The translations under genes and the position numbers were made by a program. Of a stretch of 42,902 nt of DNA, positions 1 to 42,902 are shown one piece after another. Numbering within the stretch: the stretch's first letter is position 1; every line of letters starts with the position of its first letter. The notes under the pieces are model-generated. The model ran no database searches and was not told the DNA's origin. It was given only the letters and a program-made list of their open reading frames with translations. The stretch covers positions 1 to 42,902 of IMG/VR virus record IMGVR_UViG_3300012952_000034. One strand, written 5' to 3'. Origin of the DNA: a virus. Its lineage: Duplodnaviria; Caudoviricetes.

Positions 1-210
1 CTCTTTATGAGCGTCTGAGTAGGCTGCGCGAGCCCTGTCAAGACAGTAGTCGTAAGCGTTAGCGAACTGAGCGACATAGTCGGCATCTGTCGGGATGGTT
101 CCGTAGAAGCTACAGCCTTCTGCTGCTGCTCGCTTGTGGGTCTCCTCGTTTCTCGCGAGAATGTAGGTGAGGGTGTCGGTCGCCATCAGTTGTTCGCTTG
201 TCATAGTCAT
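1..210 (-). CDS. Small early-type phage protein, 3' end truncated by the window edge (MTMTSEQLMATD...AAYSDAHKE)
   Basis: Open frame from ATG at 210 to the window edge. AACGGAGA RBS and the conserved promoter/operator lie upstream. Not in the ORF track. Confidence 0.75.
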   Translation of the reverse strand, partial: MTMTSEQLMATDTLTYILARNEETHKRAAAEGCSFYGTIPTDADYVAQFANAYDYCLDRARAAYSDAHKE

Positions 211-238
211 GAGTGATCTCCGTTGGTTATGATTATAG

Positions 239-265
239 CTTATAACACAGGATGCGTTACGTCAA
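239..265 (-). promoter_or_regulatory. Regulon promoter with 17-bp operator-like palindrome
   Basis: Minus strand TTGACG-15-TATAAG containing TAACGCA-TCC-TGTGTTA (243-259). Confidence 0.7.
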
Positions 266-351
266 TAGAATCAGCAAAGAAAAATGAAAATAATAATTGA
301 ATTGCAGAGCAGGGCATCGAATAAAAGTTTGAAAAAAGAATCGAAGGCTCG

Positions 352-415
352 GTATTAAATCCCCCTATAGGATATAAATACCCTACGGGTATTTTATCCA
401 TAGGGGGTTTAATAC
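352..415. repeat. 64-bp imperfect palindrome, copy 1
   Basis: GTATTAAATCCCCCTATAGGATATAAATACCC-TAC-GGGTATTTTATCCATAGGGGGTTTAATAC. It is 54/64 identical to the reverse complement of 27899-27962. Confidence 0.9.
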
Positions 416-446
416 TGGGCATCGTACATTTTTCGATGCTGTTTTC

Positions 447-475
447 TTGCCTGATCTAACCGACAATGCTATATC
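447..475 (+). promoter_or_regulatory. Possible sigma70-type promoter for the glycosyltransferase/neck operon
   Basis: TTGCCT-17-TATATC with TG immediately upstream of the -10 (extended -10). Confidence 0.35.
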
Positions 476-507
476 TTAGATGCAACGAAGATATGGAGTA
501 TCAATCA

Positions 508-3426
508 ATGAACTGTGCAGACCTTTCCTATGTCGCCATTATTCCCACGATGGGACTTCCTCACGCCAGAACGATGATCCATTCGGCAGCAGAAAACGCC
601 GAAGGAAAAGGACTCTTTCTCCTTTCAGTGAATCCGCAATTGGACGATCTGGAAGACGCTCGCTTTCGGGTGTCCGAGTTTCTTGAGGAGTTCCAGAAGC
701 GCAACCCGTCGAAGGATGTCTCTATCCGAGCCATATTCGCAGATGGTCCGCTGGGATTTGGCGGCGCCGTAAATGCTGGGATCAATTGGATTATGGATAA
801 CGGCGGTCTCCCCGATGACCTTTTTATTCTTAATGATGATCTGGTCCTCACCAAGGGCTGGAGAATCGGAATGTCTCAGGCTCTGAGGACCGAGGAGATC
901 AACACCATGGGCAGGTCTGCCGCTGGGTACAAGGACAGCTTTCCGCTCAAGAAGCTATCTCCGAAGTCGAAGGGGATGGGCATGGTCGGCGCTTGTTCCA
1001 ATGTGGTCGCAGGAAGTCAGAAAGTCGATGCTGCAAAAGCAATTGATCAGGTCGGAATATCTGAATTTGCTCGCAATTTTAAAATGGAGAACTGTGGGGA
1101 CGTATACTTCACAGACTTCCTCTCTGGTCTCTGCTTGGCTATCTCAAGAGATGCGGTGAAAGACGTTCTCATGGTCGGGAACCAGCTTTTCGAGGTTTTC
1201 ACTTGCGGAGGATACGAAGATAACGATCTATGCTATCGCATCCAGAGCGCTGGCTGGATGATGGGGATCGTCTCCGACGTTTTCGTTTTCCACCATGGCT
1301 CTCAGACTCTGGACACAGTATACGCGGAGTCTATTAAGGGTCTCATAAACCGAAGCGTGTACTATGAGAAATGGGCTCAAGAGACCCAGAAAGACCACAA
1401 AGTGATCGGAGCCTACAGGGTCGCGATTAAGACGATCAACGATCTGATCCAGCTAAAGCAGAGCATTATCAGAGCGGCGAAGTTCTTGGACGGCTTTTCT
1501 GTTCTGCTGACTAACTCTCCGAGCGAAGCTCTGACCTCATACGACGGGGTACTTGTTAACCAGCTTCCAGACACCGATAAGCTCATCTTTTCGGCTTCAG
1601 AGGGTGGACATGCTCCGACGATGCTCCACTGGCTTAGAGAGCTTCTCCTGTCCGCTTCTGAGATGGCAGATCCAGACTATGCAAGATGGAAGACTCTCGT
1701 CCCAGACGGCGCGCTCATGGTTGAGAAATGGGAGGGAAGCTTCAACGAGCGAGACGAAAGAAACCGCACTCATGAAATGGCGGAAGCTCTTGGCGCTGAC
1801 TTCATTATGTCCATAGACTCAGACGAGATCATAGAGGACAGAATTACTCGCCGAATCTTTCAGCGTCAATTGCACCATCCCGATCCTCTGGTCCGATACT
1901 TTCATACAGGATGGATCAACCACTGGGAATCTCAGAACCTTGTAAGGACCGATCCCCCATTCGCGACTGGGCTTCTTTCTGGAATGATAGGACCGAGGCT
2001 GTGGAAGGTTAACAAGGCGGCGCCATATCGAATCGTCGGAGGTTCTGAGCTTGGGCTCCACTGTGGAAACGCTCCGCCTCATTGCAAGCTTACAGGGCGC
2101 GTCTCTTCTATTCGCTTTCGGCATCTCTCATATATCCGATCCGTTGATCGAGCTTCTAAGTTCGCTTTCTACCAGAACATCGACAAGGAAAAGAATCCCG
2201 CAATGCTCGGAGGAGAGAGCTATCACCATCTTGTAAAGCAGGAAAAGGTAGAGGTGAGCGTATACAATCCATCCAATGGAATCGGCTCATATATGCTCTG
2301 TTATGAGAAGGAATCCCCTGTCGGTGTCGGGATATGGCTGGATAACTTCTACTCTGTAACTGACCGCTCTCTCATGGTCTGGACTGGGGAGTTCAAGAAG
2401 AAAGACCAGCGCTGGATCCATAATCAGGACGCTCTGGAGATTATTGGAATGGGAGAGGAGACCTTCAATAAGAAGTACAAGACAGGTCCGAGATACAAGG
2501 TCGCGATCCTAACCAAGCTTTTTAACTGCGAGGTTATCGCTTCCCGCTTCATCGAGGAGGATGGTCTCGCGAAATGCAGAAATGCGGCTCTCGATTACTT
2601 GCAGAACGCGCAGAGCGATCCTGACTCCGTTCTCCCAAATAACGGGATGGGCTGGGCTGTCTTTGCGGATCCTGATGAGATGGTTCTTGACGACTACAGA
2701 TGGCAGTCTTCGCTCCGAAGGTGCGCCGAGATAAATGATTGCTGGGCGTTTGTTACGACGTTCCGAAACCAACTCGCTGGAGGAAGCTGGTCGACATCGG
2801 AAAGCATCCGACTGTCTCGGCTGCATCCAGTCATGAGAATGGACGGTCGAATCCATGAGGGTTTTGACGGTGTTTTGGGCGACTTGCATGAAAGTGGAAA
2901 CAAGCCTAACGTCCAGCGCTTTCCTATCGAAGTATTCAACACAGGACTCGCGCAGGATCCCGAATCCATGAGGACCAAGCTTGAGCGCTACACTCGGATC
3001 CTTTTGCTTGAGCTTAACGAGAATCCTTTTGATGCAGCAAGCTGGACGGCTCTCGGTCTCCAGTTCGTCAACGAGGATAACTATGAGCAAGCCAAGATCT
3101 GCTTTGAGCGGGGAATGATGAGCGGAGGGCGCTCGCATCTCCCTTATCGGGAGCTTGCGACGGTGCAGGCTCAGGAGCTATTGGCTACGCTTGTCCAAGC
3201 CCTTCACAGGGTCGGCAGGCAGAACGAAGGCTTCGTCGAACGGGCTTCGACTGTGGTCGAGGCTATCAAAGAAATGTTTCCTCCCCATCCAAGGGTCGAG
3301 ACCTATGGGACCGTCTGTCAAGATATAGAATTGCCACCCTTCCCCTATGATAGAATATCCTGTGACGAGAGAGGTGTTTTCACCATCTTGGAGGAGGCAG
3401 AGGATGGCAAAGAAGAAGTTAGCTAA
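508..3426 (+). CDS. Multi-domain GT-A/GT2-like glycosyltransferase with C-terminal TPR
   Basis: Domain 1: ILNDDLV, GGYEDNDLCYR, VFVFHHGSQT. Domain 2: ERNR...DFIMSIDSDE. Domain 3: KCRNAALD...WAVFADPDE. TPR-like NPFDAASWTALGLQF...YEQAKICFERG. Start moved from 466 to ATG 508 because of the GGAG RBS at 495-498. Confidence 0.85.
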   Translation: MNCADLSYVAIIPTMGLPHARTMIHSAAENAEGKGLFLLSVNPQLDDLEDARFRVSEFLEEFQKRNPSKDVSIRAIFADGPLGFGGAVNAGINWIMDNGGLPDDLFILNDDLVLTKGWRIGMSQALRTEEINTMGRSAAGYKDSFPLKKLSPKSKGMGMVGACSNVVAGSQKVDAAKAIDQVGISEFARNFKMENCGDVYFTDFLSGLCLAISRDAVKDVLMVGNQLFEVFTCGGYEDNDLCYRIQSAGWMMGIVSDVFVFHHGSQTLDTVYAESIKGLINRSVYYEKWAQETQKDHKVIGAYRVAIKTINDLIQLKQSIIRAAKFLDGFSVLLTNSPSEALTSYDGVLVNQLPDTDKLIFSASEGGHAPTMLHWLRELLLSASEMADPDYARWKTLVPDGALMVEKWEGSFNERDERNRTHEMAEALGADFIMSIDSDEIIEDRITRRIFQRQLHHPDPLVRYFHTGWINHWESQNLVRTDPPFATGLLSGMIGPRLWKVNKAAPYRIVGGSELGLHCGNAPPHCKLTGRVSSIRFRHLSYIRSVDRASKFAFYQNIDKEKNPAMLGGESYHHLVKQEKVEVSVYNPSNGIGSYMLCYEKESPVGVGIWLDNFYSVTDRSLMVWTGEFKKKDQRWIHNQDALEIIGMGEETFNKKYKTGPRYKVAILTKLFNCEVIASRFIEEDGLAKCRNAALDYLQNAQSDPDSVLPNNGMGWAVFADPDEMVLDDYRWQSSLRRCAEINDCWAFVTTFRNQLAGGSWSTSESIRLSRLHPVMRMDGRIHEGFDGVLGDLHESGNKPNVQRFPIEVFNTGLAQDPESMRTKLERYTRILLLELNENPFDAASWTALGLQFVNEDNYEQAKICFERGMMSGGRSHLPYRELATVQAQELLATLVQALHRVGRQNEGFVERASTVVEAIKEMFPPHPRVETYGTVCQDIELPPFPYDRISCDERGVFTILEEAEDGKEEVS

Positions 3427-3886
3427 GGTTACAGTAATCCAGTCCGTCAACATACCGAGAAGGCTCAGAAGAGCTTTCCTCGGCAGGTCTGGAGCAGCCT
3501 CTCAGGCTCTCAAGGAGGCGGGAAAGCTTGCAGTTCAGAAAGCAAGAGAGGCAGCAGGAGCCCCCGCTCAATCAAAAGCAGCCTTGAGATCTCAGGGATA
3601 CCCATACGCCAAGCGTGCGCCGATCAAGGTCGGAAGCCTTCCTCAGCCTTTCAAGACCAGACCATACATGATCGGAAAGGATACGGGGCAGGTTCAGTCT
3701 TCGATAGTGGGGAAGCACGTTAACCAGTGGAGCTATCGTGTCGTCTGGGAGCCAAAAGCGGATCATGTCAAGTATGTCGTCGAGGGGACTCGGATCCTTC
3801 ATGGCAGGGATCTCATTAGGCGGACGATGTCCGATCCCTCGGTTCTCCAGCAGCTTCAGATCTCCTTTTTCTCGCGGGTGTACTGA
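3404..3886 (+). CDS. Putative neck/tail-completion protein (HK97 gp10-like position)
   Basis: Basic protein with DTGQVQSSI and YVVEGTR motifs, directly upstream of the tail terminator. GGAGG RBS before ATG 3404. Confidence 0.6.
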   Translation: MAKKKLAKVTVIQSVNIPRRLRRAFLGRSGAASQALKEAGKLAVQKAREAAGAPAQSKAALRSQGYPYAKRAPIKVGSLPQPFKTRPYMIGKDTGQVQSSIVGKHVNQWSYRVVWEPKADHVKYVVEGTRILHGRDLIRRTMSDPSVLQQLQISFFSRVY

Positions 3887-4302
3887 TGGCGACCAGCAAC
3901 ATCGAAACGCTTCTCCAGCTTGTCAGGCAGCATCTAATTGGAAGCTCGGCGATCCTTGATCTGGTCGACGGTCGCTGCCATACGTCTCATTTTTTCGACT
4001 TCGACAATGAGACCGTAGTTATGCCCTTGATAATCATCGACATTAACGGAGGATCCGCGAACTATGCGTCGGCTTCTCAGATGGTGAGCCTCCATGTCTA
4101 CGGATACAGCAGAAAGAGCCAAGCTGAAGCGCTGAAGATCTATCAGGCTGCTTATGAGCACTTAAACGCCTCTGAGCTTTCGGTGACGGGACTTTCGCTG
4201 ACAGGTACGGCAGTAGAGACGGAAAGACCTCTGACGGGCTACAACGACCAGATACGGGCGTATTTTGCGCGTGGTTCCTATCGAGTGTTCACAGCGGGTT
4301 AG
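3886..4302 (+). CDS. Putative tail terminator protein (DUF3168-like)
   Basis: LVRQHLIGSSAILDLVDGR...PLIII pattern. Lies immediately before the tail tube gene. Confidence 0.7.
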   Translation: MATSNIETLLQLVRQHLIGSSAILDLVDGRCHTSHFFDFDNETVVMPLIIIDINGGSANYASASQMVSLHVYGYSRKSQAEALKIYQAAYEHLNASELSVTGLSLTGTAVETERPLTGYNDQIRAYFARGSYRVFTAG

Positions 4303-4380
4303 CAATATATTGATAATGTCGGGGACGGGTGATGCGATCTCGCTTATACTGTGAAAGAATAGTTCTAATCGAGGTGAATT

Positions 4381-4992
4381 ATGGCTTTAAATAAACCCAC
4401 AGGATCAACCAATAACATATCATTCGGTCCCGCTATTGTTTCCATGTGCGACTGGGTAGACGTGTCCAGCGTCGGAGCAACAAACCGAGAGCAGTTCCTT
4501 GTAGATGTCGGATACATCGGCGAGGACGGGGTCAATGTCGAGCTAACCTCGGAGAAAAAGAACATCGTTCAAGGGAATCCCCAGCTTATCGAATACAGCT
4601 TCGTGACGACCCAGAGCGTGAACATCTCCTTCACTTCCATCGAATGGGACTTTGATCGATTTGTCTGGGCTCTTGGTGCAGGATCCACGACAACCGCCAA
4701 CACAGGAACGGGGACAATGACTACCCTGAGTTTCTTTTTTGGAGGGAACCCATTGAATACCGAATGCCAGATCATGCTTCAGCACAAGATGGCATCCAGC
4801 GGAAACACCCTGCTTCTCAAGGCTTGGAAGTGCCAGTCCGAAAGTGGGTTCGCGATCCCCTTCACAGCTACCGAAGAGCATTCTTTTGAGTTCAATTTCA
4901 TCGTCCTCGGTTCAGACTATGACTGGTATGGTAGCGCACTGGGCGCAGAGGAATCCCTGATCAAATTTGAGCGTCTGTCTACTACTCCATAG
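4381..4992 (+). CDS. Major tail tube protein
   Basis: NISFGPAIV...DVGYIGEDGVNVE pattern, 203 aa, GAGGTG RBS, followed by a strong terminator. Synteny fits. Confidence 0.8.
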   Translation: MALNKPTGSTNNISFGPAIVSMCDWVDVSSVGATNREQFLVDVGYIGEDGVNVELTSEKKNIVQGNPQLIEYSFVTTQSVNISFTSIEWDFDRFVWALGAGSTTTANTGTGTMTTLSFFFGGNPLNTECQIMLQHKMASSGNTLLLKAWKCQSESGFAIPFTATEEHSFEFNFIVLGSDYDWYGSALGAEESLIKFERLSTTP

Positions 4993-5010
4993 ACCTCCAA
5001 GGTCTGAGGA

Positions 5011-5037
5011 AAGAAGGGGGCGAAAGCCCCCTTTTCT
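5011..5037. terminator. Bidirectional intrinsic terminator
   Basis: AAGAA-GGGGGC-GAAA-GCCCCC-TTTTCT between the convergent tail tube gene and the inserted cassette. Confidence 0.85.
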
Positions 5038-5040
5038 GTT

Positions 5041-5391
5041 TCAGAATGGAAGGTCTTGTCCGTCTTCGATCCCGAAGGGGTTAGCATCGAGGAGCGGCTG
5101 TCCAAGAGCGTCGAAAACCTCTTCTCTGGTTGGCTCGCGCTTTTCGATCACAGCGTCGACAGCGACCCCTCTCGCGGCGTTGAACGCCTCTAAGATGACC
5201 ATGCTTCTCCCTGCATCGAGATCCTCGGCGGCTTCCATTACAAGCTGCATAGCGGCGCCAAATACGCTATTCCATTCGGGCTGTGACTCTGCAAAGTCAA
5301 CAGGGGAAAGCTCTGGGGGATCGAAATGAAAATTACCTTCTTCGATCTGTTGCTGCTGAAGTTCAAAAAACCATTGTCCTGTCTTGCTCAT
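5041..5391 (-). CDS. Acidic early-type protein ending in an SSB-like tail (DGQDLPF)
   Basis: 116-aa ORF, second gene of the cassette driven from 5606-5633. AGGAG RBS. Confidence 0.75.
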   Translation of the reverse strand: MSKTGQWFFELQQQQIEEGNFHFDPPELSPVDFAESQPEWNSVFGAAMQLVMEAAEDLDAGRSMVILEAFNAARGVAVDAVIEKREPTREEVFDALGQPLLDANPFGIEDGQDLPF

Positions 5392-5394
5392 TTT

Positions 5395-5577
5395 CTATCT
5401 CCTGTGGTTAACGATAGTTAGGGTGAGGGTGTCGCCTTCTTCCGCGATGGAGAAGGAAAGATCTGCGAGTTCGTTTTCGCTGATCATGAGGAACATCCGA
5501 GCCGCTTGGATTACGGTCTCTTCAGTGTGGTCGCCGAAGCGGTTATCGAGTTCGGCTTTTGTGAAGTTGATTGTCAT
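5395..5577 (-). CDS. Small hypothetical early-type protein
   Basis: 60 aa, directly downstream of a regulon promoter, GAGGT RBS. Confidence 0.75.
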   Translation of the reverse strand: MTINFTKAELDNRFGDHTEETVIQAARMFLMISENELADLSFSIAEEGDTLTLTIVNHRR

Positions 5578-5605
5578 TTGGTGGTTACCTCTGTCTTACA
5601 CTTAT

Positions 5606-5633
5606 AAGATAACACACCTTGCGTTACTGTCAA
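5606..5633 (-). promoter_or_regulatory. Regulon promoter with 17-bp operator-like palindrome
   Basis: TTGACA-16-TATCTT containing TAACGCA-AGG-TGTGTTA (5610-5626). A-tract upstream. Confidence 0.8.
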
Positions 5634-5641
5634 GGATTATT

Positions 5642-6154
5642 TTAAGTTTTTTTGTATTTTCTCCTTTTCGTTGCCTTGCTCTTCGTCCAGCACAGCTTGG
5701 AGCAGACATCTCGTCCGCTCTTGGAAACGAAGGTCGGCGCTCCACAGCTTGAGCAGAATACGGGATTGCTCCATTTTTTCACAGCATCGCTCTGGATTGC
5801 TCTAATCTTGGAGTCCATCCGCTTAATGATGCTCTGGATCTGTCCTGTCCTGTTTATCCGTCTGTGCTTCATGAATCCGCGAACGCTTCCGTCGTCGTAA
5901 CGCCTGACAGCGCAGATCCGAATTGCATCCGCTCCGACTGTCCGACACTCTCCAGATCTCAAGTCGATAGAGGTGTAGATCTTCACCCTGACAGGGATCG
6001 TCTTTTCGTAGCTCTTCAACTGGAACGAGTAAACCCTTTCCATGGTCCCTCTTTCCCTGTCTTCTTTTATGGTCCAGCTTGAGAAGTCAAAATAATTCTC
6101 GATGGCGTTAGCCAGAGCAAGTCGGCTCTCCTGACATTTTGGATCGTATATCAT
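5642..6154 (-). CDS. Hypothetical protein with C-terminal Cys4 zinc ribbon
   Basis: 170 aa; IYTSID...R..GADAIRI core; CSSC...CSKLC at the C-terminus. ATGA overlap with the upstream gene. Confidence 0.75.
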   Translation of the reverse strand: MIYDPKCQESRLALANAIENYFDFSSWTIKEDRERGTMERVYSFQLKSYEKTIPVRVKIYTSIDLRSGECRTVGADAIRICAVRRYDDGSVRGFMKHRRINRTGQIQSIIKRMDSKIRAIQSDAVKKWSNPVFCSSCGAPTFVSKSGRDVCSKLCWTKSKATKRRKYKKT

Positions 6155-6351
6155 GGGGCTCTCCTTTCATTCCATGCGAGACACTGGACACCGAATGCGA
6201 TCTCCTTCATCTTCTCGGCAAGGTCTGCATCTGACAGAAATCCAACCCATCTTTTTAGGTTCTCGGTGAGGTGCGGAATATAGCTTTCCATACCTTCCTC
6301 AACAAGGTCGGCGATTATCATCTCCAGAAGCTCGGTGTTTTCTTGGCTCAT
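6151..6351 (-). CDS. Small hypothetical early-type protein
   Basis: 66 aa, AACGGAGA RBS, regulon promoter upstream. Confidence 0.75.
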   Translation of the reverse strand: MSQENTELLEMIIADLVEEGMESYIPHLTENLKRWVGFLSDADLAEKMKEIAFGVQCLAWNERRAP

Positions 6352-6377
6352 TGGTTCTCCGTTTTGGTTACAGAAAC

Positions 6378-6406
6378 ATCATAACACAAGGTGCGATAGA
6401 GTGCAA
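6378..6406 (-). promoter_or_regulatory. Regulon promoter with 17-bp operator-like palindrome
   Basis: TTGCAC-17-TATGAT containing TATCGCA-CCT-TGTGTTA (6382-6398). Confidence 0.75.
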
Positions 6407-6434
6407 GCATGAAGGAGATTTTTTTTCTGTCCTG

Positions 6435-6462
6435 TTGCTCATATCGTCGTTTGTGTTATTCT
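6435..6462 (+). promoter_or_regulatory. Divergent promoter restarting the tail operon, with a degenerate operator
   Basis: TTGCTC-16-TATTCT containing TATCGTC-GTT-TGTGTTA (6442-6458). Confidence 0.5.
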
Positions 6463-6485
6463 TGAGAAGACACAGGAGAAAATAT

Positions 6486-6980
6486 ATGAGTCAAAAAGCC
6501 ATAATGCCAGACATGCCAGAAGGAGCAGAAGAAGCCATCGACGGAATGAGAACCCTTATGGAGTCTCTCGTCCCGCCTGACGACGTTACGATAACCGACA
6601 TTTTTGGGACAGAGTACACCGTCACGACGAAGATTAGCGCTCGCTCTCAGATCAAGATTATCCGCGAGCTTGAGTCCTGCGCCGACATCGATCTTGGTGT
6701 ATCCAGCATTCAAGAGCTAAGCCTCCCAGCGCTCGTCTTTAAGGTTGCAGCTAACGAGCAGCTTCTGGAGATGGTTGGTCGGTGCATGAGCATAGCTTTC
6801 CCTCTGGTGGTCTCAAACGCCGAGGCGACAGCCAAGGAGAAGGGGGTCGCCTATGAAGAGCCCAGCGCTATCGATCTCTTTTCGGTCGAAGAGGTGGTCA
6901 GTGCTATCGTCCCTTTGTTTTTACGGGTGGCGAAGAAGACGGGGTCCGTTCTGACGATTCTAAGCGCCCTAACAAGCTAA
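6486..6980 (+). CDS. Tail assembly chaperone (gpG-like)
   Basis: Lies between the tail tube and tape measure genes. AGGAG RBS before ATG 6486. Contains an in-frame slippery heptamer. Confidence 0.75.
   Translation: MSQKAIMPDMPEGAEEAIDGMRTLMESLVPPDDVTITDIFGTEYTVTTKISARSQIKIIRELESCADIDLGVSSIQELSLPALVFKVAANEQLLEMVGRCMSIAFPLVVSNAEATAKEKGVAYEEPSAIDLFSVEEVVSAIVPLFLRVAKKTGSVLTILSALTS
6911..6923 (+). other. Putative -1 programmed ribosomal frameshift site
   Basis: C-CCT-TTG (XXXYYYZ in frame), immediately followed by G-TTT-TTA. The -1 frame is open from here into ORF 7001-7303. Confidence 0.7.
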
Positions 6981-7000
6981 AGAAAAAGCCTGTCGACTCC

Positions 7001-7303
7001 ATGAAAGAAGTTCTCGGAGTTCTTCTTTCTTCTGGCTATTCTCTGGATCAGATCCTCGACTGGTCATGGGACCATATTAATTTGACTGCTGAGTGTATAA
7101 TGACGCACAAAGTAGAGATGATCAATATGGTGTTTGAGCCTGTCGCTGCTGCATTCGGAGGAAAAGGAAAGAAAAAAAATCGGCAAAAATCCATTGATTC
7201 ACAGCGAAGACTAAGGGAAGCCATGACACCGCAACAGAAAGAAAATGACTTGTTGCGGAGTATTGGAATGGCGGGTCTGAAGGTGCAGGGTCCGACGAAA
7301 TAA
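7001..7303 (+). CDS. Tail assembly chaperone extension (gpT-like part of a G-T fusion)
   Basis: In the -1 frame relative to 6486-6980, with no clear RBS. Directly precedes the tape measure gene. Confidence 0.7.
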   Translation: MKEVLGVLLSSGYSLDQILDWSWDHINLTAECIMTHKVEMINMVFEPVAAAFGGKGKKKNRQKSIDSQRRLREAMTPQQKENDLLRSIGMAGLKVQGPTK

Positions 7304-7338
7304 GCTAAAAAAACATAAGCGGTTTATCTGGGGCGAAC

Positions 7339-10300
7339 ATGGCTGGTAAAAGTGTAACTTTAGGACAGGCGATCTTTGAGCTTACGCTTGACACGAAAAA
7401 GTTCAGAATCCAGTCTCTTCTTGCTCAGAAAAGCTTTCGGAAAATCGGGAACGCTGCGAACACGCTCGGGAAGACATTGGCGACGGGGTTGGTCGCTGGT
7501 GTTGCTGTCGCGACTGCTGCGATGGTCAAGCTCGGAGTAGAGTCCGCCAAGACTGGCGCCGAGTTTGAGCAATCGATCAAGACCGTTAGCGCCATCATGG
7601 GGGCGACTGACGGGTCCGAGAAAAGCGTCGCGGCTATGCAGTCTCTGACTAATGAGGCTCGTCGTCTTGGGTCTCAGACGGCATATACAGCGACTCAGGC
7701 TGGGGATGCGATGCAGAACCTCGCGAGAGCGGGTCTTAACGCAAACCAGATTATCGGCGCCTCTGGTCCTGCCCTAATGCTCGCGGGGGCATCCGCTTCG
7801 ACCATGTCGGCAGCGACGGATCTGATGGCTTCATCTATGAAGCAATTCGGACTCAACGCTGACCAAGCTACCCGAATGACCGACGCTTTCACTATTGTCC
7901 AGCAGAAAACCTTGATGGACATGGAGCATCTAACCTCTGCGATGAGGTACGGAGGAACCATCGCGGCAGGGATGGGAATGGGCATCGAAGAGACATCCGC
8001 TGCGCTTGGTCTTTTCAGAGACCTCGGTGTGGAAGGCTCGACGGCTGGAACCCAGTTCAGACAAGCCATGATCCAGCTTGCTGCTCCAACCCGAAAGGCT
8101 GAGAAGACTCTCAAGAAATACGGGCTCACTCTGGACGATGTAAATCCAGAAGTCAAGACTTTCTCCCATGTCATGAAAACGCTTGGCGCGGCAGGGATGA
8201 CGATGGGGGATATGGCTGCTGTCGTCGGAAAGAGGGCGGCTGGTTCTGTTCAGAAGATCTCCGAGGAGTTCGCAAATGGTACGACCAAATACCATGAGCT
8301 AACCGAGGCGATGTTCAACGGAGCAGGAACAACGGAAAAGACATACAATGCAATGATGGACACTGTGAAGGGGCGCTTCACCATCATGAAGAGCGCCTTC
8401 CAAGAGTTCCAGCTAACCATGTTCGACAGCTTCAAGGCGCCGCTCAAGGAGCTAATCGGAACGGATGATAACTCTGGCGTGACTGGAATCATTAATTCCA
8501 TGTCTGAGGCTATGAACCTTGCAGGGAGCGAGATGGCTAACGGTCCTTTCCAGCAGGGTATGCGGGAAATGACGGAGTACTTTAACGAGAACCAAGCCGA
8601 AATAGCCGCGAAGGTCATTGTAACCATTCAAGAGGTTATCGAAGCAGGGAAGAAGATCGTCGAGATGCTTCCCGCGCTTTACGAGGCAGGGAAGGCAATG
8701 CTTGTCCTGTGGGCTGTCTCGACAGTTACAACGTGGGTGACGACTTTAGGTCAGGCAGTCATGGCGTTATGGCGCTTCGTCTCAGCGACGAGGGCGGCTC
8801 AGGCGGCAGCGGTTGCATTCCAAGGGTCATTAGGGTGGGTCGGTGCTATATCTCTGGCAATTGGAGCGATGGCGGCTGCATTGTTTCAGACAGGGGACGA
8901 GGCGGCAAAAGCAAGTGCAAAAGCCACAATTCTCGCCGAGCAGCTTAAAGCAGCGACGGAAGCAAAAAAAGAATTTAAAGATGCCTCGGTTAAGTCTGAT
9001 GACATTAGCGATGATGATCTCGCAGGAATGAAAACAGGATACTCTCAGCTAAGAGTCGCCGCATCCGAGCAGCTTGGATCCAAGGGATTAAAGAACGAAA
9101 AAGAAGTCGTAAGGTTATCAAAAGCTTACGAGGCTCTGGGAGAAGAGCAGAGGAAAACGGCGCTCGCAAATGGTGAAATGATCACCATTATGGTCAAGGG
9201 TGAAAAGGTAGCTGTAAAGTACAAAGACGCTCTCAAGTTTGAAGGAATGAAGGAACAGGCGGACTTTCATGAAAGCATGTCAAAGTCTCAAAGACAGGTA
9301 TCGAAAGATCTAAGAATAGCAAAAAAAGATCTTAAGGAAACAAGAAAATCAGTCAACAAAGTGGATCATGCTTATCAGCAGTATCTCAAAACGCAAAACA
9401 AGTTTACTAAATTTGGTCTTGTTAGCGTCCTTCATCAGGAAGGCTGGATCTCTTCAAACGAAGAAACGGCGTATTCTGTCGATGATCTAACTAAGGCAGT
9501 ATCCAGAGCTTTCGGAAAACAGCAGAAATATACTACGCTCGTAGGCGAAAACACCAAGAAGCTCGCAGCATTAAAAAATCAGACTGTAGAATATAATAAT
9601 GCAATCAACGAAGCATCAGCGGCAGAAGATGCAGCGGATAAAAAGAAAGAAGGTGAAGCGAAAAAGAAGAAGCCGAGAGGAAGAGGAAGCGGAACCGACT
9701 GGAAAGCGCGAAGAGCAGCAGCGGAAGAGGCGACAAGGGCTCGGATAGATATGGAACAAGAGCTTCAGAGGACTCTTAGCAACATTGAGCAAGAGGGGGC
9801 TCTGGATCGAGTTATCGAAGTCCAAGACGCAATGAAAAACATGCGTCGAGTATACGACGAAGAAATCGAAGCGATCAAGAGAACCAACAGACGAAAAACC
9901 ATAGGCGCCCAGCAAAAGCTCGCGATAGAAAAGTCTTATATCGACAGCGTCCTCGCGCTCTATGCGAAATTAGATCTTGAAATTAGGCAAGACAGCAAGG
10001 AGAGAACCGAGGCTCTAAGGAAAGAACTGAAAGCCGAATACTCCACAAGAGCGGACATAATCAAGGAAGGGGTAAAGGAAGACATAAAGGAGAGGGAAAA
10101 GGAGTATCAGCAGGAAATAGAGGGGGCGCAAGCCGCAGCAGCGCAAGTCGTCGAACAGAGAGAAGAAGTTCTCACAGATATGGGTAAAACCAAGGCGGGA
10201 AGAATAGCCTTGAAGGAGGAGATCGAGTTTGAAACTGAAATGATTTTCGTCGACAAGGACGGAAAGCTTCTCTCTCCAGACACGATTGAAAAGGCTCTAA

Positions 10301-13300
10301 CGGATACGGCAGGAGTGCAAGGGGAGGGGAAGCACGTCGGAACCATGGCAGCCTTGCAAATAATGGACGAAGACCTTGGAGATGATAACTCTCGGCTCGC
10401 AGAAACATCGAGTAAGATCAAAGGCGGAGAAGTCAAACCTATCTCAGGGCAGGATCTTGTAGATCTTAAAGCATCTCAGCAGGAACATGTCTCTCTGTGG
10501 ATGTCGTACAATGCTGAACTTGATTCGATTAAAGCCGAGGCAAGATCGCAGGCAGTAACTCAACAGAAGGAAGAGGAAGCCGAGCTTAAAAAACAGAAGA
10601 AGCTCCTATCCAGAAGAAAGATAACTCTGGCGCAATTTAATGATGCGATAAAGGATTTTGAGTTAGTGCAGGAAGCGAGTGCGAAGCCGCTTGATTTTAA
10701 AGGAACAGACAAGCAATGGAAAGCACATCTTCAAAACGTCAGAGCGGAGCTTATAGAGACTGAGCTTCTCGCTGAAGAATCAAACGTCGCCCTGTTGAAA
10801 GAGCTAACCCCGTCCGATGAGGACATAAAAAGGATCAATGCTCCATTTAAAGAAATCACAACAGCGGAGCAGTATCAAAAAGCTTTCATGAGAGCGGGAA
10901 CCTTACAGGATGAGTTTTTAAACCACGCTATCTCTCAGCGCTTTGAACATAAAGACAACGTCAAAAGGATCGAAGAGAGCAAAAACACCGATCTGGAGCT
11001 TATAACTCAAATCGGAAACACCAAGATCGCGAAGCTTCAAGATCAGTTTCTCCAAAGGATGGAGGACGAGCGCCTTTCTATGGGCTTGCAGTCTCCAATT
11101 AAGATCCTTGAGGCGCAGCAGGCTGCTGCGATTAAAAGGATGAAAACGGAGGGCGCTACAGACGAGACAATAGAAGCCCAGAAAAGACACCATGTCGCTA
11201 AGATGGCGGAGCTACAGGAATCGCTCCTCGTCGAACTGGTTCGTCCATATGGTCAGTATACTGAGGAGATCGACAGGCTTGAAAATAAAGCGGTTAATTC
11301 TTTCAACGAAAAAACAAAAGAAAAAGCCAAGAGGCAAGCGGCTTATTTAAAGCAGAGAGCGGCTCTTGAGAAGAAGATGGAAGAGGTCGCCGCAAAATCG
11401 GCGGGTCTTAGTGCGGGTGAGCGCATAAAAGCGATGAAGCGCGTACAGGACGAGATGGATCGTCTGGATGCTACAAACGCAGAAGTCGCTAATAACGGAG
11501 TCAAAAGCTGGTCTTTCTGGAAAGAGGGTCTCGTCAAGGCTGGAAAGGTCATACTTCAGACGCTCAGCATGGTCGGCACTGCTGTAATTGCAATCGGAAA
11601 AGAACTCTTTGAGGCTGTAACGAAATCCTTCAGCTTCATAACGGGAGGAAAGCTTCCGACGAGCATTTCTGGCTTTTTGCAGGCAGGAACAAGCGCCGCG
11701 ATAAAGGAGACGCAAAAAGCACAAGAAGAGCTTAAAAAGCTGGAGGAACAGCTAAGCAAAGGAGAGATTACTCAGGAGCAATTTGACGAGCAGAAAAAGG
11801 CTGGTGTCGGCGCTGAAGTAGACGCAGGAGAGGCAGGCGCTAAGGCTGTGGAGAGCAAGTTTGACGATGCCATGAACTTCGCCAAGACGCTCGCAAGCGG
11901 AGCGCCTGCCATCCTTCAAAAGGTCGCGGAGCAGATCCCGATCCTTGTGGACTCTCTTGTCGAAAGCATTCCCAAGCTCATCGACGCTCTCGCTCAAAAC
12001 CTTCCTCCTGTGGTGGTCTCTCTGATCGATGGGATCATCGAGCTTCTTCCGCGAGTGGTTGACTCTCTGGTGACAGCGCTTCCTCTCTTGGTCGACGGAA
12101 TCGTTCTGATACTCACCGAAAAGCTTCCTCAGCTTCTCGCGACTCTTGGTCCTCTCGTCCAGAACCTTGTCGACATTATTGTCTCTCAGGCTCCTCGCAT
12201 AGTAGCCGCTCTCGTCGCAGCATTGCCCAATGTAGTCACTTTCCTCGTTAATGCTATAGAGACCCTGCTCACAGGCATCCCACAGCTATTATCGAGCATT
12301 CTCGCGGCTGTCCCGACTATAGTCACCGAGCTTCTCGGAGGAATCGGAGACATTATCGCGGCTCTGCTTCAAGCCATTCCCGAAATACTCGACGCTCTTA
12401 TCGGTCAGCTTCCGACAATACTCCAAGCTCTGATCGTTGGACTGCTCGGAGTTATTCAAAAAATAGCGGCAGAAGTTCCTGTTCTGGTCGGTAAGGTCAT
12501 AAAGATGATCCCCGTTCTTCTGGATGGGCTTCTCAAGATGCTTCCAGATCTTATCTTGGCTCTGGTCGATGCGATACCCGCGATCATTATAGCCCTCGCG
12601 GATGCTCTGCCTGAGCTAATCAGTTCCCTGATCACGCTTATCCCTGATCTTATTGCGGCAATCATAAAGGCTCTCCCTGATCTTCTTGTCGCTCTTGTGA
12701 AGGGCATTTTTGAGTTGATTTTTGTCCAGCTTCCGCTCATGCTTGCGGCTATTGTCACAGGAATAGTCGACGGCATTATCGACGGAGTATCTGGAATCGG
12801 AGAGCTTCTGACATCGGCATGGGACGGAATGATGTCTTTCTTCGACAATCTTCCAGAGAAAATCGGAAATGCGTTTCTGGGCATATTCGACTCAATAGCA
12901 GGGTTTTTCTCCGATGTTATTGACGAGATCGTGACGTTGGGAAGCGCTGAGACAGCGACCTTCGGAGATACGCCAGAAGCTATCCGAGCGGGGGCGAATG
13001 GAATGATGGCTCGCTTCGCTCCGAATGACTTGATCGTCGCGGCTCAGGATCCTCTGGAGCTTCTCAGGCAGTCGATAGATGCTGTCGGTGGTCGCCTTGG
13101 AAGGGTGGGAACATCTGGAATGGGAATGGATCCGAATGCTCTGTCTGCGATCATGGCTTCGGTGGGTGGCGGCGCTCAGAGCGCTCCGATGGATCTGACA
13201 ATCATGGCAGAGGGGAGAGTTCTTGACGAGGTCCAGATCAAAGCCATGGACAGAGGACACGCTCCAAGAATGAAACAGAAGTTCAAGAAAGCCAGCGGTG

Positions 13301-13353
13301 TGAATGTCGGTTTCTCTCGCGGAAGATATAACAGATTCAGCGGAACGAGGTAG
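7339..13353 (+). CDS. Tail tape measure protein
   Basis: 2004 aa. N-terminal TP901-type core (EFEQSIKTVSAI, ARRLGSQTAYTATQAGDAMQNLARAG, GVEGSTAGT), a long coiled-coil middle, and C-terminal 11/22-residue Pro-spaced amphipathic repeats. Confidence 0.95.
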   Translation: MAGKSVTLGQAIFELTLDTKKFRIQSLLAQKSFRKIGNAANTLGKTLATGLVAGVAVATAAMVKLGVESAKTGAEFEQSIKTVSAIMGATDGSEKSVAAMQSLTNEARRLGSQTAYTATQAGDAMQNLARAGLNANQIIGASGPALMLAGASASTMSAATDLMASSMKQFGLNADQATRMTDAFTIVQQKTLMDMEHLTSAMRYGGTIAAGMGMGIEETSAALGLFRDLGVEGSTAGTQFRQAMIQLAAPTRKAEKTLKKYGLTLDDVNPEVKTFSHVMKTLGAAGMTMGDMAAVVGKRAAGSVQKISEEFANGTTKYHELTEAMFNGAGTTEKTYNAMMDTVKGRFTIMKSAFQEFQLTMFDSFKAPLKELIGTDDNSGVTGIINSMSEAMNLAGSEMANGPFQQGMREMTEYFNENQAEIAAKVIVTIQEVIEAGKKIVEMLPALYEAGKAMLVLWAVSTVTTWVTTLGQAVMALWRFVSATRAAQAAAVAFQGSLGWVGAISLAIGAMAAALFQTGDEAAKASAKATILAEQLKAATEAKKEFKDASVKSDDISDDDLAGMKTGYSQLRVAASEQLGSKGLKNEKEVVRLSKAYEALGEEQRKTALANGEMITIMVKGEKVAVKYKDALKFEGMKEQADFHESMSKSQRQVSKDLRIAKKDLKETRKSVNKVDHAYQQYLKTQNKFTKFGLVSVLHQEGWISSNEETAYSVDDLTKAVSRAFGKQQKYTTLVGENTKKLAALKNQTVEYNNAINEASAAEDAADKKKEGEAKKKKPRGRGSGTDWKARRAAAEEATRARIDMEQELQRTLSNIEQEGALDRVIEVQDAMKNMRRVYDEEIEAIKRTNRRKTIGAQQKLAIEKSYIDSVLALYAKLDLEIRQDSKERTEALRKELKAEYSTRADIIKEGVKEDIKEREKEYQQEIEGAQAAAAQVVEQREEVLTDMGKTKAGRIALKEEIEFETEMIFVDKDGKLLSPDTIEKALTDTAGVQGEGKHVGTMAALQIMDEDLGDDNSRLAETSSKIKGGEVKPISGQDLVDLKASQQEHVSLWMSYNAELDSIKAEARSQAVTQQKEEEAELKKQKKLLSRRKITLAQFNDAIKDFELVQEASAKPLDFKGTDKQWKAHLQNVRAELIETELLAEESNVALLKELTPSDEDIKRINAPFKEITTAEQYQKAFMRAGTLQDEFLNHAISQRFEHKDNVKRIEESKNTDLELITQIGNTKIAKLQDQFLQRMEDERLSMGLQSPIKILEAQQAAAIKRMKTEGATDETIEAQKRHHVAKMAELQESLLVELVRPYGQYTEEIDRLENKAVNSFNEKTKEKAKRQAAYLKQRAALEKKMEEVAAKSAGLSAGERIKAMKRVQDEMDRLDATNAEVANNGVKSWSFWKEGLVKAGKVILQTLSMVGTAVIAIGKELFEAVTKSFSFITGGKLPTSISGFLQAGTSAAIKETQKAQEELKKLEEQLSKGEITQEQFDEQKKAGVGAEVDAGEAGAKAVESKFDDAMNFAKTLASGAPAILQKVAEQIPILVDSLVESIPKLIDALAQNLPPVVVSLIDGIIELLPRVVDSLVTALPLLVDGIVLILTEKLPQLLATLGPLVQNLVDIIVSQAPRIVAALVAALPNVVTFLVNAIETLLTGIPQLLSSILAAVPTIVTELLGGIGDIIAALLQAIPEILDALIGQLPTILQALIVGLLGVIQKIAAEVPVLVGKVIKMIPVLLDGLLKMLPDLILALVDAIPAIIIALADALPELISSLITLIPDLIAAIIKALPDLLVALVKGIFELIFVQLPLMLAAIVTGIVDGIIDGVSGIGELLTSAWDGMMSFFDNLPEKIGNAFLGIFDSIAGFFSDVIDEIVTLGSAETATFGDTPEAIRAGANGMMARFAPNDLIVAAQDPLELLRQSIDAVGGRLGRVGTSGMGMDPNALSAIMASVGGGAQSAPMDLTIMAEGRVLDEVQIKAMDRGHAPRMKQKFKKASGVNVGFSRGRYNRFSGTR

Positions 13354-13356
13354 ATA

Positions 13357-16300
13357 ATGGGATCCAAGACAAAGACACCAAAACAGTTTTTCCTTGTTCC
13401 AGATCCGAAAGTGAGGACGACCGACATCCTGTCCACGAATACGCAGGGGGGGAAGTTTCCATCGGTGTCGACTCCGACGGCAACAAACGACGGAAGTCTC
13501 TCCATGTTTTGCACAGGAACGCAGACGACAGATGAGGACTATTCGATCAGAGTGCAGGACAGCGGAAAGCTTGACGAAACGACTTTCGTATATAAGAAAA
13601 CCACAGAGGGAGACGAGCTATATCGGGGAGAGCCTGACCGACGCTTTCCCAGAGCGCATAGCTGTCCTTTCGGCACTCCGAATTATGGATACTCTTCGAC
13701 TGGAGCATATTGTGCGAAGGCATCGAAAGAGGTAGTCGCCTGTCTTTCTCAGTCGTCCGCGAGCAAGATCACAATAGCGCATAGAGCGGCATCTGAGGGG
13801 GGAACCTCAAACGGTGCATGGACTACCTATGACCTTCATTTATATACTCCAGCCTTCGGCTACAGGGGGGTCGACGGAGCTGGATCAGCGACTTCCTTGA
13901 CCATCCTACAGGGATCGATCTCATTATGCGATACCGCAAGCGGCTCTCTCTTGCTTTTCGTCAGATACAACAAAGACATAGATGTATATCTCTCCGACGA
14001 CGGGGAGAACTGGTCTCTCCTTGCGACCGAGATCCTCGGGCGATTCAGCGAAGACAAGGGGCTAACAGTCCAGCAGATCCGCTCTGCCTCAAGCGGAAGC
14101 TATGTCCGTCTGGTGTTTGTCGGCTCTGATACGAGCGAATACTTTATCAGATCGCTTGTAAGCTCCGATAACGGCATAAGCTGGGCAGATGCGGGGGTTT
14201 ACTCCTATGATGGGGAAAGCGCTCTATATGCGGGAAAAACGGTCACTTATGGGGCGGATAATTGGTCCTTCGATGTATGCGGAATTGGAGACGAAAGCGG
14301 AAGCTTTCTCATGACTATTTTCGATGAGGCTCTCGCCTGCGTGCGGACATGGCTTTCGGCTGGGACACAGGACTGGACCTATGCTGAAAACCTTGATTAT
14401 GCGGCGCTGTCGATGCAGGTAGAGGCTCCGATGATGCTTCTGGCTTCTGGTCAAGACACCGACTGGATCTGGCTGTTCTTGGATGGGGCTCGATTTATAA
14501 CAGGGAGAGCAAACGTCGGGGTCCAAAACAGCACAGAGGTTATAACAGGTGGGGGAACCGTTACCGTTTTTCCAACCAACTACGAACAGAACATCCTCTA
14601 TATTCCAAAGTCGGCTAATCTGGAAGCAGCCTCATGGACGGATCTTGGCGAATACTACAGAGAGGGGATCCTCTTGGATCCAAGTCCAGCGGTTAGCGGC
14701 TTTCAACTTGCCCAGCAATATCGGCTCTCTTCTGGCTGCGCCTATGTCAACCGAGGCGCCGTCTCTATGATATGCGGTCTCATGGATGGATATGACGGCT
14801 CTATGCAGTCGGCGCGTATCAATCAGCATATATATATGAGATATGGGGGATGGGACACCAATCCCGAATATGATTACAACGACATAAAATTCGGTCAGTC
14901 GAGCTTTATTCCTCCGCTCAAGCTCAACCCGACATATCGAAGAGCTATGCTGGAATGGGTTAGCTGGATCGGCGCTCCTGCTGGAGTGCTTTATGCGAGA
15001 CAGACAAACGGAATTAATTGGACTGAAAACAGACTCACCGCAACCAGAAATTGGAACGCTGAGAGGCTTCGCCTTACCGTTAACGGGGCGACTCTTAACC
15101 ATATCTTTTATGAATGGAGAGACCCAAGCTCGCCAAATGTTCAATACAATTGGATGTATCAGGTCGACAACCAGACCTATAATTCCACCACCGCAGGGCA
15201 GGATTTTCCCGTAAAAGAAAGAGGGGGGCAGGCATCTATTAATTGGATGTGCAAAGTCCAGAATGGTGCTGTCCTTGCAGGAGCAACCTCATCCTATTCT
15301 GCCGTAGAGATACAAGGATATGTATCAGGAAGCAATGCGGTAAGGTCTTCGACCAGTGATTACGGGATGAGAATAATTGTCTGCGTCGGTAAGGAAGAGG
15401 TTGCAATATATGATCAATACGATGGCAGCGTCTTGTTGGGAAAAATCACGCCATCCAGCGGAACCTATGGAACCGATCCGTTTGAATCTCATTATTGGGA
15501 ATTCAGACTGGGAATAACGGGAACGGTGAACGCTTCCTCAAGTCGACAAGTCTGTTTAATATGCAGAAGAGAGGGAGACGACGAATGGCTTTCGACGGGG
15601 AACGTCCTCGCTATGAGCAAGGATCTGGGGACAAGCGCATCCAGCGGTAAGAAATGCCAAAAGATTAAATTCGGAATGCTTAGAGGAAACATTTCGGGAC
15701 GAGGATCGCTCTGGAAGTATATCTATGTCCATCCATGCAATGATCTTAGGACGATGGCTTATGGTGGGGCTTTTGTTCAGAGATCCAAGCCCGACATAAT
15801 CAGGGGGAAGATTATCAGCGGATCTCCGACTTATCTCCGCTCTGGCTTGTCGTCAGTATGGGGGGGAGCAAGCGGCGCCGAGGGAGACACTTTCACCGTC
15901 TCTCCAACCTATACATATCCATCCAGCAATAGCACCAAGTTTTCCAGTCCTCGCCAGCAGTGGAGATCCGCAGGAGCGACCAGCACTCTGGAGATGGTCC
16001 TCAATTCGGCAGCGACCACAGATAAATGGTGGCATGACTCGGGGATGGTTCTCAGAACAAATGCAAAGACAGCGGCTTTCGCGTATTCGACCGACAATGT
16101 GACCTATACCACAAGCGGGACCATTGACATGTCTCGTATGGTTGGAAGGGTTTCCGCTGTAGATGGAGCCATGGTCTCCGTTGACTTTAATCCTTTCAAT
16201 ATCTCATCTTCACCGACGAACAGGACTCCAAGGGATGGAGAGTATAGCTCGACAAAAGAAGAGACATTCTATGGGCGCCTGACAAACACGACGACCTCAT

Positions 16301-16950
16301 CTCTCGGCGAGGATGTTCCCTACATTATCGACCGACACTGGAAGGGGACATCTTCTTCGGCTAAGTTCCAGCTTCAGATGAGCGCTCTCGACTCTGGGTT
16401 CAATTCATCTCTTGTCGGCTCGACTTTTACAGTTTACGCTGACAGGGGCTGGACTCTGTTCCCGACAAGTCCGCCACAAGGCGACAAAAGCTATATGAAG
16501 GTAACGCTAACAGGCAGCGCCACCGAGACAGAGGGATATCTGTATGCTGGAACCATATCAGCAGGGACATCCCTGACTCTTCGGGTTCCCTTTAATTGGA
16601 AGTATACCGACGCAGAAAACGGCAATAATGAGATGTATCAGAGCAAATCAAACCTGACATGGGGATACTGCAACAGCGGCGCATCTCGTTCTTTCAGCGG
16701 AATGATAGACGGAGACGTTTCGGATCAGCTTAGGCAGCGGATCAGGACGGCTCTGAGGAAGGCGACGAACTACGAGCAAGAGCCTCTCCTGTTCGTTTTG
16801 CAGGATGACGACATCGCAAACGAATTCATGCTCTGGGGTCGCGTTACAAGCGGATCGAAAGAAGATAATGTCGGATGGTACTGGGACGCTGTTAACATGA
16901 CATGGAAGCCCATCGGAAGCCTCAAGGTCACTATTGACGAGGTGATCTGA
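13357..16950 (+). CDS. Tail tip protein with Asp-box (BNR) beta-propeller-like region
   Basis: 1197 aa directly after the tape measure gene. SDDGENW and SSDNGISW Asp-box motifs; Ser/Thr/Gly-rich and beta-strand-like. Confidence 0.7.
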   Translation: MGSKTKTPKQFFLVPDPKVRTTDILSTNTQGGKFPSVSTPTATNDGSLSMFCTGTQTTDEDYSIRVQDSGKLDETTFVYKKTTEGDELYRGEPDRRFPRAHSCPFGTPNYGYSSTGAYCAKASKEVVACLSQSSASKITIAHRAASEGGTSNGAWTTYDLHLYTPAFGYRGVDGAGSATSLTILQGSISLCDTASGSLLLFVRYNKDIDVYLSDDGENWSLLATEILGRFSEDKGLTVQQIRSASSGSYVRLVFVGSDTSEYFIRSLVSSDNGISWADAGVYSYDGESALYAGKTVTYGADNWSFDVCGIGDESGSFLMTIFDEALACVRTWLSAGTQDWTYAENLDYAALSMQVEAPMMLLASGQDTDWIWLFLDGARFITGRANVGVQNSTEVITGGGTVTVFPTNYEQNILYIPKSANLEAASWTDLGEYYREGILLDPSPAVSGFQLAQQYRLSSGCAYVNRGAVSMICGLMDGYDGSMQSARINQHIYMRYGGWDTNPEYDYNDIKFGQSSFIPPLKLNPTYRRAMLEWVSWIGAPAGVLYARQTNGINWTENRLTATRNWNAERLRLTVNGATLNHIFYEWRDPSSPNVQYNWMYQVDNQTYNSTTAGQDFPVKERGGQASINWMCKVQNGAVLAGATSSYSAVEIQGYVSGSNAVRSSTSDYGMRIIVCVGKEEVAIYDQYDGSVLLGKITPSSGTYGTDPFESHYWEFRLGITGTVNASSSRQVCLICRREGDDEWLSTGNVLAMSKDLGTSASSGKKCQKIKFGMLRGNISGRGSLWKYIYVHPCNDLRTMAYGGAFVQRSKPDIIRGKIISGSPTYLRSGLSSVWGGASGAEGDTFTVSPTYTYPSSNSTKFSSPRQQWRSAGATSTLEMVLNSAATTDKWWHDSGMVLRTNAKTAAFAYSTDNVTYTTSGTIDMSRMVGRVSAVDGAMVSVDFNPFNISSSPTNRTPRDGEYSSTKEETFYGRLTNTTTSSLGEDVPYIIDRHWKGTSSSAKFQLQMSALDSGFNSSLVGSTFTVYADRGWTLFPTSPPQGDKSYMKVTLTGSATETEGYLYAGTISAGTSLTLRVPFNWKYTDAENGNNEMYQSKSNLTWGYCNSGASRSFSGMIDGDVSDQLRQRIRTALRKATNYEQEPLLFVLQDDDIANEFMLWGRVTSGSKEDNVGWYWDAVNMTWKPIGSLKVTIDEVI

Positions 16951-18602
16951 TGTCTGTCCGTTATCAGCTTAGAGAGCTACTCACGAACGCTCCGACGGGA
17001 GACGTTCAGATAAATAGCTACTGGGCGGCAAGGCTTCAAGACAGGAACGACAACGTCTATATCACGCTGGATCTCATCTTCGGGGACGGCTCGCGTCTTA
17101 GGATGGCGACGGACTATCTGACCATAACAGCAGAGAACGGCTCAAGGATCGGATATGAGCCACTTTTGCAGGCAGAGCCCTCTGTCGATACCAGTTATGA
17201 CTTTAACACCCCCTCATCAGCCTCACAGAGGTCTTTCTCTGTAAATGTAGACGCTCGGAGAAACTCTGCTCTTTCGATGGTGAAAAAAGGCTTCTTTGTC
17301 GGCGGGGTTGCTGAGCTTTCCCTTCAAGCAGAGGACACCGTCTACGAGAAGCGTTTTGTCCTGATGATCGGGGAGACTGTCGGGGGCGTTTCTTTCGGCG
17401 CCGATGATGAGCCCATCGGGATCGAGATCAGTGATCCGACTCTGACCATCGACAGAATCGTTCCTGAGATCGTGCTGACTTCGGATCGGATCTCAACCAT
17501 TCCAGACGGGTCCGAGGGGAAACGATATCCTCTGGTGCTTAGCGGCTTCGCTTCCGTTCCCTGTATAAAGCTCGACGGGTCGACCTTGAATCCGAGCTAC
17601 ATGGTGGCAGCAGGGGACGGGTTAGAAATAACCTCCGTCGTTGTTGACGGGGAAGAAGCCGAGTCGAATGATCTTGTTACAGGTTTCGAGGTGGAAGTCG
17701 CTGGAGATCTGAAAGGCTCAAGATATACGAAGCTCAATTTCAAGGTACCTCTATACAACACAGCAGACGAAACCTTCGCCTTTGAATGGAGCGACTCGAC
17801 TTCGGTCTATGCAACCGTTCAGAGTTCAAGCGCAACGGGCGGATCTGTTATCGAAGTGGTCAGGTGGCTGATCATGAACGGAACAGACTACGGGGTCGAA
17901 GGGATTGACGAGGTTATGTTCGCGAGAGCTTCGGCAAAAGCTCCGACGTTTCTGAATGCCTCGGTCTGTATAAACGGATCCAGCGGGGCAGAGGTTGCGA
18001 AGGCTATGGACTACATTGGAAGCACTCTGATCAAGAGCTTTCCTATGTTTTCGATGGCTTACACAGGGAGGGGGCTCGGGCTGGTCTACACAGACAGACG
18101 AGCGCGCCTTTCGATAGCCAATCTGGTCCGAGGTCAGAGCCTTCTCTATGACAGGGTTTCCGCGATAACAGAATCCGATAAGGGCTCGATTTATAACTCT
18201 TTTGTGCTTCAGTACGACTTTGACGCAGTGAATAACAACTACAGGAAGACGCTGGAAGTCAATGAGACCAATTCGACGCTGTGCGCCATCTCAAACAGCA
18301 GGATCGGAAAAAGGGAAAGGGATCCTCTTGAGAGCATTGTCATAACCGACGAGAAGACCGCTCAGTTCGTTCTTGACTGGATGGTGGGACACTACAGCCT
18401 CCCAAGCTATTCGGTGGTATACGAGGGGAACCCTGCGCTCTTCTTTATGCTTCAGCTTGGAGATAACGTCAGGCTAACAGATGACAAGCTTGGCTTTGAG
18501 GGGGTCTCTGCGACCGTTGAGGGCATTCGATACGCTCGCGGAAGGGTAGAGCTAACGCTTAGGCTCTGGCTGCTTTATGAGACGATAGGAGACGCGCTAT
18601 GA
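16950..18602 (+). CDS. Putative tail tip/hub protein
   Basis: 550 aa, coupled start/stop. C-terminal LQLGDNVRLTD motif of the kind seen in siphovirus tail-tip hub proteins. Confidence 0.65.
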   Translation: MSVRYQLRELLTNAPTGDVQINSYWAARLQDRNDNVYITLDLIFGDGSRLRMATDYLTITAENGSRIGYEPLLQAEPSVDTSYDFNTPSSASQRSFSVNVDARRNSALSMVKKGFFVGGVAELSLQAEDTVYEKRFVLMIGETVGGVSFGADDEPIGIEISDPTLTIDRIVPEIVLTSDRISTIPDGSEGKRYPLVLSGFASVPCIKLDGSTLNPSYMVAAGDGLEITSVVVDGEEAESNDLVTGFEVEVAGDLKGSRYTKLNFKVPLYNTADETFAFEWSDSTSVYATVQSSSATGGSVIEVVRWLIMNGTDYGVEGIDEVMFARASAKAPTFLNASVCINGSSGAEVAKAMDYIGSTLIKSFPMFSMAYTGRGLGLVYTDRRARLSIANLVRGQSLLYDRVSAITESDKGSIYNSFVLQYDFDAVNNNYRKTLEVNETNSTLCAISNSRIGKRERDPLESIVITDEKTAQFVLDWMVGHYSLPSYSVVYEGNPALFFMLQLGDNVRLTDDKLGFEGVSATVEGIRYARGRVELTLRLWLLYETIGDAL

Positions 18603-18955
18603 GAAACTGGACTCCATGGTTTATTAAAGGGGATCGTTTTCTTGACTTCCTGTCCTTCTTCGCTCCGATAACCATCGGCGCCATAACGCTCGGTGCCATG
18701 GTGATTTATCGCGGAGAGATGGACGAGCAGACGCGCCGACATGAGACAATACACTTCCAGCAGTATCTGGAGACGCTCTTTCTCGGCTTCCTTTTGATCT
18801 ATGTCTTCGACTGGCTCTGGAATCTTGTCAAGTACAGAGACGGGGCGAAAGCTTATATGATGCTCAGGGCAGAACAGGAGGCTTATGCTTTCGACGAAGA
18901 CGAGAGCTACCTTTCGACTCGGAAGCGCTGGCGCTGGCTTTTTCGCCGCTTGTAA
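18599..18955 (+). CDS. Small HExxH metallopeptidase-like protein
   Basis: RRHETIHFQQ plus a downstream EQEAY motif and one hydrophobic segment. Confidence 0.6.
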   Translation: MRNWTPWFIKGDRFLDFLSFFAPITIGAITLGAMVIYRGEMDEQTRRHETIHFQQYLETLFLGFLLIYVFDWLWNLVKYRDGAKAYMMLRAEQEAYAFDEDESYLSTRKRWRWLFRRL

Positions 18956-19088
18956 GGCATGAGCGGCAGACCATGTCGCATCTCCATGTCTTGGAGCCTT
19001 CATATATCGTCTCTCTGTCCACAGCGTACAGGTTAGGCAGCGGATGGGTGGCGCCGCATTTATCGCAAGCGCAGACCATGTCTTCCAT
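18864..19088 (-). CDS. Small zinc-finger-like protein
   Basis: AGGAGGAG RBS before ATG 19088; CDKC...CRSC. The 3' end overlaps the convergent gene. Confidence 0.55.
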   Translation of the reverse strand: MEDMVCACDKCGATHPLPNLYAVDRETIYEGSKTWRCDMVCRSCLTSGEKASASASESKGSSRLRRKHKPPVLP

Positions 19089-19175
19089 CTTTCTCCTCCT
19101 CTGAATGGCGAACCATTCGTCTCGTCGTCTTCCGTTCCTGATGGCTTTCTTGAGCATTCGCTAAGGTTATCATGT

Positions 19176-19607
19176 TCAGTCCCATGGATCTTTAGGGATG
19201 TTCAACAGGTGGAGATGAGCGCGATACTTATGAAGCTCATCAGAGATCATGTCCGCAACGGCTCCCCAGAAGATGAGACCAGTCGGATACTGCTTATTCG
19301 TTCCAGAGTTCTCAACATCCATCCGCTCGACCTGCTTCCTGATGATCTCGCGAAAGATAGCCCGATCATGATCGTTGAGATCATTGGCATGGTCGACATA
19401 AACCTTCCGAGCATCTTCGCGGCTCATCTGTGTCGGGGTCTCGATGTCATACTCTGGATGAGGTCCGCGATTAGTATGGACGGGGCATGTCTCCCATGTA
19501 TCGAAGGCGCTGAGCATCCATCCGCTTCCTCGGCATCGACAGAGCGAGGGGTCTGGGTTGGCGAGATACTTCATTTCGGCGATTGCGTTTCGGTACATGT
19601 CGGACAT
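19176..19607 (-). CDS. Hypothetical protein with a Cys/His motif
   Basis: AAGGAG RBS before ATG 19607; CRCRGSGWMLSAFDTWETCPVH...HPE. Confidence 0.75.
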   Translation of the reverse strand: MSDMYRNAIAEMKYLANPDPSLCRCRGSGWMLSAFDTWETCPVHTNRGPHPEYDIETPTQMSREDARKVYVDHANDLNDHDRAIFREIIRKQVERMDVENSGTNKQYPTGLIFWGAVADMISDELHKYRAHLHLLNIPKDPWD

Positions 19608-19629
19608 TGTTTTCTCCTTGGTTTTACCC

Positions 19630-19652
19630 AAAAAGCCCGCCGAGGGCGGGCT
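19630..19652 (-). terminator. Intrinsic terminator
   Basis: Minus strand AGCCCGCC-CTC-GGCGGGCT-TTTT. Confidence 0.75.
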
Positions 19653-19671
19653 GGTTGTGTTTCCAGTGCGA

Positions 19672-19845
19672 TTAATAATCGCCTCGACGAAGAGCCTTCT
19701 TAGCAGCCTGACGACGCTTGGTCTCGATGGCTTTATTCTGGCGAGCCCTCCGAGCCTTCGCTCCCTTGCCTTTATTATGATTAAGACCCCAGCTTTTCTT
19801 GTCTGCTCCGCTCTTCTTTCCGTAATCGTTTGAACCGTTCTGCAT
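19672..19845 (-). CDS. 57-aa Lys/Arg-rich peptide (below the ORF-track cutoff)
   Basis: MQNGSNDYGKKSGADKKSWGLNHNKGKGAKARRARQNKAIETKRRQAAKKALRRGDY. It has its own regulon promoter, an AACGGAGA RBS and a terminator. Confidence 0.8.
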   Translation of the reverse strand: MQNGSNDYGKKSGADKKSWGLNHNKGKGAKARRARQNKAIETKRRQAAKKALRRGDY

Positions 19846-19878
19846 TTTGTTTCTCCGTTGTTGTTTGCTTACAATTAC

Positions 19879-19906
19879 ATTCTATCACATTCTGCGTTAC
19901 TGTCAA
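19879..19906 (-). promoter_or_regulatory. Regulon promoter with 17-bp operator-like palindrome
   Basis: TTGACA-16-TAGAAT containing TAACGCA-GAA-TGTGATA (19883-19899). Confidence 0.8.
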
Positions 19907-19916
19907 CAAGAAAGAT

Positions 19917-19941
19917 AAAAAAAAAGCCCCGATGAGGGGCT
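19917..19941 (-). terminator. Intrinsic terminator
   Basis: Minus strand AGCCCC-TCATC-GGGGCT followed by a long T run. Confidence 0.8.
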
Positions 19942-19956
19942 GTTCGCTGTGCTGCT

Positions 19957-20220
19957 CTATGGGCGCTCAATAGGATATAAAGCCCAAGCTTCCGACGCGC
20001 CATCTTCCTCCTCTACCTCTGCAAGGCATCGAGCTATGATCTGAATGACAAGACCGTAATAAGATCCGTCTCCTTCTGAAGCGATTTCATAAAGCCCTTC
20101 GATCTCTTTCTTTACAGAGGCGAAAAGGTGAGTGTGATTATAAAACTGATTCACTTTAACCTGCTTCGCTGCTCTGCGATAAGCTGCGACCGCTTCTTCT
20201 CTGGTTACGTTTGGGGTCAT
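19957..20220 (-). CDS. Small hypothetical early-type protein
   Basis: Start placed at ATG 20220 after the AACGGAGA RBS (87 aa). Confidence 0.75.
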   Translation of the reverse strand: MTPNVTREEAVAAYRRAAKQVKVNQFYNHTHLFASVKKEIEGLYEIASEGDGSYYGLVIQIIARCLAEVEEEDGASEAWALYPIERP

Positions 20221-20250
20221 CTTTTCTCCGTTGGTGTTGGTTACATTCTT

Positions 20251-20278
20251 ATGATACCACACAGTGCGTTATTGTCAA
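20251..20278 (-). promoter_or_regulatory. Regulon promoter with 17-bp operator-like palindrome
   Basis: TTGACA-16-TATCAT containing TAACGCA-CTG-TGTGGTA (20255-20271). Confidence 0.8.
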
Positions 20279-20349
20279 AAGAAAAAGATAAATTATTTCC
20301 TATTCGCTCAATAGCGAGCTATTCTGATTTTGGAAAAAGGAGGATCCCC

Positions 20350-20562
20350 ATGTCTGATAAATTAAAATCCCGCAAATTCTGGTTCGCTCTTCTCGGTGCG
20401 ATTCTTCCCATCGTCGCGCAGTACATGTCCGCCGAGGTCGATCTCAATAATGCGATCCAGCTTAGTGTGGGGATCATAGTCGCGTATATCTTCGGTCAGG
20501 GCTATGTGGACGGGAAAGCCGTCGAAGGCGCCGCGCCAGAGGCAAGCGCATCCGAGGAGTAG
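20350..20562 (+). CDS. Putative holin (two transmembrane segments)
   Basis: MSDKLKSRKFWFALLG...IVAYIFGQGYVD, 70 aa, AGGAGG RBS. Confidence 0.65.
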   Translation: MSDKLKSRKFWFALLGAILPIVAQYMSAEVDLNNAIQLSVGIIVAYIFGQGYVDGKAVEGAAPEASASEE

Positions 20563-20565
20563 TGA

Positions 20566-22098
20566 ATGCCGACAGGATCGCTAACGGTTGACAGGGCGAA
20601 CGGTGAGACAGCCGCTTCGCTCAATGCCTTTTTTGTTACGACGGTAAACACTGCCGACGGACAGATGACGACTGAAGAGAAGACATGCGAAGACGGGAAG
20701 ACATTTTCTCAGTCACAGATAGCCGAGATTGACGATATCGCCGCAGGCATTGAAACGCTGGAAGATGTTATCGCTGCTGTGGCTTACATTGCAAAATATA
20801 GAACATGGTGCAACGACTCGGAGCCTGCATCGGATCAAAACAATTACGGAGAAGCTACCGCAAACCCTAATTGGGTCTATAATGACAGAAGCAACGAAGC
20901 CGCCGAAACCATGGTCGGCGCTCTTGAAAAGTGGGAGAACCTTCGCGCAGGGATCAACCTTGTTAACTCTTCGCAGAATGCCAATTGGATCGCAGAGCAA
21001 GTCGTCGAAAACTTCCAGAGAGAGTCGGGTGTCGCTGCTGCTATCTTGATTGATCAGGCAATAGCCTCAAAGAACACGATCAGAGATCTCATTTTTAACA
21101 AGACGACAGGACCGCAAGCGGCTCGATTTCAGAACCAATGGCAGCAAGGGACTGGAATGGTGGTCGGCGGGTCGATGGCTTACAAGACGCTCTCTAACAA
21201 TCCCGTCTTTACCCAGACAGCAATTCCTCCTCTGGCTCTTGGCTTCAATGGCGGGGCTGGTACTCTGAAGGCTCTGGAGACGGCAAGACAGCCCAACATG
21301 GCAAACGTCCAGCCTCTTAGCTACTCAGGTGGCGGAAGGCAGATAAACCCGCTCAGCGGGGGAGGAGGGGTCACTCTACGACAGATGAAAGGAGGAATGT
21401 CGAAAGCTATAGCCAGTCAGGTGAGCTTAGCATCGGCAGGCTCGACAGGATCATTCTGTCGCGGACTGAATTGGGCGAATGGTGGAATGGCTGTTCGGCT
21501 TGGAAACAACCTCCAGCCAAGCTCTCAGCAGTTCGCCTCGATGTCGCTCCCTCTTGCAGCAGGAACAGGAACAACCATAACATGGACCGAGTCTTCGATA
21601 ACTCGCGGAACCTATTCGGGCGCATTTCTTCCGCTTAACGCTTCGGCTTTTGAGGACTTCGCTTCCGTCGGTGTGGTGGGATCCACTTATGGCTGGAGCC
21701 TTGGTGTCTCGACTGGAGCGACAGAGAACTTCGATGGCATCGGTTTCCAACAGTGGAATTGGAGCGAGTCGAAAAGAAGACAGGCAGCTATCGAGATCTT
21801 TGAATATGGATTCCCAGAAGGAACGAAGCCGATAAGGATAACAGGCGGAAGCTCTGGATCTGGGCTCGCCGAGAAGACGGTCGATCTCTCGTCTCAGTTC
21901 AACGGATCAAACCAGAATTTCACGATGCCAGAAGTATACAAAAGCGGCTCCCTCCGAGCCTATTGGAACGGTCAGCGCCTAACCAATGGCGACATAGTCA
22001 TCGAAACGGGGACCGATCCTTCATCAACATTTAGACTGACAATTATCGGAGGATCTGGAGATGTGCTACTTGTAGACTATACACCGCTTACCTCATAA
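20566..22098 (+). CDS. Putative virion structural protein with a C-terminal beta-sandwich module
   Basis: 510 aa, Gly/Ser-rich. The C-terminal NGSNQNF...RAYWNGQRL...GDVLLVDY module is shared with the next gene. Confidence 0.6.
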   Translation: MPTGSLTVDRANGETAASLNAFFVTTVNTADGQMTTEEKTCEDGKTFSQSQIAEIDDIAAGIETLEDVIAAVAYIAKYRTWCNDSEPASDQNNYGEATANPNWVYNDRSNEAAETMVGALEKWENLRAGINLVNSSQNANWIAEQVVENFQRESGVAAAILIDQAIASKNTIRDLIFNKTTGPQAARFQNQWQQGTGMVVGGSMAYKTLSNNPVFTQTAIPPLALGFNGGAGTLKALETARQPNMANVQPLSYSGGGRQINPLSGGGGVTLRQMKGGMSKAIASQVSLASAGSTGSFCRGLNWANGGMAVRLGNNLQPSSQQFASMSLPLAAGTGTTITWTESSITRGTYSGAFLPLNASAFEDFASVGVVGSTYGWSLGVSTGATENFDGIGFQQWNWSESKRRQAAIEIFEYGFPEGTKPIRITGGSSGSGLAEKTVDLSSQFNGSNQNFTMPEVYKSGSLRAYWNGQRLTNGDIVIETGTDPSSTFRLTIIGGSGDVLLVDYTPLTS

Positions 22099-22113
22099 AA
22101 CGGAGCCTCGACC

Positions 22114-24333
22114 ATGGCGTTAACATTTAAGACTACCCAGATCGCAAATGATGCGATAACTGCTCAAAAAATCAAGCTGGACGGAGGAGACTATCACTTC
22201 ACCTCTGGCGCAGAGCTTCGATGGGCAACGGACCCGACGAATGCTGATGACCTCACCCGAAAGAGCTACGTCGACAACCTTGTCGCGGGTCTCAAGTGGA
22301 GGCAGAGCGTCAGGCTTGCAACCACTGCAAACATCACCCTCTCAGGGCTTCAAGGCATAGACGGGGTGACGACTGTCGCTGACGACAGGGTTCTGGTCAA
22401 GAACCAGAGCGCTGGTGAGGAGAACGGTGTCTATCTCGCAAAGGCGGGAGCGTGGGCAAGAACGACCGACATGGACGCAGGTGCGGACTTCCCTTCCGCT
22501 GCTATGTTCGTCCGAGAGGGATCGACCTACCAAGACACCGCTTGGAGTTGTACTAACGACACAAACCCGACGCTCGGAACGACTGCAATTGTTTTTGCTC
22601 AGTTCTCAGGGGGCGGATCTCTTACAGGTGGAAGCGGAGTCACCGTCTCAGGAAACACGATCTCCGTAAATGTCGACAATACCTCCATTGAGGTCAACGG
22701 ATCGGATCAGCTTGCTATCAAAGCCGTCGCTGCTGCGAAGATTACAGGAACCATCGCAAACACTCAGCTTGCAAACAATACAGTCGCTTTCGGCGGCGTT
22801 TCGCTTTCTCTTGGCGGATCAGATGCGACTCCTGCCTTCGATCTGACAGATGCGACGAACTATCCCACCTCTTCTCTGACGGGGACCATAACAGCGGCGC
22901 AATTGGCTGGGGGCATAGGGAACGGAAAGCTTAGCAATAGCGCCATCTCAGTCACCGATGGGACGACCTCCACTGCTGTCTCGCTTGGTGGAACGATCAC
23001 CTACACCGCTGGAGAAGGGATCGACATCACGCAGTCAGGTGGAGAGGTTACTATTGTGGGGGAAACCGCAACCTCGGCAAACATGGGGGTCGCCAAATTT
23101 AACACTGCCTCTTTCGATGTTACCTCTGGAGATGTCACGATCAAGACTGGAGGGGTTACAAACACTCAGCTTGTAAACAGTACGATTTCGGGGAAGTCGC
23201 TTGGTTCAAGCCTTTCAAATCTTTCGATGTCGTCAACCACAAACGGTCTCGCAATGAGCGTCGATTACAACGGCTCTGCCGCTGTCACTTTTGGGCTCGA
23301 TCTCAATGCTCTGGCTACCTCTGCCACCGTAAACGTCGCAGCAGACTCCTTCGCTTTTGTGGATGCTGATGACAATGACACCTATAAGGACACAATCGCA
23401 GACCTTATCTCGGCTGTCGCGGGAACTGGTCTGACCGCTGGGTCTGGTCAGCTTAGCCTGACAGCAAGCACCATCTCAGGAAGAGCGCTCGGGACGAACC
23501 TTCTGTCTCTTTCGGCGACTTCGGGTTCGGGGATCTCTCTCACAGCATACAACGGATCAGCGGCTGTTAGCAATCTGGCTCTCGATATCAACGGAATGAC
23601 GAACGAGGCGACACTGAGTTCGATTAACGATGAAATTGTTCTCTATGACAAGTCGGCAACGGCAAACAAGAAGTCGACAATCAGCGCTCTCGCCAGTGCG
23701 ATCACAGGGACCAATCTGACATACGATGCGACGAATGGGACGATCAAGCTTGACTCTAACACCATATCAGGAAGGGCTCTCGGAACCAATCTCAACACCC
23801 TTGGCGCCGCCGTTGGTGGTGGTATCACAATGACAGCATATAACGGCTCTGCTGCTGTTAACGATATCACTCTGGACGTTAACGGTCTCTCCGCTCCTAC
23901 CTCTCTGGCTGTATCCACAGACGCTATCGCGATTGCGGCAACCAATGACAGCAACGCATCTAAAAAGGTAGCAATTGCGACTCTCGCCACCGCTCAGGCT
24001 GGAACGGGTATATCAGCAACGAATGGACAGTTTTCGATTACTGCTGGAGCTATTGGAATCGCTCAGCTTGGTCTCACTCCTCGCCTTGACACTCCAACCA
24101 CAGACGGGTCGACCAAGGTGTTCAACCTTGTGAACGATCTCGGAAGCGATAGCTATGCTCATCCTGCTTGGGTTATTGCATACGTCAACGGGCAGCGCAT
24201 GAAAGGCTTGACAACTGGAACAGCGACGGATGATTCTGAATACACCGTTTCAAGGGCAGGAACAACCTCTACAGTCACGTTCGGAGCAAACCTCGCAGCG
24301 AGCGACGTTCTTCAGATCCAGTATTTGACTTGA
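22114..24333 (+). CDS. Tail/head fibre protein with internal repeats
   Basis: TRKSYVD...SVRLATTANITLSGLQGIDGV...DRVLVKNQ...ENGVY...AWAR fibre N-terminal domain. Three ~96-aa repeats (TISGxxLG...YNGSAAV) start at 23179, 23467 and 23758. Confidence 0.85.
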   Translation: MALTFKTTQIANDAITAQKIKLDGGDYHFTSGAELRWATDPTNADDLTRKSYVDNLVAGLKWRQSVRLATTANITLSGLQGIDGVTTVADDRVLVKNQSAGEENGVYLAKAGAWARTTDMDAGADFPSAAMFVREGSTYQDTAWSCTNDTNPTLGTTAIVFAQFSGGGSLTGGSGVTVSGNTISVNVDNTSIEVNGSDQLAIKAVAAAKITGTIANTQLANNTVAFGGVSLSLGGSDATPAFDLTDATNYPTSSLTGTITAAQLAGGIGNGKLSNSAISVTDGTTSTAVSLGGTITYTAGEGIDITQSGGEVTIVGETATSANMGVAKFNTASFDVTSGDVTIKTGGVTNTQLVNSTISGKSLGSSLSNLSMSSTTNGLAMSVDYNGSAAVTFGLDLNALATSATVNVAADSFAFVDADDNDTYKDTIADLISAVAGTGLTAGSGQLSLTASTISGRALGTNLLSLSATSGSGISLTAYNGSAAVSNLALDINGMTNEATLSSINDEIVLYDKSATANKKSTISALASAITGTNLTYDATNGTIKLDSNTISGRALGTNLNTLGAAVGGGITMTAYNGSAAVNDITLDVNGLSAPTSLAVSTDAIAIAATNDSNASKKVAIATLATAQAGTGISATNGQFSITAGAIGIAQLGLTPRLDTPTTDGSTKVFNLVNDLGSDSYAHPAWVIAYVNGQRMKGLTTGTATDDSEYTVSRAGTTSTVTFGANLAASDVLQIQYLT

Positions 24334-24357
24334 GATTTTTGACAGGCAAGGCTAAGA

Positions 24358-24382
24358 GGGGACAGGGAACTGTCCCCTTTTT
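24358..24382 (+). terminator. Intrinsic terminator
   Basis: GGGGACAG-GGAA-CTGTCCCC-TTTTT. Confidence 0.85.
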
Positions 24383-24396
24383 ACTTGGAGTATACT

Positions 24397-24732
24397 ATGG
24401 AGCGCTTTTGCGTCGTTGTCATTGACACAGGAAACGGGGAGAGATCTGTTCCCTGCAAAGAGATTATGAAAACCCCTATGGACGGATTCGTTCGCCTTGT
24501 TGGGTGCGAAGGTGTCAAAGAGGACGGAATGCCTGATTTGATAGTCGAAACCTTGACTCTCAGGGAAGAAGCGATCCAGTATTTTGCAGAGGGAAGAAGG
24601 GCAGCAGAGCCAGCGACTCCGACTCTGGTCGAAGACGAAGAGGACGAAGAGGACGACGGAGAATTTGACGGCTTGTATGCTGAAGATCCAGAGCCTCCCA
24701 CAAAGCCTCGGCGCCGACGAAAGAAAAAATAG
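24397..24732 (+). CDS. Hypothetical protein with an acidic tract and basic C-terminus
   Basis: GGAG RBS before ATG 24397; EDEEDEEDDGE...KPRRRRKKK. Confidence 0.65.
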   Translation: MERFCVVVIDTGNGERSVPCKEIMKTPMDGFVRLVGCEGVKEDGMPDLIVETLTLREEAIQYFAEGRRAAEPATPTLVEDEEDEEDDGEFDGLYAEDPEPPTKPRRRRKKK

Positions 24733-24779
24733 AGACTTGCACATTTTGCATTATCAAGGCATAAAATAAGGGGGCGAAA

Positions 24780-25124
24780 ATGAAACTGAATACCTACATG
24801 GCAGCAGCGGCAAAGACAGCGCAGTATCCGACTGAGGGGCTTCTTGGGCTTAGCTATGCGGCTCTTGGTCTCAATGGAGAAGCGGGAGAGGTAGCCGAGA
24901 AGATCAAGAAGCTTATCAGAGACGGACAAGGTGAAGATCCAGAAGAGTTGATCGCTCAAAAGAGAAACGAGATCGCGAAGGAGATCGGAGATGTCCTGTG
25001 GTACGTTTCCGCTATGTGTCGCGAGCTTGGTGTCTCTATGGAAGAGGTCGCTCAGATGAACATTGACAAGCTCCAGAGCAGGCAGAAGCGAAACAAGATC
25101 AAAGGCTCTGGAGACAATCGGTGA
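24780..25124 (+). CDS. mazG: MazG-like nucleoside triphosphate pyrophosphohydrolase
   Basis: LGLNGEAGEVAEKIKK...KEIGDVLWY...NIDKLQSR...GSGDNR. Confidence 0.92.
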   Translation: MKLNTYMAAAAKTAQYPTEGLLGLSYAALGLNGEAGEVAEKIKKLIRDGQGEDPEELIAQKRNEIAKEIGDVLWYVSAMCRELGVSMEEVAQMNIDKLQSRQKRNKIKGSGDNR

Positions 25125-25696
25125 ATGCACAGAAAAAATATATCTTAGACCATCATTATCACTGGAAAGGAGTCCGATGCGGACAGCACAGGAAGGTTTC
25201 TTCTGTGTTTACAAAGACGTTTGTTAGCCAGTTCTCTCGCGTTATCGAGATCGGCGCGAGGAGCGGAGCTTTTTCGATGCTTCTGGCGAGGAGCGGGGTG
25301 AAGGTTCACGCTTACGAGTCGACGAAAGAAAAGTTTAAGGTAAAAGACACGCCGAAAAATTTGAAGCCTGTTTTCAAGGACTGGATATCGGCAGAGGCGG
25401 AGATCTCCAAGCTTATAAAATCAAAAGGTCGAACGCTGGTTCTGTGCAGCGGGACGCGGAAAGAGAAAGAGTTCAGACACTTAGCCCAGCACCTCAAGAC
25501 CGACGATGTAATCATGGTCCACAGCTACGGGGAGGATGCGAAGTCCTATGCTAAGCGTGCAGGGGCTTTAAACTGGCTATACGGGCAGGAAACGAGCTTC
25601 GGCAGTGTAAGGACTACCGTTGAGACTGAAAAGCTCCAGAAGTGGGAATATGACCGTTTTCTGGCAGTGCTTTGGGGATCATTTACGAGAGGTTAA
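25121..25696 (+). CDS. Class I SAM-dependent methyltransferase-like protein
   Basis: VIEIGARSGAFS motif I, VHAYE motif II and LKTDDVIMVHSY. GTGA overlap with mazG. Confidence 0.6.
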   Translation: MNAQKKYILDHHYHWKGVRCGQHRKVSSVFTKTFVSQFSRVIEIGARSGAFSMLLARSGVKVHAYESTKEKFKVKDTPKNLKPVFKDWISAEAEISKLIKSKGRTLVLCSGTRKEKEFRHLAQHLKTDDVIMVHSYGEDAKSYAKRAGALNWLYGQETSFGSVRTTVETEKLQKWEYDRFLAVLWGSFTRG

Positions 25697-25698
25697 TT

Positions 25699-27447
25699 AT
25701 GTCGCGATCAAATTGGAAGGGAACTGCTGGATGGGGAGCCATCGCGGACCCGACTCGCCTTATGTCGGGGAATGTCCTTGTTGCTACAGCGGGAACAACG
25801 GCAACGAACGAAGACTATCTTCTCCAGATTCCAAGCACAGGAGCGACGTTTTCCATCTCAAATTATGCCGTTCGGATCAATTACGCTTTCCCGACCTATG
25901 TCGACAGCACCACAGCCAGCAATATGTCGGTAGGTCTGATCGCGAGATCTGGAGCTTTCGGAACGGATGCAGCAGTCGCAGGGCTAACAGCCCAGACAGG
26001 ATATATCGGAAGGCTTAACAGGGCGACAGGAAAGGCGGAGATCTACAAGCGGAACCAAGTCACAGGAACAGGAGGGGTCGACACTCTCCTTCATTCGGCG
26101 ATTATTCCGACATCGTCCTTCGACTTCGGAGTTCTTCACACCATGGAGTTCAAGTGTGTCGGAGATGCGAGCAACGGGGTAACGCTTGAGCTTTCTGTCG
26201 ATGACACCGTAGCTGTAAGCATCGGAGACACGACGGCAAGTCCTCACACAAGCGGATTCTCTGGAATACAGATACTGAGCGGGACGACATACGCGGACAA
26301 TTTCACCGTCCTCCAGTACACCGCAAGCGGCGCCGCGTCGATTCCCTCTTATTCTGGCTGGGTTCCGACTGATACATATACGACAGCAGATCTCGCGCTA
26401 TGGCTCAAGAGCGATACAGGCATCAGCACAAGGACAGACGGACCAGATCTTCGGGTGTCGCAATGGCAGGATTCAAGCGGAAACAGCAACACGCTTAACC
26501 AAGCATCTTCAAGCGCTGTCCAGCCTACTGTGATCGCAAGCGGAAACTCAGACGGATCGACAGCGATAAACTGCGTCCGCTTTAACTATGCAGACAATCA
26601 GTTCATAAACGCCTCTCCATCGAGCAGCTTGAACATCCACAACACAGGGGACGGGATAACAGCCTTCTTCCTTGTTCGGGCTTTCCAGACGGCAGTGGGG
26701 CAGGCTCAGAATGCAGGCGACGACACCTATGTCGCTCCCTTGTTGAACTATGGGCGCTCTTATGAGCTTTTCTTGAAAGACGATCCTACCCCCGGAACTT
26801 TTCAGCAGAATATGCAGTTCACAAACGACTCAAATTCTCCAAGCTCAAACAATTCGATCTACACCGTCGGACAGTGGGAGATCGTCGGATATGTTAACGG
26901 AGCATCCACGACCTCGGACCAGAGGGGATTCTTTAAGAACGGAACCCAATGGTCGACGACTACTGGCGGATACATCCCATCCAACAAAGACACAGGAAGG
27001 GTCGACTCCGTCGCGACTGTGGTCAGCGGGGGCTCTGGGTATGTGGCATCCTCTGGAGTAGCTACATCAGGCGGAACAGGGACGGGGTTGACAGTAGACA
27101 CCACGACCAACATCGGAGGGAACATAACAGGGGCGACCGTTAACGCTGCGGGTCAAGGGTACACTAACGGAGACACGATAACGATAACGGGAGGCTCGGG
27201 AAGTGCGACCATAACGATCAATGTTAGCCTTCCCTTGGTAGACCTTAGAATAGGGCGCAGAAACGCCGCTCAGTCTCATCTGGCAGGATATGAATACGGG
27301 GCTTTCGACCTTATCGAAGTCGTCCTTCTGGACAAGGCTGCGAGCATAGCAAACAGGCAGAAAATAGAGGGTTATTTCGCTTGGAAGTACGGTCTAACGG
27401 ATGCCCTTCCTGCTTCTCATCCTTACAAAAATTCAGCGCCAACATGA
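25699..27447 (+). CDS. Virion fibre/adhesin with lectin (LamG/ConA-like) domains
   Basis: LALWLKSD...VSQWQDSSGNSN...IEGYFAWKYGL...HPYK, with an inserted SGGSGY...GGTGTGLTV...GQGYTNGDTITI module. GAGG RBS before ATG 25699. Confidence 0.75.
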   Translation: MSRSNWKGTAGWGAIADPTRLMSGNVLVATAGTTATNEDYLLQIPSTGATFSISNYAVRINYAFPTYVDSTTASNMSVGLIARSGAFGTDAAVAGLTAQTGYIGRLNRATGKAEIYKRNQVTGTGGVDTLLHSAIIPTSSFDFGVLHTMEFKCVGDASNGVTLELSVDDTVAVSIGDTTASPHTSGFSGIQILSGTTYADNFTVLQYTASGAASIPSYSGWVPTDTYTTADLALWLKSDTGISTRTDGPDLRVSQWQDSSGNSNTLNQASSSAVQPTVIASGNSDGSTAINCVRFNYADNQFINASPSSSLNIHNTGDGITAFFLVRAFQTAVGQAQNAGDDTYVAPLLNYGRSYELFLKDDPTPGTFQQNMQFTNDSNSPSSNNSIYTVGQWEIVGYVNGASTTSDQRGFFKNGTQWSTTTGGYIPSNKDTGRVDSVATVVSGGSGYVASSGVATSGGTGTGLTVDTTTNIGGNITGATVNAAGQGYTNGDTITITGGSGSATITINVSLPLVDLRIGRRNAAQSHLAGYEYGAFDLIEVVLLDKAASIANRQKIEGYFAWKYGLTDALPASHPYKNSAPT

Positions 27448-27461
27448 GCGGGAGAACAAAA

Positions 27462-27878
27462 ATGGAATGGATCTTATTGGCTGTCGGTATTGGTGTCGGC
27501 GCGGGAGCAGGGACAGGGATCACTCTGTGGTTTAAGAAGAAAGAGCCAGTCGAAGAAGTGGACAACACAGCGACCGAGCAGCAGGAGGTTATCAAGCAGC
27601 TAACAAACCTCGATCTGATCATGCCGATATGCAGTCCTGAGCATCTGTCGAAAGAAGGGAACGACGATTCTCTCTGCCGTTATCTGGCTTGTCTGCAATT
27701 CAGCAGAGGCATAGATTCCCAGACCAGCGGAAGCGAGTGCGAGCAGATCTCCAACATCATGAACAAGAAAAGCATTCTTTCATACTGCAAAGACGAAGCA
27801 AAAAAGGCAGACGTAACCGCTGACGAGTACGAGAAAGATATCAAGGAATGCGTCGAGTTTTTTGACCGAAGGCTATAG
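27462..27878 (+). CDS. Membrane-anchored Cys-rich protein (possible lysis accessory)
   Basis: N-terminal hydrophobic segment followed by six Cys. GGAG RBS before ATG 27462. Confidence 0.6.
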   Translation: MEWILLAVGIGVGAGAGTGITLWFKKKEPVEEVDNTATEQQEVIKQLTNLDLIMPICSPEHLSKEGNDDSLCRYLACLQFSRGIDSQTSGSECEQISNIMNKKSILSYCKDEAKKADVTADEYEKDIKECVEFFDRRL

Positions 27879-27898
27879 GGAGAACGGAAAATCCTCCT

Positions 27899-27962
27899 GT
27901 ATTATACCCACAAGGGATAATATACCCGTAGGGTATATATATCCCGTAGTGGGATATAATAC
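27899..27962. repeat. 64-bp imperfect palindrome, copy 2 (inverted relative to copy 1)
   Basis: GTATTATACCCACAAGGGATAATATACCC-GTA-GGGTATATATATCCCGTAGTGGGATATAATAC. Confidence 0.9.
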
Positions 27963-27971
27963 TAAGGGGCT

Positions 27972-28250
27972 TTATCCTTTCCCCTCTTCGCTTTCGCTGC
28001 GCTGCGCTGCAATTTGAGCCACCCTGACATATTTATCCAGTGCAGCCTGTCCGAGGATATATCCGCTCTGGACGAAACCGCTGACGACTATCATCGCGAG
28101 AAGGGCTGTCAGTGTTCCTCCTTCGCAGTTGAGATATATCATCCAACCCATGAGGAGCTTCCATCCAGCGTCGGCGATCAGGTACGCGAGGAACTTCTTC
28201 GATGAGAGAGGAAGCTTCTCTTTTGAGATTCGTTCTGCGAGGCGGGACAT
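27972..28250 (-). CDS. Second holin-like membrane protein
   Basis: LSSKKFLAYL...GYILGQAALD resembles LKSRKFWFAL...AYIFGQGYVD of 20350-20562. GGAG RBS. Confidence 0.6.
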   Translation of the reverse strand: MSRLAERISKEKLPLSSKKFLAYLIADAGWKLLMGWMIYLNCEGGTLTALLAMIVVSGFVQSGYILGQAALDKYVRVAQIAAQRSESEEGKG

Positions 28251-28268
28251 AATGGCTCCATGGAAAAA

Positions 28269-28310
28269 TGCGTTATTTTTGTTGCGTTAGATATTGCATT
28301 GTGCTATACT
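28269..28310 (+). promoter_or_regulatory. Promoter of the HTH-regulator operon, with operator half-sites
   Basis: TTGCGT-17-TATACT (28282-28310). TGCGTTA half-sites at 28269 and 28283, and TGTGCTA over the -10. Leader begins GTGTAAGACAAC. Confidence 0.65.
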
Positions 28311-28348
28311 CGGAGTGTAAGACAACCAACACAAGGAGACTAACCACA

Positions 28349-28486
28349 ATGAGAAAGACAGACAAAATCGCAAATTGGACCGAGGATAACGTGGACCTCT
28401 GGGGCGGCTGGATTATCGGCGCCGCTCTTGGAGCATACTTATTCTGGGTCTCACAATGGAACAGCTATCTTTATTCCATGCTATAG
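28349..28486 (+). CDS. 45-aa membrane peptide
   Basis: AAGGAG RBS before ATG 28349; single hydrophobic segment LWGGWIIGAALGAYLFWV. Confidence 0.65.
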   Translation: MRKTDKIANWTEDNVDLWGGWIIGAALGAYLFWVSQWNSYLYSML

Positions 28487-28496
28487 GAGGCAATAA

Positions 28497-28844
28497 ATGG
28501 GTATCGTAGACAATAGCAACAGAGGGAAACAAACCCGATTCAAGAAGTACAGCAGACATGGGATGAGACTTCCCAGACAGAAGATCTTTTCCACCGTCAA
28601 AGCGCTGTACATGGAAGAGACAGGAAACACGAACAAGGAGGTCGCCGAGGTGCTGGAGATCACTCCTCAGTCATGTTCGACGCTCGCGAGTGGTTCAGAC
28701 AGGAGACAGCCTCCTTTCTGTATCATTCTTCGGCTTCTCGATGAGATGGAGATGGGTCTTCTGCTCACTGGAGACGGGGTCGCCATCGTACCAGCAGGAG
28801 AAGGGGACGACCCAGATCCAGAAAACGAGGATCAGGATGAATAG
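28497..28844 (+). CDS. Cro/CI (XRE)-like helix-turn-helix regulator
   Basis: TNKEVAEVLEITPQSCSTLASG...PPFCIILRLLDEM. AGGAGG RBS. Confidence 0.75.
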   Translation: MGIVDNSNRGKQTRFKKYSRHGMRLPRQKIFSTVKALYMEETGNTNKEVAEVLEITPQSCSTLASGSDRRQPPFCIILRLLDEMEMGLLLTGDGVAIVPAGEGDDPDPENEDQDE

Positions 28845-29778
28845 CTCTAAGGCTAATAAACTTGACTGGATAATGACTGCGTCTCTCGGCGCTCTCTGGA
28901 GCTTGAGCGATCAGCAGAAAGAGAACGTCCGAGATTTCGGGGTCTGGGTGATTGACAACCATCTGACCCACGACGGAGAGATCGACCTTCCTCCGAGCTA
29001 CGGGGGAGGGGACGACTTTCTCTGGAGGTTATACAACGTCGGTTATTTTGATCCTGCTCTTGATCATGACATAGACGACGAGAGCTTCAACGCATCGTTT
29101 CTCTATGATTTCATCGAATGGCAGAAGGACTCCGCCCATCCTGTGAAGCTGACTCCCAAGCGTCTCAAGATGATCTATGGCTTCGTCATGGAAGAGTATA
29201 GGAGGATCCTCCTTTCGCAGCGACAGATCTCTCTCTTGTCTGCGGCTGTTCAGATGTGGGGGCTCATCCCTTCCCATCTGTCTGAGGCAATCCTCAAAAT
29301 AGAGGCTCAAAGGATGGAGGGCGCCCGTAAGCATGGCGAAACCTGCCCAGTGTGCAACCAGTTAGCCAAAGAGTACAAAGTGCGTTTCTCGGTGAATATG
29401 GCTGTCTTTCTGAGGAGCCTCGTCATTAACTATCTCCAAAACAGAGCCGAGGGAGGAGACGGCTGGATCCATTACAAGGAATGCACGTTCTCCAGCAGGA
29501 ATTATCCGTATGTCGCATATTGGGAGCTTGCCACGACCAGAGCAGACCCAGCAGGGCGAAAGCGTACTTCTGGAGAATGGAAGCCAACCCAGAAAGGGAT
29601 CGATTTCATTTTCAACAGGACAAAGGTTCCTCTCTATTGCTACACTTACAACGGCGCCGCGACAGGCTTCGACAACGCTACAGAGATCAACATCTCGGAA
29701 GCATTTGGAGGGGAAGAGTTCAACCTCTCGGAACTAATGGGGCTCGTACCCGATCAACAGGAGAAAGACCATGGATAA
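28837..29778 (+). CDS. Hypothetical protein with CxxC and a possible winged-helix C-terminal domain
   Basis: GETCPVCNQ...YWEL...GEWKPTQKGIDF. Start placed at ATG 28837. Confidence 0.65.
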   Translation: MNSSKANKLDWIMTASLGALWSLSDQQKENVRDFGVWVIDNHLTHDGEIDLPPSYGGGDDFLWRLYNVGYFDPALDHDIDDESFNASFLYDFIEWQKDSAHPVKLTPKRLKMIYGFVMEEYRRILLSQRQISLLSAAVQMWGLIPSHLSEAILKIEAQRMEGARKHGETCPVCNQLAKEYKVRFSVNMAVFLRSLVINYLQNRAEGGDGWIHYKECTFSSRNYPYVAYWELATTRADPAGRKRTSGEWKPTQKGIDFIFNRTKVPLYCYTYNGAATGFDNATEINISEAFGGEEFNLSELMGLVPDQQEKDHG

Positions 29779-30028
29779 CGTAATCCCCATCGAGACACCG
29801 AATGTCTACATGATCCGCGCTTATACGGACGAGAACAGCTATTTCGCGTTTGGCTTGTACGTCAACGCCGAGGACGCTAACAAAGCGGCTGATGAGCTTA
29901 TGGAGAGCGGGAGATATCACAAGACAGAGATCTCCAACATCTCGACCGAGGACTGGGGGGACACGACAAAGACAGACATGGTCGACGCTGGCTTCGCTGT
30001 TGACAGTTCAACACTGAAGAGGGTATAG
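29771..30028 (+). CDS. Hypothetical protein
   Basis: 85 aa, GGAG RBS, overlaps the upstream stop. Confidence 0.65.
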   Translation: MDNVIPIETPNVYMIRAYTDENSYFAFGLYVNAEDANKAADELMESGRYHKTEISNISTEDWGDTTKTDMVDAGFAVDSSTLKRV

Positions 30029-30053
30029 GATCTCCGACTAACAGGGAGAAGAT

Positions 30054-30641
30054 ATGAGCGACATTCCAAAGCTGCTGCAACGATCAAAGGATGCGGGTCA
30101 TGCAGTATTCACAAAGGGCGCCTATAACCTCAACATAATCGGCATTCGGTCAAAGAATAGAACCGCTGGAAGCTTCGACGACCAGATCCATCTGGTGTTC
30201 AAAGACGAATTCGGACAGTGGATCGACATCGGATTCCAATGCACCACAGACGCGGGGCTCTACTGGATGGAGGGGCGCGGGAACGGCAATAAGAAAGGAT
30301 GCGCCATCCTCAAGGCTGGACAGTATCGCGGGGTATACAAGATCGACAAGCACCGAGGAAAATACGACGCGCTCTGTCAGCGCCTCGGAAAGGTCTCGGT
30401 CTATAGGGATGACAATTACGACAAGATCATGGACATGGACGAAAGCAAGGTCCAATCTGGGTTTTTCGGCATTAACATCCATCGAGCCTCTGCGGCTAAT
30501 GAGACCGTCTCTGTCGAACGCTATTCGGCAGGGTGCCAAGTCATGAACAACCCAGAAGAATACGCGATCTTCATGTCTATCGTCAAGAAGGGAGCGGATC
30601 GATGGGGAAACCATTTCAGCTATACGCTACTTGAGGACTGA
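30054..30641 (+). CDS. Putative endolysin/peptidoglycan peptidase of L,D-transpeptidase (YkuD)-like type
   Basis: YNLNIIGIR...TTDAG...VYRD...GINIHRA-x10-SAGCQV His/Cys catalytic pattern. Confidence 0.7.
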   Translation: MSDIPKLLQRSKDAGHAVFTKGAYNLNIIGIRSKNRTAGSFDDQIHLVFKDEFGQWIDIGFQCTTDAGLYWMEGRGNGNKKGCAILKAGQYRGVYKIDKHRGKYDALCQRLGKVSVYRDDNYDKIMDMDESKVQSGFFGINIHRASAANETVSVERYSAGCQVMNNPEEYAIFMSIVKKGADRWGNHFSYTLLED

Positions 30642-30967
30642 TGAAAGCAAAAGTTTCCGCTGTGAAGCGGCTGTATCGGCTCGGTGTTCCGATACCTGAT
30701 CTTCTGGCTATGTTTGCAAGGCAGGGAAGACCCACGACGGCAGATGTCGGAGAATGGGTCATAGCTCACGCTCAGGATTTTCCTGTCGGCTTGTTTGCAG
30801 AGATGAAAGGGGCGAAAGCTGCTATCTTCATCGATCAAAATCACTATATGGAACTGGACTTCGGCGCCTTCTCTGTTCTGAATGCGGAAGGTACAGAGGA
30901 CGACCTGACGCTTGACGCAGGGGTCGACATGGATTCCATACTTGACAAATTGAACAAAAGGGACTAA
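30641..30967 (+). CDS. Hypothetical protein
   Basis: 108 aa, TGATG coupling with the upstream gene. Confidence 0.65.
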   Translation: MKAKVSAVKRLYRLGVPIPDLLAMFARQGRPTTADVGEWVIAHAQDFPVGLFAEMKGAKAAIFIDQNHYMELDFGAFSVLNAEGTEDDLTLDAGVDMDSILDKLNKRD

Positions 30968-31116
30968 CATCCCAATTAAGCCCTTGGGTCCGACTGCATT
31001 TCTCGCGCTGTAAATCGCTCACCTATGAAAAGGTCGAAACGTATCGCTGAGATTGTTGATCTCCGTTGTCTTACACTGGGGGAGGGGAGTGGTTACTCCT
31101 CCCCCTTCTATTTTTT
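30968..31116 (+). ncRNA. Candidate small RNA 1 (anti-leader seed plus terminator)
   Basis: 150-nt intergenic segment with several short hairpins. TCTCCGTTGTCTTACAC (31060-31076) is antisense to the regulon leader/RBS and is followed by a terminator hairpin. Confidence 0.45.
31078..31116 (+). terminator. Intrinsic terminator
   Basis: GGGGGAGG(GG)AGT-GGTT-ACTCCTCCCCC-TTCTATTTTTT. Confidence 0.75.
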
Positions 31117-31137
31117 CTGAAATATTTCTTTTTTTCC

Positions 31138-31165
31138 TTGACGGTAACTTACTATGTGTTATCTT
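31138..31165 (+). promoter_or_regulatory. Regulon promoter with 17-bp operator-like palindrome
   Basis: TTGACG-16-TATCTT containing TAACTTA-CTA-TGTGTTA (31145-31161). Confidence 0.8.
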
Positions 31166-31196
31166 ATATGTGTAAGACAAATCAACGGAGAAAAAA

Positions 31197-31508
31197 ATGA
31201 ATACCAACGAAAGACATGACATAGAAATTCCAAGAGGACAAAAAGAGCTTAATGAGCTTCTCATCGAGACCACCCTCGACAACGTCGACAGCCTTATGTC
31301 CTGCTTCAGCGTTGATAGAAAACATGCGGAATACAACGTCTGGCACTCAGAGCAGAACCTTATTCAAGCTCTTAACGAATCTCTTTTGGATGATGGCGCG
31401 GCTTACGACTCTTTCAAGGCTCAGTTTGATGCTGACAAAAAAGTAGAAGCTGAAGTTATCGAGATCATTCGGCTTCTGGCTAAATGGAAGCTCATCAATC
31501 AAGACTAA
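31197..31508 (+). CDS. Hypothetical early-type protein
   Basis: 103 aa, AACGGAGA RBS. Confidence 0.75.
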   Translation: MNTNERHDIEIPRGQKELNELLIETTLDNVDSLMSCFSVDRKHAEYNVWHSEQNLIQALNESLLDDGAAYDSFKAQFDADKKVEAEVIEIIRLLAKWKLINQD

Positions 31509-31542
31509 ACAGTTTAACCACACCAACCAACGGAGAGAGAAA

Positions 31543-32067
31543 ATGGGCTACTGGATCAAAGGAACAGTCACAGGAGAGGCGACCGCGACGCTTGAGCTTA
31601 ATGTTAGCTATAGCCATCTGGTCGCAGCAGATGAGGCATTCAACGGAGCAGACGCAGACGATGTCGATCCCTATGATGCCATGAACTATCTGGACGACGA
31701 AGGTCTTCTCGCTGCTCAGTTCGGCGGCGCCTATGAGGAGATCATGGAAGAGCTTCGCGGCAATTGCTGCGGATGCGTCGACGTTTCAGAGCGCGGATCT
31801 GGAATGGTTGAGGTAGAGGTCAGCGTCTGCGTGGAGATCGAGAGGACGTTTGACTTTGAGACTCGATTCCACGAAAAGATCACTTGCTGGGAATATGCCT
31901 TCCAGAGAGAGTTCGATGTGAGGATCAGCGTGAAGGAATGCAGGAAAGAGCTTAATGATCTCGGTCTCGGAAGAGGTGTCTCATGCGACAAATGCTCATC
32001 CTTCATCGACAGCGCCGAATTCGACTGCGAGGGGGAAGATGGTCAGACGTATTCTCTCGGCTTTTAA
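31543..32067 (+). CDS. Acidic, Cys-rich hypothetical protein
   Basis: 174 aa, AACGGAGA RBS; CCGC and CDKC motifs. Confidence 0.75.
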   Translation: MGYWIKGTVTGEATATLELNVSYSHLVAADEAFNGADADDVDPYDAMNYLDDEGLLAAQFGGAYEEIMEELRGNCCGCVDVSERGSGMVEVEVSVCVEIERTFDFETRFHEKITCWEYAFQREFDVRISVKECRKELNDLGLGRGVSCDKCSSFIDSAEFDCEGEDGQTYSLGF

Positions 32068-32075
32068 AAAAGTTC

Positions 32076-32103
32076 TTGACACTATCGCATATTGTGATAT
32101 AAG
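32076..32103 (+). promoter_or_regulatory. Regulon promoter with 17-bp operator-like palindrome
   Basis: TTGACA-16-TATAAG containing TATCGCA-TAT-TGTGATA (32083-32099). Confidence 0.8.
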
Positions 32104-32121
32104 TATAGAAACGGAGTAACC

Positions 32122-32568
32122 ATGACCAGACAGAAGACCAAAACCCCAAAGCATGAGCCTGTCGTTCAAACGGTATGGATCAAAGATCGGATCGATCTTG
32201 AGTGCCACACCGCGACACCGACATGGTTTGTCGAGTGTGCTCCTGAGATGTATAAGAGCATGGTCCTAAACAAAGACATGGGGCTCCGAGCCGCTCGCAG
32301 GGTCATAGCTGAGCATTCAGAGCGACTCGTCGAGCTTATCCGCGACGGGTACACCATGACATGCCAGTGCAAGCAGGGAAAGCACTTCAAGCCACACAGA
32401 AACGTCCTGAGCGTTATCCGATGCAAGACCTGCAAGGACTACAGCGAGCAGATCGCTCCTGAGTTCTCTAAGACCTTCCCTAACGGTCAGACGCTCAGGG
32501 TCGCCGCTACCTTCAAGACCTACCGAAAGGTTTTCGTTCTGGAGAGCGGCTACTACGAAAAGATTTAA
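32122..32568 (+). CDS. Hypothetical protein with a possible zinc-binding motif
   Basis: 148 aa; CQC...H...CKTC. AACGGAG RBS. Confidence 0.7.
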   Translation: MTRQKTKTPKHEPVVQTVWIKDRIDLECHTATPTWFVECAPEMYKSMVLNKDMGLRAARRVIAEHSERLVELIRDGYTMTCQCKQGKHFKPHRNVLSVIRCKTCKDYSEQIAPEFSKTFPNGQTLRVAATFKTYRKVFVLESGYYEKI

Positions 32569-32592
32569 GCGGACAATTCCTGTCCGCCCTTT
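32569..32592 (+). terminator. Probable weak intrinsic terminator
   Basis: GCGGACA-ATTCC-TGTCCGC-CCTTT. Confidence 0.55.
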
Positions 32593-32631
32593 CTGCGGCG
32601 GATGGGTTATTCTGCATACAGGAGATCAACT

Positions 32632-33894
32632 ATGGAAAACACCAAAGCGCTCAAAACGAAGATCGGAAGATACGAGAAGAGCGGAAGACTTGAAAGCCTC
32701 GGCGTATTCATGCCGATAACCAACACCGAGAAGGCGGATCTCATGTGTCCCCGTCTCTACTCGATGAGCTACGTCGAAGAGCTACAGTCTCCCCTAAAAG
32801 GAGAGGCTCTGCTTTATGGAATTGCTTACCATGAGATTCTTGAGCATGTCCTCAAGACCATAATGGTCGACGATGAAGCCATCCCAAGCCTGTCAATACT
32901 CCAGATCGCAGTGGATGAGATGGCTCCCGCTATTCTTTATCGGCTATGTCAGGAGCATGAGACGGATCCCCAGATTGTCGACGACATGTCCGACAGGATC
33001 TCTCGTTCGTTTGAGGGATGGTTTAACAACTGGGAGAGCCAGATTCATCCGTTCTATCGGTGCGTAGGTGTTGAGCTTGTGGTAGCGATGCCCATCACAG
33101 GAGACAGGGGCGAACCTTTCGACATGCCGATCTATATCGTCAACGATGGAGACGGCTACAGACCAGCGAGGATCGCTGAGGAAGGAGCTTATCTCCAGTC
33201 TGTACCCTTCTACCGCATCGGCAAGATAGACGCGCTTCTTGAGTGCAGGGAGACGGGCGCTCTGTACATCCTTGACCACAAGACAGCAGGGTCGATCTCC
33301 AGCTATGGGAGAAAGTTCGTCTATGATACCCAGCTTGTCGGCTATGCGGCTTGCATGAGATGGGAGATCGAGCATGGAGCCTATCAGCAATGGAAAGGGC
33401 GCAAGATCAAAGGAGTGATCTGGGACTTGATTAACAGCAAGCCTCCAGCGGTCCCGAAGCCTCTCAAGAGCGGGAAGCTCAGTAAGGCTATGACCAAGGC
33501 GCCGCCCAGCTATATCTTTCGGCGTGCTGTGGAGGCTCATGGTTTCGACATGGAAGACTATGAAGATCATATCGCTGAATTGCGCGACAAGGTGGACGGC
33601 AATCATCACAAGTGTCTCACCGAGAGCATTTATGGGGGCGACATGGACCGACTTGAGCGGGAGGATTATGGTCATGCAACCATGATCCATTCTCTCAGGA
33701 AGGCTCTTATCATGAGCGATGGGAGAAGCATCGACAGCGTAGCTCCTCGGCTTCCAGTCTGCTCCAAGTTCGGAACCTGCAAGCTTGGAACTGTATGCAC
33801 AGCGGGAGAGAACCCGAAGGACTCCATCAGTCCGAGAGCCGTTCGCGTCCGCTGGGAAGAGGAGAAAGAAAAAGAAGAAAAAGCGCTCTTCTAA
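32632..33894 (+). CDS. PD-(D/E)XK exonuclease, Cas4/RecB/AddB-like
   Basis: MCPR...GIAYHEILE...VEL...GKIDALL...ILDHKT...QLVGY, plus three C-terminal Cys (Fe-S staple pattern). AGGAG RBS before ATG 32632. Confidence 0.85.
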   Translation: MENTKALKTKIGRYEKSGRLESLGVFMPITNTEKADLMCPRLYSMSYVEELQSPLKGEALLYGIAYHEILEHVLKTIMVDDEAIPSLSILQIAVDEMAPAILYRLCQEHETDPQIVDDMSDRISRSFEGWFNNWESQIHPFYRCVGVELVVAMPITGDRGEPFDMPIYIVNDGDGYRPARIAEEGAYLQSVPFYRIGKIDALLECRETGALYILDHKTAGSISSYGRKFVYDTQLVGYAACMRWEIEHGAYQQWKGRKIKGVIWDLINSKPPAVPKPLKSGKLSKAMTKAPPSYIFRRAVEAHGFDMEDYEDHIAELRDKVDGNHHKCLTESIYGGDMDRLEREDYGHATMIHSLRKALIMSDGRSIDSVAPRLPVCSKFGTCKLGTVCTAGENPKDSISPRAVRVRWEEEKEKEEKALF

Positions 33895-33896
33895 GC

Positions 33897-33924
33897 TTGA
33901 CAGTATTTCATAATGAGTTATATT
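33897..33924 (+). promoter_or_regulatory. Regulon promoter with 17-bp operator-like palindrome
   Basis: TTGACA-16-TATATT containing TATTTCA-TAA-TGAGTTA (33904-33920). Confidence 0.75.
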
Positions 33925-33979
33925 CTAAACAGGTCGAGAGACCAAACGACAACGGAAACCAGCAACCAAGGAGAAGCCT

Positions 33980-34711
33980 ATGCCAGTCGTTACAGCAGCG
34001 TCCGCAATGGAAAGCGGATCAGCACCTATCAAAACCCTTATCTATGGACCATCGGGAGCGGGGAAAACCTTTCTCAGCGCATCAGCGCCTGATCCGATCT
34101 TCCTTCTGACTGAGCGCCAAGCGATCCCCAGCATCGCAGCCAGCAACCCAGACGCAAAGGTGGTCTATATCGAGACTGCTGACGAATTGCGGAAGTGCGT
34201 TACTGAGGCAATGAGGAAGGGGACCATCGAAGGCGCGACATTTACGACCATCGTACTCGACAGCCTGAGCGAAGCCCAGAGGATGCTCAGGGACGAGATT
34301 GAAAGCAATCCGAAGCGAAAAGAAGGCTCTGAGGGTCTCACCCGACAGGAGTGGGGAATCCTCGCCGACAAGACCAGAGCGCTGGTCCGAGCCTTGAGAA
34401 ACCTCCCTTTCAATGTCGTCTGTACCGCGCTCATGGAGGACAAGACCGACGACCAAGACGTTCGGCGAATTGCTCCTCTGTTCCAAGGTCAGAAGACGGG
34501 GCATGAGATTCCTCAATGGTTCACCATTATCGGCGCCCTTACTCGCTCAGTCACCAAGGACGAAGACGGGGGGAAATTGGTCGCTCGTCGGCTCATTCTC
34601 GACAGTTCAGCGAACGTCCTTTCCAAGGTGACAGAACCGCTTGAAGGGGTTATAATTAGCCCAGACCTGACGGACATCTTCAACCGAATTCACAGCCACC
34701 GCAAAGGCTAA
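33980..34711 (+). CDS. Sak4-like (AAA_24) ssDNA-annealing ATPase
   Basis: LIYGPSGAGKT Walker A, TIVLDSLSE Walker B, QEWG. Lies between the exonuclease and SSB genes. Confidence 0.85.
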   Translation: MPVVTAASAMESGSAPIKTLIYGPSGAGKTFLSASAPDPIFLLTERQAIPSIAASNPDAKVVYIETADELRKCVTEAMRKGTIEGATFTTIVLDSLSEAQRMLRDEIESNPKRKEGSEGLTRQEWGILADKTRALVRALRNLPFNVVCTALMEDKTDDQDVRRIAPLFQGQKTGHEIPQWFTIIGALTRSVTKDEDGGKLVARRLILDSSANVLSKVTEPLEGVIISPDLTDIFNRIHSHRKG

Positions 34712-34785
34712 AAATCTAACCACAAAGCCGAGGAGGGTTAGCCTCCTTCCTCGGATAATCAGCAACCTAAACATGGAGCTTAAAC

Positions 34786-35403
34786 ATGGCTAAAATCAAC
34801 CCACAAGACTACGCTAATAACAGCAGTAGCAACAACCAGAACAACGGATCGGAAACCCAAGAGCGGAAAGACGTTACGACGGCAGGAGTCAAAGTCCTCC
34901 AGCCTGCGGCTGCTTCATTCCGCACAACGATGAGCGGCAAGCTTCAGCTTGAGATCGCTTTCGCCTGCCTTGAGAGCATGGATCACCCTATGCTGGAGAA
35001 CGGAGGTCTCTACATGGAGAAGTTCAGCCTCTCAGAAGGCGCGCTCTGGCGGATCGGAAACTTCGCCAATGCTATCGGCTATTCGACTCCGTTCGATCCC
35101 GAGCATGGTCCAGACGTTCTCTCTCTCATCTCAGCAGCGAAGCCATTCCGCGCCAAGCTGGAAGAGCGGGAGTGGAACGACAAGACCTATCTCCAGATCA
35201 AGTTCTTCGATGGATGGAGAGGCGCCGCGACGGACGAACAGAAAAAGCTCGTCTCCTCATGCGGGAAACGCTATAATGCTCTTGTCAAGAGCAGGGTCGA
35301 CAACGGCTGGGAGGTTACTCCCATCAGAGCGCCAGAAGTCAATCCGCTCGATGAATCGGGAGGATGGGACGATCCAGCAGGCGCCGAAGACATCCCATTC
35401 TAA
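34786..35403 (+). CDS. ssb: Single-stranded DNA-binding protein
   Basis: OB-fold-like phage SSB following the Sak4-like gene; acidic C-terminus GAEDIPF. Confidence 0.75.
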   Translation: MAKINPQDYANNSSSNNQNNGSETQERKDVTTAGVKVLQPAAASFRTTMSGKLQLEIAFACLESMDHPMLENGGLYMEKFSLSEGALWRIGNFANAIGYSTPFDPEHGPDVLSLISAAKPFRAKLEEREWNDKTYLQIKFFDGWRGAATDEQKKLVSSCGKRYNALVKSRVDNGWEVTPIRAPEVNPLDESGGWDDPAGAEDIPF

Positions 35404-35998
35404 GGGAAGCAGGAAGATCCTGACCATCGGGATCGATCCAGCATCAGAGGGCGCAGCTACCATCCTGCTAAACGGGGAGGTAGTCTGCGCTCTCGCTTGG
35501 AGAAAGAGGACCAGACAGAAGAAACGGGTCTATGAAATCACCGAAGCTCGGCAGGGATACGATCCCTTTTCGTTCATTGTCAAAAGCGGAGGAGAGATCG
35601 GCGCGTCTATCTTCAACCTACCAGAGGTCCAGAGAGCGGTCGAGGATGGCTATGAGATAGACCTTGTCGTCGAGGACACCTATGTAGGGCGGAACATGAG
35701 GACGGCGCTCATAGTCGCGAGATTTGGCGGTCTTGTCGCGGGTACTGTTGAAGCTGGGATCGGAAAGCCTGCTAATTGGATCCGAGCAGCGTCATGGAGG
35801 AACAGCCTGCTCAAGATCAGCCATTTTGCGAACAGGGAAAAAGCAAAAAAATCAAGTTTATCCTTGATCCCTAACTTATTATGTGGTATGAGTGTATTGA
35901 TAGACAAGCTCGGAGCGATTGACCATCTAACCGACTCGGCAGGGGTAGCACTCTGGCACTATCGAACTAACCACACAGACGGAGAACCAAAGACATGA
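35351..35998 (+). CDS. RuvC-like Holliday junction resolvase (start uncertain)
   Basis: TIGIDPA...LVVED...AASWR...DHLTDSAGVAL. The nearest in-frame ATG is 35351; the true start may be nearer 35420. Confidence 0.75.
   Translation: MNREDGTIQQAPKTSHSKGSRKILTIGIDPASEGAATILLNGEVVCALAWRKRTRQKKRVYEITEARQGYDPFSFIVKSGGEIGASIFNLPEVQRAVEDGYEIDLVVEDTYVGRNMRTALIVARFGGLVAGTVEAGIGKPANWIRAASWRNSLLKISHFANREKAKKSSLSLIPNLLCGMSVLIDKLGAIDHLTDSAGVALWHYRTNHTDGEPKT
35864..35892 (+). promoter_or_regulatory. Internal regulon promoter/operator upstream of the replication genes
   Basis: TTGATC-17-TATGAG containing TAACTTA-TTA-TGTGGTA (35872-35888), in an AT-rich patch inside the resolvase gene. Confidence 0.6.
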
Positions 35999-36408
35999 CC
36001 AGTCCGAGAGAGCAGGAGATCAGAATGATCTTCTCGCGATACGTCGCCATCAGGCGAGACCTTCAGAAGAGCAAGCCTAAGCTCTCCAAAAAAGGCAGAG
36101 CAATGATCGAGAAAGCTCTTGATCGTCTGGGCTATGAGAGCCTTGATCTGATCTTTCTCTACTTCGCAGAAGCTCGCGACGATTACACCCGATTCATGCG
36201 GGGAGACAATGACTTATCAAAGGACTATGTAAAGCTTGACAGCCTCCTAAGACCCACTAAGCTCGATGAGAAGCTTGTGAGGGCTAAGAGATGGAGAAGC
36301 AGGGGCTCAAGAAGCACAGAAGAGCATATCCGAGAGGCTATCGCGCCAAAGCCAAAAGAAGACCCAGACCTCTTTCTTCCCCTTCAATTTGTCGGAGGTG
36401 ATGAATGA
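35995..36408 (+). CDS. Hypothetical replication-associated protein (possible initiator/loader-like domain)
   Basis: 137 aa, ACGGAGA RBS, coupled to the primase-helicase gene; FMRGDND...LDSLLRPTKLDE. Confidence 0.6.
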   Translation: MTSPREQEIRMIFSRYVAIRRDLQKSKPKLSKKGRAMIEKALDRLGYESLDLIFLYFAEARDDYTRFMRGDNDLSKDYVKLDSLLRPTKLDEKLVRAKRWRSRGSRSTEEHIREAIAPKPKEDPDLFLPLQFVGGDE

Positions 36409-38327
36409 AGTGGTACGAAATGATCAACGAGGCAGGCATCGAGGAGATCGCTGATAAAACGGGCATGAAGCCAAAGCCTAAGAACACTTTTCAATGCCCA
36501 TCATGTGGAGCTATGACCAGAGGAAGCAGCGACGGTCGAGGACCAGTCGGAGCGACAGCGAACCGAAAAGGCTGGCTCTGTCACCGATGCGGAGCCACTG
36601 GATCTCTTCTGGACTTCGTCAGCTACCATCTCACAGGCTCAAAGTATAAGGAGCTTGACAGGGACCAGCGGCGCGGAGTCTACGAATGGGCGCAGTCAGC
36701 AGGATACAGCGACGGAGACGCACCACGAAAGCCGAAGCATGAGGTCAAAGACACCCTCGCGGCTCTTGGAAGGAAGAAGCAGTCTCCAAGCGTCAGCGCT
36801 CCAGTGCAAGGATCAGGAGGGGTCTTCGCTTGGGGATCTGATAAACCTCAGCAATACAAAGAGACCCTATGGGACACAGCGGGGGAAAGCGTCAGGGACT
36901 ACCTTATCAGGGAGCGGAAGCTCAGCGAGGAAGTGATCAAAGAAGCGGACCTCGGCGCCATGAGAGCGCAGGGAATGGACTGGATTGTCATTCCGCTCAA
37001 GAATACCTCTGGCGAGATCGTGAACATGAGATTCAGATCCATCCCTCCAGAAGGTCAGAAGAAGAGCTATCGGGTCTGTCCATCTCGACCTATGCCTCTA
37101 TATGGCTCCGACAGGCTCGCCAAGACCTTCGACGACATGGTCATCCTATGCGAGGGAGAGCTTGACGTTCTCGCTATGAAAACGCTCGGCTATGATGCGA
37201 ATGTCGTCTCGACAACGACTGGAGCCTCCAGCTTCGCCGAGGAATGGCTTGATCAGCTTGAGCCCTTCCGATCCTTCTGGCTTTTCTATGACAACGACCA
37301 AGCAGGAAACGATGGAGCCAAAAAGGTAGCCGAGAAGCTCGGAAAATACCGCTGTATGCGCGTCAAGCTTCCAGTCCATAACGATGTGGGGGAAGTCCTA
37401 CAAAGTGGCGCAGATCCGATCCTCGTAGACGAGGCATTCAATAACGCGAAGAGCTACGTCGACAGCGAGCTAAAATCCGTCCTTGACTATGCGGACGAGC
37501 TTGAGAGGCTCATAGCGCAGCCTGACACCATGAGGGGGCGCTCTACTGGGTCGATGCGTCTGGATGCCTGCTGTGGTGGCGTTACGGCTGGTCTATGGGT
37601 CATTACTGGCGACACTGGGCAGGGAAAGACAAGCTGGGCGACATGGATGTGCTGGGAGATGGCTCGGCTCGGAACCCCGATCATGCTTACATCGTTTGAA
37701 CAGTCGCCTATCGGGACAGTCCAGAAGCTCCTGAGAAATCAACTCGGCGGAGACTTCACGAAGTACACTCCAGACGAGAGAAGAGCAGCGATCATCGAAC
37801 TGGATAACCTTCCGATCAGGATACTGGATCACTATGGGAATGCAGACGTTGACACCGTAATCGAATCGGTGAGGTATTCGTCTCGGCGCCATGGAACAAA
37901 GATCGCTCTCATCGATCATCTCCACTTTCTGATCAAGCCATCAGGAGACGAGCGGAACGAGATCGAAACAGTGGTCCGAAAGCTCGCGACTCTCGCGGTC
38001 CAAGATCAGATCACTATCTTCCTCATCTGCCACCCTAACAACATGGCAGCAGCCCAGCAGCGCCGAGTTAAGATCACCGATCTCAAGGGAGCATCTGCAA
38101 TCCGTCAGGATGCCCATGTCGCTGTGGTTGTCGAGCGAGGTGTTCCAAGCCCTAAGCGCGGCTATCCTCATTCCGTCATCTACTTCGACAAGGTGAGGAG
38201 CGAGTTCGGGCAGGCTGGGTCGAAATGCGTCATGGCTTACGATCCTCTTTCCTGCGTCTATGCAGACCGATGGGAGGATACTCCCGCAGGAATGCAGGGA
38301 GTCAAGGTGATATCAGCCCCCGAATAA
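36405..38327 (+). CDS. DNA primase-helicase (T7 gp4/Twinkle-type)
   Basis: Zinc finger CPSC...CHRC; TOPRIM CEGELD and YDNDQAG; SF4 helicase GDTGQGKT, IDHLH, DLKGASAIRQDA, KVR. Confidence 0.93.
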   Translation: MKWYEMINEAGIEEIADKTGMKPKPKNTFQCPSCGAMTRGSSDGRGPVGATANRKGWLCHRCGATGSLLDFVSYHLTGSKYKELDRDQRRGVYEWAQSAGYSDGDAPRKPKHEVKDTLAALGRKKQSPSVSAPVQGSGGVFAWGSDKPQQYKETLWDTAGESVRDYLIRERKLSEEVIKEADLGAMRAQGMDWIVIPLKNTSGEIVNMRFRSIPPEGQKKSYRVCPSRPMPLYGSDRLAKTFDDMVILCEGELDVLAMKTLGYDANVVSTTTGASSFAEEWLDQLEPFRSFWLFYDNDQAGNDGAKKVAEKLGKYRCMRVKLPVHNDVGEVLQSGADPILVDEAFNNAKSYVDSELKSVLDYADELERLIAQPDTMRGRSTGSMRLDACCGGVTAGLWVITGDTGQGKTSWATWMCWEMARLGTPIMLTSFEQSPIGTVQKLLRNQLGGDFTKYTPDERRAAIIELDNLPIRILDHYGNADVDTVIESVRYSSRRHGTKIALIDHLHFLIKPSGDERNEIETVVRKLATLAVQDQITIFLICHPNNMAAAQQRRVKITDLKGASAIRQDAHVAVVVERGVPSPKRGYPHSVIYFDKVRSEFGQAGSKCVMAYDPLSCVYADRWEDTPAGMQGVKVISAPE

Positions 38328-38381
38328 TCGGGGCGCTGCGCCTAAGTTACCAAAAAACTTAATCTTTTTCGATCTTTTCTG

Positions 38382-38410
38382 TTGCGGTCTAACGCATTAT
38401 GCGTAATAAT
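38382..38410 (+). promoter_or_regulatory. Regulon promoter with 17-bp operator-like palindrome
   Basis: TTGCGG-17-AATAAT containing TAACGCA-TTA-TGCGTAA (38390-38406). Confidence 0.7.
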
Positions 38411-38440
38411 ATAAATGTAACCACAAACAACGGAAACAAA

Positions 38441-38752
38441 ATGATCACCCTCGCCGACCTCCTCGCTCCCACCCGCACCGTAGCCGCCCTCGTTCACGAC
38501 ACCTTCTGCAAAGTGGTCGAGGATGACTGCCTTGAGCTTTCCGTTATCGAGATCATCGACCTGCTCGACCTCAACGACAGCACCAAGGTCCGCACCGCTA
38601 TCGCGAACATCCTCATCGAAGACGCTGGCGAGGAGTTTGAGTTCCTGACTGAAGAGGAGCGCAACGAGGTAGAGATGGAGATGGAAGCAGAGCGCCGCAT
38701 GGACGACGACTTCTTCTCGACCATGAGCTTCCTTCGCTCCAGCCACTGCTAA
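38441..38752 (+). CDS. Acidic early-type protein
   Basis: Start at ATG 38441 after AACGGAAA; 103 aa, Asp/Glu-rich. Confidence 0.75.
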   Translation: MITLADLLAPTRTVAALVHDTFCKVVEDDCLELSVIEIIDLLDLNDSTKVRTAIANILIEDAGEEFEFLTEEERNEVEMEMEAERRMDDDFFSTMSFLRSSHC

Positions 38753-38776
38753 CCAATACCAAACGGAGATAAGACC

Positions 38777-39136
38777 ATGACGACATACAAAGCAAACCTC
38801 ACCTATATCGTTTCCGAAGGCTGGGTCGACTACACCATCCCAGAAAGGGACATCCTTGACAGCTACGAACTGACTCAGGACACCGAGATCGCCGAAGCCC
38901 TTGGAGCTACTCCAGAGGAAGCGGTCGAGAACCTTCTCAAGCTCCCAGTAATCGCCGACGGCGGATCTATCGCTGGCGACTGGGTCTGGTCCGACTGGGT
39001 TTTCAGCCTCAGTCTGACGACCGACACAAGGAACCAGATTATGGTCTCCGAGGTTAACGAAGAGTCTTTCGACTTCTGGGAAGATGACACCAAAAAGGTC
39101 GACAATATCCTCAACCTTCTCGCAGGCGCGGCATAA
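38777..39136 (+). CDS. Acidic early-type protein
   Basis: 119 aa, AACGGAGA RBS. Confidence 0.75.
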   Translation: MTTYKANLTYIVSEGWVDYTIPERDILDSYELTQDTEIAEALGATPEEAVENLLKLPVIADGGSIAGDWVWSDWVFSLSLTTDTRNQIMVSEVNEESFDFWEDDTKKVDNILNLLAGAA

Positions 39137-39183
39137 AAAACCGCAGCCTTGCGAGGCAATTCAAAAAAAGATTATCTTTTCTG

Positions 39184-39211
39184 TCGACAGTAACTCACTA
39201 TGAGTTATTAT
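39184..39211 (+). promoter_or_regulatory. Regulon promoter with a perfect 17-bp palindrome
   Basis: TCGACA-16-TATTAT containing TAACTCA-CTA-TGAGTTA (39191-39207). Confidence 0.8.
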
Positions 39212-39239
39212 ATAGATGTAACCACAACGGAGAGAGAAA

Positions 39240-39428
39240 ATGACTGTAGTACTTATCAACATCGAAAACGCCTTCCAACAAGTCCGATTCAACTGGGACG
39301 ACAAAGGCGAAGGCTGTGACTTCGTCGCCATCGACATCGAAGACGAAATCATCGACGCTATGATCGCAGCGAAAGCCCACGAAGGCGCAGACTTCGACGG
39401 CTGGACCACCGACCTGATCTGGGAGTAG
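39240..39428 (+). CDS. Very acidic 62-aa protein
   Basis: AACGGAGA RBS; 15 Asp/Glu versus 3 Lys/Arg. Confidence 0.75.
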   Translation: MTVVLINIENAFQQVRFNWDDKGEGCDFVAIDIEDEIIDAMIAAKAHEGADFDGWTTDLIWE

Positions 39429-39431
39429 GAC

Positions 39432-39641
39432 ATGTTCATCGAACAAGCTATTCAAAACAAAGAGGATTTTATCAGGCACTGGGTGGAAGAAATGAACACT
39501 AACACGAAACTTCTTCGGGACGCGCCTACCAGCATGAGGCTCATCAGAAGGATGAAAAATATCGCTAAAACACTGGAAGAGGAAGTCGAGAAGCTGAACA
39601 AGCTCTACAGAATGAGAGACGCGGGAGAAGAATATGTCTAA
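39432..39641 (+). CDS. Hypothetical helical protein
   Basis: 69 aa in a tightly packed operon. Confidence 0.65.
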   Translation: MFIEQAIQNKEDFIRHWVEEMNTNTKLLRDAPTSMRLIRRMKNIAKTLEEEVEKLNKLYRMRDAGEEYV

Positions 39642-39855
39642 TCCATTCAAGGAAGAATCCAAGGACCAGAAGATCGAGCGGGTCAGGAACGACATCAAAG
39701 GCTATCGCGAGAAGCTGGAGAAGATCGACAACCTTCTAAACGGTCCCCTCTATGACTCGCAGATCAAGGAGCTTCAAGAGCGCCGCAAGATCTGGAGCGG
39801 AGCGCTCGACAGGGCGCGAGGATTCCTTCACAAGCTCATAGGAGAGCAGTCATGA
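39634..39855 (+). CDS. Hypothetical coiled-coil protein
   Basis: 73 aa, GGAG RBS, overlaps its neighbours. Confidence 0.65.
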   Translation: MSNPFKEESKDQKIERVRNDIKGYREKLEKIDNLLNGPLYDSQIKELQERRKIWSGALDRARGFLHKLIGEQS

Positions 39856-40181
39856 CCATCTATGACCACAAGAGCCTAACGAGCCTCATGGAGGCTATAG
39901 AGCGGCAGCAAGAGACCATCTCTGAGACCGTCAGACTGCTGAACCAGAACGACACCGTCGCAACCATGGAGACGACTCTCTCCCCTCAAGACTTGCAGCA
40001 CTTCAAAGACATGGCTCACTCCCTTGAAAGGGCGAAGATGTCCGTCACGAATCTCCAGTACTGGATATCGGAGGCGTGGATGTATAACAAGCTTGCAACT
40101 CCTCCGACATTCGACGACGTTCTCAAGCTCGCAATCGGGACCACCAAAGCCTTTCCGAAAAAAGTCGAAAAAATATCTTGA
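39852..40181 (+). CDS. Hypothetical protein
   Basis: 109 aa, AGGAG RBS, ATGA overlap. Confidence 0.65.
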   Translation: MTIYDHKSLTSLMEAIERQQETISETVRLLNQNDTVATMETTLSPQDLQHFKDMAHSLERAKMSVTNLQYWISEAWMYNKLATPPTFDDVLKLAIGTTKAFPKKVEKIS

Positions 40182-40205
40182 CGCTATCTTACTATGAGTT
40201 ATAAT
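40178..40205 (+). promoter_or_regulatory. Regulon promoter with 17-bp operator-like palindrome
   Basis: TTGACG-16-TATAAT containing TATCTTA-CTA-TGAGTTA (40185-40201). Confidence 0.8.
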
Positions 40206-40236
40206 AGAGACATAACCACAAAGAAACGGAGAAAAA

Positions 40237-40449
40237 ATGAAAACCGCATTCCCAATCACCCGCGACGGAAAAACAATCGGAGTCGCAACATTCAACAAGT
40301 CCGAGAAATGGATCGAGGTCTTCTTCCGACCAGATAGCGGACTCTCGTCCGAGAGCATGGATTTCACTGGAAACGTCACCCAGATGAGGAAGTTCATCAA
40401 GGACGTAGCTCCTCGCTCCAAGGTGACCCGAGGATGGGTCGAAAGATAA
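40237..40449 (+). CDS. Small hypothetical early-type protein
   Basis: 70 aa, AACGGAGA RBS. Confidence 0.75.
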   Translation: MKTAFPITRDGKTIGVATFNKSEKWIEVFFRPDSGLSSESMDFTGNVTQMRKFIKDVAPRSKVTRGWVER

Positions 40450-40542
40450 AAGTTTTGGTCAGGGACGGTTTATCGCTTGTCCGTCCTCTCCGTTGGTTTA
40501 CACAATCAAAGCGACAGCGGGGTGAGAAGCCCCGCCTATTTT
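40450..40542 (+). ncRNA. Candidate small RNA 2 or structured 3' UTR (anti-leader seed plus terminator)
   Basis: Hairpin AGGGACGG...CCGTCCT, then CTCTCCGTTGGTTTACAC (40486-40503) antisense to the leader/RBS, then GCGGGG-N7-CCCCGC-CTATTTT. Confidence 0.45.
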
Positions 40543-40555
40543 CACAGAGGAACAA

Positions 40556-41116
40556 ATGGAAATCAAGACCACCAGAAAATTCAGACCAGCAGACGAAGAC
40601 CTCCTCGGTCCAATGAGGAGAGCAGTCGCCGACCTGCTCGATCACCCAAAAGCGCTACAGGAAGACTATGCGCTCGCGGCTTGGCATAACTACGCAGACC
40701 AGACAAAGGGCGGAGACTACAAGGGATTTAACGCTGAGATGTGGCAGTTCTCAAAGAACCGAGCGATCACCATGCTCTCAGATAACAATGGACTGACATG
40801 GACCGAGATCCTCATCATCTCAAAGCTCATCTATCAGGCGCTGATTGGAATCAAGATAGCAGTCGGAACACCCGTATCCATACGCATCCCAGATCTCCGA
40901 AAGCATTCCGAGAAGATTCAAATCCATTGGATCGACTTCGTTCTCGCAGTTATGGTCGAGACAGGGAATGCAGTCAATATCCTTCCCGAGGTACTCGATG
41001 GAGCGAACGAGGCTGCATCCACACCGTATCAAAACGAGCTAATCAGGCTCATGCACTTCGTTTTCCAAAACACAATCAAGAGGGAGGAAGAAAATGCAGA
41101 AATGGATCATCCTTAG
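40556..41116 (+). CDS. Hypothetical protein
   Basis: 186 aa, GAGG RBS. Confidence 0.65.
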   Translation: MEIKTTRKFRPADEDLLGPMRRAVADLLDHPKALQEDYALAAWHNYADQTKGGDYKGFNAEMWQFSKNRAITMLSDNNGLTWTEILIISKLIYQALIGIKIAVGTPVSIRIPDLRKHSEKIQIHWIDFVLAVMVETGNAVNILPEVLDGANEAASTPYQNELIRLMHFVFQNTIKREEENAEMDHP

Positions 41117-41378
41117 AGACATGAAGTTCGCGGCGCAGGAGGAAGGCAGGGAATACCAGTACGACATCCTAACGGCTGGGACCGTAGTCACGCAGATCGC
41201 GGACAACTCTCTCGATCATGGCGACAGGATGCAACTCCGAAAAGCGAGACAAAGGGCTAACGGGAAACGGGTTATCTTCTGCGAGTGGCGAGGGATATGG
41301 AGATACTGCACCGTCGGCGTAGATATCAAACCAGTCTCAAGAAACACCAACATTCCAAAACCGAGGCGACCACTATGA
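41094..41378 (+). CDS. Hypothetical protein
   Basis: 94 aa, GGAGG RBS. Confidence 0.65.
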   Translation: MQKWIILRDMKFAAQEEGREYQYDILTAGTVVTQIADNSLDHGDRMQLRKARQRANGKRVIFCEWRGIWRYCTVGVDIKPVSRNTNIPKPRRPL

Positions 41379-41632
41379 AAAAAGCTGAGGTCATCAAGCT
41401 CCCGCTCCTGTCCATACAGGAAGCAATTGGCTCTCCAAGGGTCTCCGCACTGCTGGAGCAGGGATACTCCATCTCTGCTGTGATACCAGTCGACGACGAC
41501 GGAAATCCCACCCTGTTCCTAATCATGCAACCAGACCGAAACCCATTCTCTAAAGCCTTCGTTCTCGGCGCCGTAACCGCTCCCGCGCTAATCGTGGTAG
41601 CCTCCATCCTTCTCGGCTTCTTTCAGCAATGA
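41375..41632 (+). CDS. Hypothetical protein with a C-terminal transmembrane segment
   Basis: ATG 41375 with ATGA overlap and GAGG RBS; hydrophobic C-terminus. Confidence 0.6.
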   Translation: MKKAEVIKLPLLSIQEAIGSPRVSALLEQGYSISAVIPVDDDGNPTLFLIMQPDRNPFSKAFVLGAVTAPALIVVASILLGFFQQ

Positions 41633-41771
41633 ACGGATCCAACCCGCGAAAACACACAGAAGAACAACGGTCAAAAGGAAACTCGCATAATAGGACAACG
41701 CGCCAGCCTCGGCGCTGTGGCACTCGGTACGCAATCCCCGAAGACTGCTCAACGGATACGACGGACAAGGC

Positions 41772-41960
41772 TCAATCCCTGCCAGCATATCCATCCGATG
41801 CCCACCCGTTACCCTTCAACGCGAAAGAGGTCCGAGAAACCTGCTTCCGCGCTACCTTCCCGCACTTCCCGCACTTCTGAGGCTTGTCGCTCTCCTTGTA
41901 CGATAGAAGGCGCTCAAAGCGCTCCTTGCATGGTCTACATTCATACTCATACATTGGCAT
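41772..41960 (-). CDS. FmdB-family zinc-ribbon putative regulatory protein
   Basis: MPMYEYECRPC...FE...CGKCG...VS...FALKGNGWASDGY. Confidence 0.85.
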   Translation of the reverse strand: MPMYEYECRPCKERFERLLSYKESDKPQKCGKCGKVARKQVSRTSFALKGNGWASDGYAGRD

Positions 41961-41980
41961 CATCTCCCCCTTATAAGAAC

Positions 41981-42085
41981 CCAATAACAGAAAAACACCC
42001 ACAAAACACCCACACCACAAGAAACACACACGACCAAACGCACACACACGCACGATAATTATGCCCCCTAAATCGACGATAATTA
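41981..42085. repeat. A/C-rich low-complexity tract with short direct repeats
   Basis: AAAACACCCAC x2 (41992-42013), (CA)n, and ACGATAATTA x2 (42052, 42076). Confidence 0.7.
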
Positions 42086-42210
42086 ACCTTTACACTCCGA
42101 AAAGGCTATCAAAGCGAGGTATATGAAGGGCATTTTTTAATGTGGGGGTGTTGCAATTTGTGTTAAGGTGAGGTCGAGGATAGCTGTTTAAAGAGGCGAG
42201 GAGGGCGATT

Positions 42211-42902
42211 ATGGGCAGTTCTAAGGATAACGAAGGGCATCCACTGGCAAAGATGAAAGGCGAGCGTGAGACGGCTCACAGAGCCTTTTTGTTATGGGCG
42301 ATGCAGAACCCTAAAAAGCGGAATCAAAGAGCGACGGCGCGAGCGGTTGATCGATCCCCGTCAGTCGTCCGCGACTATAAAGAGCGATGGAACTGGGACG
42401 AGAGGGCGAAGGAGATAACATCGGACCAGCAGGCTCAGGCACTCTATCGCGAATTGTACTTCGACAAGATGGGATCCAAAGAGATCGCGATGATTGAGAA
42501 GAACATCCTCTCTCCGATCTCGGTGGTTGGAACTGTCCCCGCAGGAGTGGCGGCAGGAGTCGCGCAAGTGATGGAAGAGACGCAGAAGCCGAAGGGGGAA
42601 ACGGTTTTCTCTCAGGAAGTAAAGCGGCGCCATATTGAATTGGTCGACTATGCGATAAGCTACATCCAGCAGCAGCTAAACGATGGAGATATCAAGTCGA
42701 CGCTAAAGGATATCCCGACTCTTTTGAATCTGAGAAGGGAATTAACTGGCGAGGTTGATCCCGCGAAAGAAGGGACGCTCGTTATCGAAAGCGTGAGAGT
42801 AGCAGCAGCAAAGAAGGCAGGGACGGATCTCGTCGCGGCTATGCTGGAGGACTCGCGTGAATTAACCGCAATACTGGAGAGCCTGTCCTATAGGGGCAAG
42901 GC
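42211..42902 (+). CDS. Probable terminase small subunit (runs off the window)
   Basis: GAGGAGG RBS and an open frame to the edge. N-terminal GERETAHRAF...RNQRATARAVDRSPSVVRDYKERWNWDERA HTH pattern. Position after the early region fits. Confidence 0.6.
   Translation, partial: MGSSKDNEGHPLAKMKGERETAHRAFLLWAMQNPKKRNQRATARAVDRSPSVVRDYKERWNWDERAKEITSDQQAQALYRELYFDKMGSKEIAMIEKNILSPISVVGTVPAGVAAGVAQVMEETQKPKGETVFSQEVKRRHIELVDYAISYIQQQLNDGDIKSTLKDIPTLLNLRRELTGEVDPAKEGTLVIESVRVAAAKKAGTDLVAAMLEDSRELTAILESLSYRGK

Follow-up and report, generated by a model that had tools for sequence, protein, structure and literature searches.

The operon that encodes a helix-turn-helix (HTH) protein in this virus ends in a non-coding stretch that reads as the complement of leaders shared by genes elsewhere in the same genome, which raises the question of whether the stretch yields an RNA that masks many ribosome binding sites (RBSs) at once, or whether it is a relic of one of the gene cassettes that it mirrors. 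The window analysed here is the whole 42.9-kb virus contig (42,902 nt; record G000), which is estimated to be 61% complete and has genes for a tape measure protein, a primase/helicase, a Sak4-like protein, an exonuclease and a small terminase. The sequencing runs that match it best are marine DNA runs, with no RNA run among those listed, and a search for a prophage in genome contigs found none.

On the plus strand, the stretch is flanked by a promoter-like site of the sigma-70 type and an intrinsic terminator. The promoter-like site (30942-30970) has a -35 element TTGACA (30942-30947), a 17-nt spacer and a -10 element TAACAT (30965-30970), agrees with the consensus at 10 of 12 positions and overlaps the 3' end of the ORF at 30641-30967. 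It should be noted that such a match is weak by itself, with four sites of this kind per 4.5 kb against 4.1 in shuffled sequence. With the +1 placed at the seventh base past the -10 element, the predicted small RNA of about 138 nt would span 30977-31116 and carry two seeds. Seed 1, the tract TGATCTCCGTTGTCTTACACT (31057-31077), lies directly 5' of the terminator stem and fuses an anti-Shine-Dalgarno (anti-SD) part, TGATCTCCGTTG, which mirrors CAACGGAGA, to an anti-5'-end part, TCTTACACT, which mirrors the GTAAGAC leaders. Seed 2, GTGGTTAC (31089-31096), is the complement of the GTAACCAC leader type and has seven of its eight bases inside the terminator loop. The terminator itself (31078-31116) consists of a G+C-rich 10-bp stem (31078-31087/31096-31105), an 8-nt loop and a T tail. 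In the folded RNA of the window, the mean unpaired probability is 0.82 for the loop seed and about half (0.51-0.59) for seed 1. A non-coding stretch flanked by its own promoter and an intrinsic terminator is the arrangement found in RBS-blocking trans-acting small RNAs generally; the original prediction had overlooked both the promoter of the unit and the second seed in the terminator loop. Small hairpins, which it had also named, add little as evidence: the fold is unremarkable against shuffles (z -0.70 for 30965-31120 and -1.03 for 30977-31114), and the CCCAA arm precedes the predicted +1. The only ATG frame inside the unit, a plus-strand frame of 31 codons at 31025, was rejected as a gene, as it lacks an SD, reads through the terminator and has a one-base insertion in its tail in X2 and X3. 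The minus strand was rightly described as holding no intact cassette, with no SD plus ATG and no promoter found there.

The unit had been proposed to be a 3'-derived RNA of the HTH operon. Its position at the operon end stands, and an obligate 3' origin does not, given that it has a promoter-like site of its own about 100-140 nt before the terminator. A related possibility is that the tract is simply the 3' untranslated end of the operon mRNA and pairs as part of a long transcript, with no separate RNA being made. This would be compatible with the search for a strong terminator between the 28349 promoter and 31078, which found none (a single 5-bp stem at 28701), and with how common promoter matches of this grade are. 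However, promoter-like sites occur at an equal distance from the terminator not only in the window but also, as judged by eye, in most relatives, irrespective of the upstream gene. We therefore regard the long-transcript explanation as very unlikely. Its regulatory outcome would be the same as that of a separate RNA.

The pairing potential of the unit was measured against a set of 53 leaders of the window, based on codon-model gene calls from which two doubtful genes were dropped, in which two starts were moved and to which five genes were added by hand. The six complementarity lengths reported originally were reproduced exactly, with perfect complements of 12 nt to the leader of the gene at 210, 13 nt to that of 28349, 11 nt to those of 31197 and 5577, and 10 nt to those of 19845 and 39240. 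Among 80,944 windows of 45 nt from both strands, with windows antisense on a called leader left out, 31056-31100 on the plus strand ranks first, matching 10 of the 53 leaders at 9 nt or more, and the runner-up matches six. Against 300 dinucleotide shuffles, 10 of 50 leaders were matched compared with 0.9 +/- 1.2 (p=0.003). The matches are confined to one class of genes: at thresholds of 8 nt for seed 1 and 7 nt for the loop seed, and with leader classes assigned by hand from position and PHROG hits, either seed matches 17 of 34 non-structural leaders and none of 19 late-block leaders (Fisher p=1.1e-4). Seed 1 matches 14 of these 34 non-structural leaders and the loop seed 11, and all nine genes with a cassette promoter detected by script are matched. 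When the cost of opening the structures is paid, co-folding gains -17.4 kcal/mol for the nine promoter-first genes compared with -9.9 kcal/mol for the late block (p=3e-4); the remaining 25 non-structural leaders average -9.1 kcal/mol. Nearest-neighbour duplex energy alone does not separate non-structural from late leaders (p=0.13).

Where the matches lie on the leaders bears on what the pairing would do. The matches at 28349, 5577 and 31197, which are among the best, reach over the predicted 5' end, and 14-22 nt separate them from the ATG. Moreover, because the seventh base past the -10 element begins GTAAG or GTAACC in most of the cassette promoters inspected, the seeds are complementary to the bases with which both transcript types are predicted to begin. 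These features would suit an RNA that pairs with the leaders but protects or activates them, either by shielding the 5' ends from decay through pairing of the first bases or by buffering expression. We consider this unlikely, since most matches include the SD and come to within 1-9 nt of the ATG, both in the window (11 of 16) and in the relatives, and since coverage of the SD blocks loading of the 30S subunit in the case of c4 and RsaE, as described in the passages that deal with these RNAs (PMC12197685; PMC6158497). In the window and in a high-GC clade described below, 2-3 nt of the match lie upstream of the predicted +1, which may reflect either an earlier transcription start or an origin by cassette inversion.

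The leaders concerned are dispersed over both strands. The best match of all (13 nt) is to the leader of the first gene of the HTH operon (28314-28348, plus strand). The target cassette before ORF 31197 (31138-31196, plus strand) has a promoter with a 17-bp palindrome (31145-31161) and a leader of the form GTAAGAC...CAACGGAGA. Palindromes are also present in the cassettes at 39191-39239 (plus strand), whose leader matches both seeds (GTAACCAC then ACAACGGAGA); at 5578-5626 (minus strand), which likewise matches both (GTAAGACA and GTAACCAC); at 19846-19899 (minus strand), where the ACAACGGAGA leader gives the strongest predicted duplex; at 20221-20271 (minus strand), with 9 nt matched to seed 1 and 7 nt to seed 2; and at 211-259 (minus strand), with a 12-nt match over the SD. 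Small early-type cassettes on the minus strand, each with a palindrome and a tagged leader, are inserted within the late block at 5041-6351, 19176-20220 and 1-210. Another side observation concerns two inverted intergenic copies of 67 nt (27896-27962 and 352-418; 84% identical), AT-rich, self-complementary and with short direct repeats, which could be an origin or a packaging-related site.

The palindrome, TAAC-CA-N3-TG-GTTA, lies between the -35 and -10 elements and occurs at 13 sites compared with 0.78 expected. Twelve of them are in promoter spacers (243-259, 5610-5626, 6382-6398, 19883-19899, 20255-20271, 31145-31161, 32083-32099, 33904-33920, 35872-35888, 38390-38406, 39191-39207 and 40185-40201), each being one 17-bp palindrome within the spacer rather than a pair of 17-bp arms. 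It is likely the operator of the XRE-like HTH protein that is encoded at 28497-28844 (plus strand) by the second gene of the upstream operon. In the high-GC relatives, a related palindrome can also be seen in the spacer. The promoter of the unit lacks it in the window (4 of 12 positions). That this promoter always escapes the palindrome was rejected, as a partial copy (7-8 of 12) is present in G002, L130, L138, L147 and L161.

Relatives of the window had to be found through a protein. The exact 17-nt tract gave no match in viral contigs, the primase as a single query found no relative there, and an endolysin-like query returned 80 loci, none with more than three shared window proteins. A search with a primase alignment did find relatives, yielding 38 viral and 75 metagenome loci, of which 20 virus records were taken whole. 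In total 43 records were analysed, 39 of them distinct: L119, the window's own record, was excluded, and G005 and L141 (as G020), L120 (as G001) and G003 (as L133) were counted once. For 12 metagenome loci the leader sets are small, as they come from locus DNA rather than whole contigs. Annotated phages have only distant primases, about 22-25% identical among the matches listed.

Units were looked for in two ways. An unbiased scan scored each intrinsic terminator, together with the 70 nt upstream of it, against that phage's own leaders. Non-coding terminator units up to 4.5 kb upstream of the exonuclease gene were picked by position, which gave 17 distinct relatives; where a hairpin could be read on both strands, the strand with a promoter-like site and a T tail was chosen, and 5' ends were placed by eye. 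Seven more units (G010, G011, G012, G013, G014, G015 and L165) came from a leader match or from likeness to such a unit, so that these 7 of 24 are not independent tests. After eight records with too little DNA upstream of the exonuclease gene or no exonuclease hit were set aside, 31 distinct relatives remained, and 24 of them have a syntenic unit; the primases are 41-53% identical to that of the window. The unit was not found in the seven others with enough upstream DNA, namely G008 (complete), G017, G019, L133/G003, L159, L190 and L191. Among the 18 units with an HTH hit, the window included, 16 are co-oriented with the HTH gene and lie 0.9-6.8 kb downstream of it, also with the block inverted, as in the sister records G020 and L137; in G004 and L161 the unit is unlinked to the HTH gene.

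Several local features of these loci were noted in passing. The genes located between the unit and the endolysin-like gene vary, and those of L082 (3130-6020), L094 (4730-5740) and L113 (4850-5400) are, judged by eye, similar to DNA methyltransferases. In L133 (5481-6159; also G003), a very AT-rich intergenic stretch of 680 nt precedes the exonuclease gene and no unit was detected in it. A second promoter-terminator non-coding unit with a palindromic stretch lies downstream of the primase gene in G020 (C1), G005 and L141 (12171-12278). The terminator loop at L088:2147-2237 (minus strand), and also that in G020, G005 and L141, has AGTGGTTAC as does the loop in the window, with few own leaders matched. 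Finally, G009 (C1) has two candidate units, near 6564 and near 45095; the one that is not syntenic carries repeated pyrimidine tracts and matches 11 leaders at 9 nt or more.

No homologue of the unit by sequence turned up when the relatives' loci were searched with blastn. What most of the relatives share is the relation between each unit and its own leaders. In the 17 relatives picked by position, the window being left out, units match on average 12.4% of their own leaders compared with 4.0% after permutation (p<1e-4), and in a subset of 11 records with about one per branch the values are 11.9% and 3.1%. Taken singly, 8 of the 17 beat their own shuffles at 9 nt (G002, G004, G016, L123, L130, L161, L168 and L171), and nine do not (G001, G006, G007, G009, G020, L083, L137, L138 and L147), several of which have only 7-34 called leaders. 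In 16 of 18 units the leaders are matched better in antisense than in the same sense; at 9 nt, G006 and G007 depart from this. The window groups with six records (L083, G002, L123, L130, L138 and L168) in the primase tree with support of 98/95, and all seven have a TCCGTTG core. The motif states that are mirrored by a phage's own unit are CAACGGAG in the window, G002, L123, L130 and L168; CACCAACA in G004; ATAAAACCA in G016; GTAAGAAGGA in L171 (12 of 31 leaders); GACAACCAC in L161; GCAGGAG/GTCAGCAG in G010-G015; GAGGACAC in G013; and GAAGAAGGAG in L165. Most of the 25 genes matched in G002 are short; replication genes are among those matched. Among near strains of the window, one substitution in the 138-nt unit compared with 69 differences in 3657 nt is uninformative (Poisson p=0.27). 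The seed thus covaries with its targets, as expected of an RBS-blocking trans-acting small RNA. The unit is real and non-random, and is conserved in function rather than in sequence. The central claim of the original prediction, a multi-target antisense RNA masking RBSs at the end of the HTH operon, is supported at the level of sequence by the 24 relatives and by the tracking of each phage's own leader motif.

The match to phage leaders could be a by-product of the SD that these leaders and host mRNAs both have, with the RNA acting as a general anti-SD decoy directed mainly at host mRNAs in a host shut-off. Most units do have a CUCC core, and the syntenic unit of G009, which matches its own leaders weakly, resembles the 3' end of 16S rRNA. 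Such a decoy is nevertheless decidedly improbable, as the flanks outside the SD are phage-specific, are mirrored and change with each phage, and as the GGAG-bearing leaders of the late block are unmatched at 8 nt or more (0 of 19).

With respect to structure, fold z values range from -2.9 to -7.0 in five of five relatives tested, and these values are inflated since the units were picked for a terminator hairpin. RNAalifold gave no consensus fold for five units of the CAACGGAG clade, the stems being out of register; each of them folds singly with the core in or beside a loop, and seeds are enclosed by stems in several relatives. In the high-GC clade (five sequences), a 23-nt invariant stretch with anti-SD and anti-5'-end parts is enclosed by stems. 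Changes on both sides of these stems occur in 11 of 59 pairs, compared with 1-4 pairs in slid controls and with none as high in 500 shuffles, a count that comes from five related sequences and hence carries no probability. Because the T tail is weak in this clade and an ATG follows closely 3' of the unit, the high-GC unit may double as a leader.

These data also bear on whether the motif could be a DNA site for a phage protein, its inverted copy serving as an auxiliary operator or decoy beside the 31138 promoter. The extension of the match upstream of the predicted +1 would fit such a site. Counts of G-U wobble at duplex ends in 25 units (88 wobble against 86.8 expected, 75 non-wobble against 68.5) are neutral, and lend no support to recognition as RNA over recognition as DNA. 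On the other hand, the motif is placed relative to start codons, even at internal genes for which no promoter was detected (31543, 38777 and 32632); the stems around the invariant tract covary; and the tract is antisense to the promoter-terminator direction of its own unit even in inverted blocks. Moreover, the role of a DNA operator is already filled by another motif, because the palindrome sits in 12 promoter spacers and not at the unit. We accordingly hold a protein-binding DNA site to be highly improbable.

The caveat attached originally, that the unit is a decayed and inverted early-gene cassette without function, can be judged from the same family of genomes. Cassettes are mobile in this region: between 31120 and 31511, run X4 departs from the window's sequence right past the terminator and matches it again from 31511 on, the two parts being on separate contigs. 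An origin by inversion would also fit the extension of the match by 2-3 nt. In a separate observation on the neighbouring gene, X2, X3 and X5 have an in-frame deletion of 51 nt (31357-31407) in ORF 31197. Yet X4 retains the unit while the adjacent cassette differs, and units occur at the same place in 24 relatives with differing motifs, following each phage's own. On the opposite strand, 22 of 25 units lack an SD plus ATG and the other three have frames of 1-13 codons. The family data largely refute functionless decay, and we see hardly any chance that it is correct.

We therefore return to an antisense RNA, and consider that the unit probably gives rise to a trans-acting RNA that represses translation of early genes. 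The RNA of about 138 nt, starting near 30977, would pair in trans with the shared leaders of non-structural genes and block their translation. If the cassette promoters start their transcripts at GUAAG or GUAACC, as we infer, seed 1 would pair with the SD and with the start of one transcript type, and the start of the other would be captured by the loop seed in a loop-first contact. Accumulation of the RNA would then shut down translation of early and replication genes and spare the late block. The XRE-like protein of the same operon would likely act on the palindrome of the same genes, adding a protein layer to the RNA layer, and the 13-nt pairing with the 28349 leader would provide negative feedback on the HTH operon. 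Read-through from the 28349 promoter could be a second source of the RNA.

The HTH protein hits PHROG 2328 at E=0.0024, gave no Pfam or PDB sequence hit, and has a predicted model (pLDDT 72.9) whose best Foldseek rows are ClgR, HipB, SinR and C proteins (E 0.017-0.1, prob ~1.0; no row at E 0.001). Since activators are found beside repressors among its nearest folds, the protein is at most a putative repressor. A search for an antirepressor among 54 ORFs scanned in PHROGs found none in this 61% complete record. Because no tyrosine integrase (PF00589) was found in any of 12 records, we prefer a temporal switch to a lysogenic one, with a timer of the early-to-late transition or a limiter of dose being more probable than a determinant of lysogenic immunity. 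A resolvase domain (PF00239) is present in 4 of the 12 records (G011, G012, G013 and G015) and absent from the window; its carriers all belong to the branch that holds the high-GC clade.

Short structured RNAs that control phage genes by leader pairing include the CI RNA of satellite phage P4, which acts on the leader of its own operon and causes transcription termination. The predicted RNA is similar in being a short phage RNA that would pair with leaders, and differs in that these leaders are dispersed. The c4 antisense RNA of P1 and P7 is described, in the passages on it, as a trans-acting RNA that pairs with phage mRNA near the RBS and blocks translation by means of short complementary stretches presumed to be located in loops; it has a single target, the ant mRNA, and sets the immunity of a temperate phage (PMC12197685). 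The unit resembles c4 in being phage-encoded and in directing short complementary stretches at the RBS of phage mRNAs, as predicted from sequence, and is unlike it in matching about 17 dispersed leaders. It does not belong to the c4 family, in that Rfam gave no match at gathering score in the loci of six relatives, and for 27000-33000 of the window nothing at E<=5 but a microRNA hit attributable to chance. RsaE of Staphylococcus aureus recognizes the G-rich SD-like motifs of several mRNAs with two C-rich motifs, and the pairing down-regulates these mRNAs (PMC6158497). The predicted C-rich seeds against SD-like motifs of multiple mRNAs are alike; however, RsaE is chromosomal and metabolic, and its targets share just a G-rich core rather than an extended, co-evolving leader specific to a phage. 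A literature search, with subscription journals mostly outside its reach, found no published phage RNA directed against the leaders of multiple targets.

The closest parallel in layout is found in the cluster K mycobacteriophages. Their SAS/ESAS repeats are asymmetric, contain an SD and lie at the starts of non-structural genes; about half of the SAS have an upstream inverted repeat, and four genomes have a single copy in the opposite orientation away from gene starts (Pope et al. 2011, PMC3203893). In the passages on SAS, the authors left open whether RNA or protein binds, and no RNA is described there (PMC3203893). The window has the same layout, with an SD-containing repeat in one orientation that is limited to non-structural genes, plus a lone inverted copy. 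As far as those passages go, the analogy is one of layout and not of sequence: the 13-bp SAS consensus has two matches at up to two mismatches in the window, compared with 0.93 expected. In contrast to cluster K, the window represents another phage group, and its inverted copy lies within a promoter-terminator unit and covaries with the leaders. By analogy, the unit may account for the one inverted copy of SAS in cluster K.

A wider reading is that the early regulon of this phage family runs on a co-evolving barcode, in which a phage-specific tag marks the transcript start and the SD, one small RNA reads both and silences the whole class, and the lone inverted SAS of cluster K is the same device; we think that this could equally well prove right or wrong. 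On this reading, lock and key would have changed in concert on at least eight occasions, in genomes with G+C contents of 33-72%, and the RNA-leader pair could set which related phages interfere with one another. If true, the phage would pass from early to late expression by a compact switch acting on translation, in which one leader tag shared by the early genes lets the whole class be silenced. A class-wide RNA of this sort would differ from the c4-type phage antisense RNAs, which act on one operon. The naturally varied RNA-leader pairs are ready cognate and non-cognate controls, and could possibly serve as orthogonal multi-gene repressors in synthetic biology. The finding would also give a testable function to start-associated repeats that have been unexplained since 2011.
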